Shown here: positions 1 to 54,848 of the stretch, piece after piece | Layout: each line of letters opens with the position of its first letter | Numbering within the stretch: the stretch's first letter is position 1 | Virus record (IMG/VR): IMGVR_UViG_3300036852_000068 | Coordinates: 1 to 54,848 of that record | DNA from: a virus | Taxonomy: Duplodnaviria; Caudoviricetes | DNA length: 54,848 bases | Strand: one strand, 5' to 3' | Notes under the pieces: model-generated | Told to the model about the DNA's origin: nothing | Seen by the model: only the letters and a program-made list of their open reading frames with translations | Databases searched by the model: none | Made by a program: the position numbers and the translations under genes

Positions 1-459
1 GACCCCGCGCCACGAGTACGCTTTGGGGTTAAGAAGGCGTTCGTTCGCACGGCGACTGACCGCGACACAGGGACGTGGATGGTTAAGCGTCTTGTGGTTG
101 AGGCCCAGGTCGGCCCGGAAGGAATTGACGGCGAAGGGAAGTATGCGAACAAGGTGTTGTTCCCTGAGCTGATTCTGACTTTCAATAAGGCCGACTTCCC
201 CGATACTTATTCAAAGCCGTGGTGGGAAAAGGAAGCGCGGTTTCCAACAAGGCAATTCCTCAAAGCCATTGGTGAAGATATCAGTAACGTGCGCATCAAC
301 GATGAGTTTCTAACGTCGCTCATTGGGCGTGAATTCGTCGCCGACATCAAGCGTTCTGAGATTCGTCAGAAGGTTGATGGGAAGTACGTCGGCAGTGGTG
401 ATTACAAGAACGAATTAACTAACTTCCGGTCGGCTGATTCAGTGGCTGCGACTGCATAA
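1..459 (+). CDS. DUF669-like single-stranded DNA-binding protein, 3' part (gene starts at 54765 and crosses the origin; about 177 aa in total)
   Basis: Frame open from base 1 (DPAPRVRFGVKK...) into ORF 79..459, ending YKNELTNF. Lies after exonuclease and Sak4-like ATPase genes, the usual position of DUF669/SSB. Confidence 0.65.
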   Translation, partial: DPAPRVRFGVKKAFVRTATDRDTGTWMVKRLVVEAQVGPEGIDGEGKYANKVLFPELILTFNKADFPDTYSKPWWEKEARFPTRQFLKAIGEDISNVRINDEFLTSLIGREFVADIKRSEIRQKVDGKYVGSGDYKNELTNFRSADSVAATA

Positions 460-472
460 GGAGGGGAGCGAT

Positions 473-865
473 TTGATGATGGCGGATGATGTAAATCAGG
501 TTACGTTTATGATTCCACTGATTCCGCCGTCAGTCAATTCGCTTTTCAATATCATCTACGCCCAGCGGCGCGTTGAAAAGAAGCCGGAAGTCAGAGCATT
601 CTGCTATCGAGCCAAGGAGTATGTCAAAGCAATTAAGTTATCTGAGAACTCGCTGGTGCGAATGGATGCTGTGTTTTCGTATCCCTTTCACCATAAAAAC
701 GGTCGCTTGCGAAAGTTCGACTCACAGAATCTTATTAAGGTCGTCGCCGATGTTGTTGCTGATAAATGCGGCTTTGATGATAGCCGGATTAAGCACGGTT
801 CATGGGCGTCGATTGATTCAGCGAGCGAGAGCGTGACCGTGACGCTAACGGAGTTGGAAGCATGA
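473..865 (+). CDS. RusA-like Holliday junction resolvase
   Basis: PPSVN N-terminal motif, D-x-x-N-L-x-K-x-x-x-D and DDxxI motifs; strong RBS AAGGAGG; follows the recombination genes. Confidence 0.75.
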   Translation: MMMADDVNQVTFMIPLIPPSVNSLFNIIYAQRRVEKKPEVRAFCYRAKEYVKAIKLSENSLVRMDAVFSYPFHHKNGRLRKFDSQNLIKVVADVVADKCGFDDSRIKHGSWASIDSASESVTVTLTELEA

Positions 866-1077
866 GTAAATTCGCATTCGAGCGGGACAATGTCTTGACC
901 TTTGAAGAGCGTCAGGTAGCGGCCCGCAAATGCGTCAACATTCTGCGCGAAAGCGTTAACGCCATGACACAAAAAGAAGCCGACTTTGTTGACGACATGA
1001 CGGGCAAGGTCGAGGTCTACGGAGCGTCAGAGCGACAACTTGCTTGGTTGCGCGATCTGGTTGAGAAGTATGCATAA
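862..1077 (+). CDS. Hypothetical phage protein (...SERQLAWLRDL... C-terminus)
   Basis: ATGA overlap with upstream gene; 71 aa ORF. Confidence 0.65.
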   Translation: MSKFAFERDNVLTFEERQVAARKCVNILRESVNAMTQKEADFVDDMTGKVEVYGASERQLAWLRDLVEKYA

Positions 1078-1083
1078 ATTATT

Positions 1084-1670
1084 ATCAAGCCTCTCTTGTC
1101 TGCGTCAGATCGTCTACGTTGTTGTTGACACATGCGATTGAGCTTGATTGTTGAAAAGTTATGGCCGGTGGCTTGTCTGAAAGCTGAATTGGAGAGTTTT
1201 GCGTTCGGACATCCTGTTTAAAACGCAACACCGGCCACTTAGATGTTTGACAAGTTTGCGCGGTCATTGAGGGCGATAAAATCATTGTGGAAGTCCGGCA
1301 ACCGATGAACCTTGTTCACGCGGCAATACCCGATATATCAATGAAAGTAGTCGAGCGACCTGAGCCGCGCAATTCAAGTTTGCAGCCGTACTTGTGCTGG
1401 GAGGAGCCGTGGATAAGGGCGTTCGCGCCTCTCAGTCGCGGCGAAGCGCAAGAGCAGCAACGGAACGCGCCTGACACGATTCAGGACTCTTGTGGCGGCT
1501 GCAATTCACTTTCCCCTTTCAGCAAACCTTGGTGAGTGTATTCATGGTTGAAGGGGGGAGCAGGCGGGTTGGGATGGTTTTGATAGTTTTCGAGTCTCAG
1601 CCCGCTGGAATCGTGGGGAGGGAAGTTAGCGACGGGGGGCGTTGCTGGCTTCTCTCCTCAAAGAAGACTC
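1084..1670 (+). ncRNA. Candidate large structured RNA made of tandem stem-loop domains
   Basis: No credible ORF. Stems 1162-1170/1229-1237, 1256-1263/1365-1372, 1264-1270/1338-1344, 1380-1389/1495-1504, 1510-1523/1547-1560, 1564-1575/1594-1605 and 1614-1634/1640-1660 (21 bp, 5 G-U pairs). Confidence 0.5.
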
Positions 1671-1709
1671 TGAATAGTTAAATAACGCTTGAGAAGGAGA
1701 CTGAATCGA

Positions 1710-2081
1710 ATGCCTAAATCAAAATCAAATGGAACGAAGGAACGTGCTGCGGTAGGTCGGGAGAGACGAATCGCATTGGCGCTGAGGGCGGTGCTGGATG
1801 CAACGGCCGGAAACACTCTCAACGGCGAATTAGAAGCGGCGTGCAGCGACGCACTCGGTGTGCTCAATGAATTAGGATATCGAGAGCTTCAGGGAATACC
1901 CACGCGCGTTGCCCGCCTCAGCGAACAACTCCGCACCGCCGTCGAATCCGGCAACGGCAAGGAAATCGCTCGGCTGGGGTTAGAGCTGGATCGAGCTAAG
2001 GCCGGACTGCCACCGGCGAAGGTGAAGGGGGAGAAGGCGAAGGTGGCGGGAGAGTTCCTAAATGGACGCGGCAACGGATAA
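1710..2081 (+). CDS. Hypothetical protein
   Basis: ATG at 1710 with AAGGAG RBS; helical 123 aa ORF. Confidence 0.65.
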   Translation: MPKSKSNGTKERAAVGRERRIALALRAVLDATAGNTLNGELEAACSDALGVLNELGYRELQGIPTRVARLSEQLRTAVESGNGKEIARLGLELDRAKAGLPPAKVKGEKAKVAGEFLNGRGNG

Positions 2082-2316
2082 GCGATGGGCGGCAAAGTGG
2101 GTTAGCAATAACCAATTAGACGGCAGGCACGAACACCTAATCCGCGATATGTATAACTGCAACGTCTTGCTATTTCATACACGCGCCGCCGCAAGAGCTT
2201 TCATTAAAGAGAAGTATGGCTACATTGCTACGCGAGAAGATTTGAAACAAGAGCCGCACGGGTGGCAAGTACCGAAAGCGGTTAAGATCGAGATTCTATT
2301 TACCGAGGTGAAGTAA
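2062..2316 (+). CDS. Hypothetical phage protein
   Basis: GGAG RBS; overlaps upstream gene; LFxTRxxARxFIxEKYGYI motif. Confidence 0.65.
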   Translation: MDAATDKRWAAKWVSNNQLDGRHEHLIRDMYNCNVLLFHTRAAARAFIKEKYGYIATREDLKQEPHGWQVPKAVKIEILFTEVK

Positions 2317-2318
2317 AA

Positions 2319-2576
2319 ATGGACGCATCGCAACTTAGAGAACTAGCAACCAACGCACTTACCGGCTACTGGCCTGCGCATCTTGGTCTGAAAACCGACG
2401 CTGAGCGGATTGAGTATTTGGCGCGGTGTATTGAGACAGCGGCAGACGAAATCCAGCAAGGCGATGAAGCCTTTGAGCAGGTGACTGAACTCGAAACAAA
2501 AACTGAGCGGCTACAGAATGAGATTGACGAGCAAGCCGCTGAAATCGAATCGCTGAAGGCTCGAAAGGAAGGCTGA
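2319..2576 (+). CDS. Hypothetical coiled-coil protein
   Basis: GAGG RBS; acidic coiled-coil C-terminus; abuts the clamp gene. Confidence 0.65.
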   Translation: MDASQLRELATNALTGYWPAHLGLKTDAERIEYLARCIETAADEIQQGDEAFEQVTELETKTERLQNEIDEQAAEIESLKARKEG

Positions 2577-3670
2577 TGTTCACTGCCACCTCTGCCAATC
2601 TCTCCCGCGCCCTCTCGCTGGTGCTGGCCAGCGCGGAGGTCAAGGGAACCATGCCAGTGCTGGCCTACGTTCTGTTCGAAGCAAAGGACGGCCTGCTCAA
2701 GCTCACTGCTACTGACATTGACTCAACTATTGAAACGCAAATTGAGACGGTAGAGTGCGGTGATGACTTCGCATGGTGCGTGCCGGGTAAGCCGCTTTAT
2801 GATCTAGTCCGCCTGCTCACCGCCGACGTAACCCTGCTGGAGTTCAAAGGCCGTATCGCCGTTAGGTCAGGCGACGCCCAGCACTTGCTCCCGATGCTGC
2901 CTGCTGAGCATTTCCCGGCCATAGAAGCCGCCCAAACGGTCATAGGCGACCTAGACGGCGTCTTGCTCTCTAAAATGCTTTCTACGGCCATGCTGGGCGC
3001 GGAAACCAACCCTAATGGGGTTGATTGGCAGAAGAATGTTGAGGTAATCGGTAAAGACGGTCAATTAACCATTACCGGGTGTTCATCTGCTCAGATTTCC
3101 AGTGTGGCGGCTAAGTTCAATGGCGAGGTTGAGGCGGTAATCCCACAGCGAGCGGCAACGATCCTTGCGGCCTTTGCTGCTGGTAATGAATCCGTTTCTA
3201 TTGCCTGTTCTAACAACCTACTGACCCTGCGATCTGAAACCGGCGCAGCACATTCGCGGTTATCAGCACTAAGGATGGCCGATTGGCGCATGTTGATTCA
3301 GTCCGACTATCAGCACTCTATTGAGCTTAATCCTGAAGCCGCCTTACCCGCCCTCCGTCGTGCTCTGCTAGCATCGGGCAGTGGTGCGGTCAATATCCGG
3401 TTAGGCAACGGGCAGATGGTTGTGACCGCAACTAACGCCGATGATGGCCGGGAGGGAACCGAAGTATCAACAGTCAACGCCCCTACGCTCAACGGCAGCA
3501 CCTATGATCTTCGCTTGCTGGCCGCCCAACTAATCGACTACCTGCGCCTCTGCGACTCCCCGATTCTCTGGCATATCAACGAAGGTAATAGTTCGCTATT
3601 ATTCACCTTGAAAGAGCCAAAGGACTTCGAGTGGCGGTATATTCAGACGACGTTGAGGTTGCAGGGGTGA
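2576..3670 (+). CDS. dnaN: DNA polymerase III beta sliding clamp homologue (divergent)
   Basis: 364 aa. N-terminus 'PVLAYVLFEAKDGLLKLTATDID', 'VPGKPLYDLVRLL' and 'LPAEHFP' match the beta-clamp pattern. Confidence 0.8.
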   Translation: MFTATSANLSRALSLVLASAEVKGTMPVLAYVLFEAKDGLLKLTATDIDSTIETQIETVECGDDFAWCVPGKPLYDLVRLLTADVTLLEFKGRIAVRSGDAQHLLPMLPAEHFPAIEAAQTVIGDLDGVLLSKMLSTAMLGAETNPNGVDWQKNVEVIGKDGQLTITGCSSAQISSVAAKFNGEVEAVIPQRAATILAAFAAGNESVSIACSNNLLTLRSETGAAHSRLSALRMADWRMLIQSDYQHSIELNPEAALPALRRALLASGSGAVNIRLGNGQMVVTATNADDGREGTEVSTVNAPTLNGSTYDLRLLAAQLIDYLRLCDSPILWHINEGNSSLLFTLKEPKDFEWRYIQTTLRLQG

Positions 3671-4404
3671 CGCCATATTACTCAGAAGCGGGGATTGAAA
3701 TCTGGCTGGGTGATTGCCGTGAAATATGGCCGACCTTGGGAGAGATCGATCTAGTCTGTACCGACCCGCCATTTGAAGCTGAGGCTCATACGCCAATGCG
3801 ACGAACCAACAGGAGTATTCAAACAAAAGAAAACGTCGCTATGCCGTTTGCGCCGATTACGGAAGAATTGCGTGGCTGGTTGACTAACATTCAATGTAAC
3901 TGGCTCTTAGCATTCTGCCAAGCCGAAGCCGTTAGTATTTACCAAGTGTCTCTGGGATTAAAATATCGTCGCCCTATGGTCTGGGTTAAGCCTGACTCAG
4001 CACCGCAATTCACCGGGGATCGTCCGGCGATGGGTTATGAGTCTATCGTCTGCGCGTGGATGGCAGAAGGTAAGAGTCGCTGGAACGGTGGCGGGCGGCG
4101 CGGGGTGTTCACGTACAGCGTCAATGGTTACGAACGATGGCATCCAACACAAAAACCGTTACCGCTGATGACGGAACTAATCTCACTGTTCAGCTTGGGC
4201 GGGGTGATATGCGACCCCTTCCTCGGTAGTGGTACCACTCTCCTCGCTGCCAAACAACTGCGCCGCAAGGCTGTAGGGATCGAAATTGAGGAACGTTATT
4301 GTGAAATCGCAGCTAAAAGATTAATGAATTGTCCTGAGCCGTTGGCATATGCGCCGATAGCGCAAGAGAAGGTTGAACCTGTTTCGCTGTTTGCTGCTGA
4401 GTGA
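3667..4404 (+). CDS. Orphan DNA methyltransferase 1 (N6A/N4C, beta class)
   Basis: TDPPF catalytic motif, HPTQKP, DPFLGSGTT SAM-binding motif, GIEIEERY; GTG start overlapping the clamp stop (GTGA). Confidence 0.9.
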   Translation: MTPYYSEAGIEIWLGDCREIWPTLGEIDLVCTDPPFEAEAHTPMRRTNRSIQTKENVAMPFAPITEELRGWLTNIQCNWLLAFCQAEAVSIYQVSLGLKYRRPMVWVKPDSAPQFTGDRPAMGYESIVCAWMAEGKSRWNGGGRRGVFTYSVNGYERWHPTQKPLPLMTELISLFSLGGVICDPFLGSGTTLLAAKQLRRKAVGIEIEERYCEIAAKRLMNCPEPLAYAPIAQEKVEPVSLFAAE

Positions 4405-4411
4405 TCACTGA

Positions 4412-5932
4412 ATGGAACCTTACTACCAAGACGAGTCAATAACGATATTCAGCGCGAGTTGTCTTAATGCGCTTCCGTATCTTGCTGATTGCTCCGTTGA
4501 TTCAGTCGTTACCGATCCGCCTTACGAGTTGGGATTCATGGGTAAGTCTTGGGATCGCTCTGGCATCGCTTACAACGTCGAAGTCTGGAAAGAATGTTTG
4601 CGCGTCTTGAAGCCCGGTGGACATCTTCTCGCCTTCGGAGGATCGCGTACTTACCACCGATTAGCTTGCGCGATTGAAGATGCAGGGTTTGAGATTCGGG
4701 ATCAAATTCAATGGATTTACGGCTCAGGATTTCCCAAAAGTTTAGACGTTAGCAAGGCAATTGACGCGGCAGCGGGCGCAGAACGGGGAGTAATCGGACG
4801 AGCTAAGGGAGCGGCGTCAAGTCAGACGCATAGCCTCGGCGTGTTTGCCCCTTCTTATGACGCGACCGCTCCCGCAACCGAAGAAGCAAAGCAATGGAGC
4901 GGTTGGGGCACAGCATTGAAGCCAAGCCATGAGCCAATAATATGGGCTCGTAAACCCTTGACTCCTGTTCTTATTGAGAGTAAACTAGTAGCAGAAACCC
5001 AGCATTTAATCGGGAGCCTGCTATGCCAATTACTATCAAGTGCGAACAGTGCGGAAGTGATTTTAGCGTCAAGCCCAAGCGTGTCAGGCGAGGCGTCCGC
5101 TTCTGCTCTACTGCTTGCCGCCGTGCTTCGTGGGCCATCGTTAGACGGGTGGTGCGAGCGGATGGCTACGTGCAGCTCACAGGAAACGGTCTCAACCTGC
5201 TTGAGCATCGCGTCGTCATGGAACGACATCTTGGACACGCTCTTGAATCGTGGGAGCAGGTTCACCACCGAAACCATAATCGGTCTGACAACCGCATTAA
5301 AAACCTTGAACTCTTATCTATCGGAGATCATGCCCGCGAGCATCATCCGGGACGCGTCCCTTCCTGTTGGCGAGTTGCTAAATGTAGAGGTTGCGGAAAG
5401 CAATTTGAGCGACGGGCCAAAGAGCTTGAGGCTCACCCAAGAGCATACTGCTCGCGTACTTGCTTCGTTACGTCAGGTGCTCACATCTGCCAACGGTGCG
5501 GAAGCCGGTTTCACGGCGGCGGCTCGCGTCGCAAATTCTGCTCTACGATCTGCTATCACACATCTCGAAGAAAGCCTGCCGCCTGAAACTCGCCCCGCAC
5601 ACGAGCCGATTGTGTTAGCTCGTAAGCCTCTTATCGGAACCGTCGCAGAGAACGTCTTACAGCACGGAACGGGCGGGTTGAATGTTGATGGATGCAGGAT
5701 CGAAACCGTTGACGTGTATTCGTATCCAAACGGCCCCGGCGGTAAATCACACCACTACAGCAGTGACAAACGCAGCGTTGAAGTTCGCCCTAATCCCGCC
5801 GAGAGCAATCCGTTAGGCCGCTGGCCCGCAAACGTGATTCTGTCCTATCCCGAAGATGAATACGAACTTTGCGCAAGTGTGACCGCAGAGCAAAAGAAAG
5901 AACTGTTTCAGTGGCTTTATGAGAACGCCTAA
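4412..5932 (+). CDS. DNA methyltransferase 2, N-terminal piece (contains a 224-aa in-frame insertion overprinting HNH-1)
   Basis: VTDPPYELGFMGKSWD, RVLKPGGHLLAF, WIYGSGFPKS, GWGTALKP, HEPIxxARKPL (twice), GRWPANVIL. Confidence 0.9.
   Translation: MEPYYQDESITIFSASCLNALPYLADCSVDSVVTDPPYELGFMGKSWDRSGIAYNVEVWKECLRVLKPGGHLLAFGGSRTYHRLACAIEDAGFEIRDQIQWIYGSGFPKSLDVSKAIDAAAGAERGVIGRAKGAASSQTHSLGVFAPSYDATAPATEEAKQWSGWGTALKPSHEPIIWARKPLTPVLIESKLVAETQHLIGSLLCQLLSSANSAEVILASSPSVSGEASASALLLAAVLRGPSLDGWCERMATCSSQETVSTCLSIASSWNDILDTLLNRGSRFTTETIIGLTTALKTLNSYLSEIMPASIIRDASLPVGELLNVEVAESNLSDGPKSLRLTQEHTARVLASLRQVLTSANGAEAGFTAAARVANSALRSAITHLEESLPPETRPAHEPIVLARKPLIGTVAENVLQHGTGGLNVDGCRIETVDVYSYPNGPGGKSHHYSSDKRSVEVRPNPAESNPLGRWPANVILSYPEDEYELCASVTAEQKKELFQWLYENA
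4958..4986 (+). promoter_or_regulatory. Internal sigma70-type promoter for HNH-1
   Basis: TTGACT-17 bp-TAAACT inside the insertion, followed by GGGAG RBS and ATG at 5023. Confidence 0.6.
5023..5586 (+). CDS. HNH homing endonuclease 1, overprinted in an alternative frame inside the methyltransferase
   Basis: EHRVVMERHLG..L...EQVHHRNHNRSDNRIKNLEL (HNH_3 type) plus three CxxC...(F/Y)CSxxC zinc-finger repeats; own RBS. Confidence 0.9.
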   Translation: MPITIKCEQCGSDFSVKPKRVRRGVRFCSTACRRASWAIVRRVVRADGYVQLTGNGLNLLEHRVVMERHLGHALESWEQVHHRNHNRSDNRIKNLELLSIGDHAREHHPGRVPSCWRVAKCRGCGKQFERRAKELEAHPRAYCSRTCFVTSGAHICQRCGSRFHGGGSRRKFCSTICYHTSRRKPAA

Positions 5933-6548
5933 TTGCAAATGCTTGGTCTGTGATAAGCCGCTTTATCGCCGTCCGTATGAGTTGGCGAAAGTGAGGCATG
6001 TTGCGTGTATGACGCACAGAGCCGAAGCACAGAAGATTTCAGGTATCACCGAAGCGCAACGAGCGGGGCTATCACGCGGCAGGGTGAAGGGCGATAACCG
6101 CCGGACGGGTTGCAAGCAAAGCGAAGCGATGAAGCAAAAAGTTTCAGAAGCGAACCGAAAGTATTGGGCGTCACACCCTGACGAACTCGCCGCCAGAGGC
6201 GAGCAGATGCGCGGAGAGAATCACTACAAATGGAAAGGCGGCGCGACAAAACTCAACATCGCAATCCGCCAGATGAATGAAAACCGAAAATGGATGGACG
6301 CGGTGAAGGAAAGAGACGGCGGCAAATGCGTTCGCTGCGGTAGTGCCGATCAAGTGGAAAGCCATCACATTATCGAACTCGTGATGCTGATCGAACTTTA
6401 TGAAGTAAAGACGCGAGATGAAGCACGCGGCATCACGGCATTTTGGGATTTAGACAACGGCCAAACACTTTGCCAGCGATGCCACTACGCGCATCACGGG
6501 AGAACCTATCGTGAGGATCGAAGAGAAAACCTACAACTTGCTGCCTAG
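5919..6548 (+). CDS. HNH homing endonuclease 2, splitting the methyltransferase gene
   Basis: NUMOD3-like KQSEAMKQKVSEAN, GENHYKWKGG, RDGGKCVRCG...ESHHI...NGQTLCQRCH. Confidence 0.9.
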   Translation: MRTPNCKCLVCDKPLYRRPYELAKVRHVACMTHRAEAQKISGITEAQRAGLSRGRVKGDNRRTGCKQSEAMKQKVSEANRKYWASHPDELAARGEQMRGENHYKWKGGATKLNIAIRQMNENRKWMDAVKERDGGKCVRCGSADQVESHHIIELVMLIELYEVKTRDEARGITAFWDLDNGQTLCQRCHYAHHGRTYREDRRENLQLAA

Positions 6549-7299
6549 CCATCTGAAAGCCCTGTTTCGGAAGCTGCCGAACCATGGATCGGATGAAGTG
6601 CTGGCGGGGTTTCCTGAGACAGGGATAAGTGCAGGCGGCGGCATGAAAGACTTACAAAAGGGCAAGTTGTTTCAGGGCGAAACTAATCCCAATATCACCA
6701 ACACGTCGGGATTTGGCGATTTCGGTTCTGCAGCCCGTTTCTTCTTTTGCGCGAAAGCCTCTCAAGAAGAACGCAATGCAGGACTCAGTGGCGGCGTTCA
6801 ATTGCTTGACTGTGCTGCGCTAGTTTGCTACCCTTCCCGATCATGGGTATTCGCGGCCCTCAATCAAAGGCTCCTGGAGGATACGGTAGCATTAGCAAAA
6901 AAGGCTACCGCCGAATCTATGATCCAAACGAGCGAAGGTTTCGTATGGAGCATGTGCTTGTGTGGGAGTCCTACAACGGACATATTCCACCCGGCTATCA
7001 AATCCATCATCGAAACGGAAACAAAATTGATAACGAAATTGGAAACTTGGAACTCCTCAGCCCAACCGCACACAAACGGCTGCATGGCGGCTGCGTTTGG
7101 CGTGACGGCCAATGGCGGAAACCTTGCAAGCTATGCGGAATTTCAAAGCCCATTAATGCGTCAAACTGGTATCTCAGCAAAGAAGGATGGCCGCTATATG
7201 GTCGATGCCGACCTTGCCACGTCAATAAAGTCGTGGCTGACAAGCGCGCCCGTAGGAGGCGGGCAAAGGATGGGAGTGCGTAATTCCCATCCTACGTGA
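6511..7299 (+). CDS. DNA methyltransferase 2, middle piece (in-frame insertion overprinting HNH-3)
   Basis: GGGAG RBS and GTG start; HGSDEVLAGFP, GSAARFFFCAKASQEERNAGL ... RNSHPT then TGA. Confidence 0.8.
   Translation: MRIEEKTYNLLPSHLKALFRKLPNHGSDEVLAGFPETGISAGGGMKDLQKGKLFQGETNPNITNTSGFGDFGSAARFFFCAKASQEERNAGLSGGVQLLDCAALVCYPSRSWVFAALNQRLLEDTVALAKKATAESMIQTSEGFVWSMCLCGSPTTDIFHPAIKSIIETETKLITKLETWNSSAQPHTNGCMAAAFGVTANGGNLASYAEFQSPLMRQTGISAKKDGRYMVDADLATSIKSWLTSAPVGGGQRMGVRNSHPT
6806..6834 (+). promoter_or_regulatory. Internal leaderless promoter for HNH-3
   Basis: TTGACT-17 bp-TACCCT with extended -10 TG; ATG 8 nt downstream at 6843. Confidence 0.55.
6843..7283 (+). CDS. HNH homing endonuclease 3, overprinted in an alternative frame
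   Basis: EHVLVWESYNGHIPPGYQIHHRNGNKIDNEIGNLELL plus C-terminal CxxC...CxxC. Confidence 0.9.
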   Translation: MGIRGPQSKAPGGYGSISKKGYRRIYDPNERRFRMEHVLVWESYNGHIPPGYQIHHRNGNKIDNEIGNLELLSPTAHKRLHGGCVWRDGQWRKPCKLCGISKPINASNWYLSKEGWPLYGRCRPCHVNKVVADKRARRRRAKDGSA

Positions 7300-7569
7300 A
7301 CAGTCAAGCCTCTAGCCTTAATGCAATACCTAATCAAACTCATTACTCTACCAAACGGAATAGTGCTCGACCCGTTTGCCGGATCAGGCAGCACGCTTAT
7401 AGCAGCAAAGCAGTTAGGGTATAAAGCTATTGGGATTGAGAAAGAGGAAGAATATTGCGCTATCGCCCAGCATCGGCTGCTAAATCTTCCTGAGCCACTA
7501 ACCTACGATGAGCCGATTAAGCCTGCTAAGCCAGCGCGGATAGTTGAGCAACCGGAGTCGCTATTTTGA
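7300..7569 (+). CDS. DNA methyltransferase 2, C-terminal SAM-binding piece (same frame as 6511..7299, after the TGA)
   Basis: TVKPLALMQYLIKLIT..NGIVLDPFAGSGSTLIAA..GIEKEEEY; no RBS before ATG 7321. Confidence 0.8.
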   Translation, partial: TVKPLALMQYLIKLITLPNGIVLDPFAGSGSTLIAAKQLGYKAIGIEKEEEYCAIAQHRLLNLPEPLTYDEPIKPAKPARIVEQPESLF

Positions 7570-7641
7570 TTACAATCAAAGCCCAATTCTTTTCCGTCAA
7601 CGGCTACCGGCCGCTCGCGCGTATGAAAGGATACAACACCT

Positions 7642-7998
7642 ATGCGACCTATACGCTTGTATGTTTCCGGCCCAATGACCGGCTATCTTGATTTTAACTA
7701 TCCCACATTCGAATCAGCCACCAAGCAGTTACGCGCCGCAGGCTATGAAGTTGTTAGTCCGCATGAGTTGGTAACGGATACTACTCTTGATTGGAAAGAA
7801 TGCATGAAGGTAGATATTCGCGCGCTACTAGATTGTGAAGGCATCGCTACTTTAGAGGGTTGTGAGAAGTCAAAGGGTGCAACACTTGAGAATACGATTG
7901 CCGCCGCAATGGGAATGGAAATTAGGACATTAGCCGACTGGTTGGATAAAGCTATCGAAATACAGCACAAAGCGGCACAGCGGCGAACTGGACTATAG
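7642..7998 (+). CDS. DUF4406-family protein (nucleoside deoxyribosyltransferase-like fold)
   Basis: YVSGPMTG..DFNYPTF...GYEVVSP...CM..DI..LLDC.......EKSKGATLE pattern. Confidence 0.8.
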   Translation: MRPIRLYVSGPMTGYLDFNYPTFESATKQLRAAGYEVVSPHELVTDTTLDWKECMKVDIRALLDCEGIATLEGCEKSKGATLENTIAAAMGMEIRTLADWLDKAIEIQHKAAQRRTGL

Positions 7999-8026
7999 CC
8001 CTAATTAAATTGATTGATTGTTGACG

Positions 8027-8260
8027 CTAAACTAGCTCATCTTCCCACACGGCTATATACGTCAGATTCTTCCTCCACTTCCGCCCTGTTTGCTTTTGCA
8101 CCTTTGCACATAAAAGACAGCGCCGCCGAATAGATAAATCCGCGATATTAACTTCGTCCTGCCCTTTCAACCCCCATTCATCTGTCCCTCGTACCGGCTC
8201 ACTAAATGGAACACGCAGCCACCAGTGTCCAAATAGGAAATGGAGAAACCTCATTGACAC
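8027..8260 (-). CDS. Hypothetical small protein, last gene of the late operon
   Basis: LFGHxW ... CxxC pattern; overlaps upstream gene. Confidence 0.5.
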   Translation of the reverse strand: MSMRFLHFLFGHWWLRVPFSEPVRGTDEWGLKGQDEVNIADLSIRRRCLLCAKVQKQTGRKWRKNLTYIAVWEDELV

Positions 8261-8784
8261 CTTCCGGCAAACACCTTGATCGCCTGCGCCGTAGGAATGA
8301 CAAGTTTGAAGCCGATCTGCGCTGGCTGGGAATTGAGAAAGTCCAACGCCTTACCCCAGAAGCCCGACGCATTGCCCTTAGGAATAAACGACTGAGCCTC
8401 TACCCGCAGTTCCCGCTCACTCATAAACAGCCCGAAATTGCGCCTAGCATCCTCTCTAGCGCGTTCAAAGTCGGTTTGGAGACTATCTGCCTTCTGCTTC
8501 TCCAGCGCGGCTTGTGCGGCCTTTAATTCGACTTGCAGGGTTAGTTCGCGTATTTGGGTAACTTGCTCTGTATTGACCTTCTGTGCAGCGTCAAAGTTAT
8601 TCTGGAGAATCTGCCACGAGTCAAGTTGCTCGCGCGTGATGGCGAGATATTGCTTGTCATCAATCTCTACGCGAATCGACCCATCAGGCAGCCGTTCAAT
8701 TATTCTTTGGCTTTGGCACACCGCCGCCGAAAGCATCATCATCGCTGCGACTGCGAACGGCATCATTAAGTTTCTTAGTTTCAT
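8251..8784 (-). CDS. Exported coiled-coil lysis-region protein (spanin-like candidate)
   Basis: N-terminal signal peptide, long coiled coil, downstream of holin and endolysin. Confidence 0.45.
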   Translation of the reverse strand: MKLRNLMMPFAVAAMMMLSAAVCQSQRIIERLPDGSIRVEIDDKQYLAITREQLDSWQILQNNFDAAQKVNTEQVTQIRELTLQVELKAAQAALEKQKADSLQTDFERAREDARRNFGLFMSERELRVEAQSFIPKGNASGFWGKALDFLNSQPAQIGFKLVIPTAQAIKVFAGRCQ

Positions 8785-9070
8785 CTATAATCACCCTCAC
8801 TCGCTCTTGACTTGCCCGCAACCGCTCCTCCGATGCCTGCTCTTGGAGTTTCGATTCAGCTAACAGTGCATCCCATCGCTTGCGATTCTCCACGGACGCC
8901 GCATAAGCCACCTCTGATTGTCGAGCCAGTTCCGCAGCATCTAACGCTTTCTGTTCCGCTTGGGTGACGCGGTCATTAAACGACTTCAGCCTTGCTTCCA
9001 GATCGGGATCGGCATACCTCTCCAGAATCCCGGCTAACATGCGAGCCAGCCATCGAAAGATTGTTTCCAT
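8696..9070 (-). CDS. Coiled-coil lysis-region protein (spanin-like candidate)
   Basis: Amphipathic N-terminus plus coiled coil; overlaps the next gene by 89 nt. Confidence 0.4.
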   Translation of the reverse strand: METIFRWLARMLAGILERYADPDLEARLKSFNDRVTQAEQKALDAAELARQSEVAYAASVENRKRWDALLAESKLQEQASEERLRASQERVRVIIDETKKLNDAVRSRSDDDAFGGGVPKPKNN

Positions 9071-9345
9071 TACACACTCTTAACGTCTTCGATAGCTTTC
9101 TTTGTTTCAGAAGCCGACACAGACGAATCAGACGTGAGCGCAGAAATAGCGTTAACCTTCGCCGCGCCCTTGCCAACATCGGCAATGCCTTGACCAACTA
9201 AGTAGCCGCCGATGAGAATCACGAATTGTAAAACCGTATCCTCATCAACTTGTATTTTGAGATACTTGGTAATCAGTAAGGCGATACTGGAAGCCAGCAG
9301 CACCAGAAATTTGCGTGAGCCGAACAGTTTGCGAACTATGTCCAT
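9070..9345 (-). CDS. Holin
   Basis: SRKF motif, two TM helices, YLVGQGIAD motif; directly after the endolysin; AAAGGAG RBS. Confidence 0.8.
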   Translation of the reverse strand: MDIVRKLFGSRKFLVLLASSIALLITKYLKIQVDEDTVLQFVILIGGYLVGQGIADVGKGAAKVNAISALTSDSSVSASETKKAIEDVKSV

Positions 9346-9363
9346 TGAGATTCTCCTTTGTGG

Positions 9364-9972
9364 TTAAGTCTTAAACATCGCTGCATAGGTTGCGGGGCCA
9401 ACTCGCCCATCGACCGTTAGCTTGTGATGCGCTTGAAATTCACGGACAGCGTGTTCAACGTTCGCACCGAAGATTCCGTCCGCGACTACGCCTAGCCGCC
9501 GCTGCAACTCCTTTACATCATCACCCTCGTCACCGCGCTTCAGAGTACGACGGTTAACAGGCGATTGCGCGACTGGCGCTAAGTCCCACGGCGAGTCAGC
9601 ATCGTACAGCCCCGCAGCGCCTAGCACTGAAATATGCAAATGCTTGTCATGCGGGTTGCTGCCGGTATAGGCCGCCCAGCCCAACTCTGGTTTGTACCTG
9701 CGATAGATTTTACTGTTCCAGATGATGTACTTGGTTCTGCGGTCTTTGACTAATTGGTGGCTGAGAGTATTGCAGTCAACGCCGTTTGCCGGATCATGCG
9801 TGATGTCGATTGCTGTAACGACGCCTCGTGCATTCGGATTATGATCGCTCTTGCGTTTGGAATGCGAGATATCCCCAACACTTCCATCACTAACCCGTGA
9901 GCGAGTCGGATGCGCTGCGTTAATCTGAATCCGCAGCTTCTCAAGCGATTTAGCGAGACGCCAATTAGCCAT
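9364..9972 (-). CDS. Endolysin: Zn-peptidase (M15-like) domain plus peptidoglycan-binding domain
   Basis: SDHNP..AIDI...HDKHLHIS metal ligands; C-terminal LKRGDEGDDVKELQRRL..DGIFG..FQ..LTVDGRVGPAT (PG_binding_1 type). Confidence 0.85.
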   Translation of the reverse strand: MANWRLAKSLEKLRIQINAAHPTRSRVSDGSVGDISHSKRKSDHNPNARGVVTAIDITHDPANGVDCNTLSHQLVKDRRTKYIIWNSKIYRRYKPELGWAAYTGSNPHDKHLHISVLGAAGLYDADSPWDLAPVAQSPVNRRTLKRGDEGDDVKELQRRLGVVADGIFGANVEHAVREFQAHHKLTVDGRVGPATYAAMFKT

Positions 9973-10095
9973 GATTTATGTGCTCATCAAGCCGACTGAG
10001 GTTGTAGACAATTCTTTGAAGGACATAGAAGGTTGCTTGCAGTGCCGACGCAGCCGCATTGTAACATCATCCTATTATTTACAACCAACAAAATT

Positions 10096-10518
10096 TTACG
10101 GACTCGCCGCCGGATTGCCGCCCTCACCCTTAATCTCAGCTAGAAACCCCTGTCGCCTTGCTCGCTCAACTTGCCCGTTCAGTAATTGCAACTCAATCTC
10201 CATTGCGGGAATGCGGGCGAGTTGCCGCTTAGCTGACTCCAATTCCTCGATCAATTCATGCGCTCGATCCTGCGCCTCAAATAACTGCTCAAAGATACGG
10301 GACAGCATCTCTCCTGCGTCTAATTGGCTACGCACCCGCAGACTATCAGCTTGAGCTTTGTTTAAATCAGACCGGGTAATTGATTCGTGAACTTCAGCGG
10401 CGGGCTTCTTCCTATTTAACCAAGTAGTAAGGTAACCAACACCAGCAGCAAAAATTGCAACTAAGCCATAGGCGGCGAGTTGTGTCCAAGTATGGGTCGG
10501 TGACAAAGGTTGCTGCAT
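10096..10518 (-). CDS. Membrane-anchored coiled-coil protein (lysis cassette)
   Basis: Single N-terminal TM helix followed by a coiled coil. Confidence 0.6.
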   Translation of the reverse strand: MQQPLSPTHTWTQLAAYGLVAIFAAGVGYLTTWLNRKKPAAEVHESITRSDLNKAQADSLRVRSQLDAGEMLSRIFEQLFEAQDRAHELIEELESAKRQLARIPAMEIELQLLNGQVERARRQGFLAEIKGEGGNPAASP

Positions 10519-10519
10519 T

Positions 10520-11119
10520 TCATCGGGCTTGAATTGTGTTTAGTTTGTCTAGCTCTTTAGTCACGCGCATTAAATCTTTGCGACTGATTGAATCATACGG
10601 GCGGCATGCTTCCCCGGTATGAGGACAGACAACCGGAACGGGTTTTTTGCCATGAGCTTCGTATAACCTTGAGGCGTCGGATAGTGGAAACCTTACGCCG
10701 TCTAACCGGCAAGTGTCAGCAGGAAGCGTGGCATCAACCGGCAACCGGTGATAGAACCAATTTGGCCCACCGGCAGCAACCATCGCCTTGGCCGTTGCTT
10801 CCGATGAGCAAATCGCCTGCTTCTCTTCGCCGTCAGCAGTTTGCCAATCGACTAGCCAATATACCCGCCTGACTAACCATCGCCTCCACCACGACAAAGA
10901 AGTAATGGGGCGGCGTTGAAATACCGCCCACATGTACTTAACTGGCTCGTGTTTTGGTACAGCGACAATCACGGATTTCTTAACCGCCCGGACTTGGATT
11001 TCCCGGTCCTGAAGTTTCCCCCGGAGGCGGTGGAGGCGGCGGAGGTGTTCCACCACCTTCCTCGACCTCTTGAGTTGATGGCTGTTCCTCGGCATCGTCT
11101 GGTTGATCCTTACGCCCAT
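10520..11119 (-). CDS. Hypothetical protein (start uncertain)
   Basis: 199 aa ORF in operon orientation with an AAGGAGG-like RBS upstream. Confidence 0.55.
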   Translation of the reverse strand: MGVRINQTMPRNSHQLKRSRKVVEHLRRLHRLRGKLQDREIQVRAVKKSVIVAVPKHEPVKYMWAVFQRRPITSLSWWRRWLVRRVYWLVDWQTADGEEKQAICSSEATAKAMVAAGGPNWFYHRLPVDATLPADTCRLDGVRFPLSDASRLYEAHGKKPVPVVCPHTGEACRPYDSISRKDLMRVTKELDKLNTIQAR

Positions 11120-11131
11120 CTTCTAACATTG

Positions 11132-11323
11132 CTATTTTCCCCTCCTTAATCGTCTTGCTGCCTGACGCAGCGGCTCACGAAAGAATACCGCAGTTAAGGT
11201 ATGAAGTGGTACTGATTTTTTATCGGGCGGCTGGCTGCGGCACTCAAGGCATATCTTGCTAAGCATATCGCGCTGACGACGATACTGGGTACAGCGAGAG
11301 CAAATGACCCAATCGTTAATCAA
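11132..11323 (-). CDS. Small CxxC-CxxC zinc-binding protein
   Basis: CSRC...CLEC; fills the gap in the operon. Confidence 0.45.
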   Translation of the reverse strand: MINDWVICSRCTQYRRQRDMLSKICLECRSQPPDKKSVPLHTLTAVFFREPLRQAARRLRRGK

Positions 11324-11331
11324 CTCTATTT

Positions 11332-11667
11332 TCAGTCCTTTACTCCTTTGTCGATACTTGAGCCGCTCTGCTCATGCGTAATCTCGCGCATGCGCTCACC
11401 GCCCTTTGACTGGTAATACATGGAGATGACTGAGCCAAGGATTACTCCGACCCAAGGCGGAATTAACGTTTCCGAGCCGCCTTTAATAATTTGAATGTAA
11501 GCGAGGCCGAACGTCAAAACGACAACAAGCAAGGTGAGCAAACCACGGAAGCCTTTGTCATACTTTCGGCCACAGTGCTCGCATTTTTTCATTATCATTC
11601 CGAGCATCTGCTTGTGCGTTGACGCAGAGCCGTAGCAATCTGACCTATGGCCTGATCGCGTAAGCAA
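11332..11667 (-). CDS. Two-TM membrane protein (holin-like); true start probably downstream
   Basis: CEHC followed by two hydrophobic helices. Confidence 0.55.
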   Translation of the reverse strand: MLTRSGHRSDCYGSASTHKQMLGMIMKKCEHCGRKYDKGFRGLLTLLVVVLTFGLAYIQIIKGGSETLIPPWVGVILGSVISMYYQSKGGERMREITHEQSGSSIDKGVKD

Positions 11668-12199
11668 TTCCTACAACCACACTCCCAATCACAATTAACG
11701 AAACGATCAACGAGACGATCATCATTATCATCTGCTGCTGGGTCACTCGCCCTGCTACGTGTCCTTCGCCTCGGCCTTCACCTCGATTGACACGCTCCTC
11801 CAAAGTCTTTAGTTGACTCTCAAAGCTCTTAGATGTACTGCCAATCAACGCCTCAATCTGATCAACCTGTTTCGTAAAGGCCGACTCGCTCTTATTTCCA
11901 GCTTCCTTTACCGCTTCAAACTGCCTTTGTACGCTAGCAAATTTCTCATCTCGCAAAGCAGCTTCATCTCGAAATCGTTGCTCGTGTAACTCCTTGAGAC
12001 CCCCAACCTGCTTCTGCACTTCAGTTGGAACTCGAACCATGTCATCATGGGCCACCTTGATTGACGTTTTTATCGAGTCAATCTCAGCGCTAAAGAGTTC
12101 TTTTAGTGCGGCGATCTCTCTCCACAGTTGAGCCGTTGTTAACGCGGACGGGTCTGATAATAGGGGGCCAGCTTGAATTCTTGGGGGTTGATCTTCCAT
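11645..12199 (-). CDS. Coiled-coil protein with C-terminal TM anchor
   Basis: Heptad-rich body; hydrophobic C-terminus. Confidence 0.65.
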   Translation of the reverse strand: MEDQPPRIQAGPLLSDPSALTTAQLWREIAALKELFSAEIDSIKTSIKVAHDDMVRVPTEVQKQVGGLKELHEQRFRDEAALRDEKFASVQRQFEAVKEAGNKSESAFTKQVDQIEALIGSTSKSFESQLKTLEERVNRGEGRGEGHVAGRVTQQQMIMMIVSLIVSLIVIGSVVVGIAYAIRP

Positions 12200-12215
12200 T
12201 ACATTTCTGTGCCAC

Positions 12216-12392
12216 TTACTTACTGTCTCTTGGATGCTCCCGCGCTATCTGTTCTAGAAGCCGTTGCCGATCCTCCGGTTGCTCAAGTTTAGATTCCTTG
12301 CAATGCCGACAATGTTGCCATCGCGCAGGATTCCATTGGCCGCAAACGCATTGCCATTGGCATTCATCGTAGTCAGGAATATGACGGCTCAT
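12216..12392 (-). CDS. 58-aa RanBP2-type zinc-finger mini-protein (not in ORF track)
   Basis: Manual translation: MSRHIPDYDECQWQCVCGQWNPARWQHCRHCKESK... Confidence 0.6.
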   Translation of the reverse strand: MSRHIPDYDECQWQCVCGQWNPARWQHCRHCKESKLEQPEDRQRLLEQIAREHPRDSK

Positions 12393-12415
12393 TACTCAAT
12401 TAACAACTAACAGGC

Positions 12416-13204
12416 TCATGCTATTTCGTAGACCCCTGAAACTACTAATGTGTAGCCATCGGCCCCTGGATAAGTGCCGTCATATTTTCGGATTCTAACT
12501 ACCGTGCCCGATGCGCTAATTTCACCGTAGAGAAGGTTAGCTGTGGCTTGAGTTTCCTCGCCCGTAACTTGAAATTGAAACGCTGATGCAGTGAAAGGCA
12601 GAGTGACATCAACAGCCCCGCCCGCTGAACCGTTTGTTGTGATTGGAACCTTGACTTGAAAGAAACAAGTCTTGCCGATTGCTTTATGACGACCGGTTAC
12701 AGTGCCAAGAGTTGTGAACGATCCGATAGCGGGAGTAGCCGTCGGCGTGTAAGCAGTCCATGCTCCCTCAAATGACAGCCCACCCGTTGACGAAATAATC
12801 TGAGGAGTTGCATAGGCTATATCCGTTCCATTGTAGAAAACGAATCCTGTGTTGCCCTGGGTGACTGTGACGCCTGTGCCGCCTACTTTTCTAACCGTAA
12901 GAGTGAATGCCCCTGAAGTGCCGTTCTTTACGACATAGATTCGATTTCTGCCTGTTCCGGCCGCAACGGGTATCTCAATGATGGCATTCGAGGTTAAAGT
13001 CCCTGAAACGTCCAGAAACATGTTTTGAGCTTGGGGCGCGGCAGGAGTTCCAGTGAGGGTGGTAGTCCCTCCAGTGGTGGAGATTGCTAATCGACCGTTG
13101 ATTGCCGAGTCGAGTATCTGGAGGGCGGCATTATAGGTTACGACCTTGTTGGCGTCTTGTTCGTTGACAGGCGTCGTCGCGTAACTGTTGGTTAAATTAC
13201 TCAT
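12416..13204 (-). CDS. Tail fibre / receptor-binding-associated protein
   Basis: Thr/Gly-rich; Q..K.VT.N.AL..LD N-terminus; WTAYTPT...GR...GKTCF C-terminal fibre-type domain; follows the tail tip gene. Confidence 0.7.
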   Translation of the reverse strand: MSNLTNSYATTPVNEQDANKVVTYNAALQILDSAINGRLAISTTGGTTTLTGTPAAPQAQNMFLDVSGTLTSNAIIEIPVAAGTGRNRIYVVKNGTSGAFTLTVRKVGGTGVTVTQGNTGFVFYNGTDIAYATPQIISSTGGLSFEGAWTAYTPTATPAIGSFTTLGTVTGRHKAIGKTCFFQVKVPITTNGSAGGAVDVTLPFTASAFQFQVTGEETQATANLLYGEISASGTVVRIRKYDGTYPGADGYTLVVSGVYEIA

Positions 13205-13208
13205 TTTT

Positions 13209-13388
13209 CTACTCGCACATCATCGGGCCGGATGGTTGTTTGAAACAGCGCCAGGGTTCGGGCGTCGGGCTTGGTGTTGCTTCTGGTGTTAGATCGCAAT
13301 CTATGCATAGCATCGGCGAAGGCTGTTCGTCGTATTGGCTAAACGCAATACTCACCGATAACGAAATAATAAGTAATAGCAACTTCAT
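13209..13388 (-). CDS. 59-aa secreted mini-protein (not in ORF track)
   Basis: Manual translation: MKLLLLIISLSVSIAFSQYDEQPSPMLCIDCDLTPEATPSPTPEPWRCFKQPSGPMMCE; homologous to 51938..52138. Confidence 0.7.
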   Translation of the reverse strand: MKLLLLIISLSVSIAFSQYDEQPSPMLCIDCDLTPEATPSPTPEPWRCFKQPSGPMMCE

Positions 13389-13400
13389 AAGTTTTCAACT

Positions 13401-16400
13401 CTACACGGCGGCTTCTGCATAGTCTCCTTGTCCAACTATCGCACTCAGTTGTCGGACACGAACTGTTACAGGGTTCCCCGGAGTAAACCCGTCTGAGGTT
13501 TGCTGCGCGGCGGTGTACGTCGTTGACGCCTGGCCTTGCATTGTCATCATGATCTCTTTTACTGACGCACTGGCGCGTGAAGCCGAAGCAAAAACATTGT
13601 AAGGGAAAGTCGGGGCTGTCGCGGATTCAGCAAAAAGAATCCATCTCTGCTCATCAGCAACATTGCTGAAATAGTAGAAACGCACGCGGTTTTCAATCAA
13701 CTCTAGGCGCACCCAAAGAGCCTTAACAGCGACAGAACCCAAATCAATACTCGCTAGAACGCTGCCGTAGGCGTAAGCCTGCAACGTCGCGAAATTGTCG
13801 CCCGATATGTTCACCCTGTCAACGTAGATGTAGAAGTGTGCATCGGTCAGCGTATCACCAGTCGTTGTGATCGCGCCTAATCTGCTTATGGGAAACCCGC
13901 CTGTCGTACTCCCTGCTGCAAGCGTTCCTTCGATTGTATTGCCAGCGACTTGGATATTCTCAAGTGATCGCGCCCAATCATCGCCAGAATTGTCGCTGCC
14001 TGTTAGATTATTCTTGTCGATTGATCCGCCAAACGACGTTATCGCTGTCAGGAATGCGGGAACCGTCGTAGTCGTTGTAGTCGGAATCACTCGCCATGAC
14101 CGAGGCGGAACCGCTGCGGGAACCTCAACTAAGTATTCATCTCTTTCTTCCCCCAGTGGAACATCGGAGTAGGGGCGCAAGCCTGCTCCAATGCGACTCC
14201 GGCGATCCCATAAAATCAGCAAGTTGTTAACTGAATCGCGGATGCCTCTAAGGTTTGTTGGTGCCAGCGGTTTAATCGTTCCTCCCGTCCAGGTGAAGGA
14301 AACCGCTGTCGCATCTGCAACGTCCTGATTTGTAGTGACAGCTTTGTAGTTAAATGCTCCATTGAGTCGGACGGGATCAATCTCAACTAAAGTTTCAGCA
14401 CCGTTGATAAAGACAATTCGCTCACCTGCACCGTGAGTCAAATGCGCGGGCGTCTCCACTCCAAATCGACCCCTGAGTAAATTGCTGATCGTGTACGACC
14501 GATTTCCGTTATCAACCACAGTGGCTGCTTGGACGAATTCATTTTTAATCAGAAATAAATTCCGACGGCTGTTAGACAGAATCTCTTGCTCAGTAACACT
14601 TGCAAACGGTACGCCCGCTGATTCATATTTCAGGGTGAACGTGACGGAGTTTGCGCGATCCCACACTGACGGATCGGCAGGCGTTCCGAGAGTCGTTGTT
14701 GCTGTTCCTAGAGTTGCAGGCACATTCCCTTGAGCAATCTGCTTATAGCCATCACCATAATCAGCGTACAGAGCCCAACCGCGCCAATCACCGTCAATAG
14801 AAAGATCGCGCGATACTGCAACGTAAAACCCAGCCACTAAACCATCCGCATCTCGCAAGGGCGGGCTGTCAATAAACTCGATAATTGAATCCATTGTTTG
14901 AACATATCGTAAGGTTGACGCAATCGGAATCACATGTGAGCCAACATCATCAGAGTACATCGTCGTTGAATACTTCCGCGCTTGAGCAATAACCACTTCA
15001 TGATTCGGCTTAATGCGAATTTCCTCAATGCGAGTAGGAACATTAACCAGCCCACCGGAGTCATCAGAGGCGCAAATAACATCACCCTCCTCAAGCGCTA
15101 ATCCCTGTGGGCCGGTTTCAAGTGCGTTGAACCAGTCGCCTTCCCGGTTCTTTGAAAGATTAAAATTGCCGATTCGCTCTGCTTGGTTCCGGTTATCAAT
15201 CGCGTTACCGTCAATCTTTAGTGGGTAGATTTTCTTAACTTGCGCTTGATGTACGGGATCGTTGATTCGCAGCGTCGTAACCGCAAAGTCATTCGTCGCA
15301 TCTCGAAAAGGTATCTCAACTTGGTTAACGCTTGACTGCCTGCTGCCTAGCGGCCACTTATATGTGCCTTTGAGGATGTTAGCGCGCGTGAGACCGGTTT
15401 GCTGGAGGACGGTTGAACCGATTTCAGTCCATGTTACGCTACCGTCAACCACGGTTCCACCCGGAGTAGTCGGCCATACAGGTGTGCCGCTGTCAGTAGT
15501 TCCCCCAACGGTCGCTTGGTACTTATGACCATTGAGTGGATCGGGCAGGTAAATGTCATTGAGAATAACCGCCGTCGATGGCTGCCGCATCGGAAACACA
15601 TCCTGCGAGTTCGTCGCAAACGACATTGCCACCCGGATCAACTCTTCTGCGGTAGTGTTAAAGGAGGGGGGTAGTGCAGCACCGGGCAGAGGTAACGCAT
15701 TGATGGAGAAGTCAGCAGCATTCGTTCTCGTAGCCTGATACCGCAGTTGAGTTGATCCAGTCTTTTCACTGACAAAGAATTGCCGCGCAGTAACCCCAGC
15801 AGGAAATGCAGGAAGCGCACTAACGTCAATTTTCTGGTTTGCAGTTAGCGTGATCGTTGCTAAGAGTGTTAAAGCCGTTAGGCCGTTAGCGTTCACATCT
15901 GCGTATGCTACTTGATATGTTCCGGCCTGTAAAGAACCTGCTGAAGCGGCAAGGGTTGGCGCGGTAGTAGGATCAGCGATTGGGCCACCGTGGGCTTTCA
16001 AAAACGCAACACCAACATTCAACGCACCATGCTTACACTTGATCGTGATGACGCTTCCAACCACCGTTGCGGCAATGTACTTCGAGATTCGCTGAGTCGC
16101 GTTAATGTAAGCAGCCAGCATCGTGGCGGCGGTATCGGTCGTGTCGTTTGAGCCAAGAATGTAGCCAATGGAAACCCCGTCAATCGTAGCGGTAATTGAC
16201 CCTGAAGGCGTGCCGCCGATGGTTATAGTCCCAGACGCCTGTACAGTAGTGCTTCCTCCGCTCAGATTTGCCTCTGAAGCCGTCGCAGTGACCGATCCGG
16301 TAGATGATGCGGCCAGGGAAATGGAATTGCCTGAGGTCGAATAATCGGCAGAAGTAACCACGCGCTGTTCGGAGTGAGTCTGCCCGCCACTGAGGACAAT

Positions 16401-18173
16401 TCCACCCTTGAGTAAATTAGGGCCGGATTTCCACGGGGTAACATCCAGAACAGGAACCGACGTTGCGCCAACCACCGTAGCTGAGCGTAACCGCGTAGCA
16501 TCCGCTGGCTTCTCACTATGTATCTCATACTTACCTTTACCATTTACTTTCAGATATAGCTTAGCGGCTGGGTTGATGACCTTGTAAGCCAAGTCAACAG
16601 CGCGAATCTCACCAGTGATCGGAAAGTTCACCGTGTAGCGCGGCCGGAGCATTGGCTGAGTCGCGTTTCGAACTGTTCCCGGCAAGTCGTCTACACAATC
16701 ACCAGTCTCAGGGTCACGGTGCTGGCCTATTGGACAACGAATCGGGTCAATCGGGTCTATCGGATCAAACCCAACGTAAGGCCCATCCTCAATCTCAAAT
16801 GCTTCCCGGTCAAGAATCGAGCCGGGAGTGATTAACCCGGATGAGCGATACCGTCTGAATGAGATACCAGCTTCAGGAAGATCGACATTGTTAATAACAA
16901 TCAACTGCCCTTCGTCCATAAGCGGCTCATCACAATGCTGAGCGGTTAAGACGTTGACCGAATCCTCCATGAATGCAGGGTTGATACCGATAAACGCCGG
17001 ATCGGTTAGAATAAAGCGCAAGATGTGAACCGGGTTGTTAGTCCAACCTTCGAGCGTGTATTCGCCATTAGTATCCGGTAGCGGCACGCGCCGCCCCAGC
17101 ACCATCGCGGTTACTGTGGGAAGTTCATTGAGAACATTCGGATCGCTAAGTGACGGATTCTGAAAATACTCCGTAGGTACAATTGCACCTTCAACATAAG
17201 CGAGATGCGAGAACTTACCTCCACCGCCCAGATCAACCTGACCTGTGTTCCCCTGGTTCGTTCCAGTACCACCAAGATCACCTAAGTGAACTACAGCAGG
17301 AGCCGGTGGAGTGGCAAATGAATTGATTGGATCACTTAGTCCTGCCTGTCGCGTTTTAATGTTTTCAACCGCCGCAATCGGCCCCCTGCAAACCGCCCAC
17401 AAAGCAGAAATAAATATTCCCTTGTCTAAAGAAATAAACGGAATCAACTCCATTTGACAGCGGCCCAAGACTTCAGGGATAGGTGAGCCGTAAGGAGTGT
17501 TATCGATAGATGAATACTGCTCGGTTTCTCTAACCTCTTTGCGCCCGCCAAGCAGTCGCGCTAAAAGAGAGAACCGTCTTAAAAACCCTCCCGAAGCTGG
17601 TGCAACCGGATACGTGTATGTTCCCGACACTGAAACAAATGGGATGCCTTCGTAAAGGTCGTCTCCCGGTAAGCGGCCTTCAGGATCATCCACCGTGAAT
17701 TTGCTGGGCGGCAGGGTTTGATTGATGTTGCCGAAGTCCTGACGGGCGGTGAGTATAAATTTCCCTTTATCAATGTCACCGGGTTTTTCAGCACGGCCAT
17801 GAAACTCGGCCCGGCTATCATTCGTCACCGCAGGTGCAATGCAGCGAATGCAAAGAAGCAATCCTTCAATAGTTGTCGTTTGCGCCCACGTAGCAAGGTA
17901 TCGGCTGATGTTGGAAAATTCAATCGTAACGGTGTTGGTCTGTTCGCCAACATTGAGAACAATATCCCCGCGCGAGATTACCTCACGTCGATAGGCAAAT
18001 CCGTTCCATGTCATCTCTTGACCAGCAAACCGCTCAAGCGCGTCAGCAGGATCAAACCCAGTCGGGCCGGGAACATAGTCAGAGGCATAAAATTCGTAAC
18101 CATCGACTAGAACACGCGGATCGCTCTGGCCTTTATCTAATTCTGCTTGGAATTCTGGTGTAAAGCTGATCAT
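13401..18173 (-). CDS. Large tail tip / central fibre (host-specificity) protein
   Basis: 1590 aa. YGSPIPEVLG, NNPVHILRFILTD, LEEGDVI, NLLRGRFG and WDRRSR..VPLGEERDEY motifs recall lambda J / GTA-type tail proteins. Confidence 0.8.
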   Translation of the reverse strand: MISFTPEFQAELDKGQSDPRVLVDGYEFYASDYVPGPTGFDPADALERFAGQEMTWNGFAYRREVISRGDIVLNVGEQTNTVTIEFSNISRYLATWAQTTTIEGLLLCIRCIAPAVTNDSRAEFHGRAEKPGDIDKGKFILTARQDFGNINQTLPPSKFTVDDPEGRLPGDDLYEGIPFVSVSGTYTYPVAPASGGFLRRFSLLARLLGGRKEVRETEQYSSIDNTPYGSPIPEVLGRCQMELIPFISLDKGIFISALWAVCRGPIAAVENIKTRQAGLSDPINSFATPPAPAVVHLGDLGGTGTNQGNTGQVDLGGGGKFSHLAYVEGAIVPTEYFQNPSLSDPNVLNELPTVTAMVLGRRVPLPDTNGEYTLEGWTNNPVHILRFILTDPAFIGINPAFMEDSVNVLTAQHCDEPLMDEGQLIVINNVDLPEAGISFRRYRSSGLITPGSILDREAFEIEDGPYVGFDPIDPIDPIRCPIGQHRDPETGDCVDDLPGTVRNATQPMLRPRYTVNFPITGEIRAVDLAYKVINPAAKLYLKVNGKGKYEIHSEKPADATRLRSATVVGATSVPVLDVTPWKSGPNLLKGGIVLSGGQTHSEQRVVTSADYSTSGNSISLAASSTGSVTATASEANLSGGSTTVQASGTITIGGTPSGSITATIDGVSIGYILGSNDTTDTAATMLAAYINATQRISKYIAATVVGSVITIKCKHGALNVGVAFLKAHGGPIADPTTAPTLAASAGSLQAGTYQVAYADVNANGLTALTLLATITLTANQKIDVSALPAFPAGVTARQFFVSEKTGSTQLRYQATRTNAADFSINALPLPGAALPPSFNTTAEELIRVAMSFATNSQDVFPMRQPSTAVILNDIYLPDPLNGHKYQATVGGTTDSGTPVWPTTPGGTVVDGSVTWTEIGSTVLQQTGLTRANILKGTYKWPLGSRQSSVNQVEIPFRDATNDFAVTTLRINDPVHQAQVKKIYPLKIDGNAIDNRNQAERIGNFNLSKNREGDWFNALETGPQGLALEEGDVICASDDSGGLVNVPTRIEEIRIKPNHEVVIAQARKYSTTMYSDDVGSHVIPIASTLRYVQTMDSIIEFIDSPPLRDADGLVAGFYVAVSRDLSIDGDWRGWALYADYGDGYKQIAQGNVPATLGTATTTLGTPADPSVWDRANSVTFTLKYESAGVPFASVTEQEILSNSRRNLFLIKNEFVQAATVVDNGNRSYTISNLLRGRFGVETPAHLTHGAGERIVFINGAETLVEIDPVRLNGAFNYKAVTTNQDVADATAVSFTWTGGTIKPLAPTNLRGIRDSVNNLLILWDRRSRIGAGLRPYSDVPLGEERDEYLVEVPAAVPPRSWRVIPTTTTTTVPAFLTAITSFGGSIDKNNLTGSDNSGDDWARSLENIQVAGNTIEGTLAAGSTTGGFPISRLGAITTTGDTLTDAHFYIYVDRVNISGDNFATLQAYAYGSVLASIDLGSVAVKALWVRLELIENRVRFYYFSNVADEQRWILFAESATAPTFPYNVFASASRASASVKEIMMTMQGQASTTYTAAQQTSDGFTPGNPVTVRVRQLSAIVGQGDYAEAAV

Positions 18174-18562
18174 GGAAACTTTGTAAGCTCAATGACGCGA
18201 GTATGAATGTGAGTTTTGGTGTGCGAGACTTCGTACTTCGTATATCTCACGCCAGCATAAAGAGTCGTGCCTATGTCTGACCGTTCACGGAAATTAAACG
18301 AGTGCGCGGAAATACCTTCAGATTCTAACCACTTGGCTGAGGCGAAATGAGAGTCGAGAATTGCAGCTTTAGCGGTGGTTAGGTTGCGGTAAACAAGTAC
18401 CCATGTTCGCTGCCCATTACCGCCATGTTGAAGTGCTGCATCAATTCCACCGTCATCGTATTCGGTTTTACCGCCGTTGAATTGCTCCGGCAGCGGAGTG
18501 AAGTCCGAGGGGCGAGGATTCGAAGCCGAAACTGAGTCCATAGGGAATTCCGCAACAGCCAT
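18170..18562 (-). CDS. Distal tail / minor tail protein
   Basis: Between tape measure and tail tip; about 130 aa. Confidence 0.65.
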   Translation of the reverse strand: MAVAEFPMDSVSASNPRPSDFTPLPEQFNGGKTEYDDGGIDAALQHGGNGQRTWVLVYRNLTTAKAAILDSHFASAKWLESEGISAHSFNFRERSDIGTTLYAGVRYTKYEVSHTKTHIHTRVIELTKFP

Positions 18563-21433
18563 CTACACATCCTCCCCTTTTTGAATCTTCCGCATTGGGC
18601 CGTTGACTCTTACGCTTTCAACCGCCACTCTTTCCACCATGTATCTAAATCCTTCCGTGGCTTCGCCCTTGATAACGACATTGACTACGGGTTGAAATGC
18701 ACTACTTGAGCGCCGATTTACGTCTATCACTTCCGGCCCTGAGCGCCTTGGCGCAGACTCTCTTCCGCCTTGACCCGTTCCAGTACCGCCGCCTTTGTCG
18801 TTGAACGCATTACCCGCCACCGCTCGGCCTGCCGCAGCAGCAACCCCTGCAACGGCTCCATAAAGGGCCGCTGCCTTGAAGTGGGCCGCTGCTTTAGGCG
18901 GGGCAATGAATAGGGCCGCAAACCCTTCCGCGAGTTGAAAGATCGCCTTGACTGCTGCCTCTTGTGCGATTGCCGCAAGAATTTGAGCGGTAACTTTGCG
19001 GATATTGGTTCCCGCGCTTCCATAAAGCACCCAAGCTTCTACTACCTGCCCGATAGCCTGCCCTAGTCCACCAAAAGCTTCCGTGAGAGCCTCAAGCCCA
19101 GCTAAGGCGGCAACCTGCGAGGCTCCTGTAAGATTCTCGTTAGCGAGATCAAACAACTTCTGCATCTCGGTGCGAGTGTCATTGCCCGCTAGTTCCATTG
19201 GCGGAGGCGCTGGGCCAACCTGGGCTTCGATACGCTCACCCTGCGCCCGCCTCAATGCCTCAACATGGCCCTGGATATCTGCATCTTTAATCGCTCGGCT
19301 GATTTCTCTCAACCATTCTAAATAAGCAGTGCCCGATCCGGTCGGATCAATAAATTCCGCTAACTTTTCATGTAGACCTTCAAACTCGCTTCCAAGTTCT
19401 CCTAGAGATGTATCGGCCTCGCGGTTTAAGGCGATCATCTTAAGAATGGCGTCGTTGTTTTTAAGTAGGGAAAACGTGGCAGTGTCAATCTTCGCCCCGG
19501 CCTGTGTAAGCGTGACGGTGAGTTGTCGGATTTGCTTATCCCATTCGTCATCATTCAAAACAGCATCGCGGATAGCCTCGTTCTGCCGCGCAATAAAATC
19601 GGTAACCGACTTTAGTGCGTCCATTCTGACCTTTTCGGCAGCCGTTACTTTTTCAAGGCTCTCAATCTCACGAGCCTTCGCTTGAATTAATCGCCGTTCT
19701 ACTGGAGTTGCCGCCTTATACATCTCATCAAGCAAAACGATCTGAAGTTTTGTGAGATTGTTCGACTTGTCTCGCAGTTTGTTGTATTCATCGGTAAGTT
19801 GATTGAGTAACCTTTGACCGGCGGAAATCTTGTCAACCGATCCTCTTCCCCCTCTCGCTCCTCGCGGAACACCACCAGCCCCGCGCGTACCAGGCCGAAG
19901 CCCCGCAGGAAGTGCAAGGTCGCCGCTGGATTCAATTTCTGGCCCTAAAAAGGTAGAGCCAAGTCGCGCAAAGGCAATCTTCTGCGCGGCTGAAATAGAC
20001 GCTGCTGCCTTTCTGGCTTCAGCATTCTCCCAAATGCGAACAACCTGTTCGGCGACTGCGCCTTGACTTCTGAGCGCGTCCGTCGCCTCCGATGTGGCAA
20101 GCCGCGCGGCCTCTGTAGCTCGCCGCGCTGACTCCATTCCTCCAAAGAAGTCACCCGCCGCTATTTGCGCGACGGCTTTCAAGTTCAAATACAGCGCACG
20201 CACTGCTTCATACAAAGCGATAATCGCATGCGTCCATAAACCAATAATCGAAATCGCTCCGGCGGCTACCAGCCCAACAACATCACGAACAACATAGAAC
20301 ACCTCAACCACGCCATCCCAAACGGTAATTATTTGATTACCGGCGGTGGTCATGTTTTGCTGGAACTCTTTCGATTCAGTTGATAATTTTGCTAACGCTA
20401 AGGCGGTTTCACTCAACCGCGCATATAACGGCGCAAAGGCGGTCGCAGAAGTCTGAAGAAGCGCGTCTTTAATGTTCGACATTGCTCCGGCAAATGTCTT
20501 TGACTGCGCCTCCATGAGTCCACCAAAGTTTTGTTGTGAGAACTTCTGGAAAGCAGCAAGAAATACATCGGCAGAGATTTCCCCTTGCTCTACCATCTTT
20601 CGGAGTTCAACTTGTGTCTTGCCTAATTGAGCCTCAAGGATTTTCCAGCCTGAAATACCCGCCTCAGCCAGTTGGTTAAATTCCTGACTCATTACCTTGC
20701 CCTTTGACTGAATCTGTGAGAGAGCAAGGGTGACGCGATCTAACCGTTCTGAACCACCACCAGCAGCCGCAACCGCGTTGCCTACGTCAGTAAGGATTGG
20801 AATAACCTGCTCGGCTCGGAAACCAAGCGCTTGCATTCGTTGCGAGGCATCAATTAATTCCCCAAACTGGAATGGCGTCTTAAGGGCAAACTGCTGGAGA
20901 GCTTTAAGATGCTGCTCGGCGGCTTGTGCACTACCCAGCATCGTCGTGAATGCGATTCGCGTACTCTCTAACTTGCTGGAATAATCAACCCATGCGGAGG
21001 CGGCGTTGCGAATCTCAGATATTGCAGAGACGCCGATTAACGCAGCAATCCCACCAGTAGCACCTGCGAGGAGCGCAAAGGATCGGCCAGCGGACTGCGC
21101 TTCCCGCGCAGCCGCGCGTCTCGCTCGTACCTCTTCTGCTAATTGCCGTTCTAAATCACGCGCCGCGCGTCGCCCTTGACGTATTTTTTCATCCGCTAGG
21201 CTTTTAGCGGCACGTTCTTGAATCTTAGACTGCTTCTCAGCTTCACGAGCCGTCTGAGCCTCAATTTTTTGAACTTCTTTAGCAGCACGATCCGCCCCGG
21301 TAACTCGCGTTTGTTGTTGAGCTTGTTGAGTTTTCGCCGTTTGGCTTAATTCAGAACGCACCTGCGCCATCGTGCCTTTGAAGTCACCGGCGCGTGGAGT
21401 GATCTGAAAAATCAACTCGGCAAGTGCAGCCAT
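18563..21433 (-). CDS. Tape measure protein
   Basis: 956 aa, Ala-rich helical; FALKTPFQ...ALSQIQSKGKV..QEFNQLAEAGI...SNIKD tape-measure domain. Confidence 0.92.
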   Translation of the reverse strand: MAALAELIFQITPRAGDFKGTMAQVRSELSQTAKTQQAQQQTRVTGADRAAKEVQKIEAQTAREAEKQSKIQERAAKSLADEKIRQGRRAARDLERQLAEEVRARRAAAREAQSAGRSFALLAGATGGIAALIGVSAISEIRNAASAWVDYSSKLESTRIAFTTMLGSAQAAEQHLKALQQFALKTPFQFGELIDASQRMQALGFRAEQVIPILTDVGNAVAAAGGGSERLDRVTLALSQIQSKGKVMSQEFNQLAEAGISGWKILEAQLGKTQVELRKMVEQGEISADVFLAAFQKFSQQNFGGLMEAQSKTFAGAMSNIKDALLQTSATAFAPLYARLSETALALAKLSTESKEFQQNMTTAGNQIITVWDGVVEVFYVVRDVVGLVAAGAISIIGLWTHAIIALYEAVRALYLNLKAVAQIAAGDFFGGMESARRATEAARLATSEATDALRSQGAVAEQVVRIWENAEARKAAASISAAQKIAFARLGSTFLGPEIESSGDLALPAGLRPGTRGAGGVPRGARGGRGSVDKISAGQRLLNQLTDEYNKLRDKSNNLTKLQIVLLDEMYKAATPVERRLIQAKAREIESLEKVTAAEKVRMDALKSVTDFIARQNEAIRDAVLNDDEWDKQIRQLTVTLTQAGAKIDTATFSLLKNNDAILKMIALNREADTSLGELGSEFEGLHEKLAEFIDPTGSGTAYLEWLREISRAIKDADIQGHVEALRRAQGERIEAQVGPAPPPMELAGNDTRTEMQKLFDLANENLTGASQVAALAGLEALTEAFGGLGQAIGQVVEAWVLYGSAGTNIRKVTAQILAAIAQEAAVKAIFQLAEGFAALFIAPPKAAAHFKAAALYGAVAGVAAAAGRAVAGNAFNDKGGGTGTGQGGRESAPRRSGPEVIDVNRRSSSAFQPVVNVVIKGEATEGFRYMVERVAVESVRVNGPMRKIQKGEDV

Positions 21434-21436
21434 TTC

Positions 21437-21709
21437 TTAATTCGGCTCTTTACTTCCTACCAATGTTATCGTGCCCTCATCCTCTCCTAAGCTGCTTTCT
21501 GGTTGACCGCCAAACGCCCTAATCCAAAACTCCCTGTCTCGCTTCTCTCGCTCGTACTCCCGTTCACGTTCCTCTTTAATCAGAAACGTAGCAGCAGCTA
21601 TATCCAGCTCCCGCGCCACTGACCAGTCTTTTATATCAAGCAGGGTACTCGGCGTCTGACTGAATACCTGCGCTGTCCGTGCTATGTCCTGAAACGCTGG
21701 GCTGTGGAC
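21437..21709 (-). CDS. Tail assembly chaperone T segment (reached by frameshift from 21636..22169)
   Basis: +1 frame open from the TCC TTT CGT site to the stop at 21437: VHSPAFQDIARTAQVFSQTPSTLLDIKDWSVARELDIAAA... Confidence 0.7.
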   Translation of the reverse strand, partial: VHSPAFQDIARTAQVFSQTPSTLLDIKDWSVARELDIAAATFLIKEEREREYEREKRDREFWIRAFGGQPESSLGEDEGTITLVGSKEPN

Positions 21710-22169
21710 GAAAGGATTCTACGTCAGCAATCTCCACCTCCCCGCTTCCTACTGGAACCTTTAAATTGAAATAGCCGGTCATTCCGTAGTTAAAGAGAAA
21801 CCAGAAGTCGTCACCAATATCATCTGGGCCGATTTCATCCCGATCCGGATGCGGCTCGCGGACTAGCTTCGGAGAAACCATCATCGCGCATACCAATTCA
21901 CGTGCGAAGATCATCACGGCAGCTAATTCGTCATCAGACATTTTGGCAAGCGTTTGCAAGCCGTACTCCTCAGGCGATAGCGTCGCCTTCTCTTGTTCGT
22001 CCTGCTCCTTCTGCTCCTTGCTGGCGTACTTGGAAAACGTGCGAGCTACACGCCCGGCGCGCAGCATAAACTCCGGCCCCGGTCGGCGTACTTGCACAAC
22101 CTGACCTGAAGGGCATTCTAATGTTTCGGTTTTCCTTGGCTTCCAGCCACGACCATTTGAGGCAGACAT
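21636..22169 (-). CDS. Tail assembly chaperone G
   Basis: Between tail tube and tape measure; PSG..V.VRRP N-terminus; AAAGGAG RBS. Confidence 0.8.
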   Translation of the reverse strand: MSASNGRGWKPRKTETLECPSGQVVQVRRPGPEFMLRAGRVARTFSKYASKEQKEQDEQEKATLSPEEYGLQTLAKMSDDELAAVMIFARELVCAMMVSPKLVREPHPDRDEIGPDDIGDDFWFLFNYGMTGYFNLKVPVGSGEVEIADVESFRPQPSVSGHSTDSAGIQSDAEYPA

Positions 22170-22376
22170 AAAACAACTCCTTTGAAAAAGATCGGATTAA
22201 ATTGTTTGCGCCAGAGGATGGCTTGGAAAAGAATGCGGGTATGTCGTAGCAGAACGTGGCCTCTCAGGATGAGACTCCAAAGGCCACTAAATGTTAAAAT
22301 ATAAACGGCCCGCAAGAGAATTCACGTTCTCAAGCGAGCCTTGCCATAACGCGATCTCGTTACCGGAGACCATGCC

Positions 22377-23084
22377 ATGACCGCTCCAAATCTTACTAAA
22401 GTTTGTAGCAAATGCCATCTTGACTTACCGCTGACCGCTTTCCATAAACAGCGAAAAACTACTGACGGGTTACGTCCTGACTGCAAAGAATGTCGGAAAG
22501 GTGAATCAACTTCGTACTACCAAAAGAACAGAACTCGCGTGCTCCTACACGTCAAGACCTATACGAGCCAAAACAAGGCGCGACTGGCGTTGTACCACAA
22601 GCAATGGCGCGCGCTTAACAGGGAATCGTTCCTCCGAAAAGCTCGTGAAAACTATTGGGCTAACAAAGAGCGTCACAATCAAACGAGTCGCAACAACCGA
22701 ATTGCCAGCAAAGAACGATATGCCGCGACAAGGAAACTCTACGAACTAGCCAACCCCGATATAGTGCGTTTCCACAAAATGCAACACGAGAGTCGGAAGC
22801 GTAACGCTCCGGGTAGATGCACGTCAGAACAGTGGCGCAAGAAGTGCGCGTTTCACGGTTGGCGCTGTATCTATTGCCGCGTCGCGGTCACGCCTAAAAC
22901 AGCAACCATCGAACACCGTAAACCGTTATCGCGTGGCGGTAGTAACTGGCCTGCGAACCTTGCGCCTTGCTGTAAGCAATGCAACCAATCAAAGAACTGT
23001 AAAACCGAAACGGAATACCGCGCCTATATTTGCTTCCAAAAATTGAATACTGTGTCTGTCGCGGCTCGTGATGTGATGCCGTAA
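22377..23084 (+). CDS. Free-standing HNH endonuclease 4, antisense to the late operon
   Basis: KVCSKC...DGLRPDCKEC N-terminus; CIYC...IEHRKPLSRGGSNWPANLAPCCKQCNQSK; GGAG RBS; TGnTAAAAT at 22292-22300. Confidence 0.9.
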   Translation: MTAPNLTKVCSKCHLDLPLTAFHKQRKTTDGLRPDCKECRKGESTSYYQKNRTRVLLHVKTYTSQNKARLALYHKQWRALNRESFLRKARENYWANKERHNQTSRNNRIASKERYAATRKLYELANPDIVRFHKMQHESRKRNAPGRCTSEQWRKKCAFHGWRCIYCRVAVTPKTATIEHRKPLSRGGSNWPANLAPCCKQCNQSKNCKTETEYRAYICFQKLNTVSVAARDVMP

Positions 23085-23623
23085 CCACGAAACGCCACCG
23101 GGTTGTTACCCAGTCCGCGCCGCCGGATTTGGTTTGCAAGTCCTGAATCGTTCTTGGACTTGTAAAGGTTGTACACCATGTACTTTGTTGCGTCGTTCTT
23201 AGTCGGCGTAATCAACGCGCAGGCTGTGAACGCAATCGTCGTAATGCCGCCCTGAATCTGCTCGTATCCCGCAGCAGTTCCGTAAGTGCCGAAACCGGAA
23301 ACAAGATGCTGAAGCACGCCGCTGATGTCCTGCGTTTGGACAAGGTTCGCAGCTAGCGCCACGGCCAGTTCAGACACAGCCGTATCAATCGGCGCAACCT
23401 GTTCGTCTACCGTGTGATCTTCGGTTGACGCCGCAGCAGTCATTTCCCAACCTTCAGAGGTGTGACCTAAATGCTTGGCGCTGGGGTTAGCCGTCGCGTC
23501 AGGTGTGCCATCGGTAAACAAAGTGATGCGCGCACCTGCACCCGGTATAGCAAGGCCAACCCAGAACCAACCATATTGATTGGTGATTTGCGCGGCGTTA
23601 AAGTTTAAGGCTGATGCTGGCAT
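23024..23623 (-). CDS. Major tail (tube) protein
   Basis: 199 aa; LGHTSEG motif; upstream of chaperones and tape measure. Confidence 0.75.
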   Translation of the reverse strand: MPASALNFNAAQITNQYGWFWVGLAIPGAGARITLFTDGTPDATANPSAKHLGHTSEGWEMTAAASTEDHTVDEQVAPIDTAVSELAVALAANLVQTQDISGVLQHLVSGFGTYGTAAGYEQIQGGITTIAFTACALITPTKNDATKYMVYNLYKSKNDSGLANQIRRRGLGNNPVAFRGYGITSRAATDTVFNFWKQI

Positions 23624-23627
23624 TGAG

Positions 23628-24119
23628 TTATCCTCTCTTTATTCTTTCCAGTGCTTCGCCAACTGCGTTAACAAGATTGTCTTGATGCTGCGCCTGTTGC
23701 TCATGCTGACGGCGAGCGTATAAGTCGTCTGCTTGATCAGCGCGGCGCTTGTTCTCTTCTACGGAGCGCGACAGACTGCGTATGTCAAGAGCTTGGTTCA
23801 ATTCCACATCGCCATATCCACCCGCGCGAGCGATTGCCCGAAAGTCTGCCTCGGCCTTCGCCGCGTCGCCACCATTCTCGTTAAATAGTTGGCGGTAAGT
23901 AACCGCTGCGCGTTCGCCGGTCTCAGGGTCAACGCCGGGCGCTGTACCGCGTTCTTTTGCCAGCCTTTTGCTGCGGGCAAAGTCCGAGTTAACTTCCGGG
24001 TTGTTTTCAACCTGAGTCAGCGCCGACGCTGCTGCCTTTTTTGCTGCCGGTGATGCATTCGGATCGCGCAAGACTTCGCTTGCCGCTTTAGCCGCTTCCG
24101 GTGAAGTTGTTTCTGCCAT
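23628..24119 (-). CDS. Hypothetical virion-region protein
   Basis: GGAG RBS; N-terminal TSPEAAKAASEVLRDP..AASALTQ motif. Confidence 0.6.
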   Translation of the reverse strand: MAETTSPEAAKAASEVLRDPNASPAAKKAAASALTQVENNPEVNSDFARSKRLAKERGTAPGVDPETGERAAVTYRQLFNENGGDAAKAEADFRAIARAGGYGDVELNQALDIRSLSRSVEENKRRADQADDLYARRQHEQQAQHQDNLVNAVGEALERIKRG

Positions 24120-24129
24120 ACAAATTCTC

Positions 24130-24618
24130 CTACTTTTCTCCGAAATGAATTCTAATCTGCAACTCTACCTCTTGAATGAAATCCGTTCCTTTGGTCTTGT
24201 GATGAAAGTATTGATGATCGATTTCAAGTTCATAACCAACCGTTACTGATGCTGTTGGTAACAATTCAAGTACACCTTTTCTGATGACCGCCTTAAATGC
24301 TCTCACGTATCGCTCACTCCTTACTTTGACCGCTGCGGCTGATGAGTCCTTAACGACTATCCCTGCGCCTATTACTACGATCTGGTCTAACCATTCGCCG
24401 CTTTCGGTTTCACGGCTTACCATGCGCTGGGGGCCAGCAATAAGCAGCGGGTAATTGAACTGGTCAAGATTTGCCCGTGCCATCACGGCGAACTTTGGGT
24501 AAGCCGACGCTGCGTAAAAGTAATCAAGCGCAGGCTTCATGTCCCGTTCAACTACGACGAATAACTTGTCAATGATCTGGGACTCAGTAACTTCCTCAAA
24601 CAGCGGCGCAAAGGGCAT
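24130..24618 (-). CDS. Tail terminator / completion protein
   Basis: Position and size; YP motif. Confidence 0.55.
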   Translation of the reverse strand: MPFAPLFEEVTESQIIDKLFVVVERDMKPALDYFYAASAYPKFAVMARANLDQFNYPLLIAGPQRMVSRETESGEWLDQIVVIGAGIVVKDSSAAAVKVRSERYVRAFKAVIRKGVLELLPTASVTVGYELEIDHQYFHHKTKGTDFIQEVELQIRIHFGEK

Positions 24619-25076
24619 TATTGAAATCCAGCTTCTTTCAACATCTCGGCAGCATACTCACCGGCGATTGTCTCGTATCGCTGTTCGTCAGGCTCAGCCA
24701 ACAGTTTGCGTTCAGGAAGCCGCCCGCGTCCTTCGTGGTGAAATATTCCATAGAAAACATTTGACCCAAACTCCGCGCCATCGTCGCTTACTCTGTGAAT
24801 ATGTCCTTTATCTTCTTTCTCTGTTAAAGACCGGAACAAGTCACCACTAGCAACCATTATCTGCGATGGGCCGCCGAACTTCCGCGCCTTTGCTGCTTCA
24901 CTTGCCGGTTTCAAAGGCGTCCACGGAGCCGACCTGAATAAAGCCACTTCCGACCCACGAAACTCTCCACCAAATCGCTCCATCAATGGACTCAAACGGC
25001 TGAAGCTGGATTCTAAACTAGCCATTCCAGCCAGCATCTTCTCTAGCCCAATGATTTCTATCGTGTATCCGGTCAT
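24618..25076 (-). CDS. Virion morphogenesis protein (Mu gpG / tail completion-like)
   Basis: WTPLKP...SGDLFRSL...FGSNVFYGIFHHEG..LPERKLL motif. Confidence 0.75.
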   Translation of the reverse strand: MTGYTIEIIGLEKMLAGMASLESSFSRLSPLMERFGGEFRGSEVALFRSAPWTPLKPASEAAKARKFGGPSQIMVASGDLFRSLTEKEDKGHIHRVSDDGAEFGSNVFYGIFHHEGRGRLPERKLLAEPDEQRYETIAGEYAAEMLKEAGFQ

Positions 25077-25477
25077 TGGCTAAACCCCTGCTGTACTAGC
25101 GTCGCAGCCAGAGTTAACAATACGTCTGTATCCCTTTGTGCAACTACCGGATTTTCAAAGACCAACTCTCCTGTATCGCCTCGCGCTTGAACCTTTATCA
25201 AATGCTTTGGCGTAATCGCCATGGTGGCTGACGTGCGCGGCATCTTTAATCTATGTGAAGCTGCATAAGCTTCCCCACCTATAACAACTTGAGAATTTGC
25301 GCCGGAACCTTTGTAGCTAATCGGAATGTTCGCCGCTACTTGGGCTATGGTTTCCGAATCGCTGGCCGATCCGCCGTCAATAAATGTCGGCCCCCAGAGA
25401 GTACAAACATCAGTAAACGGATATTCGGTTGCAAGTTCCGTTCTAACTTCATTGATCGCATCGCCAACTTCACTCAC
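25073..25477 (-). CDS. Head closure protein (putative)
   Basis: Position in head-tail joining cluster; beta-rich 134 aa. Confidence 0.5.
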   Translation of the reverse strand: MSEVGDAINEVRTELATEYPFTDVCTLWGPTFIDGGSASDSETIAQVAANIPISYKGSGANSQVVIGGEAYAASHRLKMPRTSATMAITPKHLIKVQARGDTGELVFENPVVAQRDTDVLLTLAATLVQQGFSQ

Positions 25478-26053
25478 CTAAAATACCACCGCTGTCCGAA
25501 TACTAACACTTCCTTGTTGAATTTCAGAAGAAAAAATTGTCCATCCCAGCGTCTTTCTTATTCGCTGCCGGATGGCTTCGCGCTTTCTCTCGTTGTCAAA
25601 GTCAATTCCGTCACCGCCACCTTTGAGCCGGACAAATGAATTCCTGATCGTTGCCCATGTGGTTAAATCATCGCGAATGCTCGTAACTTGGTTAACAGTG
25701 AGATTTGTCACCGCACTTCGAACCGCCGCTGGCGTTTCACGGGCAACCTCGGCAAGAGTTACAATCTCATCTTCAGTTAATTCCCACGATGCTTCACGCA
25801 CCTGAATGACAATGGTTTTTTCTTCTGTGTCGTTATTAGACAGAGTAACTCGATTGATTAACTCATAATCGGTTCCGTCCGTGCCGCCGGATAGCTGAAT
25901 AGAAGTAGCTGTGGTAGTAAAATCTGAATCGGATTCTGTGACACCAGCAGGTAATTCCCACTCTGAAGCAGTAATCATCAGAGCGCCAAGGTATGACGCC
26001 CAGTTTATACCAAACGTCTTATCAACATCAGGGTCTTTTCTGAATACGCTCAT
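25478..26053 (-). CDS. Two-domain virion protein: Ig-like KDPD domain fused to a probable head-tail adaptor
   Basis: KDPD...INW..YL...LSGGT.G..Y...N.VT N-terminal domain plus helical C-terminal half. Confidence 0.5.
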   Translation of the reverse strand: MSVFRKDPDVDKTFGINWASYLGALMITASEWELPAGVTESDSDFTTTATSIQLSGGTDGTDYELINRVTLSNNDTEEKTIVIQVREASWELTEDEIVTLAEVARETPAAVRSAVTNLTVNQVTSIRDDLTTWATIRNSFVRLKGGGDGIDFDNERKREAIRQRIRKTLGWTIFSSEIQQGSVSIRTAVVF

Positions 26054-27606
26054 GCGGTTCTTTGTTCTGCTGAAGCAATAAAGATGCGGCGTTCCGCGCT
26101 TACAACAGAAGCTTCCAGTTCTTTAATTAACACAATCCGGCCTTCATTGTAAACATTAAATATTCTCGGCTCAGTGGAAATATCGACTAAATCAACGGGG
26201 CTTAGTAAGCGGGCCGCGTTGCCTGTTACCACGGCGACGCTTAAAGAAGCGGCTACAACGGAAATAATGGCAGCCCCTGACCCTGAGACTGCGGCCATGC
26301 CCACCGATAAGCCAACGCTGCCCTCTGCCCCAGCAACTCCGTCAACAATCGAAACACCGATAGACGAACCATTGGCCCAGTGTATCTCTGAGCCGATGAA
26401 AGACTCTGAAGCTGCACCGGCGGCTTGTGCTTGTGTCTGAGCAAATGCAGCCGCTAGATAATTTGTGACCGCGATTCCTGTAGCTTCACCAAGAGATTCA
26501 GCAAAGGAAACGAACACTCCGCTAACCTGTGATTCGCCGGTGCTCTGTCCAGTCCCGATGGATGTAGCTTCAAGTACAAAGCTCGACGTACTAACACCAG
26601 CAGAAAGTCCCTCGCCAATCGCAAACCCGACTGCGATGCCGTCAACGTTTGCCGATCCGTCTGCACTGGCAACGCCAAGCGCATCTGCTGTTAATACTCC
26701 GCTGACACTCGATACACCCTCTGATTGGGCTGTTCCTGCCGCTGTGCTTGCGCCTAAGCCGTCTGTAGTTGAAAGCCCAGCACTATCGCCAACTGCGCCC
26801 CAAATGGCCGCGCTAAGGCCGTCTGACGCAGCGACACCACTGGAACTACCCACGGCAGAAGTAAAGGCTGCCGCAACCGCTGAACCTCCCGTTGTGCCCG
26901 ATGCCGAGGCCGTAGAAGACGCTGTAGCTGCACCAACAACCGAAGAGGCCGCAAGACCAGCACTCGCGCCGACTGTCTCCCGGATGAATGAGATCGTTGT
27001 AGTGAATTCAAACCACGGATTATTCGCTGCCGTCGTGGAAGTGTCTTCAGGGAGATCGGTAGCATTATCATTTCCGTAGCTGAGAGTGATATTCCGGCTT
27101 ATGCTTGTAGCAGATCGAAAACCCCACTCAATGACAAGGTAATCACCGTCACTCACCGCCACGGATGACAAAGTAATTGACGCGTTTTCTGCTGCGTCCT
27201 TAAACTGCGCGTTTGTCAGACTTATAACTAATTCATTTCCCGCCGTAGCAGAGTCACTGGCTGTCTGAGCTAACAAGACGCCGCGATCCGTGCCATCAGG
27301 TTTGATAACTTTGACGGCCATCGCCAAGGTTGCGTTCGCCCCAGCGTTACTCTCAGAGCCGCGCATCTGACCTTTAACTGAACCGTTAATTGTTTGTGCT
27401 TTGAGTGGGCCAATGATCGTCCGGCCCATCGCACGCGCGGTAGGATTAGTCGTTCCGGTGGCTTCCGTCTTGGAAGTCATCGCGGAACCGGAATTCTTTA
27501 CTAGAGTTCCCGGAAGCGAAACGGGGTTGATCTGAACGGCAAAATTCCACGAGGACGGAGTTATGTCAGGCGTTCCCTCAGAGCGCACATAGATGCGCGT
27601 TGCCAT
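26050..27606 (-). CDS. Ala/Ser/Gly-rich repetitive virion appendage protein
   Basis: About 200-aa globular N-terminus followed by low-complexity G.S.G.A/S repeats. Confidence 0.65.
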   Translation of the reverse strand: MATRIYVRSEGTPDITPSSWNFAVQINPVSLPGTLVKNSGSAMTSKTEATGTTNPTARAMGRTIIGPLKAQTINGSVKGQMRGSESNAGANATLAMAVKVIKPDGTDRGVLLAQTASDSATAGNELVISLTNAQFKDAAENASITLSSVAVSDGDYLVIEWGFRSATSISRNITLSYGNDNATDLPEDTSTTAANNPWFEFTTTISFIRETVGASAGLAASSVVGAATASSTASASGTTGGSAVAAAFTSAVGSSSGVAASDGLSAAIWGAVGDSAGLSTTDGLGASTAAGTAQSEGVSSVSGVLTADALGVASADGSANVDGIAVGFAIGEGLSAGVSTSSFVLEATSIGTGQSTGESQVSGVFVSFAESLGEATGIAVTNYLAAAFAQTQAQAAGAASESFIGSEIHWANGSSIGVSIVDGVAGAEGSVGLSVGMAAVSGSGAAIISVVAASLSVAVVTGNAARLLSPVDLVDISTEPRIFNVYNEGRIVLIKELEASVVSAERRIFIASAEQRTA

Positions 27607-28034
27607 TAGTCCTCAGTGATTGTTGATGCGGTGGTAATTCGCGGTGTGATGCCGTTACCCATTGCGATGTTTGGCGTGAGCGTTCCTGAGTACAAGAGCT
27701 TCCCGGCCCCTGATGATGCCGTGCCAACACCAAAATGAGTTGCTGTTCCCGTTCCCCCCGTGCCTGCCGGGAAGTCTATGTTTGCCGCTGGACTGACGGA
27801 GTTATTCGTTACCGTCCAACCCCCTGAAGTTCGAGCTACCGCAACACGAGCATAGCCTGTATAAGTCGCTTCGCTGGTTGATTGGTCACCAGCCTCACCC
27901 GGATCGGCGGTATGAAGGGAAACGTAGAGATTAGTTGCCGGTGAGGTTGTGTCGTTCTCTGCTAAATCGTTGATCGTCGTCGCGTTAAAAATCAGCTTCA
28001 GCAGATCATTTTCGAAGACATTCGATTTTGACAT
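27606..28034 (-). CDS. Conserved virion structural protein (LYVSLHTADPGE family)
   Basis: LYVSLHTADPGE...YTGYARVAV...IDFP...THFGVG motif. Confidence 0.75.
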   Translation of the reverse strand: MSKSNVFENDLLKLIFNATTINDLAENDTTSPATNLYVSLHTADPGEAGDQSTSEATYTGYARVAVARTSGGWTVTNNSVSPAANIDFPAGTGGTGTATHFGVGTASSGAGKLLYSGTLTPNIAMGNGITPRITTASTITED

Positions 28035-28167
28035 GGTAAAATAAGCTTATGGCCCAACGACCTAATACTTCTAATTTACCCCATTCACCCGTCAATAGAA
28101 ATAGCCCTGTCGAGAATCCGAGAACTTGAACCAGCAGGTTAAGGTGTTGCCCTTAGACATTAGATTC

Positions 28168-28365
28168 CTATCGAATCACCCCAAAGACATAAGATTGTGA
28201 AGCAGTAGGCGTGATAGCCGAGAGCGTCACATTGCAGAAATTAATGCCTACTTGATTTTCCCCGCTTGCCCTTACTCCGGCGATTCCCAGCCCCGCTTGT
28301 GCCGTAGGCTTGTTAACGAAAACAACATCACCTGCGGTTACTGTGACTTTCTCTAGCTCGGTCAT
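28168..28365 (-). CDS. Small virion protein
   Basis: ATGA overlap with upstream gene; beta-rich 65 aa. Confidence 0.55.
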   Translation of the reverse strand: MTELEKVTVTAGDVVFVNKPTAQAGLGIAGVRASGENQVGINFCNVTLSAITPTASQSYVFGVIR

Positions 28366-29084
28366 AGCGCTTGTAAGTCAACCCAAACATCGTTCTGCTT
28401 TTGGAACAATTTGCCAGCACCATCCACAAACGAAATGTAAATCGAGCCGTCCGCAATAGTGCTATCGGCTCCGACTTGCGCAACGATTCCCGCATCATCC
28501 GTAGCCGCACCGAAAAAGATTCCACCCGGATCGCCACCAACAACAGTCAGCCGCGCGAAACCTTTTAGTGGCACTCCCGCATTGAAACCATCATGCGCTT
28601 CCTTGTGACCGTCAATGACATAATCAAACCCTGCGCCTGCGGTGGAGTTCAAATGATCGATTGCAAAGGCCGCGCGGGCATTTACTGCTCCTGAATCGCC
28701 ACCAATAACTGAGACCACACCAGCATCGGCATTATCGGAGTCTTCCCCGACTTCTGCGATTACCGCAGCCAGCGGATAAGTGGTGGCACGAGCGCCGCCA
28801 ACAGAAAGTTTGGCAATCAGCGGAGCAAGATAATTCTTGGTCTTGGTAAGCGCATTACCAATGAGATTGAACATCGCCGTGCCGATATATGCACTATCGC
28901 CAGCCGCAGATGTTCCCACGCCGACTGCGACTTCCAGATCGGCTTGAACGAGTTGATACGAATCCTCTGTCCCATCATACGGATCGGTTACGACGATAAG
29001 CGCCTTGCCCTTGGTGACTTTGACCTTAGCGTTATACTCGCCGTCAATCAGGATGTTCGTATTGCCGCGCTTGATTCCAGGCAT
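28362..29084 (-). CDS. Putative head-associated structural protein
   Basis: AAGGAG RBS; Gly/Ala-rich; GSIYI...LFQK C-terminal motif. Confidence 0.6.
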   Translation of the reverse strand: MPGIKRGNTNILIDGEYNAKVKVTKGKALIVVTDPYDGTEDSYQLVQADLEVAVGVGTSAAGDSAYIGTAMFNLIGNALTKTKNYLAPLIAKLSVGGARATTYPLAAVIAEVGEDSDNADAGVVSVIGGDSGAVNARAAFAIDHLNSTAGAGFDYVIDGHKEAHDGFNAGVPLKGFARLTVVGGDPGGIFFGAATDDAGIVAQVGADSTIADGSIYISFVDGAGKLFQKQNDVWVDLQAL

Positions 29085-29087
29085 TGG

Positions 29088-29414
29088 CTACTCCTTACCT
29101 TCTAACGCTTCAACCAGTTCGGCCTTCTTCATGCTGTCCGCGCCCTCAACGCCTTGCTCGTTTGCGGCTTCTCTCAGTTCCGCAACGGTCATCGAGGCGT
29201 ATTTGCTTCCCGGCGCTTTAGCAAGATGCTTCCAGTCACCGGTTAGATCGCCACGCTCTACTGCGGCATCCAACTGCTCCTGAGACATTGCTGCTGCTAG
29301 CTCATCCTCCATGCCGGGAGTGAATACCTTAGCAACTTTCTCATTGCCCGTAGCTTCTTGAAGCACCGGCATACGAATACCATGTACAATTTCTCTGTTA
29401 TCCTTCGCCATCAA
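29088..29414 (-). CDS. Rho-N / HeH-domain protein after the capsid gene
   Basis: MTVAELREAA...G..SMKKAELVEAL. Confidence 0.75.
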   Translation of the reverse strand: MMAKDNREIVHGIRMPVLQEATGNEKVAKVFTPGMEDELAAAMSQEQLDAAVERGDLTGDWKHLAKAPGSKYASMTVAELREAANEQGVEGADSMKKAELVEALEGKE

Positions 29415-29420
29415 AGCCTC

Positions 29421-30473
29421 CTAGGTTACAAGCGTGTTTTCAACAAACAGCTTCTGCTCGTTCGGAATAGTAAAGGGGTTGCACTGCACGTCAACTTTAA
29501 GCTCTTTGCCGGTGTTTGACTCGTCGTAATAGACGGTCATCCCATTCTGGTCAATCCCGGCGGCGGGGAGTGCGCGAGCTAATTCCATTGCGCGGGTAAC
29601 CGGGGCAAAGGCTGTGCGACCTACACGCCCACCTTGAGGAACAGCAGCAATACGGCCCGCAGGCCATACGTTAGCTGCGCTGGTAGCCGTGCCGCCATCG
29701 GTGAACGGCTCAAGCGTGTCGTCAAAGAGGTAGAAGGTAAACGGGTAGCCAATGTCGTCCGAGATGCGCTGGGCCAGTTGCGCGCGCGTCATTGAGACGC
29801 CGCCAAGAAGGTCAGGAGCGTCGGCTTGAATGGCGCGGAGAAGGGCAATGCGGAGGACAACGCCTTGAATCGGGCCAACCGCGTCAACCGCATCCTCAAG
29901 CCATGAGATTAGAGTTGCATAAGCATCAACGCCGGGGTCATTCCATGCAGTTGCAGCGGTGGTAAGCCGCGTTGCATCAAAACCGAATGAGACTTGATGC
30001 GTTGAGCCAGTCTGCGGATTCTTCGCGGTAACAACGCCGGTGGCCCATGCAGTGAAGGCGTCTACTTCAATGCGGCGATAGTTGGCTTGAACAATCTGCG
30101 ACACCTTGCCGGGAATTGAGCGGCCAAGGATTTGATCAATAGCGGCAGAGTTCGCATTCGCCCGCTCATTCATCTTCTGCATCTCGTACTCGCCCCACTT
30201 GTAGTAGCCCTCAACCGGGACGATACGGAGGTTGCGAATGTCAGGCGTCTTGTCGGGAATTAACCGGCCCGGCGAGTTCCATTCGCGTCTGTCCGAAACA
30301 GGGCGAAAGTCCAGCGTGGTAACTTCGTTCAGGTCAACTGAATCGACGTTCTCACGCGGGAAAAAGACGTCCCATTTCAACTCACCTAAGTTATTAGGCG
30401 ACATGGTTTGCGCCATCACCGTCAATGCGGCGGGCGACAAATCTTCAACTACTGGAATTAAGCTTCTAGGCAT
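29421..30473 (-). CDS. Major capsid protein (lambda gpE-like HK97 fold)
   Basis: 350 aa; follows scaffold and decoration genes; FFP N-terminal motif, RRIE...A.ATG; AAGGAG RBS. Confidence 0.85.
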   Translation of the reverse strand: MPRSLIPVVEDLSPAALTVMAQTMSPNNLGELKWDVFFPRENVDSVDLNEVTTLDFRPVSDRREWNSPGRLIPDKTPDIRNLRIVPVEGYYKWGEYEMQKMNERANANSAAIDQILGRSIPGKVSQIVQANYRRIEVDAFTAWATGVVTAKNPQTGSTHQVSFGFDATRLTTAATAWNDPGVDAYATLISWLEDAVDAVGPIQGVVLRIALLRAIQADAPDLLGGVSMTRAQLAQRISDDIGYPFTFYLFDDTLEPFTDGGTATSAANVWPAGRIAAVPQGGRVGRTAFAPVTRAMELARALPAAGIDQNGMTVYYDESNTGKELKVDVQCNPFTIPNEQKLFVENTLVT

Positions 30474-30484
30474 CGGTCAACTCC

Positions 30485-30904
30485 TTAGGTGTTGGTCAGA
30501 TGAATCATTGAACCTGCGGCATTGAATGCAGCCAGTTCGTCAGCAGTGTATGCGCGGCCCATGTTGTCTTCCGCTACGTCGCGGTTGACTTCGCCGATAG
30601 TGCCCATGCCGACAGGGATAGTAGCTGTGTCGGCCGCAAGACTCGCGTTCGTCGGCGGAATCGTCGCATGGTTAATCGGAATCGGCTCAGGATTGACCGC
30701 GTAGATAAACTCACCCGCAGTGCCGTCGGCTAATGTGCCGTCCTTTTTGAACGGAACACCCGGAATTAGATAGCCGTCAGCATCTACTTCAGCGGTGGTC
30801 AGTTCCGAAATGTCTACGACAACTTGCTGTAGGCCGAGAACCTTACCCACGAACGGGTGGCCATAGCCCGTGGTTCCTGCGGTTTTCTTTACATTTAAAG
30901 GCAT
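30485..30904 (-). CDS. Head decoration protein
   Basis: 139 aa between scaffold and capsid genes; GYLIPGVP motif. Confidence 0.7.
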   Translation of the reverse strand: MPLNVKKTAGTTGYGHPFVGKVLGLQQVVVDISELTTAEVDADGYLIPGVPFKKDGTLADGTAGEFIYAVNPEPIPINHATIPPTNASLAADTATIPVGMGTIGEVNRDVAEDNMGRAYTADELAAFNAAGSMIHLTNT

Positions 30905-30913
30905 GATTGTCTC

Positions 30914-31654
30914 CTAGGCTGTTTTCTGAATGCCGAACCGCTGCTCAACCGCACTGGGCGGCAAAGCGGCCTTCTCGACTTCCTGTACCGACTTGCGAAT
31001 GTTAGCGAAAATGTCAGTCGAAGGTGGTGCGTTGTCACGCCATTGTTCCGGCGCGTAGACCCCGCTTCTGGTTTTCAATGACGCGATAAACGGCGCAATT
31101 GATGGCAACGACTCAATGAACTCTTGTGGTTTCTCCGTAACCGTATCGCCTTCCTTAACCTTAGCGACAACAGTTTCTTTGCCATCCTTGGTTTTGATTT
31201 CGAAATCAGGAAGGTTAGAGAGAAGCACAAACGCCTCAACATTATCGTAGTTGAGAATCTTTGCAACCTTGCGCAGATGATCCTCACGCTTGCGCCCTTC
31301 AGATTCTTCCTTGAGCGTCTTGTGCTCAGCGAGCTTGGCGGTCACCTCTGTGCCTGTGCCATGAGCTTTGATTTGCTCAAGTAGTTCAGCGTCAGCAACC
31401 GGAACTGCGCGATGACCACGCGGTAAGCCGCTGGATGCGCGGGCCGTTTCAAGCTGAGCCTTAGTTGCTGAAACTTCCGTCAACGCATTGGCCGCTTTAG
31501 CTTCGGCGGCGTCTTTCTCAGTCAGCAACTTGGCGTTATTAGCCTTCACCGGGTGATCATCAGAAATCTCCGGCACGTAACGGCCTTCGATGAGCTTGTA
31601 GTGCTCGCGCAATGCCTCGGGTACGTCTTCGAGCTTGTTGTAGATGGTTAGCAT
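30914..31654 (-). CDS. Capsid scaffolding protein
   Basis: LEDVPEALREHY...GRYV N-terminus, coiled coil, N.KLL.EK. Confidence 0.8.
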   Translation of the reverse strand: MLTIYNKLEDVPEALREHYKLIEGRYVPEISDDHPVKANNAKLLTEKDAAEAKAANALTEVSATKAQLETARASSGLPRGHRAVPVADAELLEQIKAHGTGTEVTAKLAEHKTLKEESEGRKREDHLRKVAKILNYDNVEAFVLLSNLPDFEIKTKDGKETVVAKVKEGDTVTEKPQEFIESLPSIAPFIASLKTRSGVYAPEQWRDNAPPSTDIFANIRKSVQEVEKAALPPSAVEQRFGIQKTA

Positions 31655-31683
31655 AATTTAAATTCCGCTTGTCTTAGCGGTCT

Positions 31684-31725
31684 AAAAAAAAGGCCCGCCA
31701 ACTCTCTTCTTGAGAATTAGCAGGC
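31684..31725 (-). terminator. Intrinsic terminator-like hairpin just upstream of the scaffold gene
   Basis: 14-bp stem GCCTGCTAATTCTC/GAGAGTTGGCGGGC, 5-nt loop, then C and T8 on the minus strand. Confidence 0.65.
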
Positions 31726-32037
31726 GGTTCGCGGTCATGTCTCTGCCGCGCATGGCTTGCTGGCCTAAGTGTCAAAACGGCTGGCTGGGGCTTCGCTTCC
31801 CTTTGACCGTTTTCTATCAGACGGCTTCCTTGAGCCGCCTTAATCGAATGATCTCCCGCGTTAAGTTGCGGATCGATTCATCGATCTCACGCCGGAGTTT
31901 AACGGAGTTTGATTCTGGATTGCAAGTATTATTTTCTATTGGGTGGTTGACGCGCTCATTTATACCGTCCCGGTTTAAGGCGGCACTGCCAGCACCCGCG
32001 ACTATTTTTCCCGCTACGATAGTGGCTTGGAGCGTGC

Positions 32038-32505
32038 TCATTTGTAAATTCCCAACTTGTAACAACGATCCGTGAACTGTCGCACCATTTCGCCGAGAGC
32101 ATAGCATAGCCGCTCTTCGGTACCATCGTTCGGTAGCACTCGGACTCGGACGTGATCAGAAGCGCGAAACGGGTTGTCATTAACGATTTCACTAATCGGT
32201 AACCGCGCTCGCCCGGCCCAGCTAAGTGCCGCATGGGTCATTTCATGGGCAATGCAACCAACACCTAGAAACCCTTTGTAGAAATTCAACTCAGCAAAGC
32301 AGCCAGTCTTGCGCCATTTTGATTTACTGGAGTAAGTATAAACCTCTTGCCCTGTACACGATGCTTCATGGTTTCGCTGAAGCGGTTTATATTGATACAT
32401 CGCTTTCTTAGTCGGCCAGATGTTCACGACAGCATAGAAGTACCGGCCTGCGGGATAGACGCGGAAGATTGCGAGAGGCTTGCTAGGTTTGCGCCGCTTG
32501 GTCAT
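32038..32505 (-). CDS. HExxH-motif hypothetical protein (possible metallopeptidase)
   Basis: IAHEMTHAA...EERLCY. Confidence 0.6.
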   Translation of the reverse strand: MTKRRKPSKPLAIFRVYPAGRYFYAVVNIWPTKKAMYQYKPLQRNHEASCTGQEVYTYSSKSKWRKTGCFAELNFYKGFLGVGCIAHEMTHAALSWAGRARLPISEIVNDNPFRASDHVRVRVLPNDGTEERLCYALGEMVRQFTDRCYKLGIYK

Positions 32506-32523
32506 TCTCTGCTACTTGGAAAC

Positions 32524-32820
32524 TTACGGTTCATCTTCAACGTCGTCAACTGCAACTGAGGAAATGACTACAAACCGCTTGCCGTCCATGGAAATACTAA
32601 TCTCTTCTGAGTGGATGAGCCGCCCAGCCGCGTTGAGAGTCTTGAGTCTTTCTTCAAGCAATTCAATGTCTCCGAATTCAACCTTCCATTGCTGGTCTAT
32701 TGGAGTTGGCGAGGGTGAAGGATTAACTTGAGCGCGGTTGTTACGCATGTCTGTAAGCAAAAGAAAGTAACCTGAAAACAGCAGAACTATTATCACCATC
32801 AGCAGAACGCGTTTAATCAT
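32524..32820 (-). CDS. Membrane-anchored protein with PSPSPTP linker
   Basis: N-terminal TM helix; ATGA overlap with portal. Confidence 0.6.
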   Translation of the reverse strand: MIKRVLLMVIIVLLFSGYFLLLTDMRNNRAQVNPSPSPTPIDQQWKVEFGDIELLEERLKTLNAAGRLIHSEEISISMDGKRFVVISSVAVDDVEDEP

Positions 32821-34436
32821 TGCACAATCTCCGTATCCCCGTTCACAGGTGGTTGCACCGTCGGGATAGGCGACGGTGACGGTTCAGGTGCTTCTGCTTT
32901 CTCAGTACGGATTCGCTCAAGCTCTCCGTCAGTATCTTCCACAGCGTTGCGGCTCATAGCCGTCTCAATGCTTAGCAGTCCGGCCTCAACATCTTTCCGG
33001 TTCTCCTGCCTATCGAGCACGTCTACCGGCCCATCATCAATGATTGAATTGAACTCGCAGCGCAGGTTGATGAACTTAGCTGTCTGGCCGCAAAGCTGAG
33101 CACCTAAGCGCACCCCTGTTTCCGTCGCCCAGCGTCCAGCATCATCAATTACTTCCTTTGAGAGCATTAGACTGGATTTGAATTCAGCACGGGCCTGTTC
33201 ACGGCTGCGACCGGAGGCGGTTGCATCACCGGAGATCATGATGTGAAGTTGCTGAGCTTGACCATGCATGGCTTCGCGAAGGTCGGCACGGGTTTTAATG
33301 AACGTTGCTACGTCTACAGGTTGACGGAACGAGATATTGGGATTTGCTCGGCCTACAACCTCGCCGTCGTCGTTACGAATTAACAGACCAGCAAGAAACA
33401 TCGTTGCGCCTGCGCCGGTTTCATACTCAGCGTCCCTAATCTCTTCATGGTAGCCTAAAGCAGAATCGTCGTTGACTCTCACGGTTCGCTTTGGCCGCTC
33501 AGCATTGAAGACGGTACGTTCGAGATTACCGGCAAGGTTGACATTGCGCATCATAGAAGTGAGGTTGAGATTCAATGCCTTCTGAGTTGAGCGGATTTGC
33601 TCTGTGATGAGCGGCTCACGGCGCAGTTCGTACATTAACAAGCGGCCACCTAACTCAAACGCAAAGTCCCTGCGCGCTTGGCCTTCGGTGAGTACGGTAA
33701 GAATGGTTAAGCCGCTTGCGTCAACGTAAGTTATCTCCGCACACTTCTTCTCATCCCGGTTCGTGTAGGAATAGACACCGAATTCTTCTTCAGTGTCTTC
33801 GTCAATGAATACGCCAGCTTTATCGGATGAGAGAATGCGCAGGCGGGGAACCATCAAGCCTGATACCAAGTCAGAAGCTTTGGGAATCTGACCGGTTGCG
33901 TCTCTTGTACCGGGAGGGAAAAAGAAGTTGAGGGTAACTGAGTCGTCCAGCAGCGCGCCGCGCAATGCGTCCTTCAAATTGTTACGCACTCGCCGTTTGT
34001 CCCACCATTGCGTAGTTGCTTCGTCGGCTTCAGTTGCATCAGGATCGGTGGCTGGCTGTGAGGTGCTTTGATTAGGCAACACCGCATTGACCAGCTTACT
34101 GAACAGCCGTCGAATCCGCGTAGAGTTCTGTGTTGGAATATCAGCGGGTAAGAATCCCCAAACGCACTCACGGCCTAAGTTGCCAGCAATGTGGCGATCA
34201 ACTAACTCGCGGATGACGTTCTCGGAGATGAAGCCGGACTCAATCTCTTTTAATGTCTGCGAGCGGTAAGCAATTCCAGCAGGCGGAATCTGGCCCATGT
34301 AACCGGCAAACTCCTGCAAGTGGTCGCCATCGTAGAATTGACGGTTAACCTTTGCACCTTCAGAGCGTCGCTTGGTGAATAGATCAGCGGCCTTGTCAGG
34401 TGTTGTGATTTCTGAAAGTACGATTGGATTAGCCAA
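32817..34436 (-). CDS. Portal protein (SPP1-like)
   Basis: FYDGDH, N.I.E.VDR, ASG.SR, GLLSIETAM...E.ERI..E; TTG start at 34436 with GGAG RBS. Confidence 0.88.
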   Translation of the reverse strand: MANPIVLSEITTPDKAADLFTKRRSEGAKVNRQFYDGDHLQEFAGYMGQIPPAGIAYRSQTLKEIESGFISENVIRELVDRHIAGNLGRECVWGFLPADIPTQNSTRIRRLFSKLVNAVLPNQSTSQPATDPDATEADEATTQWWDKRRVRNNLKDALRGALLDDSVTLNFFFPPGTRDATGQIPKASDLVSGLMVPRLRILSSDKAGVFIDEDTEEEFGVYSYTNRDEKKCAEITYVDASGLTILTVLTEGQARRDFAFELGGRLLMYELRREPLITEQIRSTQKALNLNLTSMMRNVNLAGNLERTVFNAERPKRTVRVNDDSALGYHEEIRDAEYETGAGATMFLAGLLIRNDDGEVVGRANPNISFRQPVDVATFIKTRADLREAMHGQAQQLHIMISGDATASGRSREQARAEFKSSLMLSKEVIDDAGRWATETGVRLGAQLCGQTAKFINLRCEFNSIIDDGPVDVLDRQENRKDVEAGLLSIETAMSRNAVEDTDGELERIRTEKAEAPEPSPSPIPTVQPPVNGDTEIVQ

Positions 34437-34656
34437 TGAAATTCTCCGGTAAGTCACGGTTACATTTAGGACAGTTAGGCGGGGATTGTAGAAGCGAGCC
34501 GAAGTAAGCGAACCATCCGCACGCACACCGGGCAACTACAACGCTTACAAACGCAGGATCGACCTCAACAGAGCACTGCTCGCCATTATCGGTAGAGCCG
34601 TGAAGGCGAACGTGGCGCGGACTTTTAGAGACATAAGTTAGGTTAGTCAAGCGCAT
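34429..34656 (-). CDS. Small zinc-ribbon protein
   Basis: CACG...CPKC; overlaps portal start. Confidence 0.55.
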   Translation of the reverse strand: MRLTNLTYVSKSPRHVRLHGSTDNGEQCSVEVDPAFVSVVVARCACGWFAYFGSLLQSPPNCPKCNRDLPENFIG

Positions 34657-34657
34657 A

Positions 34658-34846
34658 CTAGTTTCGCCTCATCGCCGCATCAGCCACAAGGACTGCGCGT
34701 TTCACGTTCGCGGTCATCTTACGTAGCAAGTCGTCAAACAAGTTTTTGAAGACCAAGTTAAGCGCCAACTCACACCGCCCAAGGAGAACGAAGTCTGTTG
34801 GTTGTGATAAGCGGCGGCAGGCTTTGATGTTGTGACGGCGTTTCAT
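34658..34846 (-). CDS. Small basic protein with its own promoter
   Basis: ATG 34846 lies 10 nt after TTGAAC-17-TAGACT. Confidence 0.45.
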   Translation of the reverse strand: MKRRHNIKACRRLSQPTDFVLLGRCELALNLVFKNLFDDLLRKMTANVKRAVLVADAAMRRN

Positions 34847-34943
34847 CCTGCGGTGGAGTCTAACGCGAACCGGAGAATTGTTCAATTGGAATTTAAGCGG
34901 AACAAGCAGAACAACTATACCACGCTTAATAGAGCGGGGAGGG

Positions 34944-35078
34944 TTAGCTATCGGTCTTATCAACCCACTTCAATAGCCATCCTACACCATTGCAAAGCTG
35001 GCAGACATACCAACCGATGATGTCGTGGCCCTTTCTGCCTCGACCTTCGCACCAATGACATAGAACTTTAATAATCAT
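34944..35078 (-). CDS. 44-aa DnaJ-type zinc-finger mini-protein, leaderless (not in ORF track)
   Basis: MIIKVLCHWCEGRGRKGHDIIGWYVCQLCNGVGWLLKWVDKTDS: two CxxCxGxG motifs; promoter TTGAAC-17-TAAAGT-7-ATG. Confidence 0.65.
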   Translation of the reverse strand: MIIKVLCHWCEGRGRKGHDIIGWYVCQLCNGVGWLLKWVDKTDS

Positions 35079-35140
35079 AGCCGCTACTTTACGCTAAGCA
35101 CGGGAATTGTTCAATGAGTTTCTCTAATTTCCGGCATCGC

Positions 35141-35365
35141 TTACAGCGCCAGCGCAACGTCAGCCACTAAAATGAGCCGATCACAAACAGCGCAGTAAAT
35201 ATCTTCAAGACATCGCATTTCGTGAAGCTCATCAGCGTACACGGGAAACTCTCTATCCCACACGTTGCCCGTGCAATGCGCGTGAACAATCTCAGAATCT
35301 TCTCCGTGCCAAACTTGAAAGTAAGGTGGCTCAATTCCCTCGCGGAATGTGTAACTTGGCGTCAT
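35141..35365 (-). CDS. Hypothetical protein
   Basis: Directly after the large terminase; HxxC...CxxC. Confidence 0.55.
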   Translation of the reverse strand: MTPSYTFREGIEPPYFQVWHGEDSEIVHAHCTGNVWDREFPVYADELHEMRCLEDIYCAVCDRLILVADVALAL

Positions 35366-35369
35366 AGTT

Positions 35370-36809
35370 TTAATAGCTTCTCGTTCCCCACGTCTCGCTG
35401 TCTGAGTCGGAGTAGCGGGCTTTACGTTGAGCAGCTTGGTTCGCCATTGCTCCGGCTACAAAGGAATCAGGCGGATGGCCCGCGCCGCGTAAATCGTCAT
35501 TAGTACAATAGCGATGTTCACCTTCGCAGTACCTGATAGCCGGTGAAATCAACGCTCCGTTTTCTATTACTGCGATGTAGTCAGTGAACACATCGGCACG
35601 AACTTGTCCGGTTAGGACAATGCCATGAGCGGGTACGGTTAAGTAGTCATCAACAACGTTGCCGATGCCGGTTTTATCGTGGCAGGCTTTGCCTTTGTAA
35701 CGCTCTACACGCTCATTGAATTTCCGGATCATCACCGGCCAAGCCATGCGCCCTAAGCGAGTCCATGCAACGCGCTTCATTGGGCGGCAATCGGTTCGCC
35801 ATGTGTCGATTACTGTCCAGTCTTTTTCCTTTGCCCAGTCACAGCCATGAGCATAAGTTGCGCCTTCAACTGGTGGTTCAATCTCAATTAATTCTCCGGC
35901 TTTGCCATTATACTCGCCTAATGACTTCTGGAAACATAAATCAACCTTCTCAGGCAGAATTGCACGACCTTCGGGGCTTGGTTCCTGCAGGTCATACTCC
36001 GCTGCCCACATAGAGGCCGTGACCTCGCCACGCTTAGATTCAATCTCAGCCTGAGTTAGCCAGCCATCGGGTAGCGCGCTAGTTTCTTTCCAGCACCACT
36101 CTTGTACCGGCCATCCGTTTTCAGCAGCACGCTTTAAGACTTCGGTAAATGTCGCATCGGGGTAATGATGCGTTGAACTCATTACGGTCTGCTTCGCTAC
36201 CGCTGACGTTCCCATTGGTTGACCCATTGCCGCATCAAGAATCGGCAAATCCATTTCGTCAACTTCATCAAGACGCATTCGTTGTGGGTGTGGGCCACGA
36301 GCAGACTTCGTTGATGCCATAAGCGCGGTGACTAAACCACCGGATGAATAGCGCGTTCGTCGTTGTACGTTTTCCTCTGCACTTGACCACTTCTGTAAGT
36401 ATTCAAGTACACGAGTTGATTGCTCACCTGAGCCACCGAGGATGGTAACTTCAGCACCTAGCGTTAGAGCTTCACAGTGACCAAGTAAAGCAAGTAGGTA
36501 GGACTTGCCGCCGAAGCCGCGCGATGCTTTCCAAACGGTCACACCATGACGAGCAAAGTAAGCGTCAGAGAAAGCGCGAAATGGGGTTGTGTGATTTGAA
36601 CAAACTTGAACGTCAGGAATGTGAATGCGAAACGACTCAAATAAAAAGGTCTTTAGTTCTTCGTCATTCTGTGGTCGGGTTAAGCTGTTTTGGCGCTGCG
36701 GCTCTTGCTCGTTCGATTGCTTCGAGAAGTCGAATTGATTTGTCTGCCATGACTCCGTGGAGAACGGCAAGGCTATCGGCTGGCTGTTTTGTGATGTAGC
36801 TGCTCTCAC
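35370..36809 (-). CDS. terL: Terminase large subunit (start uncertain: GTG 36809 or TTG 36770)
   Basis: Walker A ASRGFGGKS, Walker B LDEVDE, SST coupling motif, nuclease GCDWAKEKDWTV, DKTGIG, HPPDSFVA. Confidence 0.92.
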   Translation of the reverse strand: MRAATSQNSQPIALPFSTESWQTNQFDFSKQSNEQEPQRQNSLTRPQNDEELKTFLFESFRIHIPDVQVCSNHTTPFRAFSDAYFARHGVTVWKASRGFGGKSYLLALLGHCEALTLGAEVTILGGSGEQSTRVLEYLQKWSSAEENVQRRTRYSSGGLVTALMASTKSARGPHPQRMRLDEVDEMDLPILDAAMGQPMGTSAVAKQTVMSSTHHYPDATFTEVLKRAAENGWPVQEWCWKETSALPDGWLTQAEIESKRGEVTASMWAAEYDLQEPSPEGRAILPEKVDLCFQKSLGEYNGKAGELIEIEPPVEGATYAHGCDWAKEKDWTVIDTWRTDCRPMKRVAWTRLGRMAWPVMIRKFNERVERYKGKACHDKTGIGNVVDDYLTVPAHGIVLTGQVRADVFTDYIAVIENGALISPAIRYCEGEHRYCTNDDLRGAGHPPDSFVAGAMANQAAQRKARYSDSDSETWGTRSY

Positions 36810-37059
36810 TTACCACTCTTGCTTGAGCTTCTAAAGCGGCAAGATTTGCGGTTAGATATCCGAATAGCAATTCCTCAATTCGCTCGCCCTTTTTAGCGCG
36901 AAGTTCCGCGAACTGCTCGGAGCTTAAAGTTTCTCGCCACTCGCGAATTGTGCTTTCCGGGAGGTTGTATTGCTCGGCGATTTCGCCCACGCCTTGCCCA
37001 GCAAGCAGCGACGCCATAACTTGAGCCTGAACTTCGTCTGAATGCTTTTTACCTCGCAC
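36664..37059 (-). CDS. terS: Terminase small subunit (HTH)
   Basis: GTG at 37059 with GGAG RBS; EIAEQYNLPESTIREWR HTH; precedes terL. Confidence 0.75.
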   Translation of the reverse strand: MRGKKHSDEVQAQVMASLLAGQGVGEIAEQYNLPESTIREWRETLSSEQFAELRAKKGERIEELLFGYLTANLAALEAQARVVSESSYITKQPADSLAVLHGVMADKSIRLLEAIERARAAAPKQLNPTTE

Positions 37060-37177
37060 TCCATCTCCGCACAACCGCCCGCGCAACTTATCACACATTA
37101 CCAGCAGGATACAAGGGGTGAACCGATTTCGGACGGTTGAGACGGTCACATTGAACGGGTTATTTAGTTGATTTAGG

Positions 37178-37206
37178 TTGACAAGCGTATCGTCTAGGCG
37201 TATCGT
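37178..37206 (+). promoter_or_regulatory. Early promoter with direct-repeat operator
   Basis: TTGACA-17-TATCGT; GCGTATCGT repeated at 37185 and 37198; ATG 9 nt after the -10 box. Confidence 0.7.
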
Positions 37207-37215
37207 GTTCACGCA

Positions 37216-37452
37216 ATGACGAACACCAACCAAGCCGAACGATGCTTTGCCTGTGGGAAAAAGTTGCGACGGAGTATTAGTCAAGCCGTACGGCCTGAGG
37301 CGATAACCAGCGACTTAGCGCAAATTGTTCGCGTCGGTTCAGACTGCTGGAAGCTTATTGCTCGCAGTGGTGACGCAGGTTATCAGCCGCCACGCGGAGG
37401 CCCGCGCTTATTAGTGCTGACGGCTGAGCGCGAAAGGATATTCAATCAGTGA
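37216..37452 (+). CDS. Zinc-binding hypothetical protein
   Basis: CFACGKKL...VGSDCWK; near-leaderless start. Confidence 0.65.
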   Translation: MTNTNQAERCFACGKKLRRSISQAVRPEAITSDLAQIVRVGSDCWKLIARSGDAGYQPPRGGPRLLVLTAERERIFNQ

Positions 37453-37622
37453 CTACTACACAACAACTAGCAAAGGAACTACGCATTAGCCAGCGGGCGA
37501 TTCAGAACCGCATCCTGCGACTGGGATTGAAAGTGCAGAAAGCTGGAAATGCGTTTGTGCTGACAGCGACACAGGCGCAGGCGGTGAGGGATTACAACAA
37601 CAGCAAGAAGGAGAATCGGTAA
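37449..37622 (+). CDS. 57-aa Xis/MerR-like HTH protein (not in ORF track)
   Basis: MTTTQQLAKELRISQRAIQNRILRLGLKVQKAGNAFVLTATQAQAVR; GTGA overlap. Confidence 0.7.
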   Translation: MTTTQQLAKELRISQRAIQNRILRLGLKVQKAGNAFVLTATQAQAVRDYNNSKKENR

Positions 37623-37838
37623 ATGCTTAGTCCGAAAACACTAGAGCGGGTTTCAGTTTCTTATCGCCGCGGTTATTACGATGGTTATGACGGAAAAGCT
37701 GTTGACAATCCTGCGCGCGATCCGTTTGACCGACCATTTGCAAACTTCGATTACGATCAAGGCTACAAGGCAGGTGCAAGCGATAAGAAATGGTATCTCA
37801 AGCGTCAGCAGGACAACACACCGGCAACAGGAGAGTGA
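37623..37838 (+). CDS. Hypothetical protein (YRRGYYDGY...YDQGYKAG)
   Basis: AAGGAG RBS. Confidence 0.65.
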   Translation: MLSPKTLERVSVSYRRGYYDGYDGKAVDNPARDPFDRPFANFDYDQGYKAGASDKKWYLKRQQDNTPATGE

Positions 37839-37839
37839 A

Positions 37840-38052
37840 ATGACAATAGATCAACTGCCACAACTAGAGCGGGTGTTTTACTTGAAAAACTACGAAAACG
37901 GTCGATTCATTCGTGAAGCATTCTCGCGCATGACGCAAGCCGAGCGCGATGAAGTTGACAGCGTTTTAGTTGAAGTTGGCCACCCATTGGCATTTGAGCC
38001 GGGGACACAAGAATCTCGGATCGTCGCATTGGTTAAGGAGTTTGGGCGGTAG
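37840..38052 (+). CDS. Hypothetical protein, paralog A
   Basis: AGGAG RBS; 57 of 70 aa identical to 38375..38620. Confidence 0.75.
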   Translation: MTIDQLPQLERVFYLKNYENGRFIREAFSRMTQAERDEVDSVLVEVGHPLAFEPGTQESRIVALVKEFGR

Positions 38053-38141
38053 CAAGCAATCGACGGAGCAATCATCTTGGTAAGCAGGCGGCAAATTCTG
38101 AGATTGCCGCCACGTGCCAAGAGCACGAGAAGGCTTAAACA

Positions 38142-38339
38142 ATGACAACCAAATGCCCACAATGCGGAAGGCGCTGTCACCCTAAATCATTTCGCGGCAG
38201 CAAGCCATATCTCTACGATAAGGTTAAGCCATCGGAGGTAGAGCAAAGGGCAAGCGACAAGATAGGTGTTCCGATTGAGCGATACGAGATTCACAAATGC
38301 AATCGGAAGAACAGCAAGGCAGGCAGCCTCACACTCTGA
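38142..38339 (+). CDS. Small Cys-containing hypothetical protein
   Basis: CPQCG...HKC. Confidence 0.55.
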   Translation: MTTKCPQCGRRCHPKSFRGSKPYLYDKVKPSEVEQRASDKIGVPIERYEIHKCNRKNSKAGSLTL

Positions 38340-38374
38340 GGTTGCTACGTACCTAAGCACAAACTAAAGGAGAT

Positions 38375-38620
38375 ATGACGATGACGATAGATCAGCTACC
38401 ACAATTAAGGCGCGTATTCTACCTTACACGCTATGAAAATGGACGTTTCCTCCGTGAAGCGCCATCACGTATGACACAAGCCGAACGCGACGAGATTGAT
38501 CGCGTGCTGGTCGAGGTTGCGCATCCGCTCGCGTGGGAAGCCGGAACACAAGAATCGCGAATCATTGCAATAGTGAAGGAGTTTGGCGCATCGGGGCTGT
38601 CAGACGTAAGGGCTGACTGA
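38375..38620 (+). CDS. Hypothetical protein, paralog B
   Basis: AAAGGAG RBS; paralog of 37840..38052. Confidence 0.75.
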   Translation: MTMTIDQLPQLRRVFYLTRYENGRFLREAPSRMTQAERDEIDRVLVEVAHPLAWEAGTQESRIIAIVKEFGASGLSDVRAD

Positions 38621-38733
38621 TTTCAGGGGACGCGGGGTAGCCTGAATAAGCAACGACAAAAAGCCCGCACAGTTTCACCGCGACCGCTGGGGCGCTATCC
38701 TTAACACGGTAAATGAGAAAGGAAAAACACGAA

Positions 38734-38889
38734 ATGACTGGAGCTAAGAACTACGCGCAAGAGCCGTCATCCTATTGCGACATCGACGGCTATCCGTTAA
38801 GCGATGATGGTTCGTGTGACCGTTGCGAGAGAAGCGCGGCGGCTGAGCAAGCGGAAGATGACGCTGACGACATGGAGTACGAAGCATGA
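38734..38889 (+). CDS. 51-aa acidic Cys-containing mini-protein (not in ORF track)
   Basis: MTGAKNYAQEPSSYCDIDGYPLSDDGSCDRCERSAAAEQAEDDADDMEYEA; AAAGGA RBS. Confidence 0.6.
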   Translation: MTGAKNYAQEPSSYCDIDGYPLSDDGSCDRCERSAAAEQAEDDADDMEYEA

Positions 38890-39094
38890 GCCTGATTAGA
38901 TTTCCACTTAAGTTACCGCCTGTTCGCCGCAGATGTGAGCCATGGCTGGCAGTCATCGCCAGAGGGCTTGCCCTTATACTAGCTCTGGGACTGATTCTGG
39001 TAGCAATAGCCCCATGGGAAGGGTAGAACGGCGCACAAGGCGATTCTGACGCAGGAAGCGCTATCACAGACTGGGTTGAGAGGCGGATTGAAAT

Positions 39095-39517
39095 ATGAAA
39101 CGCAGGCAAGTGTGGCGGTACAGTTGTGAGTTTTGCAAAAAGTCGAATTGTTCGGGTTCGGCCATCGCTAAGCATGAAGAACGGTGTACGCTCAACCCAA
39201 ATCGCGTGTGTGGCGTGTGCAAAATGCTTGAGCAGCCACAATCCGATCTTCCGGCTATCATTGCTTTGCTGCCTAAACCTATCCTTTACCGAGAGAGTGA
39301 CAACGGCGACACGTTGACGTGGCCGGAAGGCTTTGATGTAAGCACAGCATTCGGAACGGCTCGCGTGAAAGCTCGTAACTGTCCAGCGTGTTTGCTCGCT
39401 GCAATCCGTCAAGCAAAGATTCCAGTACCGTTGTTTTCATCAGACTTCAATTACACTGAAGAATGCAAAGCAGTCTGGGCAAAAATCAACGAGGAGGATC
39501 AAACACCGTGGCTATAA
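39095..39517 (+). CDS. Cys-rich hypothetical phage protein
   Basis: YSCEFCKK...HEERCTLNPNRVCGVC...CPACLLAAIRQ. Confidence 0.7.
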   Translation: MKRRQVWRYSCEFCKKSNCSGSAIAKHEERCTLNPNRVCGVCKMLEQPQSDLPAIIALLPKPILYRESDNGDTLTWPEGFDVSTAFGTARVKARNCPACLLAAIRQAKIPVPLFSSDFNYTEECKAVWAKINEEDQTPWL

Positions 39518-39758
39518 CCAAACTCCACCTGATTGACGGCGATGAACCAACCCGTGAGATGGTTGCTATAGCGAAAATCGAGCAGAATCAATCCGAGTGG
39601 GCCGGGCCGTGCGGTAAGACAGATGGGTGGAAGCCAATTGAGACAGCCGCCGACAGCCCGCTTCCCGTCGATGAGGTGCAGCGTAAATCGTACAAGGTGA
39701 TTGTGATTGATAGTCCAATACCGCTGTGGCGACGGATACTACGATGGAGGAAAACGAG

Positions 39759-40151
39759 ATGAGCAGACATAGTGAACGAAAGCAGTTAAGGCGCAAGTCG
39801 CGCAGGCGGATTGCGGATAAAACCAGTGACGCGATTATGGCGATCTACGAACGCGCTAAGCAAGGCGGCTCCGAGGATTATTTAGCGATCAATCAACCCA
39901 GCGAGCCGGAGCGGGTTGCGAAGATTCAGGCTGAGGCTCAAGAGCGGCGGGATAGACGGCCCCAGAAGTCACGGCAGTTTGTTCCTACCCATCGGGCGGT
40001 TGCTACGCCTAAAAACGCGCCACGCGGCAATTACAAGCGATTGGCAAGCGGTCAAGTAGTCGGCCACCCTGAACCAATGCGGACAGTTAAAGAGCGAGCA
40101 CGTCAGTCGCGGTTACGGCGAAGGGCCGCGTTCAGGAAAGCGAAAGCATGA
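39759..40151 (+). CDS. Very basic Arg-rich hypothetical protein
   Basis: GGAGG RBS before ATG 39759. Confidence 0.6.
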   Translation: MSRHSERKQLRRKSRRRIADKTSDAIMAIYERAKQGGSEDYLAINQPSEPERVAKIQAEAQERRDRRPQKSRQFVPTHRAVATPKNAPRGNYKRLASGQVVGHPEPMRTVKERARQSRLRRRAAFRKAKA

Positions 40152-40291
40152 ACAACTCAATGAGAAAATGGAATAAGGTACTAAACACACGAAACCCGCC
40201 AACCAGCCCGCCACTAATCCGCTGCCTCGCACTTTTCCTGCTGTCCATAGCTCCCACCAGCATCAAGCACGGCAATCGGTCACATTGACAC

Positions 40292-40320
40292 TGGACTCAG
40301 CAAGCGGCTTGCTGTAGGAT
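40292..40320 (+). promoter_or_regulatory. Leaderless promoter whose spacer is a perfect palindrome
   Basis: TGGACT-CAGCAAGCGGCTTGCTG-TAGGAT-7 nt-ATG 40328. Confidence 0.65.
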
Positions 40321-40327
40321 TCTGGAC

Positions 40328-42065
40328 ATGGCAAACACAAAGACACAGCTTGAGTCCACGATGATTCGCCGCACGATGCATTCTTTGGTTTCTGGCTGCG
40401 TTGACTCGGATACGCGCGAAGTCAATCGTACTCAGCTTGCGGAGAACACCGCGCACGCTCTTAACCATGATGAGTGGTTGGACGACTCAGATCATATCCT
40501 CTGGGACTTTGCCATTGACGTGGCCGAAGCCTACGAACGGAGGGCCGCATGAGCGAGATTGACGCCGCCATTCTCCAATGGCGCAAGGTTGCACAACAGG
40601 AGCGTGAACGGGTGGCTCTGGGATTGACCTACGGATGCGACCACGTGGCCCTCCACAATGCCGAGCTCTACGAAGATACGGCCCGATCCTTAGAGATTGA
40701 ACGTGATACTGGCGTCGCTGTTTGCAACTCCTGCTTCAAGCCCCTTAACGCAACGCGAGATCGACGTGGTTATCATTCCTGCGTAGGCTAAGAATATGGC
40801 AACCAAAACTACCGTTATACTGGGGAATTCAACACGGAAGGCGAGAACATTATGACAAACCAAACAGAACAACCTTTACGCTTCCAAGTCTTTTTTAGCG
40901 GCAGGCCGGGAACGGAACCAGAGCGTTATTTATGTTCTGAGTGGGCAACCCGCGACGCCGCCGAGGGGTGGATTGAATCAGCGGAACACTTTGGCGGAAC
41001 ATTCGAACTGATTGACACTGGCTCTGTGCTTGCAAGGAGAGAAGATGATTGACGTATTGACACCACTACCAAACGGGCGAATTGCTCTGCAATCCGATCC
41101 TGACGATTCAGATTTCTACGCGAATCGCGCGGTCGAGAACTTCATTACAGGCGGCCCGCGTTTCCGTAAAGGAATGGTAGTTGAGCGAACAGCTTTAGCT
41201 CGCGGCACGTTGCGGGCGATGGGAATGTCTGAATTAGCCTCGCAGCGCGGTGTTTATACCGGCAAGGCGACGGGCAAATTCAAGGGCTGCATTCTCATTC
41301 GGATTAGAGGTTCACGTAAGGCTGAACCATTCGCGCCTGAACTTTGGCAGCCAATTCGCTAACTTAGAAAAGCAATAGTTGATTAATGACAACTAGACTG
41401 ATACAGCCCGACTATCAGCCAGAGGACTTCAAGGCGCATCCGATTTGTCCGTCCTGTCGGCACACTGGGCCAGTGAGAGACGGGAAGTGTCGCTATGTAA
41501 TCGACAATCAAGGCGGGGAGTGTGGTTGCCCTTGTTACGTTCACAGTGAGACTCCGGTTTATCACCAACTACTGGATGAACTAGAAGCGGAAAAGGAAGA
41601 AGCGCTGCGACTTGTAAAAGCAATCTCTTCTGCACGGGACGAACTTGCTATTGAACTCGATACCAAAAACGCTTTGCTGCAAATAGCAAATCAGGAAATC
41701 CAGCGATTAAACCGTGAACTCTGCGAAAGGGAGAGAGAGAACGAGTCCATGTATCAGCCGCTACGACGCGATTGAGGCGTGGAACCTTCAGGTTGAGGAT
41801 CATAACCGGGAAAGGAGCCGCGATGAAACAATGTGAAGGCTGTGGCCAGCAAACGCTTACTGAGCTGGCATGGTTAATCGAGGGCGATAGTTGTTATTGG
41901 GACGGCCGTTACACAGATAGTCGCGGCTTCACGCGCGACGTAAACGACGCGGTTCGATTTGTCCGCCACCAAGACGCTGACGTGGTGAAACATTGGCTAA
42001 TGCAGGGTTGTGCGTTTGCACTGAGAACCACACAACACGGTTGGAGCAACGGGGAACCAACATGA
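40328..42065 (+). other. Cluster of small hypothetical early genes (40328-40552, 40549-40791, 40852-41052, ~41045-41362, 41386-41775, ~41823-42065)
   Basis: Tightly packed co-oriented ORFs with overlapping start/stop codons; no recognisable domains. Confidence 0.6.
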
Positions 42066-42307
42066 TGAAACCCGAAGGTGCTATGTACTGCCCGCGATGC
42101 GAAGGAACCGGGGTAATTCCAGATCCGCGATTCCACGGCGCAGAGGCTCGCAAGCGCAGGCTCAAAACTGGCATTCCATTGCGGGAAATGGCGCGACGTA
42201 TGAGTTTGAGCGCTGCCTATCTTTCCGATTTGGAACTAGGGCGGCGTGGCTGGCGGGAGGAACTGCAGCATCGGTATGTCAAAGCACTGAGACAAAGCCA
42301 TGATTAA
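42062..42307 (+). CDS. XRE-family HTH protein with N-terminal CxxCxGxG
   Basis: RLKTGIPLREMARRMSLSAAYLSDLELGRR. Confidence 0.8.
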   Translation: MMKPEGAMYCPRCEGTGVIPDPRFHGAEARKRRLKTGIPLREMARRMSLSAAYLSDLELGRRGWREELQHRYVKALRQSHD

Positions 42308-42337
42308 AAAACACGCGGACACGAAGAGCATTCAAAC

Positions 42338-43021
42338 ATGAAATACGAACTAACGGACACAGAGGCGGTTTTGCTGGACGGGCAAGTTAGCGACGCTGCT
42401 CAGGGCCTCGTAAGCGCAGCGAAGGCGCGGATCGCGGCGGCATCGGCCTATCCTGAATTGACGGAACGAGAAGCGGGATTCATTGCTGATGTAGTTACGG
42501 AAGCTCACAAGGAGCTACTACTCGCGCATCGCAGTGAATATGTTCAACGCTGCCCGGTTTGTGAGAAGGACGCGGGTTATCACATTCGCACTCGCACTTC
42601 ACGCAACGGGCGCAGAGGCCAACCCGACAGGTCAAAGCCCAAGCTCTTTCGTGCGTTTGAATTTCACGAGAGCTTCATCACTATCAAGAACCGTGTTTAC
42701 CTCGGCTGCTGTAGTGACTGTTTTGCTCGCGTAAAACCTTATCTAGCTGAAGCCCTAAAAGACGTTAAAGCACAAATTCCTTCGTGCATCACCGGACACA
42801 AACCGACGTATCTCAGAAGCAAAAAGATGCACTGCAAAAAGTGCGAATGGATCGGACTGGAAAGCGAGATGGGCAGGTTGTCATCAATAATAGGGAACGG
42901 CTGGTATCCGGGCAAATGTCCGCAATGCGGTGCAGAGAATCAACTATTCACTACAAACATTGAGACGGTCGTTCCGATTGAATACGCGGTCGTGGTTAAT
43001 AAAGAAGGGCGCGATTACTGA
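42338..43021 (+). CDS. Cys-rich hypothetical protein
   Basis: 227 aa with several CxxC pairs. Confidence 0.7.
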   Translation: MKYELTDTEAVLLDGQVSDAAQGLVSAAKARIAAASAYPELTEREAGFIADVVTEAHKELLLAHRSEYVQRCPVCEKDAGYHIRTRTSRNGRRGQPDRSKPKLFRAFEFHESFITIKNRVYLGCCSDCFARVKPYLAEALKDVKAQIPSCITGHKPTYLRSKKMHCKKCEWIGLESEMGRLSSIIGNGWYPGKCPQCGAENQLFTTNIETVVPIEYAVVVNKEGRDY

Positions 43022-43055
43022 GTGTGATTGGGACGAATGTGTGGCAATTAAAGCG

Positions 43056-43304
43056 ATGAATCCTAAAACCATCCGCAAAGTCATGGCCGAACTCGGCCGC
43101 CGGGGCGGTTCTAAAACCTCAACCGCCAAAAAGAAAGCCGCAGCCAAGAGTCTCAAGAAAGCCCGCGCAGTCCGCTGGCCACAACATCACGCCCACACTC
43201 GGCATCTGTGCAGGCGGTGTCTAGGTGAGGTGACGGATGTAGATAGGAAGGCTGGAGAATGCACCCAGTGTGGCTTTGAAATCAGGAAAACAAAACTTGT
43301 ATAG
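43056..43304 (+). CDS. Basic KGG-like motif protein with C-terminal zinc ribbon
   Basis: MAELGRRGGSKTSTAKKKAAAKSLKKARAVRW...CRRC...CTQC. Confidence 0.6.
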   Translation: MNPKTIRKVMAELGRRGGSKTSTAKKKAAAKSLKKARAVRWPQHHAHTRHLCRRCLGEVTDVDRKAGECTQCGFEIRKTKLV

Positions 43305-43496
43305 ACCCTATTCAACGCGTAACTGTTGTATATAAAAGTTTTAAACGCAATTCGACCCCTCAAACTCGATTTCGTGCCATAGCCTTAACCGATGTAACCT
43401 ATAGAGCGCGTTACTACTTAACCCTTGTGTTTGATTTGCGGACAGTGCCAATCTCGATGCTGTTTCGAGGCTGTTTAACACTTTCCGGCTAAATAC

Positions 43497-43526
43497 TTGA
43501 CATGTAAACCGTTAAGGTGTTACTGT
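43497..43526 (+). promoter_or_regulatory. Leaderless promoter
   Basis: TTGACA-18-TACTGT with extended TG; ATG 7 nt later. Confidence 0.65.
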
Positions 43527-43533
43527 GTTTGAC

Positions 43534-43689
43534 ATGGAAAACAAATCAGTAAAAACTCAAATCAGCCTGCGTTTGACTGAGGAAGGCCAGCGTTTACTTG
43601 CACTGCTGGCTGAGAGTCGCGGGATAAGTAAAGCAGCTATGATGGAAATACTCATCCGCGACGCTGCGCAAAACGAGGGAGTAGATTAA
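43534..43689 (+). CDS. 51-aa ribbon-helix-helix regulator (not in ORF track)
   Basis: MENKSVKTQISLRLTEEGQRLLALLAESRGISKAAMMEILIRDAAQNEGVD. Confidence 0.8.
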   Translation: MENKSVKTQISLRLTEEGQRLLALLAESRGISKAAMMEILIRDAAQNEGVD

Positions 43690-43690
43690 G

Positions 43691-43951
43691 ATGATCTACT
43701 TTATTCGAGTTGCGGGAGCCGCCTTTACAAAAATCGGACGCGCCGTGGATGTAAAGAGCCGATTGTCTAATTTGCAAAATGCACATTATCAGCAACTAGA
43801 ATTACTGGTCACCGTCGAATCGCAGGTTTACCCGCGTTGCTTAGGCAAATTAAACAGCGACCTTGAAATCGGTCGAATTGACCGCTTGAAGGTGGTATTG
43901 CGAGGCGCTTTTAACCGAGTCAGGGATAACAAAATGGCCGCGATCTTCTAG
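43691..43951 (+). pseudogene. T5orf172/GIY-YIG-like nuclease, apparently truncated
   Basis: MIYFI...KIG...V.SRL.NLQ...LELL present; the expected LH...GEWF tail is absent; the second half overlaps the helicase antisense. Confidence 0.55.
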
Positions 43952-44908
43952 TCGATAAAGGCCAGCAAGCGCCCAATTAAAGATAGCTTGACCGGATGAT
44001 TTCACTTGTTCTTTGATAGCGAGGTTTCGTTCGGATTCTGGCAATTCTGCAAACTCGATTACCTTAATGCGACGACTAAGACCAGTGGCGGATTTCGAGA
44101 TGACCGGAAACTCGTTCATCGCCCAAAGGATTTTGACGTGCGGGACAACTTCGTAGGGGTCTTTGTATTTGCGATTCACTACCAAGCGTTCGCCTGAGAT
44201 AAGCTGGATGATTACGTGTCCGGCGCGCATCTGTTCAGGCTGCTCGGTAGATACGGCCAATGTTTTACCGGGAAGGTTAGTAAGGCCAAAGCTGGAATTT
44301 TCAATATCACTGATGCCGAGAACCATTGCACGCGAGCCTAACGCGGATTGTAACCCTTCGATGAATGTGCTCTTGCCGCATCCGGGCGGCCCATATAACC
44401 ATAAAGCGATTTCGTGATGCGTGTCCGTTGTTAAAGCTAGCCCCGCAAATTCCTGCACGAAATCATAAACGTCCGACTTGAACACTCGCCGCAAATACAT
44501 TTCCCAAACATCGGAACGAGCGTAAGGGTCATACTTGAATGGAAACGCGCTGGTTAGATAGTGAGACGGATCGTGCTTTAACTGCTCACGCGTGGAAATC
44601 TTTAAAGTGCAATCAGCAAAGGTTACATAATCCGTTTCACGGTCAAACAAACCATCTTCTTTAGATACCTTGATGCGAATCAATTCAGCGACGCTTTTCA
44701 GTGTAGTAGACGACGCTGAGAGTTTCAGACTACGCTCTTTGTCAATAAGGTCTTGGATGCTCTGCATGATTTTATCTTCACGCCAGATTTCCCAGACGCG
44801 ACCGTTAAACCGCAACCATGACCCTGAACTGTAAGCAGTCTGCGGATAGAGACGGCAATACTTATCACGGATGAAAGTCTGAGGCTGATCACGGGTGGCT
44901 CGTGGCAT
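43850..44908 (-). CDS. P4/D5-family SF3 helicase (no primase domain)
   Basis: D5_N-like region, Walker A LYGPPGCGKST, ISGERLVVNRKYKDP, AMNEFP, RRIKVIEF. Confidence 0.88.
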   Translation of the reverse strand: MPRATRDQPQTFIRDKYCRLYPQTAYSSGSWLRFNGRVWEIWREDKIMQSIQDLIDKERSLKLSASSTTLKSVAELIRIKVSKEDGLFDRETDYVTFADCTLKISTREQLKHDPSHYLTSAFPFKYDPYARSDVWEMYLRRVFKSDVYDFVQEFAGLALTTDTHHEIALWLYGPPGCGKSTFIEGLQSALGSRAMVLGISDIENSSFGLTNLPGKTLAVSTEQPEQMRAGHVIIQLISGERLVVNRKYKDPYEVVPHVKILWAMNEFPVISKSATGLSRRIKVIEFAELPESERNLAIKEQVKSSGQAIFNWALAGLYRLEDRGHFVIPDSVKSASQYHLQAVNSTDFKVAV

Positions 44909-44917
44909 TTGTCTCGG

Positions 44918-45130
44918 TCAGTACGAGATTCGAGAGTTGTTAAGTATGTCGCAAAGCGCAAGTAGCGCGTGAACTTGTGCTGTTTTTAGTAAAAGCCTAA
45001 CGCGCTCAACATCATTAAGAGCAGGTGTCAGGGCTTCCGTCGAATCTTCTGCTTCGGCTAATAAGTGCTTGGCAGAAGAGAGGTGATCCCAACTAAGCAA
45101 CGGCTTTTCGTTTTCCATTAGTTTCAGCAC
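44918..45130 (-). CDS. Hypothetical protein (AQVHALLAL motif)
   Basis: Between the HTH and helicase genes. Confidence 0.6.
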   Translation of the reverse strand: MLKLMENEKPLLSWDHLSSAKHLLAEAEDSTEALTPALNDVERVRLLLKTAQVHALLALCDILNNSRISY

Positions 45131-45332
45131 GAGTCAGGTCAGAAATGCGGACACCATACAGGACGCATAACCGAGCCACAACATCGCCATTAGCACGGCA
45201 CTGGTCGTTCTCAATCTGGAAAAGGTGTTGACGGCTGATGCCTACGGCCTTAGCTGCGTGCGCCATTGCCATCTTGCCGCGCGCCTTCTTTAGCTTGGGG
45301 CCGCTGATTTCAATATTCACCGTTGCGCTCAT
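45093..45332 (-). CDS. Cro/XRE-type HTH regulator, leaderless
   Basis: LKKARG..MAHAAKAVGISRQHLFQIEND; ATG 45332 lies 8 nt after the -10 box. Confidence 0.8.
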   Translation of the reverse strand: MSATVNIEISGPKLKKARGKMAMAHAAKAVGISRQHLFQIENDQCRANGDVVARLCVLYGVRISDLTRAETNGKRKAVA

Positions 45333-45340
45333 GTTCGTAG

Positions 45341-45473
45341 ATAATATAGTCAAGTACCGCCTGCGTCAAGCCTCATTTTACAAGCGAATTTGCTAAGGAA
45401 ATTAACGAATTGTAAAATAATCTAAATTTCTGTCAATTAGGGCTTGACAGCCTAATAATCCCTTTGCTAGTAT
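45341..45473. promoter_or_regulatory. Back-to-back divergent leaderless promoters
   Basis: Minus strand: TTGACG(45369)-17-TATTAT. Plus strand: TTGACA(45444)-18-TAGTAT with TG, ATG at 45481. AT-rich gap between them. Confidence 0.75.
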
Positions 45474-45480
45474 CGCGGGC

Positions 45481-48400
45481 ATGGAGCAGCACCAAACACA
45501 AATCGTAGTTAAAGGGGTCAGCGACGAAGTTCTTGAGTGCCAGAAGTGCGGCAAGCCCGAACTCAAGCGGACTATCGTGTTGAGTGATGGCGAATCAGAA
45601 CTCTATTACGGTTCACAATGCGCGGCTCGCGCGCTAGGAATGCGTAAACGCTCGGTGGATCGCATAGCGGAACAGAGAGCGCAAGGGCGAACGGTTCGCA
45701 ATTTTTCTAAACCGATTTTTCGCGGCGGAAGGTTTCTCGGCTATGCCTAGCGACAAAGAAACGATTGAGAACCTGTACAACCTCCTGCGAGCGGTGGTGT
45801 TTAAGTTTGGGCGCGACGTGACGGTAACGAAAGACGAATTCATGCAATCGCTTGGCGGTTCGCTTTCCATTCAACCACGAGATGACGTGACGTATTTACG
45901 CATTTGGAGTCTACATTCAGACGTGAGCGAGTCAGCACAATGAAACCCCATCTCTTCAATCCACACCCCCGCGCGCCGCTCTTTTGCGCTTACGATGACG
46001 GCGATGCCGGATGTCATCAACGAGTCAATCATCCGCTGCATGCGAAGCCGATTACGCTTAGCCGTCAATGCGACAACGCGACCCATTCGGTTTGCACTTA
46101 CCCTGACCGCTGCACATGCGTCTGTCATCAACCGGCGGGTCAGTTCACTGTTCATGACCTTGCATTGATTCGACAGATAGTGCTGGGAGTGATTGATGAT
46201 GGCGATCCGCAGACGCCGAGGGACAGCGGAGACTGGGAACTGTACGCCGCAACTGAAGCTGTGGCTAATGAGCAACGCCTGCGCTTCTGTGATGAAATAG
46301 CCCGGCGGATTATTAAATCAGGCTGCCAGTCGATTCCCGGTCGGGTAAGGGTTTGAAGCCACGGGGCATTAAGACGGAAGGAAAAACAGACGATGGCAAA
46401 CATGAGCTATTGCAGATTCGAGAACACGCTAGGCGACCTTGAAGATTGTTTCGATCACATAAGCGACGAAAATTTAAGTTCCACCGAAGAGCGATGCCGT
46501 GAAGCGTTGATCGCTCTTTGTAATGAAATCGCTGAGCAACACGGTGACATGTACGACGACGATGTGCTGACTAGTTCCGCGAAGCACGGCTAATCGGTAG
46601 GCCGCTCTGCGGCGAGAGGGAGGGGAAGGATGACAACGGAAAGAAAGTTGAACAAACGATTACTGCGCAAGGTGCGGGATCGAATTGCGAAGATTCCTGA
46701 GAGTTATAGCCAAGACCATTTTTGGTTGAACGATAAGGATGCGCCGTGTGGAACGGTAGCGTGTCTCGCGGGAGAAACAATCATCGTATCGCGTCCCTCG
46801 ATCAAGCAAGGACTGCGTAGCCTTCGGCGTCTAAGCAATATTGCTTTTTGCGAAATCGCAGATCATCCAATTGTCAAACGTGCCGGGAAACTTCTCGGCT
46901 TGTCGAAGGGCGAACTCATGGTATTTGACGGTGAAGCATTCGGATGGCCTCAACCTTATCGCTCACGTTTCAAGCAAGCCGAAACTAACAAGCAACGCGC
47001 CAAAGTCGCCGTTGCCTACCTCGATGAATGCCTAAAGCGCGGAAAGATGGTGTGGTGACGACGCAACCAGAGCAGAGGAGAAACCCATGATCGATGTTGC
47101 TGTAAACCAGACCGACAAACTGATTTGTGAGAACGAGCGTTTGCGGATACAACTACGCAAGATGGTTGAGATTATTGAGAAGCGACTGAACGAACCGTGG
47201 ATCGAAATCCTTCACGCTGTACAGGAAGCGAAGGTTGAATTAGGCGACGATGAGCCATGACACCTGAAACCAGAGCAAAACTAGACGCGATCCGAGAGCG
47301 CAATAAGCGACTGCGGGTTGATCTCAGAGGACTCGCCGTAACGCCTCAAGAGCGTGTCTATGAAAACACAGTCAACGATCTGCTAAACGACAGTGACCGC
47401 CTCATCACCATCATAGACGAGCAGGGGTGGTGGAAAGAATCGGCAATGTCTATCTTAGCCGAATACGACGAGATTGCTGAATCGTTCGGAGGGAAGCTAG
47501 GCAGTAGCAAAATGGAGAACCTTCGCGACGGTATCGAATCTCTCCGCATTCAGTTAGCAGAGGCCCGCCGTGACGCATTCGATGAAGCGATTGAGATTGC
47601 CAAGCAGCCAATCAACACGCTCGGTTTTGGCAGCGCATCGGGTGGAATCGCGCAGCTATTTATCGTGAAGCAACTCGGAGCCGCCCGTGACGCTGAATCG
47701 AAAGGGGTTAAGTGATGGCAAACACACTTGAGATGGCGCGAGAGGTGATGCGCGACGTGAACTTACAGGCTTTCAGTGACGTCACCTACGATCAACTTCA
47801 AGAGCGGATCATTGCCGCACTGACCGCCGCACAAGAGCCGCTCCTCGCCATTGTTGACCAACAAAAGCAAGAGATTGCGCGCCTGAATGCGGCGTTCGAT
47901 AAAGCGATTTCAACTATTAAGGCAATTCCGGGCAATGCGTGGGGGTCAGATTTAACGAACACAAGAGCGAAAGCGTTGTCCGAGGCTATCGTCGCACTTC
48001 AAGCCGCCCGTGAATCGAAAGGGAAGTACCAGGATGCGTTTAACGCAAGTCGCGTTTGACTCGAACGGTAAAAATGGATATTGGGGCATTGTGCTTACAC
48101 CCCGAAATTCACAACTGAGAGGACAAAGAAACAATGGCAACATCAACCGCAACCGCGCCGGGAATAGTTCGGACCCGGCATATCAGTTTTGCGCTAGGTC
48201 TGTTGGAGCGAATGCCTGACAGCGACCTGCGAGAATGTTTCCCCGCAAACTCAACTGCTGAAGTCCGCGAGTATCTGAAGAAACTACGCACACAAGGACT
48301 GAAGTATTTCCCCTGCCGCTGCGAAGCCGTTGCCGACGATAGCTCATGCCTCGGCTGGGAAAAGGACAACGGCCCGCGTAAACCAAGTGGGAGCGCGTAA

Positions 48401-50045
48401 AGGCGCAAGGAGAAGGAGAGATGACGATTGATGAACACATAAATACGCTAGTCGAGCATAAGAATGACGAGAGCGGTCTGTTCAGGCTGTATGCACGCAC
48501 TGCACTGCTCGAAGTTGCCCGCGATCAGCGACACGCCTGCGTGGAGGCTTTGCACACAGTCGGACATGACGGGTTTCTAAACTACCACGAGACGCATCAG
48601 GCAGTGATGAACGCGGAGATTAAACGGTAAGTGAGCGCGTAAAGGCGCAAGGAAAGAAGAGATGGAAAGACAGAGGTTTTGGTGCGGTGACGTTTCAGCC
48701 CCGATGGTGTTAGACAACAAGGGAAGGTGCTGCGGACGTAAGCCGCTGACGTACCGGCGTGAAGGCCACCGCTTCTGTGATCGGTGCCACCGCTCTTATG
48801 ACTTTCACGGAAACTGGCAGAAAGATAATTGGGCGTGGAAACGTCGCGCAGACGGTCAGTTTGTTTACTCGACGGGGCCGAACAGGATTGGGCAAGGGTA
48901 GCGCGAACGGAGCCCGACTAGATGAACAAACAAACTGAATCATGGAAGTGCGCGTTTTGCGGAGCCAAGAATTCAATCGGTTCGCTACATCTGCCGCGTC
49001 TGCGGAAAGTTCCGAGGTGAGAAATGACAAAAGAACAAAGAGACGAAATCAACCGCTTGTATGCTGCGCTTCTGAACTTTCTATCATTTGGGTATGACTC
49101 CGAGTATCAGAAAGGCGAGAGCGCGATCCGACAGTTAGAAAAGCTGTGCAGCCTTGCGTTAAAGGGTCAACCGCGCGAGCCGAAGCCAATGATAAACCAA
49201 GAGGGGCAAATGAAAGATAGCACCCCAACTGAATCATTAAAGCCTGTTGCGCTGGAAATGTGCCGTCACCGCAAAATGTGGATCATCGCAGGTGGCTGTT
49301 GGTATTGGTGTTATGAGTGCGGCGCTGTTCGCCAGGCCCGGCACAACGAGGCGATTGGCCCGTGGATCAAGCCCGTCGGCAAGGGTGGCGAGAATCCGGC
49401 TGACGAACTAGTCTAGGCAAAGGGAGCTATGGGTATCACTCCTCCACTGCTTTTGGTGTTAATACTGACTGAGGCTTGATCGGTAGAGCCATGTTGAAGG
49501 GCGATGGTATCCCGCAATACTATGTTTGTGCCGCGTGTCAGCAGCCATGCTCGTTAGCAGTGCCCGTGCGCAGGGAATTGAATTACCCAATTAACGCTTA
49601 CGAATCGAAGCCTGCCGCTGGCTGAGAGGGGAGAGAGGGGGATGAGCGAAGCTGAGCGAATCAAGAAGTACGTTGACGCAGTTATCGACGTGCGAATGAT
49701 GCAATACAACGTAGACATGCGCGACTGTCCTGCGACGCGCAGATGGCTTGCTGAAGCGCGGGCGGCTCTCGAAATCGCAACGAAAGAATTTGAAGCCTCG
49801 CCAGTCAACCAAGAGAGGAGTGAATTGTGAAGGATGAAAAGGCAGTAGAAGCGAAGAAGCGGCGTCGTCATGTATGGATCGTGCAGATGAAAATAGGCGA
49901 CATGTGGTATCCGACCACGGGCGCAGCAATCACTCTGAAAGCGGCAACAAAAACCGTGCGCGAATGGCGCGAGCGGAATCCGAGCGATACGTTTCATGTT
50001 CATAAATTTTGGCCTGAATCAGGAAGGACATGGTATGGCTACTAA
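45481..50045 (+). other. Long run of small early genes (e.g. 45481-45750 Zn-binding, 46393-46593 MANMSYCRFENT family, 46630-47058, 47257-47715, 47712-48059, 48134-48400, 48421-48630, 48662-48901, 49024-49416, 49642-49830, 49827-50045)
   Basis: Co-oriented and densely packed, most with an RBS; no assignable function. Confidence 0.65.
48391..48653 (+). repeat. 21-bp direct repeat GAGCGCGTAAAGGCGCAAGGA flanking one gene
   Basis: Identical copies at 48391-48411 and 48633-48653. Confidence 0.9.
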
Positions 50046-50137
50046 CCAACCACAGCGCGGATGTCGCTCATGGTGGTGCTGGTGGAAACACGGACACGAG
50101 TGTGACTGTTACTGCGTTCAATGCTGGAGGAAACACC

Positions 50138-50704
50138 ATGAACGATAAGGCAGAACGGATTGAGCGGCATGAGTTCATCGCTGGAGCCGATCCCGCGTTT
50201 TGTGCAAGCGAAGCGGCGGGGTATTACTGCGGTCAGCCCCGCGACGCGCCAGTACACGCGCCTGCTGAGCCGCCGCGACCCAAAATATGGCACGACTCCC
50301 AGCCCATGTCACAATATCGCGTAACGGAAGGAGAACAACCAACGGTCGATTCTGGTTCATTTCAAGCAGCCGAGACACCCGCCCCGCCTCAGACGGACTC
50401 ACCCGCACCCGCGCACTCTGCAATGATCGCAGAAGTTGAATCGCTAAAGGATGCGGTTGTTGACGCGGCAGTAGGCTGGCACGAAAGCGGTCGTGAGGGT
50501 GACAATACATGGTTTGAAAAAGGCGAAGTTCTGGCACACGCGGTTGAAAAGTTACTGGCAAGACGTGCTGAGCCTTTTAGTCGAATACCAACGGACAACA
50601 TTGACACGATATCTAGTTACTGTGAAGTAGATGATTGCGGCCATTGTTCCACGCCTCAGTGCGCTTGCTATTGCCATGAAATTGAGAATGGAGACCCAAA
50701 ATGA
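50138..50704 (+). CDS. Modular hypothetical protein with PAP linkers
   Basis: GGAGG RBS before ATG 50138; Cys/His modules separated by TPAPPQTDSPAPA. Confidence 0.65.
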   Translation: MNDKAERIERHEFIAGADPAFCASEAAGYYCGQPRDAPVHAPAEPPRPKIWHDSQPMSQYRVTEGEQPTVDSGSFQAAETPAPPQTDSPAPAHSAMIAEVESLKDAVVDAAVGWHESGREGDNTWFEKGEVLAHAVEKLLARRAEPFSRIPTDNIDTISSYCEVDDCGHCSTPQCACYCHEIENGDPK

Positions 50705-51285
50705 GCACGAAGCAGACGCGGCACGCTTTCATACCTTTCGTTTGCGACAACTGCAACACGTCAGACGTGCTCGAAACGTGGAAACGAATGACGCATCTCG
50801 CGCAGCAAAACAAATATGACTTAGCGGCCAAAATTATCAAGTTAGAATCGGACTTAATGCGATACGTAGCAGTTGAACAATCAGCCGCCGCACCCGCACC
50901 GCCTCAGACGGATTCACGAACTAAGGCGTTCGCTAAGTTCCGAAACAGTGTGGGTTTCCAATTTGGATTCTTTCGGTTTTCAGGACTGTCAGAAGAGAAG
51001 GCCATCGACCATATTTGCAACGCAGCACAAAGACTCGTTAACGAACTGACCGCACCCGCACCGCTTACTATTGAGCAGGCTTTAGTGGAGTTGAGAGAGA
51101 TGTTTCCTGACTGTTGGATTCGCATTGATCGGTCGCTTCGATACCAGCCGGAAGTGAATGCAGAACCGTACTCCTTGGTTACTATTTCGATAGACAAATT
51201 CGTGGATGACTTTGAATGCGCAACCCTCGACCTCGCCATGAATCAAGTTAGGCAGCGGGTAAAGGAGAAACAGAACGATGGGTAA
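50701..51285 (+). CDS. Modular hypothetical protein with PAP linkers
   Basis: APAPPQTDS and TAPAPL linkers. Confidence 0.65.
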   Translation: MSTKQTRHAFIPFVCDNCNTSDVLETWKRMTHLAQQNKYDLAAKIIKLESDLMRYVAVEQSAAAPAPPQTDSRTKAFAKFRNSVGFQFGFFRFSGLSEEKAIDHICNAAQRLVNELTAPAPLTIEQALVELREMFPDCWIRIDRSLRYQPEVNAEPYSLVTISIDKFVDDFECATLDLAMNQVRQRVKEKQNDG

Positions 51286-51412
51286 TGCTGTGTGTGGTCG
51301 CCGATACCGAATCTGGCTTGGAGAGAAATGGAGTGGTACGCGCCACTGTACGAAGCGCCGTGGTCATAAAAGTAAATGCGGCAAACATAAGGAGAAAGCC
51401 AATGGCAACTAA
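51278..51412 (+). CDS. 44-aa basic Cys/His mini-protein (not in ORF track)
   Basis: AAGGAG RBS; MGNAVCGRRYRIWLGEKWSGTRHCTKRRGHKSKCGKHKEKANGN. Confidence 0.55.
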   Translation: MGNAVCGRRYRIWLGEKWSGTRHCTKRRGHKSKCGKHKEKANGN

Positions 51413-51890
51413 CTCACCCGTACCACCATATGACACGCACTCTACTGATTCAGGACGCATCTACGCCGACGATGATGCTATGGCCGAAAGGGAACTGGCG
51501 CGAATCAGGGCACGTAAGAACTCACCCGCACCAGAGCGAATCTGGCTGCAACGAGGGCAAGCGAAAGACCCCGATGAGTGTACCTTGTCTCACGTAAGCA
51601 CCGACGGCAACGGCGAGGTTGAATATGTTCGCGCCGATCTCGCTGCTACTCCCGCTGGCGAGGTTGTGACTTGCATGGAGGATGTTCGACGCCTTGAGTT
51701 GCGACGCGACGCGCTATGTGAGAAGGCGTCAATACTTGATTGTATTAACCAAGAGCTGCGAGAAAACGAGGCAGGATTTCAAGCGACGACAGACGATGAC
51801 CCGCGAGCAGCAATCCGCTTGTTAGTCGATGCTGTCCGCACAAAAGAACGCCGTCAGGTTGCTGTCTCAGCCCTTCAGGTGGCTAAGTGA
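51402..51890 (+). CDS. Modular hypothetical protein (APERIWLQ...VEYVRADL motif)
   Basis: TAAGGAG RBS before ATG 51402. Confidence 0.65.
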   Translation: MATNSPVPPYDTHSTDSGRIYADDDAMAERELARIRARKNSPAPERIWLQRGQAKDPDECTLSHVSTDGNGEVEYVRADLAATPAGEVVTCMEDVRRLELRRDALCEKASILDCINQELRENEAGFQATTDDDPRAAIRLLVDAVRTKERRQVAVSALQVAK

Positions 51891-51937
51891 ACGAATCATC
51901 ACCGCGCTGGAAGGACTGAAGAAAGAATAATTTAGAA

Positions 51938-52138
51938 ATGAGAATTATCTTATTGTTAATCGCTTGCTTATTAATGGGGGGTTGTTACTACGACGACTCT
52001 CCTGTTTTAAGTCAAAATCCAATAGGAACAGGCCGGATGCGTGTTCATGTCCCAAGACCCGTTCCGAAACCTATTCCAACTCCACGCGCACCCTTTCGAT
52101 GCTTCAAGCAACCCAATGGGCGTCTAATTTGCGAATAA
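51938..52138 (+). CDS. Small lipoprotein
   Basis: Signal peptide with LMGGC lipobox, Pro-rich linker, C-terminal RCFKQPNGRLICE. Confidence 0.7.
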   Translation: MRIILLLIACLLMGGCYYDDSPVLSQNPIGTGRMRVHVPRPVPKPIPTPRAPFRCFKQPNGRLICE

Positions 52139-52155
52139 AGGGAGAATTCGAAAAG

Positions 52156-52413
52156 ATGATTAACTACGAACCATATAGCCCGCAGACTTGTCAGTTCCAT
52201 TGTACTGGTAGCGCTTTACCGGTTGACGGCGAAAAGGACGCTGTTGACGGTCTGCGATTATTATACGCTACTGAATGGCGACCTTGTTTCGCCTGCATCG
52301 TCGGCTTCAACCCCGACCTTACCTGCAAGCCGTGGGACGTGGAGAGAGCAGTGCCGCTGATGTCAGTTCTGGTGGGCCAAATCGGTCAACATGACACTTC
52401 CAATTTGTTTTGA
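52156..52413 (+). CDS. Hypothetical protein
   Basis: GGGAG RBS before ATG 52156. Confidence 0.55.
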   Translation: MINYEPYSPQTCQFHCTGSALPVDGEKDAVDGLRLLYATEWRPCFACIVGFNPDLTCKPWDVERAVPLMSVLVGQIGQHDTSNLF

Positions 52414-52437
52414 GTAGGTGTAGATTGCGCAGACGCT

Positions 52438-52737
52438 ATGGAACCAGACACTGTACAACCAACCACCCCACGCGTCAGCGAAGGCGGCATATTCCTTTGT
52501 CGCCGCTGCGGGAAAGATGTTGAAGGTTACGATCTCTGTGTCCCTATATGTACCGACGCCAAGCACGTAGCCTTACGCGGCTCACTGAGGTTGCTCTACA
52601 CCAGTGGGACGGGTGAGGCGAGTTGTCAGCAGCAATGCGCATGCGGTGGTTTGCATCCGTGCTTTCTACGACTTGATCATAGCTTAGTAATCGACCATCG
52701 GTTTACATCGGAATGTTTGAATGGAAAGCCCAAGTAA
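52438..52737 (+). CDS. Cys-rich hypothetical protein
   Basis: Fills the gap before the exonuclease gene. Confidence 0.5.
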   Translation: MEPDTVQPTTPRVSEGGIFLCRRCGKDVEGYDLCVPICTDAKHVALRGSLRLLYTSGTGEASCQQQCACGGLHPCFLRLDHSLVIDHRFTSECLNGKPK

Positions 52738-53845
52738 ACAAATGAGCCAATGCGTCTTACATCCTGACGAGGTTGCTACTTCTGATGCTCAAGGCATTCC
52801 AGTTTGCTCTGGCTGCTGGCATCAATACAACGATGAACGCCGCATGTCCGATGGGCAATCCCAACGTAGACCATTTCTAGAACGATTGATCAAGGTGAAT
52901 GCTGAGCGCACAACTAAGCGGCAAAGTTATTCAAATAGTCAGCTTCAGTCGATGAAAAACTGTCCTTTACAATTCCATTTCTACTGGGACTTGGCATTGC
53001 GACGCATAGACGATGAGGGATCGGATCATCATCTTCGTTATGGAAGCGCCTTTCATCAGGGGTTAGCTGTTCTATACCAAGGCGGTTCTTTGAATGAATC
53101 CCAGTGGGCGTTTCGTAATGCTTACCCAACCCAACTAGACCTAAACGACAAAGCTAAGACTCAGGAACACGGTGTCATCGCTCTGGCTGCCTATGCCCGC
53201 CGCTGGGCCGAGGAAGATCGTAAATGGAAAGTCATCGTAGTTGAAACCCGCTCCGACGATCCGTGGTCAGTAAAGCCGGATTTGATTATTGAGAACCTTG
53301 ATCATGGTGGCGTCTATCTAGTTGATCACAAGACGACGGGGAAGTATTTGAATTATGACTATTGGGCGCAATTTGAACCTAATTCACAAATAACCCACTA
53401 CCTTGATTATGCTCAATCAAAGTACGGTGAAATCGAAGGCTTCATTATCAATGCGATTGGTTTCCGCTTTCGTGAGCGAGCCTACAAAGGCGAACCGGCT
53501 GGCTTCTGGTCGAACTTTGAACGACAAACATTTAACCGTCGCCCTGAGCAACTAGAGCACGAACGGCGCAATCGCGCATGGTGGATCGAAACTATTGAAT
53601 CATGCCGTCGTAACGGCTTCTGGCCTACAAATACGTCATCCTGCAAGTTCTGCCAATACAAAGCTATCTGTGCGCCGGGGTGGTCATGGGAAAACGACCG
53701 CGAGTTGATTGAGATTCAATACCGACAAGTATGCGACGCGCTACTCACTTACGATGAGCGATGCGTATTAGACCGAAACCACGAAGGCGAGCATGCGCCC
53801 GTCCTTCCAATCGAGCAGCTAATGGAGATTTCCGTAGAATGCTAA
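52721..53845 (+). CDS. PD-(D/E)XK RecB/Cas4-like exonuclease
   Basis: S.SQL....CP, GSAFH, KPDLI...VDHKTT, Q...Y, CKFCQYKAIC. Confidence 0.88.
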   Translation: MESPSKQMSQCVLHPDEVATSDAQGIPVCSGCWHQYNDERRMSDGQSQRRPFLERLIKVNAERTTKRQSYSNSQLQSMKNCPLQFHFYWDLALRRIDDEGSDHHLRYGSAFHQGLAVLYQGGSLNESQWAFRNAYPTQLDLNDKAKTQEHGVIALAAYARRWAEEDRKWKVIVVETRSDDPWSVKPDLIIENLDHGGVYLVDHKTTGKYLNYDYWAQFEPNSQITHYLDYAQSKYGEIEGFIINAIGFRFRERAYKGEPAGFWSNFERQTFNRRPEQLEHERRNRAWWIETIESCRRNGFWPTNTSSCKFCQYKAICAPGWSWENDRELIEIQYRQVCDALLTYDERCVLDRNHEGEHAPVLPIEQLMEISVEC

Positions 53846-53855
53846 AGGAGAGCAA

Positions 53856-54734
53856 ATGCCAAATCAAGAAGAATTCTTGCAACGCAGACCCGCGTTTACC
53901 GTGATGATTAACTCTTACTTCGGTGGAGGTAAGACGTTACAAGCCCACTCATTTCCAAAGTGCTACACGATTTCCTGCGACCCAGCCGGACTCGAAACCT
54001 TGCGCCAGCCTAAGAGCAAGCGGTTTCTCGACAATCTTATTTGGTATGAGGAATTGCATAACGAGAGCGAGTTGGAATTAAAGAAACTGTTTGCTGAGAA
54101 CGCCAAGGCTGATGATCGCTATTCAATCTACGGCTGCCTTGCTCATTGCAAGGAGATGGCCACGAAGGGCGAAGTCGAGACGTTGGTAGTTGATGGTGCT
54201 AATTACTTCGTTGATATGAAGTGGCAGCAGATCAATGAATTCGAGGAAGTCAAATCCGCCCACTCAGGCAATCGGGACTCGCAAGCGATGTATCGGAACC
54301 TTGGCCTCTATCTACAACGGTTCTTTGCTTCTGACTTACTCACAATGGCAACCCGAAACCGTCTTAATGTAGTTTGCACGTTTCACTTAAAACGCGAGTC
54401 CGAGGAAGCAGTCCAAGGAAGTGGCGCAATGAAGAATCGCGCTCGTAAGGTGGCGTTGAATTCCGACATTGCCCCACTCATTGAAGGTGGCTTTCGCGCT
54501 AAAGCAGAGGGACTGTTCGGCGCATCGATCTATTTGGATAAGCGGCTGAAGGATGGCAAGCCATACTATGAAGCCATCTGTGACATCGCTCCCGGCCTTG
54601 GAACAATGGTTTTAGCGAAGAATCGCTACGGCTTAAGTCCGAAGGTTGATTTAACTGACCGTTCTTTATACGACGCATTGATTCAATCGATCAATGGTAA
54701 TACGCAACAGGCTAAGCCAAAGATGGCGAGCTAA
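53856..54734 (+). CDS. Sak4/AAA_24-like P-loop ATPase (recombination)
   Basis: GGGKT..A.SFPK, TLVVDG, NVVCTFH, LAKNRYGL. Confidence 0.85.
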   Translation: MPNQEEFLQRRPAFTVMINSYFGGGKTLQAHSFPKCYTISCDPAGLETLRQPKSKRFLDNLIWYEELHNESELELKKLFAENAKADDRYSIYGCLAHCKEMATKGEVETLVVDGANYFVDMKWQQINEFEEVKSAHSGNRDSQAMYRNLGLYLQRFFASDLLTMATRNRLNVVCTFHLKRESEEAVQGSGAMKNRARKVALNSDIAPLIEGGFRAKAEGLFGASIYLDKRLKDGKPYYEAICDIAPGLGTMVLAKNRYGLSPKVDLTDRSLYDALIQSINGNTQQAKPKMAS

Positions 54735-54764
54735 ACTTTCAACAACTAACTAAGGAGAAAAACC

Positions 54765-54848
54765 ATGTCAGATGTACCGTTTGATGTAACAGAAGAAATC
54801 GAGGTCGGCGATTTGTCCGATCAGTCTGGTGGCGTACTTGACCCCGCG
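54765..54848 (+). CDS. 5' part of the SSB-like gene (continues at base 1)
   Basis: TAAGGAG RBS; MSDVPFDVTEEIEVGDLSDQSGGVLDPA; its last 3 codons equal the first 3 codons of the window. Confidence 0.85.
   Translation, partial: MSDVPFDVTEEIEVGDLSDQSGGVLDPA

What the first reader, a model, noticed from the sequence alone, without database searches (positions are those of the whole stretch)
4412..7569. One methyltransferase gene carries three HNH endonucleases with no visible intron or intein
Seen: the motifs of a single beta-class N6A/N4C MTase are spread in order over 3.1 kb (4412-4924, 5597-5845, 6583-6786, 7279-7569), separated by three unrelated HNH genes. The boundaries lack intein termini (no C/S...HN) and I see no group I/II intron core. 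In inserts 1 and 3 the HNH stop falls right where conserved MTase sequence resumes. Established: homing endonucleases usually avoid killing the host gene by RNA or protein splicing. Inference: these elements spare the host by overprinting and gene splitting instead, and this gene is a multi-site landing pad for them. I recall one related case (the ShiLan insertion in actinophage methylases, with an out-of-frame HNH), so the principle is not wholly new. Three such elements using different strategies in one gene is striking.
Basis: partly seen in the sequence, partly recalled or inferred. Interest (0 to 1): 0.9.

Follow-up and report, generated by a model that had tools for sequence, protein, structure and literature searches.

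The report
Phage methylase invaded by three endonucleases
One DNA methylase gene of a soil phage has been invaded at three places by three selfish HNH endonuclease genes that use no intron or intein: two keep the host reading frame open across themselves and one cuts the gene into two overlapping genes.

Summary
Window 4412-7569 is one beta-class N6A/N4C DNA methylase (PF01555; the actinophage Dorothy_75/ShiLan_65 family) in four pieces, separated by three intact HNH genes. Rfam finds no intron and Pfam finds no intein.

- **Element 1 (4925-5596)** belongs to the published ShiLan family: same site, homologous HNH, HNH out of frame, host frame open.
- **Element 3 (~6787-7275)** uses the same trick at another site. 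I found no description of it. The host frame is open in 14 of 14 viral-contig relatives. Free-standing relatives of its HNH have 2-6 stops in that frame.
- **Element 2 (5864-6573)** splits the gene into two translationally overlapping ORFs. It adds a conserved C-terminal tail and N-terminal leader. It recurs in 8 viral, 51 metagenome and 2 MAG loci. Fifteen empty alleles, HNH-deleted alleles and one re-fused allele were also found. The closest precedent is nrdA/mobE of phage Aeh1.

In this window a 6-bp extra stretch puts a TGA inside the conserved HPT-VKP motif (7297-7299). This copy of the methylase is therefore probably impaired, although all three HNH genes are intact.

Verdict: real, with the principles already published. 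It adds two apparently undescribed element families and a rare triple occupancy, seen in only one other locus (L150).

The parts
3631..4404 (+). Context: intact neighbouring paralogue, methylase A (257 aa)
   Evidence: PF01555 over the whole profile, 4.1e-24; phrog_67
4412..5932 (+). N-ORF of methylase B (506 aa): piece 1, read-through of element 1, piece 2 and the tail
   Evidence: One open frame; PF01555 N half; 56-58% identity to uninterrupted mycobacteriophage methylases
4412..4924 (+). Methylase piece 1, with the DPPY motif, ending at ...GWGTALKP
   Evidence: position worked out
4925..5596 (+). Element 1, ShiLan-type insertion (672 bp, 224 codons). The host frame is open. It starts with a degenerate copy of the 12 residues that follow it.
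   Evidence: Same site as ShiLan gp65, Cr-LKS3 g59 and L004; pseudo-duplicate at 47% over 32 aa
5023..5586 (+). HNH1 (187 aa), in the -1 frame relative to the host; GGGAG lies 6 nt upstream of the ATG
   Evidence: PF13392; 39% identity and 2e-22 to the ORF inside ShiLan gp65, 52% to Cr-LKS3; 0 stops in the host frame
5597..5863 (+). Methylase piece 2, from AHEPIV... to ...RWPANVILSYPEDEY
   Evidence: empty alleles show that SYPEDEY is native methylase sequence
5864..6573 (+). Element 2 (710 bp): tail, HNH2 and leader. It splits the gene and changes its frame.
   Evidence: Boundaries from 15 empty alleles; same layout in 9 of 9 loci
5864..5932 (+). Tail: 22 element-borne codons plus the stop, added to the N-ORF. 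The last 14 nt overlap the start of HNH2.
   Evidence: 47 of 60 occupied tails have the same length; pN/pS is 0.52 in the host frame against 0.97 and 1.58 in the other frames
5919..6548 (+). HNH2 (209 aa), zinc-ribbon type HNH
   Evidence: PF01844; 77% identity to L085 and 45-59% to others, always between the two methylase halves
6511..7299 (+). M-ORF (262 aa): leader, piece 3, read-through of element 3, ...NSHPT, then TGA
   Evidence: The GTG at 6511 sits at the position of the ATG in relatives. GGGAG lies 8 nt upstream.
6511..6573 (+). Leader: 21 element-borne codons that restart the methylase; overlaps the end of HNH2 by 38 nt
   Evidence: Five leader residues are invariant in 13 C-ORFs
6574..6786 (+). 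Methylase piece 3, from LPNHGSDEV... through RFFFCAKAS to ...ERNAGL
6787..7275 (+). Element 3 (about 490 bp; ends approximate because the loop varies in length). The host frame is open across it.
   Evidence: Homologous inserts at this site in 14 viral contigs, all open
6843..7283 (+). HNH3 (146 aa from ATG 6843; an upstream TTG at 6825 is possible), in the -1 frame relative to the host
   Evidence: PF13392, 1.9e-14; 72% identity to L092 and 68% to L093; 0 stops in the host frame
7276..7569 (+). Methylase piece 4 (VRNSHPT, TGA, TVKPLALM...DPFAGSGST...). The only in-frame start after the stop is ATG 7321.
   Evidence: PF01555 C end
7294..7299 (+). Six extra bases carrying an in-frame TGA inside the HPT-VKP motif
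   Evidence: Absent from 12 of 12 site-3 relatives aligned at this junction; present in the contigs of two runs

Best explanation
Methylase B (4412-7569) is a beta-class N6A/N4C DNA methylase. Three independent HNH homing-endonuclease genes have colonised it, and none relies on RNA or protein splicing.

Elements 1 and 3 sit in length-tolerant parts of the protein. Their HNH lies in the -1 frame relative to the host, so the host frame is the HNH frame +1. That host frame is kept free of stops. The methylase is therefore made with an extra 160-225-residue loop, predicted with low confidence. The HNH is made from an internal start.

Element 2 cannot be read through. It converts the gene into three overlapping cistrons: methylase-N with a 22-residue tail, then HNH2, then a 21-residue leader with methylase-C. 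The two halves are inferred to reassemble, as NrdA-a and NrdA-b do in phage Aeh1.

Shown: anatomy, homology, recurrence, empty alleles, open frames, and conservation of catalytic motifs and tails.

Inferred: homing, internal initiation, and reassembly of the halves.

In this window a 6-bp extra stretch with a TGA in the HPT-VKP motif detaches the last 82-89 residues, which carry the AdoMet motif. This copy of the methylase is probably impaired and at the start of decay. The three HNH genes remain intact.
For: Anatomy and families.

No intron or intein.

Element 1:
- The HNH is homologous to the one hidden in ShiLan gp65. Mantra, Starcevich, Bipolar, Filuzino, Pollywog and Cr-LKS3 also carry it.
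- It sits at the same site and has the same pseudo-duplicate.

Element 3:
- In-gene relatives occur in 5 loci and 9 more loci. The host frame is a single ORF in 14 of 14.
- L128, L150, L163 and L165 are also open.

Frame statistics:
- Stops in the host (+1) frame are 0 in 15 of 15 in-gene site-1 and site-3 HNH ORFs.
- They number 2-6 in 4 of 4 free-standing HNH3 relatives, and 10-14 in 6 of 6 HNH2-type ORFs.
- The HNH frame, not the host frame, is the conserved one: 72/68% against 48/44% identity, and 52/51% against 35/31%.

Element 2:
- The layout is identical in 9 of 9 loci, with the N-ORF stop 13 nt after the HNH ATG.
- In the metagenome scan of 67 loci, 51 have the tail plus a stop, 15 are empty and 1 is re-fused. 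Of the 51, 46 have an HNH2 homologue.
- DPPY is invariant in 20 of 20 N-ORFs of split alleles. HP.KP and DPF.GSG.T are invariant in 13 of 13 C-ORFs, at 38-78% identity.
- Tail pN/pS is 0.52 in the host frame only.
- L122 lost the HNH but kept the split, the tail and the leader.

The TGA is unique to the window among 13 junctions.
Against: - No RNA or protein data exist for any of these loci. No RNA run was found.
- Homing is inferred from patchy occupancy only.
- For single loci the openness of the +1 frame is weakly significant. Synonymous permutation gives P(open) from 0.003 to 0.80. The argument rests on the contrast with free-standing relatives and on recurrence in related, not fully independent, sequences.
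- HNH3 and HNH2 have no visible Shine-Dalgarno sequence.
- Structure models neither support nor refute packing of the tail against the leader. Those helices have pLDDT below 50.
- One site-3 lineage (L145/L146) has a broken host frame at the 5' junction, and the window has the TGA. Sparing of the host is therefore not universal.
- The two sequencing runs may be the source of the contig.
Confidence: 0.75

Rival explanations
1. This copy of methylase B is still fully active. Either the TGA at 7297 is read through, or the enzyme assembles from three polypeptides (N-ORF, M-ORF and a C-ORF from ATG 7321).
For: Every other part of the host frames is open, and DPPY and DPFAGSGST are intact. Two-piece alleles are evidently maintained.
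Against: The stop lies inside the most conserved motif of the C half. Restarting at ATG 7321 would drop VKPLAL, and no Shine-Dalgarno sequence precedes it. Neighbouring genes use TGA as an ordinary stop at 4402-4404, 5584-5586 and 7567-7569. None of the 12 relatives has the extra 6 bp.
Confidence: 0.2
2. Cryptic splicing. One or more inserts are unrecognised self-splicing introns or intein-like elements, and the mature methylase is uninterrupted.
For: Element 2 follows a U and ends in G. Element 1 begins with a copy of the downstream exon residues, which the ShiLan paper noted as intron-like (PMC11855218, section 3.1).
Against: Rfam gave 0 matches at E<=1 and Pfam gave no Hint or intein family. 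Only about 55 nt (5') and 25 nt (3') of element 2 lie outside HNH2. Splicing would remove any need for open host frames (15 of 15) or for selected tails and leaders. The residue after each insert is not a conserved C, S or T. The authors of PMC11855218 also found no intron or intein signal for the ShiLan family (sections 3.1, 3.2, 3.5).
Confidence: 0.05
3. The HNH genes are not selfish homing genes. They are working partners of the methylase, forming a restriction-modification-like or anti-defence module, and their position inside the gene serves co-regulation.
For: HNH genes of the HNH3 family also sit directly downstream of uninterrupted methylases (L095, L099, L101, L103). ShiLan has an HNH gene just upstream of gp65.
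Against: Occupancy is low and patchy in the 80-locus set: ShiLan site 2 of 69, site 2 1 of 68, site 3 5 of 75. Degraded or deleted HNH copies occur with the methylase kept (L115, L122, L143). Different HNH families occupy the same site (L157, L162, L167 at site 2; L015 at site 1). This pattern is the gain, decay and loss cycle of homing genes.
Confidence: 0.07
4. The whole locus is a long-dead pseudogene, and the open frames are chance.
For: The TGA at 7297. The methylase is dispensable in relatives according to PMC11855218 (section 4.1).
Against: 224-codon and about 165-codon out-of-frame stretches have no stop, whereas free-standing relatives carry 2-6 stops. All motifs are intact. The architecture is conserved in dozens of diverged loci.
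Confidence: 0.03

Closest known systems
ShiLan domain: hidden out-of-frame HNH in actinophage methylases (Arsenault, Gosselin and Gogarten 2025, PMC11855218; Gosselin et al. 2023, PMC9957025)
   Same: Element 1 shares the methylase family, the insertion site, a homologous HNH (39% identity, 2e-22), the relative frame, the open host frame, a degenerate copy of the downstream residues at the insert start, and an HNH stop at the 3' end.
   Different: The host is a soil metagenome phage, not an actinophage isolate. The start is ATG with GGGAG, not GTG at +18. The stop is TGA 10 nt before the end, not TAAC. Elements 2 and 3 occupy other sites and are not mentioned in the parts of these papers that I read. 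Their repository and supplements were not seen.
Pacc40 gp60 insertion, with free-standing relatives in Tiff81 and Sashimi (PMC11855218, section 3.6)
   Same: Element 3 is likewise a second, different out-of-frame HNH. Its relatives are free-standing genes next to uninterrupted methylases.
   Different: Pacc40 gp60 is a divergent helicase-methylase of another family, and its free-standing relatives lie upstream. Here they lie downstream, and the host is the ShiLan-type methylase family.
nrdA split by mobE in Aeromonas phage Aeh1 (Crona et al. 2010, PMC3045599, abstract read; Friedrich et al. 2007, recalled and not seen)
   Same: Element 2 is a free-standing endonuclease gene that fragments a host gene into two genes. 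Each half carries a tail that arose with the insertion.
   Different: The host gene (methylase) and endonuclease family (HNH) differ. Here the tail and leader are conserved across dozens of diverged loci, so they travel with the element. Their function is untested here, whereas the NrdA tails were shown to be essential.
Inteins with out-of-frame homing endonucleases (bioRxiv 10.1101/2025.01.02.630785, passages read; bioRxiv 10.64898/2026.09.14.751524, listing only)
   Same: Relatives L085, L086, L150, L151 and L153 carry such an intein in the same methylase, at YG|SGFPKS.
   Different: The window's intein site is empty. None of its three elements has intein ends or a Hint domain.
Solved beta-class methylases DpnA (5HEK), CcrMI (6PBD), M.RsrI and M.MboIIA
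   Same: Profile matches from 3.5e-33 to 2e-19. Motif order is DPPY first and FxGxG last.
   Different: These are uninterrupted single chains. The family here has a longer and variable middle region.

Membership tests
Beta-class N6A/N4C DNA methylase (Pfam PF01555) | Pfam match above the gathering score | tested here: met
   The N-ORF scores 47.4 bits and the C-ORF 68.2 bits against a cut-off of 26.7. Together they cover profile positions 1-107 and 171-220 of 221.
Beta-class N6A/N4C DNA methylase (Pfam PF01555) | Catalytic DPPY upstream of the AdoMet motif FxGxG | tested here: met
   DPPY lies in piece 1 and DPFAGSGST in piece 4. The order matches DpnA, CcrMI and RsrI.
Beta-class N6A/N4C DNA methylase (Pfam PF01555) | One uninterrupted coding frame | tested here: not met
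   There are three ORFs (4412-5932, 6511-7299, 7321-7569), with a TGA in the HPT-VKP motif.
Beta-class N6A/N4C DNA methylase (Pfam PF01555) | Methyl transfer to DNA | not testable with these tools
   This needs expression plus SMRT or nanopore sequencing, or a restriction-protection assay.
ShiLan-type element (element 1) | HNH homologous to the one hidden in ShiLan gp65 | tested here: met
   39.1% identity over 78% of the query, 2e-22, under gp65
ShiLan-type element (element 1) | Same insertion site in the methylase | tested here: met
   It lies between ...GWGTALKP and ...EPIV.ARKPL.GTVA in the window, ShiLan, Cr-LKS3 and L004.
ShiLan-type element (element 1) | HNH out of frame, no stop in the host frame | tested here: met
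   224 codons are open and the host frame is the HNH frame +1.
ShiLan-type element (element 1) | GTG start 18 bp into the insert and TAAC at the very end | tested here: not met
   The start is ATG, 98 bp into the insert. The stop is TGA, 10 nt before the end. The paper itself lists exceptions (Mantra, Starcevich).
HNH endonuclease (PF13392 for HNH1 and HNH3; PF01844 for HNH2) | Pfam match above the cut-off and an intact H-N-H core | tested here: met
   Scores are 42.0, 53.4 and 23.7 bits against cut-offs of 24.8, 24.8 and 21.4. PHROG HNH families also match. The cores are visible in the translations.
Homing endonuclease gene (mobile) | Patchy presence at a fixed site, with empty alleles | tested here: met
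   There are 15 empty site-2 alleles. Most of the 80 viral loci are empty at every site.
Homing endonuclease gene (mobile) | The enzyme cuts the empty allele and copies itself in | not testable with these tools
   This needs cleavage and co-infection or plasmid homing assays.
Group I or group II intron | Match to an intron covariance model, or room for a catalytic core | tested here: not met
   Rfam gave 0 matches at E<=1. Element 2 has about 80 nt outside its ORF. Elements 1 and 3 are almost entirely ORF.
Intein | Hint domain, a C, S or A first residue, and a terminal HN followed by C, S or T | tested here: not met
   No intein family was found in the N-ORF or the M-ORF. The junction residues are not conserved nucleophiles. 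A true intein in relatives L085 and L150 looks quite different.
Endonuclease-split gene with assembly tails (nrdA/mobE type) | Endonuclease gene between two halves, with tails absent from uninterrupted alleles | tested here: met
   Tail pN/pS is 0.52 and the leader has invariant residues.
Endonuclease-split gene with assembly tails (nrdA/mobE type) | Tails needed for the activity of the reassembled enzyme | not testable with these tools
The fold of the re-fused allele L152 was inconclusive in this region.

The most novel reading that the evidence does not exclude
Element 2 is a portable split-and-reassemble cassette. The endonuclease gene travels with its own conserved tail and leader peptides, plus start and stop signals. 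These let any methylase of this family survive being cut in two. The cassette leaves working split genes (L122) or re-fused genes (L152) behind when the endonuclease is lost.

Together with elements 1 and 3, this would make three splicing-free ways of harmless insertion that coexist and compete in one gene family. The frame rule, seen in 15 of 15 cases, is that the host frame is always the HNH frame +1, the frame cheapest to keep free of stops.
Probability: 0.35. Interest if true: 0.75.

Novelty: new variant of a known kind. Interest (0 to 1): 0.6.

Why it matters
Homing endonucleases are usually thought to need an intron or an intein to enter a coding gene without killing it. This locus and its relatives show the two splicing-free alternatives working side by side in one gene family:
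- overprinting with an open host frame;
- gene splitting with element-borne tails.

Both are common in environmental phages, not only in the actinophage isolates where the first was described.

The material is directly testable. It includes natural occupied, empty, endonuclease-deleted and re-fused alleles for site 2. It also includes in-gene and free-standing versions of the same HNH for site 3.

It matters for annotation too. Such methylases are called as hypothetical proteins, fragments or oversized methylases, and the hidden HNH genes are missed.

The conserved tail and leader pair, if it mediates assembly, could serve as a natural tag for split proteins.

Tried and rejected
- **Intron:** Rfam at E<=1 on 3000-9000 gave nothing.
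- **Intein:** Pfam found no family in the host-frame ORFs. A split-intein reading of the site-2 tail and leader was rejected. They are 22 and 21 residues long, the first and +1 residues vary, and SYPEDEY and LPNPG proved to be native methylase sequence in empty alleles.
- **Altered genetic code for the TGA at 7297:** rejected, because neighbouring genes end in TGA. Frameshift readings at the TGA give no methylase sequence (my reading).
- **Sequencing runs:** 2 runs were listed (X1, X2), both kept as contigs and both possibly the source. No RNA holder was listed. No joints, variants or insert-free alleles were seen.
- **Structure models:**
  - L152 (re-fused allele): the core is confident, but the tail and leader helices have pLDDT below 50, so the result is inconclusive.
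  - L056 (site-3 occupied): the core is confident, and the read-through has pLDDT 38-72. This is compatible with a looped-out insert but shows nothing more.
- **Genome scan for hosts:** only 2 MAG contigs (Alphaproteobacteria, Anaerolineaceae), so the host is unresolved. No tRNA was found.
- **GenBank phages:**
  - HNH3: none of the 40 listed rows (434 records matched) lies in a methylase.
  - HNH2: 7 weak records, none in a methylase.
- **Literature:** the searches found no description of site-2 or site-3 methylase elements. Supplements and the authors' repository were not seen and may list more cases.
- **HNH made by -1 frameshifting from the host frame:** considered but not tested. HNH1 has its own ATG and GGGAG.

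Full report
**What the window is.** The window is a complete IMG/VR virus record of 54,848 bases. It is linear, with a CheckV completeness estimate of 44%. Two soil-metagenome runs hold it.

The finding lies in a replication module. In order this holds a sliding clamp (2576-3670), an intact methylase A (3631-4404), the interrupted methylase B, and a DUF4406 gene (7642-7998). The three HNH queries match nowhere else in the window.

**The observation.** Searches give these ORFs:
- a 506-aa ORF (4412-5932) with the N half of PF01555;
- an 82-aa ORF (7321-7569) with the C end of PF01555;
- a 262-aa ORF (6511-7299) with no Pfam family;
- three HNH ORFs: 5023-5586 (PF13392), 5919-6548 (PF01844) and 6825/6843-7283 (PF13392).

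tblastn with the uninterrupted Xula gp53 and with Cr-LKS3 g59 maps the methylase pieces to 4415-~4945, 5591-5845, 6574-6792 and 7282-7479.

Rfam gives no match at E<=1. Pfam gives no intein family in the host-frame ORFs. The contigs of two runs are identical over 4300-7700, but they may be the source of the record.

**Element 1 (4925-5596).** HNH1 is homologous to the ORF hidden in ShiLan gp65 (39%, 2e-22). The same ORF occurs in Mantra, OwlsT2W, Totinger, Bipolar, Starcevich, Filuzino, Pollywog, MISSy and Murica, and at 52% identity in Cylindrospermopsis phage Cr-LKS3.

The insertion point is the same in the window, ShiLan, Cr-LKS3 and L004. So is the degenerate copy of the downstream residues at the start of the insert (47% over 32 residues).

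This is the ShiLan domain of Arsenault et al. 2025. I read the abstract, Results and Discussion of PMC11855218. The authors likewise found no intron or intein signal and proposed that the insert stays in the protein as a loop. Gosselin et al. 2023 had shown three insertion sites in this methylase family: an intein, a LAGLIDADG endonuclease and ShiLan. I read the abstract and the first part of the Results of PMC9957025.

**Element 3 (~6787-7275).** HNH3 has no in-methylase relative among GenBank phages. It recurs at the same site in 14 viral contigs:
- L056, L062, L074, L075 and L077;
- L092, L093, L094, L096, L097, L098, L100, L102 and L104.

In all 14 the methylase is one open ORF across the insert. 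In the metagenome loci:
- L128, L150, L163 and L165 are also open.
- L145 and L146, one lineage, have a frame break at the 5' junction.
- L109 and L111 were not checked for stops.

Four relatives of HNH3 (L095, L099, L101, L103) are free-standing genes just downstream of uninterrupted methylases. This echoes the Pacc40 against Tiff81/Sashimi case of PMC11855218, section 3.6.

**Evidence that the open host frame is selected.** The host frame is the HNH frame +1 in all 15 in-gene site-1 and site-3 ORFs tested, and it has 0 stops in each.

| HNH ORFs | Stops in the +1 frame |
|---|---|
| 15 in-gene site-1 and site-3 ORFs | 0 in each |
| 4 free-standing HNH3 relatives | 2-6 |
| 6 HNH2-type ORFs | 10-14 |

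Synonymous permutation within each in-gene ORF gives P(open) of only 0.003-0.80. Their codon content is already depleted of stop-forming combinations, with mean expected stops of 0.2-3.8 in the +1 frame against 3.4-17 in the +2 frame. A single locus is therefore weak evidence. The contrast with free-standing relatives carries the argument.

Identity is higher in the HNH frame than in the host frame:
- 72/68% against 48/44% for L092/L093;
- 52/51% against 35/31% for L001/L004.

So the HNH is the selected protein, and the host-frame peptide is only kept open. A fold of the site-3-occupied L056 methylase has a confident core and pLDDT 38-72 in the read-through. This is compatible with a looped-out insert.

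**Element 2 (5864-6573).** HNH2 lies between two methylase ORFs in different frames. The same layout is found in 8 viral contigs (L039, L085-L091). In all 9 loci, counting the window, the N-ORF stops 13 nt after the HNH ATG.

A metagenome scan with the tail alignment returned 67 loci:

| Class | Loci |
|---|---|
| Tail followed by a stop | 51 |
| Empty alleles | 15 |
| Tail and leader fused in frame, no HNH (L152) | 1 |

The 51 loci with a tail and a stop break down as follows:
- 46 have an HNH2 homologue. Some are truncated or internally deleted, such as L115.
- 2 have lost the HNH (L122, L143).
- 3 hold a different PF13392-like HNH (L157, L162, L167).

The empty alleles show that SYPEDEY and LPNPG are native methylase sequence. 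They fix the element's ends at 5864 and 6573 in the window.

The element adds a 22-residue tail and a 21-residue leader:
- The tail has the same length in 47 of 60 occupied alleles.
- Its pN/pS is 0.52 in the host frame, against 0.97 and 1.58 in the other frames.
- Five leader residues are invariant in 13 C-ORFs.

Across split alleles at 38-78% identity, DPPY is invariant in 20 of 20 N-ORFs. HP.KP and DPF.GSG.T are invariant in 13 of 13 C-ORFs. Both halves have therefore stayed under selection while split.

The closest precedent is nrdA of phage Aeh1. It is split by mobE, and its insertion-derived tails are essential for activity (Crona et al. 2010, PMC3045599, abstract read).

**The lesion in this copy.** After ...NSHPT the host frame has TGA ACA and then VKPLALM. 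Twelve of 12 site-3 relatives aligned at this junction have the motif uninterrupted. The window therefore has 6 extra bases carrying a stop.

Three points argue against rescue:
- TGA is an ordinary stop in the neighbouring genes.
- The only in-frame start after the stop is ATG 7321. It would drop part of the motif.
- That ATG has no Shine-Dalgarno sequence.

I conclude that this copy of methylase B is probably impaired, while the three HNH genes are full length. A minority reading (0.2) is read-through or three-piece assembly.

**Occupancy.** In the 80 viral loci kept from 226 matches to the N-ORF, anchor-motif spacing gives these counts. The denominators exclude loci lacking the anchors.

| Site | Occupied |
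|---|---|
| Intein site | 0 of 78 |
| ShiLan site | 2 of 69 |
| Site 2 | 1 of 68 |
| Site 3 | 5 of 75 |

Combinations do occur:
- L150 has an intein with its own out-of-frame HNH, plus site 2 and site 3. It is the only other triple found.
- L109, L111, L128 and L145/L146 have sites 2 and 3.
- L114 and L131 have the ShiLan site and site 2.
- L085, L086, L151 and L153 have the intein and site 2.

L085 is the nearest relative of the window's locus (HNH2 77%; DNA 74-79% identical in patches). It is empty at the ShiLan site and at site 3.

**Comparison and novelty.** The methylase is a beta-class enzyme. Its closest solved relatives are DpnA, CcrMI, RsrI and MboIIA.
- Element 1 is a new member of a published family.
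- Element 3 is a second family using the published trick at a new site in the same gene family.
- Element 2 is a methylase counterpart of the nrdA/mobE split. It has a conserved, element-borne tail and leader, and a visible cycle of gain, decay and loss.

Literature searches found no description of elements 2 or 3. I could not see supplements or the authors' repository. I rate the finding a new variant of a known kind, with interest 0.6.

Noticed in passing
L085:1062-3014, L150:1755-3617 (also L086, L151, L153): The same methylase family carries a genuine intein at the YG|SGFPKS site. It begins CLS.DTEI and ends ...TGN before S. Its interior encodes an HNH in another frame instead of an in-frame endonuclease domain. 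The window's intein site is empty.
   Followed up: partly
L122:3600-3700; L143:3617-3842: The site-2 element has lost its HNH. In L122 only the first four codons and the last few remain. The methylase nevertheless stays split, with tail, leader and start codon intact.
   Followed up: partly
L152:2706-4232: A 508-aa methylase in which a tail-like and a leader-like segment are fused in frame with no HNH between them. It may be a re-fused former split gene. The fold is confident for the core only.
   Followed up: partly
L157:585-1120, L162, L167: A different PF13392-like HNH with a different tail occupies the same site 2. The site has therefore been taken by more than one endonuclease family.
   Followed up: no
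L015:4359-4897: At the ShiLan region, just after ARKPL, there is another out-of-frame ORF with CxxC...DH...N...CxxC features and no similarity to HNH1 at 1e-3. The host frame is again open and again equals the ORF frame +1.
   Followed up: partly
L145:1006-1648, L146: This site-3 allele has the upstream methylase piece and the read-through plus C-terminal part in different frames. It is a second way in which site 3 has broken or split a host gene.
   Followed up: no
L046:6366-6601; L097: Some uninterrupted family members have an in-frame insert of about 100 residues that looks like a helix-turn-helix domain, in the variable region after GFPKS...AID. It was not checked against Pfam.
   Followed up: no
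window 3631-3670: The listed GTG start of methylase A overlaps the end of the sliding-clamp gene by 40 nt. Two adjacent PF01555 methylases are also seen in Cr-LKS3 and Xula.
   Followed up: no
window 4855-5277 (-): A 140-aa antisense ORF lies across the start of element 1. It is probably a by-product of the stop-poor composition there and was not examined.
   Followed up: no

Follow-up and report, generated by a model that had tools for sequence, protein, structure and literature searches.

How can a phage gene be occupied by a nuclease gene and still remain open from one side of the insertion to the other? The question is raised by a locus on a soil-metagenome viral contig (Caudoviricetes; IMG/VR record IMGVR_UViG_3300036852_000068), whose entire length of 54,848 nucleotides is here called the window. 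The interrupted gene specifies a beta-class N6A/N4C DNA methyltransferase that resembles DpnA, CcrM and RsrI in sequence: the DPPY motif and the C-terminal FxGSG AdoMet motif are both present, on separate ORFs in the window. An earlier note had interpreted the first interruption, Insert 1, as a dual-coding mobile element that brings a recoded copy of its target peptide, a built-in promoter and a strand with which the host fold is completed, an interpretation that is partly supported by the analysis described below. Insert 1 is very probably a 'hidden HNH' homing element of the ShiLan type, with its own predicted promoter and ribosome-binding site, whose site of insertion in the beta-class N6/N4 DNA methylase gene follows the GWGTALKP codons.

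Layout of Insert 1 and its predicted expression signals

The N-terminal fragment of the methylase is encoded by an ORF of 506 aa on the plus strand (4412–5932), which traverses Insert 1 without a stop and ends with a TAA (5930–5932) inside Insert 2; homologues exist with and without the insert. A Pfam search assigns residues 29–182 of the 506-aa product to N6_N4_Mtase (PF01555, E 3e-12). The features of Insert 1 and its flanks lie on the same strand, and the ORFs, peptides, promoter boxes and GGGAG motif listed in the earlier note were all recovered where it had placed them. The left flank consists of the conserved GWGTALKP codons (4901–4924), in which K170 is retained in 79 and P171 in all of 80 family loci. 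Copy 1 of a repeated peptide, KPSHEPIIWARKPL, is borne by the element (4919–4960) and its last codon opens a putative −35 box. Copy 2, RPAHEPIVLARKPL, is found at 5591–5632, at a distance of 672 nt or 224 codons from copy 1, and is followed by the right flank, the IGTVAENV codons (5633–5656), which are likewise conserved in the family. The copies agree at 10 of 14 residues, yet at only 24 of 42 bases, and a reading of the window sequence reveals that seven of the 10 shared residues are written with different codons. From its second residue onwards (PAHEPIVLARKPL), copy 2 is identical to the single copy of a relative in which site 1 is empty (P0010). The copies are separated by 210 methylase-frame codons (4961–5590), which overprint the promoter region as well as the HNH gene and for which a loop is predicted with low confidence.

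The HNH endonuclease ORF, 187 aa in length (5023–5586), is set at an offset of +2 relative to the methylase frame. It matches HNH_3 in Pfam (E 7e-11), together with a weak zf-FCS hit below the cut-off (E 0.0038), and by reading of the alignment it appears to harbour three Cys-pair zinc ribbons. The invariant residues common to the homologues in phage Cr-LKS3, in the family locus L002 and in two mycobacteriophages are retained in this ORF.

Upstream of the nuclease gene, a promoter scan predicts a sigma-70-like promoter (4958–4986) composed of TTGACT (4958–4963), a 17-nt spacer and TAAACT (4981–4986), with 9 of 12 positions matching; a Shine-Dalgarno sequence, GGGAG (5012–5016), is located 6 nt before the ATG at 5023. 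Taken alone, the promoter match in the window is not above chance, as the scan of the window returned two sites against a shuffle mean of 2.8. The built-in promoter and ribosome-binding site put forward in the earlier note, both of them predicted, are position-conserved across the family: the same promoter offsets after ALKP (33 and 56 nt) occur in 28 of 46 unique family sequences, or in 35 if the −35 box is allowed to shift by 1 nt, and the mean promoter score amounts to 8.96 vs 6.60 (sd 0.18) in shuffles. An SD-like motif is present in 40 of the 46 sequences, the bases T-G-G-A-G-G at −13 to −8 of the HNH start are conserved in an alignment of 45 sequences, and in mycobacteriophage copies GGAGG precedes a conserved GTG.

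The open methylase frame and the mobility of the insert

Considered by itself, the stop-free frame of the window is mildly unlikely by chance, a weak signal: 230 of 3000 synonymous-codon shuffles of the HNH ORF also left the methylase frame free of stops. Across relatives, the layout is decisively beyond chance. The 80 family loci fall into 52 clusters at 90% nucleotide identity. Over the HNH segment, their methylase frame contains a single stop in 12,789 codons and 79 of the loci are stop-free, in keeping with the proposal of a dual-coding mobile insert that keeps the host frame open. The same frame in 35 free-standing HNH relatives accumulates 220 stops in 5,338 codons (4.1 per 100), and not one of the 35 is stop-free. 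Where both flank motifs were recognised, all 46 gaps are a multiple of three and devoid of stops, a set that includes two short chance spans; the HNH frame lies at offset 2 in 43 of these 46 rows, the remaining three not matching the HNH pattern used, and at +2 in all six loci examined (the window and five others). Six loci were missed by the flank patterns, of which five represent the same site with divergent flanks and one, L062, a rearranged allele, while L105 and L137, chance matches to a loose pattern, were left out of the family. In close pairs, it is the third codon position of the HNH frame that takes most of the substitutions (5/5/20, 7/5/22 and 0/0/9 are examples). Stops or frameshifts in the methylase frame of homologous inserts are rare, with two broken alleles in 80: L080, which has one stop, and L062, in which the methylase halves stand in different frames. 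The family thereby amounts to a large-scale natural experiment on whether selection keeps the host frame open.

The 14-residue peptide occurs once, never duplicated, in all 68 insert-free homologues. In four pairs of loci (L002/L020, L009/L011, L040/L041 and L058/L059) the inserts are 99.6–100% identical vs 55–78% for the flanks, as calculated from gapped alignments, and copy 1 is 97–100% identical wherever the insert occurs. Where the ends are visible in the stretches printed, the shared block starts within the GWGTALKP codons in three of the four pairs and ends 4–9 codons into copy 2 in two of the four; the blocks of identity begin about 20–30 nt ahead of the point at which the KP codons end. 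The suggestion that the element brings along a diverged copy of its target peptide is thus upheld by the movement of copy 1 with the insert between diverged methylases. This transfer is a family-level observation, the insert nearest to that of the window being 62% identical. An empty allele was also sought in two DNA sequencing runs from which the contig may derive and which both contain the stretch: no contig in them joins across any of the inserts. No RNA data set is listed as containing the stretch.

The open frame could alternatively be a relic, inherited from a functional ancestor by a methylase that is already dead, in which case the 506-aa product would be a remnant. The gene is indeed cut by a stop at 5930 and a frame change at Insert 2 and, further on, by an in-frame TGA at 7297, so that the methylase is spread over three ORFs (4412–5932, 6511–7299 and 7321–7569), with a Thr-stop-Thr at Insert 3; the shuffle test restricted to the window is weak; and L062 and L080 testify that decayed alleles occur. 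This reading is nevertheless quite improbable, given that every methylase motif is intact in the pieces and that the breaks themselves recur in relatives: the tail of Insert 2 is conserved at the protein end in 9 of the best 120 matches, the matching head of Insert 2 opens several C-fragments, and the stop after HPT is common to four other proteins of 43–61% identity. The conserved tail and head and the common HPT stop look like maintained split forms rather than decay, and Insert 2 itself looks like a free-standing homing endonuclease gene that splits a phage gene.

Fate of the overprinted codons in the methylase

The part of the earlier interpretation that is not supported in its original form is that a strand supplied by the element completes the host fold. 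AlphaFold2 models were generated for the 506-aa product of the window and for a relative, P0002, both built from insert-bearing sequences only, and in both the copy that is built in is copy 2, which is mostly host-derived, copy 1 being left unstructured. In the 506-aa model, pLDDT stays for the most part under 50 between residue 168 and about residue 341, and lies at 50–70 up to about residue 395; in the P0002 model, residues 246–378 are below 50. Copy 2 appears as a strand at residues 396–404 of the former (block pLDDT 61, then 91) and at residues 442–446 of the latter (block pLDDT 88). AlphaFold2 thus puts copy 2, and not copy 1, into the predicted methylase sheet, with low model confidence over the insert. 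Support for a CcrM-like fold (Z 24.6–24.8) derives from the model of P0002, which matches M.BceJIV (Z 24.8, 231 residues aligned) and CcrM (Z 24.6); the aligned range extends over residues 1 to 650, so that segments from either side of the insert contribute.

The conservation pattern complicates this picture. In the 80 family loci, copy 1 retains E174 in 79, A179 in 75, K181 in 79 and P182 in 73, with all synonymous codons in use, and is, judging from this pattern, under strong protein-level selection. The corresponding Glu of copy 2 is kept in 54 of 80 loci vs 79 of 80 in copy 1, and is invariant in empty alleles (68/68). The retention of residues in copy 1 regardless of codon, together with the looser Glu of copy 2, fits poorly with copy 1 as a passive loop. 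Copy 1, or both copies, might be used in the methylase sheet, for instance as a displaced folding surrogate or in a strand-swapped dimer, and the element would really provide a working strand. The A-x-K-P and Glu residues of copy 1 speak for such a role, as does the relaxation of different invariant positions in the two copies: copy 1 loses P6 and R11, whereas copy 2 loosens K1, P2 and E5. It is nonetheless unlikely, as both models assign the strand to copy 2 (block pLDDT 88–91) and leave copy 1 without secondary structure at pLDDT below 50–57, and copy 2 joins the conserved GTVAxNV segment directly. A tentative and somewhat doubtful proposal is that the insert displays two undescribed adaptations: a duplicate strand, copy 1, which as a structural patch or a surrogate in folding allows the methylase to tolerate a 210-residue loop, and a full sigma-70 promoter with its −35 box embedded in the last codons of the duplicate. 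If this were true, the element would represent a 'third way' next to introns and inteins: a self-sufficient cassette that brings its own repair of the host protein.

Removal of the insert from the RNA or from the protein has also to be weighed. Phage group I introns often carry HNH genes, and the insert might be an unrecognised or degenerate self-splicing intron, its splice sites marked by the repeat. Against this, a search of positions 4300–7700 with Rfam detected no intron family at E up to 5, and nowhere in the window did any family attain its gathering score, although an unknown or ORF-filled ribozyme could escape such a search; no tRNA was found in the window either. Merely 62 nt upstream and 4 nt downstream of the HNH ORF are left between the copies, and a stop-free host frame, which a spliced intron does not require, is kept in 79 of 80 loci. 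An 11-residue similarity was weighed as a possible group I signature by the ShiLan authors (PMC11855218, section 3.1), who, in the portions of that article available, likewise report no intron signal, and an intron is very improbable here. An atypical intein is exceedingly improbable: like an intein, the insert continues the host frame and occupies a conserved motif, but the nuclease occupies a different frame from the host, and Pfam returns only N6_N4_Mtase for the 506-aa product, with no Hint or intein domain. The in-frame peptide is instead a by-product of the HNH frame: its only near-invariant residues, W270 and L299, overlie conserved HNH codons, and, as read off the window sequence, the Met-Glu codons of the HNH motif give rise to W270. 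The models, too, exhibit low-confidence helices and no Hint or intein fold, and modelling in PMC11855218 likewise shows no intein fold.

A ShiLan-type homing element would operate as follows. The methylase would be translated directly through the insert, with neither RNA nor protein splicing, and the approximately 210 overprinted codons would yield a floppy surface loop, after which copy 2 would supply the sheet strand leading to the target-recognition part. The HNH protein would be made separately, from a transcript starting about 7 nt past TAAACT, near 4993, and translated by means of GGGAG and the ATG at 5023. It would then cut empty alleles, whose repair would copy the element in, and copy 1 would travel with the element and be retained by protein-level selection. 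Recoding of the target, as the earlier note suggested, might protect the occupied allele from cleavage.

Relation to known elements

Under the name 'ShiLan domain', a hidden HNH homing element that lies out of frame within DNA methylases of mycobacteriophages and actinobacteriophages has been described (Gosselin et al. 2023, PMC9957025; Arsenault et al. 2025, PMC11855218), and these two papers are the only ones in which the term was found in the literature. That this kind of element is already published had been missed in the earlier note. On sequence grounds, Insert 1 is a homologue of the ShiLan domain in the same methylase family and at the same site, and its kind is therefore known. The HNH protein is 51.7% identical to the ORF nested under the annotated methylase gene of the Cylindrospermopsis phage Cr-LKS3 and 37–41% identical to ORFs nested in the same way in mycobacteriophages including ShiLan, Mantra and Filuzino, the figure for ShiLan being 39.1% over 78% of the query (E 2e-22); the same junctions are encountered in the translations of Filuzino, Mantra, MISSy and Cr-LKS3. 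Insert 1 and the ShiLan domain share the site, after GWGTALKP and before xEPxVxARKPLxGTVAxNV, an HNH gene in the third frame under a host frame without stops, an insert start that repeats the residues following the site, and a disjunct distribution in which diverged methylases bear near-identical inserts.

The differences are of several sorts. Insert 1 resides on a viral contig from soil rather than in an actinophage, its HNH protein appears to have an additional third zinc ribbon, its repeat measures 14 residues, and two more HNH elements interrupt its host gene. Its HNH ORF stops 4 nt upstream of copy 2, whereas that of ShiLan stops inside copy 2. Insert 1 has an ATG, a clear Shine-Dalgarno sequence and a predicted sigma-70-type promoter; in the available text of the ShiLan papers no ribosome-binding site is reported and leaderless GTG initiation is proposed (PMC9957025, PMC11855218). 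The words promoter and duplicat* are absent from the text examined of both papers, as are cyano* and metagenom*. The conserved predicted promoter and Shine-Dalgarno sequence offer a concrete answer to a question posed in those papers, namely by what means the hidden nuclease comes to be expressed. Elements of the ShiLan type are not confined to actinophages: a cyanophage, many viral and metagenome contigs, and assemblies labelled Betaproteobacteria, Cloacimonadota and Kribbella carry homologous inserts at the same codon. These findings refine the known kind and do not change it.

Other mobile elements resemble Insert 1 in part. Like inteins with homing-endonuclease domains, it would be selfish, home into a conserved motif and be translated in the host frame, but it is devoid of splicing domains, carries its nuclease in another frame and apparently stays in the protein. 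Group I introns with HNH genes, such as that of I-HmuI, place an HNH homing endonuclease with its own expression signals in a phage gene, as Insert 1 does with predicted signals; in Insert 1, however, no ribozyme was detected and the host frame, which a spliced intron need not keep, is open. Free-standing homing endonuclease genes may split phage genes, as mobE does in Aeh1 nrdA and mobA with T4 gene 60. In these cases, as in Insert 1, neither intron nor intein is involved and the host copes at the level of protein or translation, whereas Insert 1 leaves the gene unsplit and the host frame runs through it.

Layout of Insert 1 and the open methylase frame

The window is an entire viral record of 54,848 bases. 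A beta-class N6/N4 methylase gene begins at 4412; it is the second methylase gene there and adjoins the first as well as a gene for a sliding clamp. The first ORF of this second gene (4412..5932) encodes a 506-aa product whose PF01555 match is confined to residues 29-182. The GWGTALKP codons are followed by copy 1 (KPSHEPIIWARKPL, 4919-4960) of a methylase peptide, by 210 codons without a family match, and by copy 2 (RPAHEPIVLARKPL, 5591-5632), after which methylase sequence resumes as IGTVAENVLQHGTGGLNVDGCR. The two copies have 10 of 14 residues and 24 of 42 bases in common. Within the unmatched stretch, at an offset of +2, lies an ORF for a 187-aa HNH_3 endonuclease (5023..5586; E 7e-11); a promoter-like pair, TTGACT-17-TAAACT (4958-4986), and the word GGGAG (5012-5016) are found 5' of its ATG at 5023. 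All the details reported in an earlier note on this insert (Insert 1) are thus present: two peptide copies, a stop-free methylase frame, the HNH, the promoter-like pair and GGGAG.

Relatives of the HNH were drawn from viral contigs (7 loci), metagenomes (the best 80 of 447) and species genomes (53 loci). Loci were assigned to the family when, in the +1 frame, a methylase flank motif adjoined the HNH; of 143 loci with a tblastn match this gave 76, from which two chance matches were removed. Six further loci without flank motifs but with a long +1 ORF were inspected: five have the HNH at the same site with divergent flanks, and in the sixth, L062, the allele is rearranged and the two halves of the methylase lie in different frames. 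The family thus numbers 80 loci, which fall into 52 clusters when grouped at 90% nucleotide identity. Over the HNH segment they contain a single stop in 12,789 methylase-frame codons, and it occurs in L080, whose HNH is without the first zinc ribbon. Free-standing relatives of at least 100 codons (35 loci) carry 220 stops in 5,338 codons and not one of them is stop-free. Wherever both flanks were recognised (46 of 46 rows, two being short chance spans), the flank-to-flank distance is a multiple of three and contains no stop. The earlier reading of a stop-free methylase frame therefore extends to 79 of the 80 family loci over the HNH segment. Conservative synonymous shuffles left this frame stop-free in 230 of 3000 cases for the window, 29 of 3000 for L002, 552 of 3000 for phage Cr-LKS3 and 83 of 3000 for phage Filuzino. 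These single-ORF values are no more than moderate, so the open-frame signal derives from comparing loci and not from the window by itself.

Substitutions in close pairs fall mainly at HNH third codon positions (for example 5/5/20, 7/5/22 and 0/0/9 over the three positions), with one exception, L024/L025 (9/8/5). Because each HNH third position is read as a second position in the methylase frame, the overprinted peptide evolves freely except for the avoidance of stops. L080 and L062 (1900-3700) are decayed relatives of Insert 1, the latter having lost GWGTALKP and the copy 1 region. A free-standing relative, L063 (1-750), sits just 3' of a methylase gene stop codon; it has a third zinc ribbon as in the window and 4 stops in the +1 frame, and may represent an intergenic ancestral state.

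The repeated peptide, its mobility and the predicted fold

Among the best 120 of 8000 scored homologues of the 506-aa product, 68 are insert-free, with exactly 14 residues between the flanks and hence the peptide once; 30 have both copies and an insert that is 188-291 residues long, and 22 fell outside the search patterns. The peptide is thus single in 68 of 68 insert-free proteins, in line with the earlier view that its duplication belongs to the insert.

A gapped comparison of inserts and flanks in 36 loci bears on which copy travels. In four pairs (L002/L020, L009/L011, L040/L041, L058/L059) the inserts are 99.6-100% identical whereas the flanks reach just 55-78%, and copy 1 is 97-100% identical; in six other pairs, with inserts 92-95% identical, copy 1 is 78-94% identical. 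Copy 2 tracks the insert less closely (75% in L009/L011). The block of identity begins in the GWGTALKP codons in L009/L011, L058/L059 and L002/L020, and stops 4-9 codons into copy 2 in the first two of these. These identities and block ends mean that copy 1 is borne by the element and that copy 2 is mostly owned by the host. From its second residue (PAHEPIVLARKPL), the window's copy 2 is identical to the one copy present in P0010, a relative (67% identity) in which insertion site 1 is empty. The window insert itself is at best 62% identical to the nearest insert among the loci compared.

K, P, E, P, A and R are invariant in the peptide of the 68 insert-free proteins. In an alignment of 80 insert-bearing proteins (A2), copy 1 and copy 2 retain E (174/398) in 79 and 54 (plus 11 D), P (175/399) in 38 and 69, A (179/403) in 75 and 74, R (180/404) in 34 and 70, K (181/405) in 79 and 76, and P (182/406) in 73 and 79, respectively. 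Conserved copy-1 positions use all synonymous codons, so the strong selection on copy 1 is on the protein. The insert-bearing P0054 (660 aa) has a longer repeat, NGWGTALKP plus the strand twice, which hints that its junction differs or that another element occupies this region.

The earlier note had proposed that the element's own strand completes the host fold while the insert loops out. AlphaFold2 modelling of the 506-aa product with the 80 insert-bearing sequences (mean pLDDT 62.8) renders copy 2 as a strand (residues 396-404; block pLDDT 61, then 91), residues 168-188, which hold copy 1, without secondary structure at pLDDT <50, and the insert as low-confidence helices. In the model of the full-length relative P0002 (650 aa), the strand is 442-446 (block pLDDT 88), and the copy 1 region (219-233) and residues 246-378 are below 50. 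M.BceJIV (Z 24.8; rmsd 3.1 over 231 aligned residues) and CcrM (Z 24.6) are structural matches of this model, the aligned range of which extends from residue 1 to 650. Looping-out of the insert is thus supported as a prediction; completion of the fold by the element's copy is unsupported, as copy 2, not copy 1, is modelled as the strand.

Further interruptions of the methylase

Insert 2 (5850-6580; HNH 5919..6548) splits the methylase, the N-fragment ending at 5930-5932 with the tail SYPEDEYELCASVTAEQKKELFQWLYENA. A closely similar tail ends 9 of the 120 best homologues of the 506-aa product, the head of the C-fragment (MRIEEKTYNLLPSHLKALFRKLPNHGSDEV, from 6511) is also found at the N-terminus of P0129-P0132, P0136 and P0140, and L079 has the same junctions. 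The pattern resembles that of an enzyme maintained in two pieces, whose conserved tail and head peptides may serve docking.

Insert 3 (6825-7302) is a second hidden HNH_3 (6825/6843..7283), at an offset of +2 in ORF 6511..7299. Its TAA stop falls within Arg-Asn codons of the host frame, which continues as NSHPT, a TGA (7297-7299) and TVKP. Four proteins, P0122-P0125 (43-61% identity), likewise terminate in RN(S/F)HPT; eight viral relatives have no stop and read on into HP(T/C)VKP (HSTVKP in L160). At Thr-stop-Thr (ACG TGA ACA), ribosomes might hop or read through; alternatively, the gene may be truly split here, with translation restarting at ATG 7321. Both interruptions appear to be maintained forms of the methylase. 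Apart from its HNH insert, the 792-aa methylase of viral contig L002 (2247-4625) contains a segment repeated in tandem (GRFPANVIL ... ASRFF, occurring twice).

Predicted expression signals and the published ShiLan domain

The promoter and ribosome-binding site that the earlier note had read as built into the element are predicted signals with conserved positions. Of 46 unique sequences, scored from ALKP to the HNH start, 28 have their best -35/-10 pair at the offsets seen in the window (33 and 56 nt), and 35 do if the -35 box may shift by 1 nt; the mean score is 8.96 against 6.60 for shuffles (sd 0.18; maximum 7.07 in 200). In 40 of the 46 there is an SD-like word 4-8 nt 5' of the HNH start, and an alignment of 45 sequences on the start codon has T-A-t-A-A-T in positions -39 to -34 and T-G-G-A-G-G in positions -13 to -8. 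In many members the -35 box coincides with the Leu-Thr codons ending copy 1. As the conserved stretch precedes the HNH coding sequence and lies in an unconstrained part of the methylase frame, its conservation is best read as regulatory.

Insert 1 is of a published kind, the ShiLan domain of actinobacteriophage methylases. Cylindrospermopsis phage Cr-LKS3 is the one phage that matches 92% of the 506-aa query in a single piece (tblastn), and the methylase annotated there (616 aa) shares the two-copy junctions and likewise contains a nested HNH ORF. Among the matches listed, HNH proteins are nested under annotated methylase genes in Cr-LKS3 and at least 10 mycobacteriophages, including ShiLan, Mantra and Filuzino; translated Filuzino gp74, Mantra gp64 and MISSy gp100 have the site and repeat of the window. 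Mantra gp64 (L010:925-3249) also carries an in-frame LAGLIDADG-type segment near its N-terminus, already described in PMC9957025 and PMC11855218.

Gosselin et al. 2023 (PMC9957025) named the domain and demonstrated its transfer between diverged methylases. Arsenault et al. 2025 (PMC11855218) found the out-of-frame HNH in the third frame, no stops in the host frame, neither intron nor intein signals, a resemblance of the insert's first 11 residues to those after the site, and an AlphaFold rendering of the insert as a loop. They detected no RBS and proposed leaderless initiation at an upstream GTG, whereas in the mycobacteriophage members examined here a GGAGG stands 4 nt 5' of a different GTG, aligned with Met1 of the window HNH. 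The words promoter and duplicat* occur in neither paper. To the published account the present analysis adds family-wide statistics on the open frame, a conserved predicted promoter and SD sequence, and a copy 1 that moves with the element.

Follow-up and report, generated by a model that had tools for sequence, protein, structure and literature searches.

Candidate assembly peptides borne by an HNH endonuclease cassette in a split phage DNA methyltransferase gene

Among the closest described systems are two phage enzymes whose genes are divided by an endonuclease gene: the Aeh1 NrdA-a/MobE/NrdA-b system, reportedly described by Friedrich et al. in 2007, and the T4 topoisomerase II gp39/MobA/gp60 system, which Bonocora et al. 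are said to have described in 2011. Pieces of a protein can also be rejoined by a split intein, in which an N-intein of ~80–100 aa or more begins with Cys or Ser and a C-intein ends in His-Asn followed by Cys, Ser, or Thr.

In Aeh1 NrdA, a role for element-derived tails was shown experimentally, the tails being unnecessary for fragment–fragment binding and required at a higher-order step of assembly (Crona et al. 2011, PMC3045599). These authors proposed that such tails arrive with the endonuclease and neutralize the split, and predicted that further examples would be difficult to detect, since conservation of the tails was not to be expected (PMC3045599). The unsplit T6 homologue lacks the TOPRIM insertion of T4 gp39/MobA/gp60. 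This insertion tolerates in-frame fusion, and in a cryo-EM structure of the fused form it lies pendant outside the domain, where it was described as an "assembly bracket" or "assembly chaperone" (PMC11461880). In the fractured genes, split inteins have a free-standing endonuclease between their halves (Dassa et al. 2009, PMC2677866). Assembly tails derived from the element are shown for one phage enzyme, Aeh1 NrdA; for a second, T4 topoisomerase II, they have been proposed.

Here we describe a beta-class N6/N4 DNA methyltransferase gene that is interrupted by ~740 nt (5840–6582) consisting of an HNH endonuclease gene and its flanks. The flanks append a C-terminal "tail" to the upstream methylase piece and an N-terminal "head" to the downstream one. 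The best reading, to which we assign a probability of roughly 60%, is that tail and head are cassette-borne assembly peptides for the split methylase.

The interrupted methyltransferase gene

The window, that is, the whole stretch of viral DNA that was analyzed (54,848 nt; IMGVR_UViG_3300036852_000068), carries the features collected in Table 1. Pfam PF01555 matches at both ends of the gene, with a DPPY motif in the N-terminal part and an FxGxG AdoMet motif in the C-terminal part, assign the enzyme to the beta-class N6/N4 DNA methyltransferases. The N fragment matches with an E value of 3e-12, its residues 29–182 lying on profile positions 1–107, and the model of a fused relative, P0149, matches CcrM (6PBD, E 2.9e-13), M.BceJIV, and M.RsrI. 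The HNH ORF exceeds the Pfam PF01844 cut-off (23.7 bits against 21.4; E 5.5e-5) and matches the HNH endonuclease family PHROG 589 at 2.4e-12, and its homologues, which share 40–77% identity, occupy the same methylase site.

Table 1. Features of the split methyltransferase locus in the window
Feature	Position	Strand	Basis and remarks
Methyltransferase N fragment ORF, 506 aa	4412..5932	+	ORF list; DPPY motif; ends in tail; reads through insert 1
Insert 1, HNH_3 gene, other frame within open N-fragment frame	5023..5586	+	ORF list, Pfam, frame check
Cassette-encoded C-terminal extension, LS + 28-aa tail	5840..5929	+	Without counterpart in empty-site relatives; conserved across 83 distinct loci
Free-standing HNH homing endonuclease gene, 209 aa, ATG start, TAG stop	5919..6548	+	Pfam PF01844, PHROG 589, same-site homologues
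GGGAG Shine–Dalgarno of downstream fragment	6498..6502	+	In His-Gly-Arg codons near HNH 3′ end
Cassette-encoded N-terminal head, 24 aa	6511..6582	+	First 38 nt shared with HNH 3′ end
Methyltransferase middle fragment ORF, 262 aa	6511..7299	+	FFFCAKAS and HPT motifs; reads through insert 3; TGA directly after HPT
Insert 3, HNH_3 gene, other frame within open middle-fragment frame	6825..7283	+	ORF list, Pfam, frame check
Methyltransferase C-terminal piece, FAGSGST AdoMet motif	7321..7569	+	Pfam PF01555 E 1.3e-18, profile positions 171–220

An earlier, sequence-only reading of this DNA had described the arrangement as GRWPANVILS running into a 28-aa tail, followed by the HNH gene and then by a further ORF preceded by a GGGAG ribosome site of its own, all three ORFs overlapping. 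The layout is borne out in each respect. The tail occupies 5846–5929 and ends at a TAA stop (5930–5932); the downstream ORF starts at a GTG (6511) with GGGAG 8 nt before it, and its head leads into HGSDEVLAGFP. HNH shares 14 nt with the N fragment and 38 nt with the downstream ORF, and the three ORFs lie in three different frames. Only the last 11 nt of the tail-coding segment (5840..5929) overlap the HNH start; the last five tail codons overlap this start, and the tail stop falls within HNH codons 4–5. At the other end, the head ribosome site and the first 12 head codons lie within the HNH 3′ end, and in most of 18 loci, as judged by eye and uncounted, a GGAGG-, GGGAG-, or GGAAGG-like run stands ~6–12 nt before the head start. 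No obvious Shine–Dalgarno for the HNH start is seen in the window sequence, which would fit coupling to methylase translation; such coupling could occur because the N-fragment stop lies inside the first HNH codons.

Several other identities for the inserted DNA were considered and rejected. Rfam gave 0 matches at E ≤ 1 across 4300–7700, and a group I or II intron would have only 73 nt between the native end and the HNH start and no free sequence after HNH. As for an intein, the tail (28 aa) and head (24 aa) show no intein motifs by eye and their frames differ; the tail region begins LSY, and the head ends LPN, with H, P, S, or Y as the next residue in 16/18 aligned loci. Nor is the tail hidden native methylase sequence: the cultured-phage tblastn matches that ran into it were misleading, in that they aligned a native LDE..AA..LD site variant or the FYCAKAS motif instead. 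Both flanks are translated and show selection at the protein level, and no RNA or protein splicing that would restore a continuous product is indicated. Because no intron or intein removes the cassette, the methylase would be made as separate polypeptides.

Filled, empty, and fused sites

In the nearest unsplit relatives (L038, L039), GRWPANVI is joined directly to HDGSDEVLAGFP. HMM searches of the nearest-relative loci found tail or head in 0/80, the site being read straight through, and 60 ORFs in the L035–L117 set are full-length and unsplit. Judged by the nearest relatives, the peptides are foreign to the methylase, as had been proposed, although the foreign stretch begins two codons earlier than first thought, at LS (5840). 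Near-identical methylase N-domains occur with and without the cassette. The close pair L023/L024 (filled) and L109 (empty) is an example: DNA alignment of L023 with L109 places a ~736-nt cassette, tail and head included, opposite ~7 nt. Related methylases either have or lack the cassette with both peptides as a whole, and the proposal that the peptides are carried by the element and not by the methylase is upheld both by their absence from unsplit relatives and by these N-domains. In an N-domain tree (113 rows, 96 columns, FastTree) the split loci are scattered among empty-site relatives, with 20 changes of the split state against a shuffled mean of 22.0 and at least 4 changes forced by starred branches, in a short and poorly resolved tree in which 63/110 inner branches are open.

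Tail-pattern scans yielded 25 IMG/VR, 14 GTDB, and 80 metagenome loci, of which 104 contain the tail core, 83 of these 104 being distinct. Sixty-seven of these 83 are split, with at least 185 of the 209 HNH residues matched and a head; 5 combine a partly matched HNH with a head, 4 have a head and either no HNH or a remnant of it, 6 end before the head, and in 1 a single ORF spans tail and head. The sequence-only reading had asked whether the two peptides always co-occur at this site, and they do: the head is present in 76/76 terminal-tail loci with enough downstream DNA. Conversely, HNH and a terminal tail were found at 17/17 head-pattern loci, 7 of them new contigs, and 7/7 HNH homologues found in IMG/VR lie at the methylase site together with tail and head. 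The tail profile gave 314 matches at E ≤ 1e-3 among 1.84 billion cluster representatives, and in 144 of the best 150 of these 314 the match ends ≤3 residues from the C terminus. The pattern is far above chance, given that 83 distinct loci share this tail and head. The peptides are conserved among split homologues, as the original proposal needed, and are under purifying selection (see next section).

Rare unsplit methylases that contain all or part of the module (P0149, L200, L217) mean that it may be an older native sub-domain. According to this alternative, which we consider unlikely, tail and head were once a single native helical sub-domain of one methylase lineage that was bisected by HNH; the element would not have invented the peptides, and the halves would have been dragged along with HNH by flank co-conversion during homing and would reassociate as halves of a former domain. 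P0149 has the tail, an 8-residue linker, and the head within one 448-aa methylase, and a single ORF of L200 contains both peptides. In L217, an intact methylase of 454 aa, the head (E 3.6e-11) follows a TYPEDRY stretch and a helix, and neither a linker nor a visible HNH trace is present; L035 retains only SYPEDEY and LPNPG flanks. It favors a native origin that P0149, L217, and L035 fall together in a 16-row N-domain clade (97* support), but the same clade also contains 6 empty-site and 3 split rows. Moreover, the tail-like part of L217 falls below the tail-core HMM, and the P0149 linker resembles the HNH 3′ end read in the head's frame, as in split loci, so that this fusion looks secondary. 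Contiguous forms are also rare (1 of the best 150 representatives; 1/83 distinct loci; P0149 alone among 207 candidates). The sequence-only reading had held that peptides contiguous in unsplit methylases would count against it; such forms do occur, rarely, in P0149, L200, and L217 (head only). To judge from P0149, in-frame tail–head fusion is tolerated.

Selection on the peptides and their predicted packing

Omega was estimated by the Nei–Gojobori method from pooled pairs, which are non-independent and cover short stretches. Values were 0.147 (77 pairs) and 0.176 (402 pairs) for the tail core, 0.195 (24 pairs) and 0.174 (92 pairs) for the head core, and 0.23–0.34 for the flanking native codons. 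In the non-overlapping cores of tail and head, pS is 0.33–0.58 and pN 0.06–0.17, and this combination of high pS with low pN argues that what is selected is the in-frame peptide and not the DNA; the last five tail codons, which lie over the HNH start, show low synonymous change (pS 0.15–0.18). Tail and head are under purifying selection as peptides where they lie outside the HNH ORF. They also outlive HNH. Five HNH-degraded lineages, with spacers of 41, 81, 227, 298, and 453 nt, are still split with both peptides; the head start is damaged in one of them (L207), and both peptides are intact in the other 4/5.

These results bear on the quite improbable reading that the peptides have no role in methylase assembly, their DNA serving the endonuclease, for example through coupling, the ribosome site, or filled-site immunity, or the peptides acting on HNH itself. 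The interleaving of the genes accords with this: the tail stop inside early HNH codons with its restrained synonymous change, the head ribosome site and first codons inside the HNH 3′ end, and the HNH start without an obvious Shine–Dalgarno of its own. The high pS and low pN of the non-overlapping cores speak against it, as does the survival of both peptides in four of the five lineages in which HNH is deleted or truncated.

The methylase may be inactive in this window because of the two additional HNH genes and an in-frame TGA (7297–7299), past which the C-terminal piece continues in the frame of 6511–7299. Genome-wide recoding of TGA was rejected, as TGA is an ordinary stop that ends 16/39 ORFs of this genome. 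It is nevertheless very unlikely that the gene is dead and that tail and head are relics here, a reading to which three HNH genes within one 3.2-kb gene, the TGA right after HPT, and a first ATG past it (7321) that would lose the VKPLAL part of a conserved motif all lend themselves, since all catalytic motifs are present, the family-level evidence is independent of this copy, and the methylase frame is open across both other HNH genes (chance ~1e-4 and 5e-4, from 4.8% stops per codon at that frame offset).

The tail was described earlier as acidic and the head as basic, which agrees with their composition (2 basic and 7 acidic residues in the tail; 5 basic and 2 acidic in the head). Their amphipathic character, also claimed, is present but moderate, the helical hydrophobic moment being reached by 121/2000 shuffles for the tail and 35/2000 for the head. 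Across the family, tails of 22–30 aa have a mean net charge of −3.6 and heads of 21–24 aa one of +1.4; the charge signs are opposite in 47/69 distinct pairs and not in 22/69, and P12 and F19 are invariant across 69 distinct heads. The idea that tail and head are diverged copies of one motif was rejected: MAFFT once aligned the two, but hhalign gave no support (probability 0.8% over 8 columns).

AlphaFold2 models of P0149 and L217 predict one helix in the tail and two short helices in the head, with block pLDDT of 66–88 and 68–80 and flanks of <50, in models that are moderate overall (mean pLDDT 69 for both) and have almost no alignment depth over the module, because N and C fragments were misaligned when combined with the fused protein, and those alignments were left out of the folding. 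A co-fold of 40-aa tail and 40-aa head alignments scored 0.17 against a mark of 0.32 and was counted neither way. Mutual information between tail and head in 46 distinct loci reached a top MI-APC of 0.26, compared with 0.17–0.23 in four control region pairs, a measure uncontrolled for phylogeny and column entropy. The top pair combines tail column 31 with head column 14 (K with D/E in 16 loci, E/H in 11, E/E in 5) and looks charge-complementary, which is only a lead.

For the assembly-peptide reading, the following mechanism may be drawn. The cassette (tail segment, HNH gene, and head segment) would have inserted between the GRWPANVI and (H)DGSDEV codons. Translation of the upstream piece would then run into the cassette and add an acidic tail of 28–30 aa with one amphipathic helix, while the downstream piece would start at the ribosome site within the last HNH codons and gain a mostly basic head of ~21–24 aa with two short helices. 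We infer that tail and head pack as a small helical bracket on the exterior of the methylase and aid assembly or cohesion of its halves. This would render the insertion nearly neutral for the phage, as was shown for the MobE-derived tails of Aeh1 NrdA-a/NrdA-b and proposed for T4 gp39/gp60. A clasp between the halves, as first imagined, may be the wrong detail, because the Aeh1 tails are dispensable for fragment–fragment binding.

A second site and comparison with known systems

Cultured mycobacteriophages have a similar tail at a second methylase site, next to a different endonuclease. In these phages (Willsammy, L250, L252) the module lies just before HPT and is accompanied by a DUF559/Vsr-like enzyme encoded on the opposite strand; in phages of the RitaG type the peptides persist in the absence of an endonuclease. 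The mycobacteriophage tail scores 11.7 bits against the tail-core HMM, a value reached by 0/5000 shuffles, and resembles the tail in a Leu-Arg strand, an Asp-Leu-Thr-Pro-Glu-Gln helix cap, and an amphipathic helix. The head may be of the same Met-Arg...Pro...Phe type; its score against the head-core HMM (0.0 bits, reached by 375/5000 shuffles) is not significant. Tentatively, tail and head might be a portable "split-and-rejoin" adaptor, carried by homing endonucleases, that flanks two unrelated endonuclease families at two different sites of phage methyltransferase genes. If so, the ability of free-standing endonucleases to colonize coding sequence with neither intron nor intein would come from a reusable module that they bring along and that rejoins the protein non-covalently.

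With 83 distinct loci and 314 cluster representatives, the tail/head set is the first family of such tails to be both large and conserved. It offers natural "experiments" in its filled and empty alleles, its endonuclease-less split lineages, and its re-fused form, and permits comparative and covariation study of how a selfish insertion into coding sequence becomes harmless. The related arrangement occurs in cultured Mycobacterium smegmatis phages such as RitaG and Willsammy, in which peptide deletion with a DNA methylation readout would be routine. The peptides could also double as small natural tags for split-protein assembly.

Our literature search, which covered few subscription journals, found no account of a methyltransferase split by a homing endonuclease. 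The idea of rejoining tails is itself not new, being the Aeh1 NrdA tail mechanism (PMC3045599). The sequence-only reading had correctly cited Aeh1 nrdA as split by mobE with assembly into an active enzyme, but incompletely, in that a role for the tails was demonstrated as well (PMC3045599). Its description of the peptides as a non-splicing analogue of a split intein is only loosely apt. As in the fractured genes, adjacent gene halves are parted by a homing endonuclease gene, and short element-borne terminal peptides would rejoin them. In contrast to the inteins of those genes, peptides of 22–30 and 21–24 aa are far too short and lack intein residues, with no N-terminal Cys/Ser and no C-terminal His-Asn followed by Cys/Ser/Thr, and the halves would remain non-covalent.

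The T4 cassette differs from the present one in its enzyme and its peptide sequences, and also carries a 50-nt translational bypass element, nothing similar to which is seen here. The resemblance to Aeh1 extends to a free-standing HNH-family homing endonuclease whose gene splits a conserved phage enzyme gene and overlaps the downstream fragment, to C-terminal and N-terminal tails that are lacking in unsplit homologues and have opposite net charge, and to the lack of RNA or protein splicing. The enzyme, however, is a DNA methyltransferase here and RNR in Aeh1, and the charge polarity is reversed, the tail being acidic and the head basic in the present case. Tail function, which was demonstrated in Aeh1, is one that we infer here; Aeh1 is a single phage, whereas the peptides described here form a conserved family with HNH-decayed and re-fused derivatives.

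Anatomy of the split methylase gene

The window, a 54.8-kb IMG/VR virus record with an estimated completeness of 44% (CheckV), carries one fragmented β-class N6/N4 DNA methyltransferase gene, the start and end of which are covered by the Pfam family PF01555 (profile positions 1–107 and 171–220, respectively) and which is interrupted by three HNH genes. At the middle insertion the sequence-only reading had described a tail closing the methylase N fragment, an HNH gene and a GGGAG-started ORF opening with a foreign head, with overlapping ORFs and oppositely charged peptides; every detail of this anatomy is confirmed by the sequence. The N fragment, HNH gene and downstream ORF use one frame each, three in total. 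Acidic residues outnumber basic ones 7 to 2 in the tail; in the head, basic residues outnumber acidic ones 5 to 2. Comparison with relatives places the foreign stretch from LS (5840) to LPN (6582). An intron or intein was rejected, as no Rfam family matches within 4300–7700 (E ≤ 1) and the gap is nearly all HNH ORF.

Features of the methylase locus and of related loci
Feature	Sequence	Position	Strand	Remarks
Candidate sliding-clamp-like ORF	window	2576–3670		364 aa; judged by eye
Second N6/N4 methyltransferase	window	3631–4404		257 aa, intact; PF01555, E 4e-24
Fragmented methylase gene	window	4412–7569	+	
Methylase N fragment	window	4412–5932	+	ends GRWPANVILS + 28-aa tail, stop TAA
HNH gene, insert 1	window	5023–5586		
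Middle HNH ORF	window	5919–6548	+	start 14 nt ahead of N-fragment stop
Downstream methylase ORF	window	6511 (GTG start)	+	38 nt before HNH stop; GGGAG 8 nt upstream
Head	window	from 6511	+	24 aa; HGSDEVLAGFP of methylase continues
HNH gene, insert 3	window	6825–7283		
In-frame TGA	window	7297–7299		immediately 3′ of HPT codons
DUF559/Vsr-like endonuclease ORF	Willsammy (L212)	423–1220	−	265 aa; PF04480, 26.9 bits (cut-off 20.6)
Intein in methylase	L005	about 980–1837		at YG/SGFPKS
Intein in methylase	L006	about 794–1657		at YG/SGFPKS

At inserts 1 and 3 the methylase frame is unbroken, though the HNH genes are read in another frame. Frames open over 188 and 153 codons have chance probabilities of ~1e-4 and ~5e-4, respectively (4.8% stops per codon at that offset in this genome). 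One copy of a HEPI..ARKPL motif stands on each side of insert 1, and the same read-through architecture is seen in other loci (L019, L031, L033, L216). These look like overprinted HNH genes through which the host protein gained a long loop, a second mode of neutralising an endonuclease insertion. Beyond insert 3, TVKPLAL follows the TGA in the same frame, and relative to unsplit relatives (HPTVKP) the window has 6 extra nt after HPT, stop included. Split mycobacteriophage methylases (L246, L249–L252, about 2.2–3.0 kb) likewise end exactly at HPT, with 5–7 extra nt and a frame change thereafter; a break directly after HPT is recurrent. TGA recoding was rejected, as TGA serves this genome as a normal stop and is its most frequent one (16 of 39 ORFs). 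Given the two further HNH genes and the TGA right after HPT, the methylase of this phage may be inactive. The second, intact methyltransferase lies directly upstream and overlaps the 3′ end of the sliding-clamp-like candidate.

Origin and conservation of the tail and head

The nearest relatives (the top 80 among 597 IMG/VR loci found with the N-terminal 193 aa, 53–71% identity) contain the GRWPAN motif in 74 loci, with GRWPANxIHDGS[DE]EV the majority reading; the tail follows the motif in none of the 74, and the tail and head HMMs match none of the 80. In loci L038 and L039, GRWPANVI is followed by HDGSDEVLAGFP without anything between, and the L035–L117 set holds 60 full-length unsplit methylase ORFs. 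On an N-domain tree (FastTree, 113 rows, 96 columns; poorly resolved, 63 of its 110 inner branches being left open), the cassette-bearing loci L023 and L024 adjoin the empty locus L109 on very short branches. Their DNA agrees with that of L109 at 87–91% in conserved blocks, and ~736 nt in L023, comprising tail, HNH gene and head, face ~7 nt in L109. The cassette as a whole is what is present or absent between related methylases, and this pair, together with the lack of both peptides in the 80 nearest relatives, supports the proposal that the element carries them. The 24 split rows are dispersed among empty-site rows, the split state requiring 20 changes (mean after shuffling 22.0; 71 of 500 shuffles need no more) and the starred branches at least four. 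The peptides also occur in methylases with other site flanks (L037 and L033, a Cys-rich variant).

HNH homologues in IMG/VR (47–77% identity) lie at the same methylase site with tail and head conserved in 7 of 7 loci. Tail-alignment scans yielded 25 IMG/VR, 14 species-genome and 80 metagenome loci, 104 with the tail core (83 distinct) and 15 in which the match was confined to the native GRWPAN..SYPE part. Among the 83, the gene is split and the head present in 67 where the match covers 185 or more of the 209 HNH residues, in 5 with a partial HNH match and in 4 with the HNH gene absent or a remnant; the contig ends before the head in 6, and one (L200) has both peptides within one ORF. A head-alignment scan found 17 loci, 7 of them on new contigs, all with HNH gene and terminal tail. 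Tail, HNH gene and head occur together, and tail and head are also kept without the HNH gene. A tail profile matched 314 of 1.84 billion cluster representatives (E ≤ 1e-3); of the 150 top hits, 144 have the match ending no more than 3 residues from the C terminus, 5 continue for 4–16 residues beyond it and one, P0149, has it internally.

Pooled Nei–Gojobori estimates, drawn from 80 tails and 68 heads (all distinct) and concerning short stretches and non-independent pairs, gave ω of 0.147 (77 pairs, 80–97% identity) and 0.176 (402 pairs, 70–97%) for tail-core codons outside the HNH overlap, 0.195 (24 pairs) and 0.174 (92 pairs) for the head core, and 0.23–0.34 for native flanking codons. Synonymous differences are frequent (pS 0.33–0.58), so the constraint falls on the peptide rather than the DNA. 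All 69 distinct heads have Pro12 and Phe19, and 21 residues from the start to Phe-x-Lys.

Derivatives and possible pairing of the peptides

The peptides outlast the endonuclease in HNH-degraded lineages. In one group (L027–L030, L167, L180) the spacer is down to 41 nt and still spells the first four and last few HNH codons. Tail, head and split are intact in L185, which has a 227-nt spacer, in L154, where the HNH gene has an internal deletion, and in L210, whose HNH gene lacks its start, while L207 has an 81-nt spacer and a damaged head start. P0149 is a 448-aa methylase with tail, 8-residue linker and head in one chain; because the linker resembles the HNH-gene 3′ end of split loci read in the head's frame, it looks like a fusion following HNH deletion. 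No other protein spanning both peptides turned up among the 207 candidates of a word-indexed search. L217 encodes an intact 454-aa methylase with a head match (E 3.6e-11) immediately after a diverged tail-like helix, where the tail-core HMM gives no match, and L200 is a single complicated ORF. The expected conservation among split homologues stands (ω 0.147–0.195), and contiguity in unsplit methylases was seen in these rare forms, which would fit a module that may originally have been a native methylase sub-domain.

In an AlphaFold2 model of P0149 (mean pLDDT 69.2; almost no alignment depth in the module), the tail forms a helix (260–273) and the head two (287–292, 295–303), the module block reaching pLDDT 66–88 versus <50 in its variable surroundings. 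L217 gave the same pattern (helices 265–273, 283–287, 291–297; block 68–80), also with almost no alignment depth. The modelled methylase core resembles CcrM, M.BceJIV and M.RsrI. Family mean net charge is −3.6 for the tail and +1.4 for the head, with opposite signs in 47 of 69 pairs. Among inter-peptide column pairs, mutual information, a statistic that ignores phylogeny, ranks tail column 31/head column 14 first (46 distinct loci): tail Lys occurs with head Asp or Glu in 16 of the 46, and tail Glu with head His in 11 and with head Glu in 5, suggestive of charge-complementary covariation. The peptides are cassette-borne, co-occurring and under selection, and their interpretation as a clasp that would rejoin the halves is partly supported.

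A second site and known split enzymes

In Cluster-A-type mycobacteriophages, exemplified by RitaG, the methylase N fragment closes with a tail of similar style (11.7 bits against the tail-core HMM, reached by 0 of 5000 shuffles). A head-like mini-ORF of 29–33 aa follows, whose score against the head-core HMM is not significant (reached by 375 of 5000 shuffles). The split site differs from the window's, lying immediately ahead of the HPT motif, and TootsiePop provides the empty, unsplit allele. Willsammy has a tail-to-head gap of ~780 nt, and gaps of this size recur in L250 and L252 (780 and 774 nt). The DUF559/Vsr-like ORF of Willsammy, within its gap between the two methylase fragments on the opposite strand, has zinc-ribbon-like repeats; the annotated plus-strand gp53 is probably a wrong call. 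From this second site, with its similar tail and different endonuclease, the peptides could be a reusable adaptor serving different endonucleases, a reading we regard as rather unlikely. In the inteins of L005 and L006, the endonuclease region is swapped for an HNH gene in another frame, over which the intein frame is unbroken.

In phage Aeh1, the C- and N-terminal tails that resulted from mobE insertion into nrdA were shown to be essential for activity and to act as interaction domains in large-subunit assembly, the basic fragment–fragment contact being independent of them; Crona et al. (2011, PMC3045599) suggest there that the tails arrived with the endonuclease, perhaps a common but hard-to-detect event. 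Cryo-EM of T4/T6 topoisomerase II (2024, PMC11461880) describes the ~70-aa gp39/gp60 insertion as an external pendant and assembly bracket. Rejoining peptides would thus be an instance of a known mechanism. A limited literature search found no published report of a homing-endonuclease-split methyltransferase; new here are the enzyme type, a family of this size and degree of conservation, and the natural derivatives it includes.

Follow-up and report, generated by a model that had tools for sequence, protein, structure and literature searches.

An HNH endonuclease gene nested out of frame in a phage DNA methyltransferase linker belongs to a widespread family with a stop-free host frame and a candidate leaderless promoter

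The window analysed here is the whole 54,848-nt stretch of the virus record IMGVR_UViG_3300036852_000068 (IMG/VR; Duplodnaviria, Caudoviricetes), in which a DNA methylase gene on the plus strand lies in three pieces. Fragment A (4412-5932), which carries the DPPY motif, holds insert 1 with the hidden gene HNH-1 (5023-5586) in another frame than the fragment; HNH-2 (5919-6548, plus strand), a free-standing HNH gene of the PF01844 type, stands between fragments A and B; fragment B (6511-7299, frame 1) begins at GTG 6511, ahead of which stands GGAG, contains the motifs ...GSAARFFFCAKASQEERNAGL, reads through insert 3, and ends with RNSHPT followed by TGA; and fragment C (7300-7569), in frame with B, reads TVKPLALMQYL...DPFAGSGST... 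and comprises motif X/I. The methylase frame is not open across HNH-2, where it meets many stops, and A and B are in different frames. When the whole ORF of fragment B was compared with Pfam, zero matches were obtained at E ≤0.01, and its flanks align with PF01555 methylases from related loci; fragment C matches PF01555 directly (E 1.3e-18, profile positions 171-220 of 221). That HNH-2 and the TGA behind HPT divide the methylase into three ORFs was not mentioned in the first-pass annotation, which had been made from the sequence alone. Additionally, an intact second methylase gene occurs just upstream of fragment A, at 3631-4404.

Insert 3 (6787-7278, plus strand) is bounded by the last base of the ERNAGL codons at 6786 and by the R codon of RNSHPT, which begins at 7279, and it lies wholly inside the frame-1 ORF 6511-7299. 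Read in the methylase frame it comprises 164 codons with zero stops, and the resulting peptide matched 0 families in Pfam and PHROGs. In frame 0, which is −1 relative to the methylase, the HNH-3 gene extends on the plus strand from ATG 6843 to TAA 7281-7283 (6843-7283 with the TAA included) and encodes 146 aa, its TAA being made up of the third base of the R codon and bases one and two of the N codon. The HNH-3 coding sequence takes up 436 of the 492 nt of the insert, and outside the HNH ORF there are about 56 nt on the 5′ side and 0-16 nt on the 3′ side, less than 75 nt in all. Upstream of the ATG stands a promoter-like site (6806-6834, plus strand), composed of a −35 element TTGACT (6806-6811), a 17-nt spacer ending in TGc with the TG at 6826-6827, and a −10 element TACCCT (6829-6834) that ends 8 nt before the ATG; no Shine-Dalgarno sequence is present. 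The first-pass annotation had described the open methylase frame between ERNAGL and RNSHPT, the 146-aa HNH in a second frame, the spacing of the promoter elements and the TAA lying over the R-N codons where the host sequence resumes, and all four proved exact at these positions. Contigs from two soil-metagenome DNA runs, each of which may be where the window's contig comes from, are identical to the window over 4300-7700, without joints or variants, and an empty allele looked for over this region in the same two runs was not seen.

The HNH identity proposed at first pass is borne out by profile comparison, as 6843-7283 matches PF13392 (HNH_3, I-HmuI-like) in Pfam with E 1.9e-14 and 53.4 bits against a cut-off of 24.8, and matches 14 PHROG HNH families with a best E of 9.8e-15. 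HNH-3 keeps all 25 invariant columns of its family, in which H55, H56, N64, N68, H77, H81 and the Cys pairs are invariant. Its AF2 model has a pLDDT of 88, and the top structural match in the PDB is I-HmuI (1u3e), although the match is weak (E 1.1e-2, TM 0.39/0.33); a profile of the HNH family found zero matches among PDB sequences at E ≤0.01. Nuclease activity, a target site and homing would be expected of HNH-3 from what is known of such families; for site-specific cleavage of the empty allele and for homing, the patchy distribution and the nested/free switches described below are indirect evidence.

Relatives of HNH-3 occur in metagenomes, those of soil included, as well as in MAGs of Pseudomonadota, Bacteroidota and Cloacimonadota. 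They were retrieved with the HNH protein as query, whereas the methylase-frame ORF 6511-7296 retrieved zero relatives from viral contigs. Over all collections there are 67 distinct homologues, with their start codons assigned by rule as the last Met before the KGY motif: 47 are nested, with a stop-free +1 frame, inside PF01555 methylase ORFs, and 20 are free-standing and have 1-6 stops in the +1 frame. All four free-standing copies that were inspected lie directly 3′ of a methylase ORF, and a quick tree of the family, from which the count is taken, calls for at least 4-5 switches between the nested and the free forms. The HNH-3 family is a widespread and apparently new family of hidden out-of-frame HNH elements.

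Three unrelated HNH genes sit at three sites of one methylase in the window. The first-pass annotation had noticed the same TTGACT −35 in inserts 1 and 3 and a different nuclease architecture in each, from which it proposed an independent invasion. TTGACT indeed occurs at 4958 in insert 1, and HNH-1 and HNH-3 have only the HNH core in common (49% identity over residues 41-105, E 8e-10). With the hidden HNH of listed mycobacteriophage methylases, including ShiLan, Mantra and Filuzino, HNH-1 shares 38-41% identity; the tblastn search with HNH-3 against 50,697 phage records gave, among the matches listed, no nested counterpart and no actinophage. The independent invasion is supported, HNH-1 being of the ShiLan type and HNH-3 belonging to another family at another site.

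Reading of the methylase frame through the element was assessed across the family. The distance from ARFF to HPT is 18-78 aa in 69 of the 74 measured methylase ORFs and 163-173 aa in the other five, and all five of these long-linker ORFs hold an HNH-3 homologue in the same relative frame. At the viral loci the +1 frame is open in 9 of 13, inside ORFs of 532-711 aa, and for the 47 stop-free homologues methylase motifs lie upstream in the same ORF in 43 cases and motif I lies downstream in the same ORF in 36. Codon resampling predicts 1.1-7.4 stops for each of 13 nested genes, which have 0 stops each, and four free-standing relatives carry 2-6 stops in the methylase-equivalent frame. Furthermore, 14 metagenomic proteins contain the read-through peptide (483-900 aa, 47-63% identity), 13 of them with PF01555. 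Comparison across the family shows that the host frame has evidently been kept stop-free and in register. The open frame of the window copy by itself is marginal, with P 0.137 when its own synonymous codons are shuffled and P 0.07, at 2.2 stops expected, when codons are resampled from contig usage; the open frame and the promoter lie far beyond chance only because they are conserved in relatives.

In 36 pairs of nested copies, the first, second and third codon positions have identities of 0.65/0.72/0.42, which shows that the HNH frame is the selected one and that the methylase frame is merely kept open. In the relative L004, the segment equivalent to insert 3 was modelled by AF2 with a pLDDT below 50, the native middle region of the invaded methylase being poorly modelled too. 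The first-pass view that inserts 1 and 3 had reached the same overprinting solution holds for the read-through, at the level of the family (47 of 67 stop-free), but its direction has to be reversed: the coding frame that is ancestral and under selection is that of the HNH, and reading in the methylase frame is secondary. As the methylase of the window is in three ORFs, the benefit of the read-through is uncertain for the window copy.

The promoter-like site of the window matches 8 of 12 consensus positions plus the TG, with a weak −10 element (3/6). Its layout fits that of a sigma-70 promoter for a leaderless mRNA, for which hexamers 16-18 nt apart and a −10 ending 6-8 nt ahead of the start codon were required. 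A background of 967 ORF starts, which used first ATGs, unlike the last-Met-before-KGY rule for the relatives, contains 75 that reach at least 8/12, so this score is ordinary alone, and 8 that reach at least 10/12, five of which are nested HNH-3-family genes. The two forms of the family show opposite patterns: at least 10/12 is reached in 20 of 47 nested versus 0 of 20 free-standing copies, a TAnnnT lies 6-8 nt from the ATG in 29/47 versus 1/20, and a Shine-Dalgarno sequence is found in 7/47 versus 17/20. At two loci the consensus is perfect and lies 6 nt ahead of the ATG, and the GLD codons contain TTGAC in 7 of 10 rows with a nested copy versus 3 of 54 uninvaded rows. These comparisons show a putative −35/−10 pair at a fixed 6-8 nt from the ATG, with the Shine-Dalgarno absent, that is specific to nested copies and whose −35 often coincides with the host G-L-D codons, and they lend support to the leaderless internal promoter that had been proposed from the window's letters. 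Since the window −10 ends 8 nt before the ATG, the transcript is predicted to start leaderless at about 6841-6843. Twenty-seven of the 47 nested relatives are below 10/12; the promoter is not universal in nested copies, or some of the starts are misassigned.

At the 3′ junction (7288-7302, plus strand) the HPT codons are followed by an in-frame TGA (7297-7299) and then ACA, which makes six bases more than the canonical HPTVKP coding sequence, and the junction is identical in the contigs of both runs. The TGA is a true stop in this contig, ending 13 of its 29 long ORFs, and its recoding as an amino acid by an alternative genetic code was rejected on this ground. Ribosomes making a short hop across the TGA (Thr-stop-Thr) would regain the exact HPTVKP sequence in the window, but this idea was set aside as of low probability, since it misfits the junctions of 5 nt (L109, L111 and L114) and of 7 nt (L134 and phage ShiLan) found elsewhere. 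In 7 of 10 fetched relatives the long N-terminal ORF, otherwise intact, terminates at the same stop directly behind HPT. In fragment C the earliest start codon is ATG 7321, with zero NTG before it, and a Shine-Dalgarno sequence is lacking. In the window's subclade, then, the methylase ends at a conserved stop after HPT, with the C-terminal AdoMet-binding piece as a separate ORF; the junction in the window is a 6-nt variant in which the coupled start codon is gone.

Based on these findings, we propose with considerable confidence that insert 3 is a homing-endonuclease element without intron or intein, lodged in the linker of a phage methyltransferase, with the host frame read through it and the nuclease expressed from a leaderless transcript. 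The element is an HNH_3 (I-HmuI-like) gene that occupies, in the −1 frame, the variable linker of a beta-class N4/N6 DNA methyltransferase of a phage; this linker follows the end of the target-recognition region (...AKASxxERNxGL(D)) and precedes motif X (HPTVKP). The methylase would be translated straight through the element, which would add an unstructured loop of about 165 aa and leave the enzyme usable, while the nuclease, made from its own leaderless transcript, would cut uninvaded methylase alleles near the GLD/HPTVKP coding sequence and spread by recombinational repair during co-infection. A broader reading, which we offer tentatively and hold a little short of an even chance, is that the nested HNH-3 genes represent a self-contained, splicing-free way of colonising a conserved enzyme motif, with three attributes: a portable leaderless promoter, which may be built in part from the host's own G-L-D codons; a nuclease gene with a stop-purged +1 frame, which would let the host protein be read through it; and, in one subclade, a short NTGA-type stop/start junction after HPT that would yield a two-piece methylase.

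The most serious competing explanation is that the window methylase was already dead, through HNH-2 and the TGA after HPT, so that the 164-codon frame is an unselected relic and only the nuclease is alive. We regard this as unlikely, though by no means negligible, since A and B do not share a frame and many stops intervene across HNH-2, TGA 7297 acts as a true stop codon in the contig, fragment C has neither a start before ATG 7321 nor a Shine-Dalgarno, the open frame of the window taken alone has a P of 0.07-0.14, and an intact second methylase is at hand at 3631-4404. However, the retention of the stop after HPT in 7 of 10 fetched relatives and in ShiLan speaks for a designed split and not for a lesion; moreover, GGAG precedes the GTG 6511 of fragment B, the frames through inserts 1 and 3 are both still open, and contigs from two runs agree on an identical sequence. 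That insert 3 might instead be spliced out, as RNA by a degenerate group I or II intron or as protein by an atypical intein, which would render the open frame irrelevant, is very improbable. Group I introns do house many phage HNH genes, covariance models can miss intron cores, and the end of the insert, ...RN|S, superficially resembles an intein's C-terminal Asn followed by Ser. Yet an Rfam scan of 3500-8200 gave zero matches at E ≤1, on which the intron reading was dropped, and the flanks of the HNH ORF within the insert are too short for an intron core; the methylase frame, with zero Pfam or PHROG matches, is devoid of a Hint or intein domain and is not the one that encodes the nuclease, so the intein or extra-domain reading was dropped as well. 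An intron, besides, gives no need for 47 stop-free, in-register homologues, and the ShiLan element is likewise negative for intron and intein in the main sections of its description (PMC11855218).

The remaining rivals concern the expression and the role of the nuclease. The methylase mRNA could itself serve as template for the nuclease, through reinitiation or through internal initiation at the ATG in the absence of a Shine-Dalgarno, in which case the TTGAC...TAnnnT pattern would represent host G-L-D codons or a binding site of the nuclease. The overlap of the −35 with conserved methylase codons, the CTTGA already common in uninvaded alleles, the 27 of 47 nested copies below 10/12 and the weak −10 of the window are all in keeping with this; nevertheless we think it improbable, because the −10 lies in the insert, free of protein constraint, and TAnnnT is still kept in 29/47 nested versus 1/20 free copies, and because invaded alleles more often have the wobble base needed for a complete TTGAC (7/10 versus 3/54). 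A methylase-nuclease fusion by −1 frameshifting is excluded, as an HNH-frame stop lies 2-10 codons before the ATG. Still less probable, and in our judgement only slightly above the splicing explanation, is that nuclease and methylase function as partners, for instance in an addiction module or one resembling restriction-modification with the nuclease nested in the gene of its cognate methylase, in place of parasite and host. All examined members are tied to a methylase gene, either nested (47) or, in the four inspected free cases, immediately 3′ of it, but homing endonucleases are usually in or beside their target gene anyway; the element is patchy among closely related methylases (5 of 74 measured ORFs), the window methylase has taken up three unrelated HNH genes, the tree requires at least 4-5 nested/free switches, and the closest structure, albeit a weak match (TM 0.39), is a homing enzyme.

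Hidden out-of-frame HNH genes were first described in 2025, in two actinophage methylases (Arsenault, Gosselin & Gogarten, Genes 16:178, PMC11855218), and that description left two questions, one on the expression of the nuclease and one on the generality of the arrangement. As to generality, the nested examples now number 47 distinct ones, drawn from a wide range of environments and from several bacterial phyla; as to expression, a conserved candidate promoter for a leaderless mRNA, set against the Shine-Dalgarno-led free-standing relatives, offers a concrete and testable answer. The family constitutes a clean natural case of a frame kept only as 'no stops' across another gene, and would be useful for models of overlapping-gene evolution and for gene callers, which annotate the long methylase ORF only and miss the nuclease. 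The conserved HPT stop suggests that split methylases may be a regular outcome of such invasions. If the broader reading of a self-contained colonisation is true, such elements would have a general nursery in the methylase genes of phages, with as many as three in a single ORF.

Among known systems, the ShiLan domain is reportedly also the subject of an earlier paper by Gosselin et al. from 2023 (PMC9957025). It is a hidden HNH insertion in the mycobacteriophage DNA methylase gp65 and, as far as the main sections of its description go, resembles insert 3 in having the HNH gene in an alternative frame of a PF01555-type phage methylase whose own frame is stop-free, in lacking an intron or intein signature, in its patchy distribution, in a methylase-frame peptide predicted to be disordered, and in an HNH stop at the extreme 3′ end of the insert (TAAC in ShiLan, TAAc/TGAc in L007 and L008); leaderless expression was proposed there too (PMC11855218). 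In ShiLan, too, a stop immediately behind HPT interrupts the methylase, and the C-terminal part forms an ORF of its own. However, the homologue of the ShiLan element in the window is insert 1, not insert 3. According to the same sections, the ShiLan site is ...EPIxxARKPL and its HNH has 195 aa and a GTG start, whereas insert 3 lies in the GLD/HPTVKP linker and HNH-3 has 146 aa, an ATG start and no N-terminal zinc finger; unlike ShiLan, the hosts of HNH-3 are not mycobacterial. Those main sections show no promoter, whereas the HNH-3 family has a conserved, putatively sigma-70-like one, and beside them both this promoter and the conserved HPT stop that splits the methylase appear to be new (PMC11855218).

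The coexistence of both forms also has a parallel in Pacc40 gp60 and Sashimi/Tiff81, where related nucleases are nested out of frame or free-standing beside the methylase (PMC11855218, section 3.6). There, as that section has it, the Pacc40 methylase is a helicase-methylase, of a different family from the host of insert 3, and the free-standing HNH lies upstream of the methylase in Sashimi/Tiff81, in contrast to the downstream position in the four inspected HNH-3 relatives. Among the matches listed from the 50,697 phage records, sequence similarity between HNH-3 and the Pacc40-type HNH was not detected. With I-HmuI, HNH-3 has in common the PF13392 core, the conserved His/Asn/His and the top, though weak, structural match (1u3e, TM 0.39). 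I-HmuI sits in a group I intron that is spliced out. Around HNH-3, unlike I-HmuI, no intron was found, and the host frame would be translated through the gene. In the Aeromonas phage Aeh1, nrdA is said to be split by the free-standing homing endonuclease gene mobE, with fragments that are thought to be functional. The interruption of a host gene without splicing is like that of the window methylase, where HNH-2 and the HPT-stop junction provide the parallels; unlike Aeh1 nrdA, which is cut in two, the host ORF at insert 3 continues through the element in another frame.

The window is a viral contig of 54.8 kb from IMG/VR. Insert 3 (6787-7283) lies within one beta-class N4/N6 methylase gene (PF01555, 4412-7569) that is spread across three ORFs, namely fragment A (4412-5932, PF01555 profile positions 1-107), which contains insert 1 with its nuclease gene HNH-1 (5023-5586) in a different frame; fragment B (6511-7299), which contains insert 3; and fragment C (7300/7321-7569, profile positions 171-220), with an in-frame TGA at 7297 between B and C. 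TGA ends 13 of the 29 contig ORFs of at least 200 aa and is a real stop codon in this contig. The region 4300-7700 is identical in contigs of two soil-metagenome runs, both of which are possible sources.

The first-pass annotation of insert 3 was correct in all its details, and its interpretation is upheld. The methylase frame runs without a stop for exactly 164 codons from the end of ERNAGL (6786) to the R of RNSHPT (7279), within the ORF 6511-7299, and one base back from it another frame encodes the 146-aa HNH-3, from the ATG at 6843 to a TAA at 7281-7283 overlapping the R and N codons. Upstream lie TTGACT (6806-6811), also present in insert 1 at 4958, a 17-nt spacer ending TGc, TACCCT (6829-6834) and 8 nt to the ATG. 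The nuclease assignment was tested and holds, as 6843-7283 matches PF13392 (HNH_3) at E 1.9e-14 and 53.4 bits versus a cut-off of 24.8, and the protein matches 14 PHROG HNH families. Its AF2 model, built on 17 sequences, has a pLDDT of 88, and among PDB structures the homing enzyme I-HmuI (1u3e) ranks first, with a probability of 1.00 but an E of 1.1e-2 and a TM of 0.39.

An intron or intein would also interrupt the methylase; this reading was rejected, given that an Rfam search of the insert region returned no match at E <= 1, that less than 75 nt of insert 3 lies outside the HNH ORF, and that no Hint domain was found in the methylase frame with Pfam and PHROGs, in which the 164-aa methylase-frame peptide matched no family. 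A methylase-nuclease frameshift fusion is likewise ruled out, because the HNH frame carries a stop 2-10 codons before the ATG.

The open methylase frame could be a matter of chance, and in the window copy alone it barely exceeds it: shuffling its own synonymous codons gave P 0.137, and drawing codons from contig usage gave P 0.07 with 2.2 stops expected. It is the relatives that decide. A scan of viral contigs with HNH-3 found 13 loci at 42-72% identity, in nine of which no stop interrupts the +1 frame anywhere along the nuclease gene, and this frame is part of a methylase ORF of 532-711 aa, the nuclease always sitting between ...ER..GL(D) and HPTVKP. In an independent sample of 80 loci picked by the methylase C-terminus, the ARFF-to-HPT distance was measurable in 74 ORFs, of which 69 have 18-78 aa and five have 163-173 aa; each of the five long ones harbours a homologue of HNH-3, again in that frame relation. 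Adding 13 genome-contig and 61 metagenome loci and removing identical proteins gave 67 distinct complete homologues, 47 with a stop-free +1 frame (nested) and 20 with one to six stops (free-standing). Methylase motifs lie upstream in the same ORF in 43 of the 47 nested copies and motif I downstream in 36; in four, the window included, the C part is behind a stop or in another frame, and in seven the search downstream revealed no motif. Thirteen nested genes lack +1 stops altogether, versus 1.1-7.4 each expected from their own contigs' codon usage, and four free-standing relatives have 2-6. The read-through peptide also occurs in 14 database proteins (483-900 aa, 47-63% identity), with PF01555 in 13.

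As to which frame is selected, 36 pairs of nested genes share on average 0.65, 0.72 and 0.42 identity at the first, second and third positions of the HNH codons; the nuclease is therefore under ordinary purifying selection. HNH position 3 is methylase-frame position 2 and is nearly saturated; the methylase-frame peptide itself is not what is conserved, since all that is kept is its register and its freedom from stops, and its seemingly conserved strings are shadows of HNH motifs. Of the overprinting proposed earlier, the two overlapping frames stand and the direction does not, since by these identities it is the methylase reading, not the nuclease, that is the overprint. In an AF2 model of an intact invaded methylase (L004) the core exceeds pLDDT 90 and the insert (residues 278-429) falls below 50, weakly suggesting a floppy loop, weakly because the native middle region is also poorly modelled.

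The proposed internal leaderless promoter is kept by relatives, but the window's own match is ordinary (8/12, as in 75 of 967 background ORF starts). At the homologous position relatives carry TTGAC(A/G/T), 16-18 nt, TAnnnT, 6-8 nt and the ATG, two of them with a perfect consensus. A match of at least 10/12 occurs in 20 of 47 nested and 0 of 20 free-standing genes, and in only eight of the 967 background starts, five of which are nested genes of this family; a TAnnnT ending 6-8 nt before the ATG occurs in 29/47 versus 1/20, and a Shine-Dalgarno-like motif in 7/47 versus 17/20. The -35 usually falls on host G-L-D codons, with a complete TTGAC in 7 of 10 nested versus 3 of 54 uninvaded rows. This geometry predicts a transcript beginning at the nuclease start codon. 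Among the background starts only three show such geometry, and one of them belongs to an unrelated, non-nested 101-aa gene (L035/L038, 2147-2449) whose 10/12 match ends 8 nt upstream of the ATG.

At the window's 3' junction, HPT is followed by TGA and then T-V-K-P (CATCCTACGTGAACAGTCAAGCCT), which makes it six bases longer than the coding sequence of canonical HPTVKP. The stop is not a private lesion: of ten read-through relatives fetched, seven stop precisely at ...HPT and the other three continue past it. L109, L111/L112 and L114 carry a 5-nt insert (TTGAC or GTGAC) that supplies both the TGA and, overlapping it, a TTG or GTG start codon six bases ahead of VKP; three small database proteins (contigs of 4.7-25 kb) start with M or L plus TVKP, or directly at VKP; and a 7-nt version is common to L134 and the cultured phage ShiLan, whose C piece (gp67) has a GTG start preceded by GAGGAGG. 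The split after HPT is therefore both recurrent and conserved. In the window's 6-nt variant the stop is retained and the overlapping GTG is thrown out of frame, so that fragment C would start only at the ATG at 7321, or else need stop read-through. Invaded alleles often read HSTVKP in place of HPTVKP (L066, L078, L058, L014); in the first three the nuclease TAG takes its T from the end of the His codon and its AG from the Ser codon, and in L005 and L011 the stop is a TAA inside host codons within HPTVKP itself, so the nuclease ORF borrows host-motif bases for its stop.

HNH-2 (5919-6548, PF01844) is free-standing, with the methylase frame closed across it, and truly splits the gene. The end of fragment A (...TAEQKKELFQWLYENA) is similar to the start of fragment B (...TYNLLPSHLKALFRKLPNHG), to the N-terminal leader MQISQEQYNKLPERLQKHF... 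with which many small database proteins representing the methylase C-terminus begin, and to ShiLan gp65/gp66, and this shared sequence may be a module that recurs at split points. In the second run (X2), contigs break at 4470 and 6501-6528, near the methylase start and the HNH-2/fragment B boundary, which could reflect sample variants or merely low depth. An intact PF01555 methylase (257 aa, 3631-4404) lies directly upstream; therefore, the phage may be able to do without the broken one.

On a quick maximum-likelihood tree built from the 67 proteins, the nested and the free form must have been exchanged at least 4-5 times, and the window groups with L003, L004, L109, L111 and L113 (SH-aLRT 95). 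The four free-standing homologues inspected each sit directly 3′ of a methylase ORF. Genome-contig copies are mostly free-standing in Planctomycetota MAGs and nested in those of Pseudomonadota, Bacteroidota and Cloacimonadota. Single methylase ORFs can hold two or three read-through inserts (P0004, 891 aa; P0001, 718 aa; L003, L007, L014), and the last three also house another HNH gene, unrelated to the first and nested in the remaining alternative frame (methylase +1); therefore, both alternative frames and several sites are used. In L011 (3400-3700) and L013 (3900-4460), where the promoter-like site is degenerate, host segments ARFF(F/Y)TSKA... are duplicated on one or both insert sides, which suggests imprecise recombination or co-conversion during invasion.

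Full-text literature searches yielded one directly relevant paper (Arsenault, Gosselin & Gogarten 2025, PMC11855218), which describes the ShiLan domain and the Pacc40 insert as HNH genes lying out of frame within actinophage methylases. Insert 3 is real, its principle is already published, and it represents a new family at a new site. Beyond the literature are the family-wide purging of stop codons, the conserved promoter placed for a leaderless mRNA, and the conserved stop/start split after HPT; what may be said of HNH-3 expression, cleavage specificity and homing, and of the activity of the three-piece methylase, we infer. Against 50,697 phage records HNH-3 gave only free-standing partial matches (25 records, each with a query coverage below 80%), none under a methylase annotation among the matches listed. 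HNH-1 is 38-41% identical to mycobacteriophage copies among the matches listed (including ShiLan, Mantra and Filuzino) and 52% to the insert in a Cylindrospermopsis phage methylase. Insert 1 is a ShiLan-type homologue, and the independent invasion that had been proposed for insert 3 is supported. Insert 1 (4955-5590) is flanked by a diverged host duplicate (...HEPIIWARKPL before, ...HEPIVLARKPL after), similar to the flank resemblance that the paper notes for ShiLan; its TTGACT-17-TAAACT site ends 36 nt before the HNH-1 ATG and would therefore not be leaderless. The paper found no splicing signature for such inserts and speculated on leaderless translation, and across the full texts searched no promoter is reported for out-of-frame HNH elements. 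The promoter geometry of the HNH-3 family fits the leaderless expression that the authors proposed for ShiLan without a promoter.
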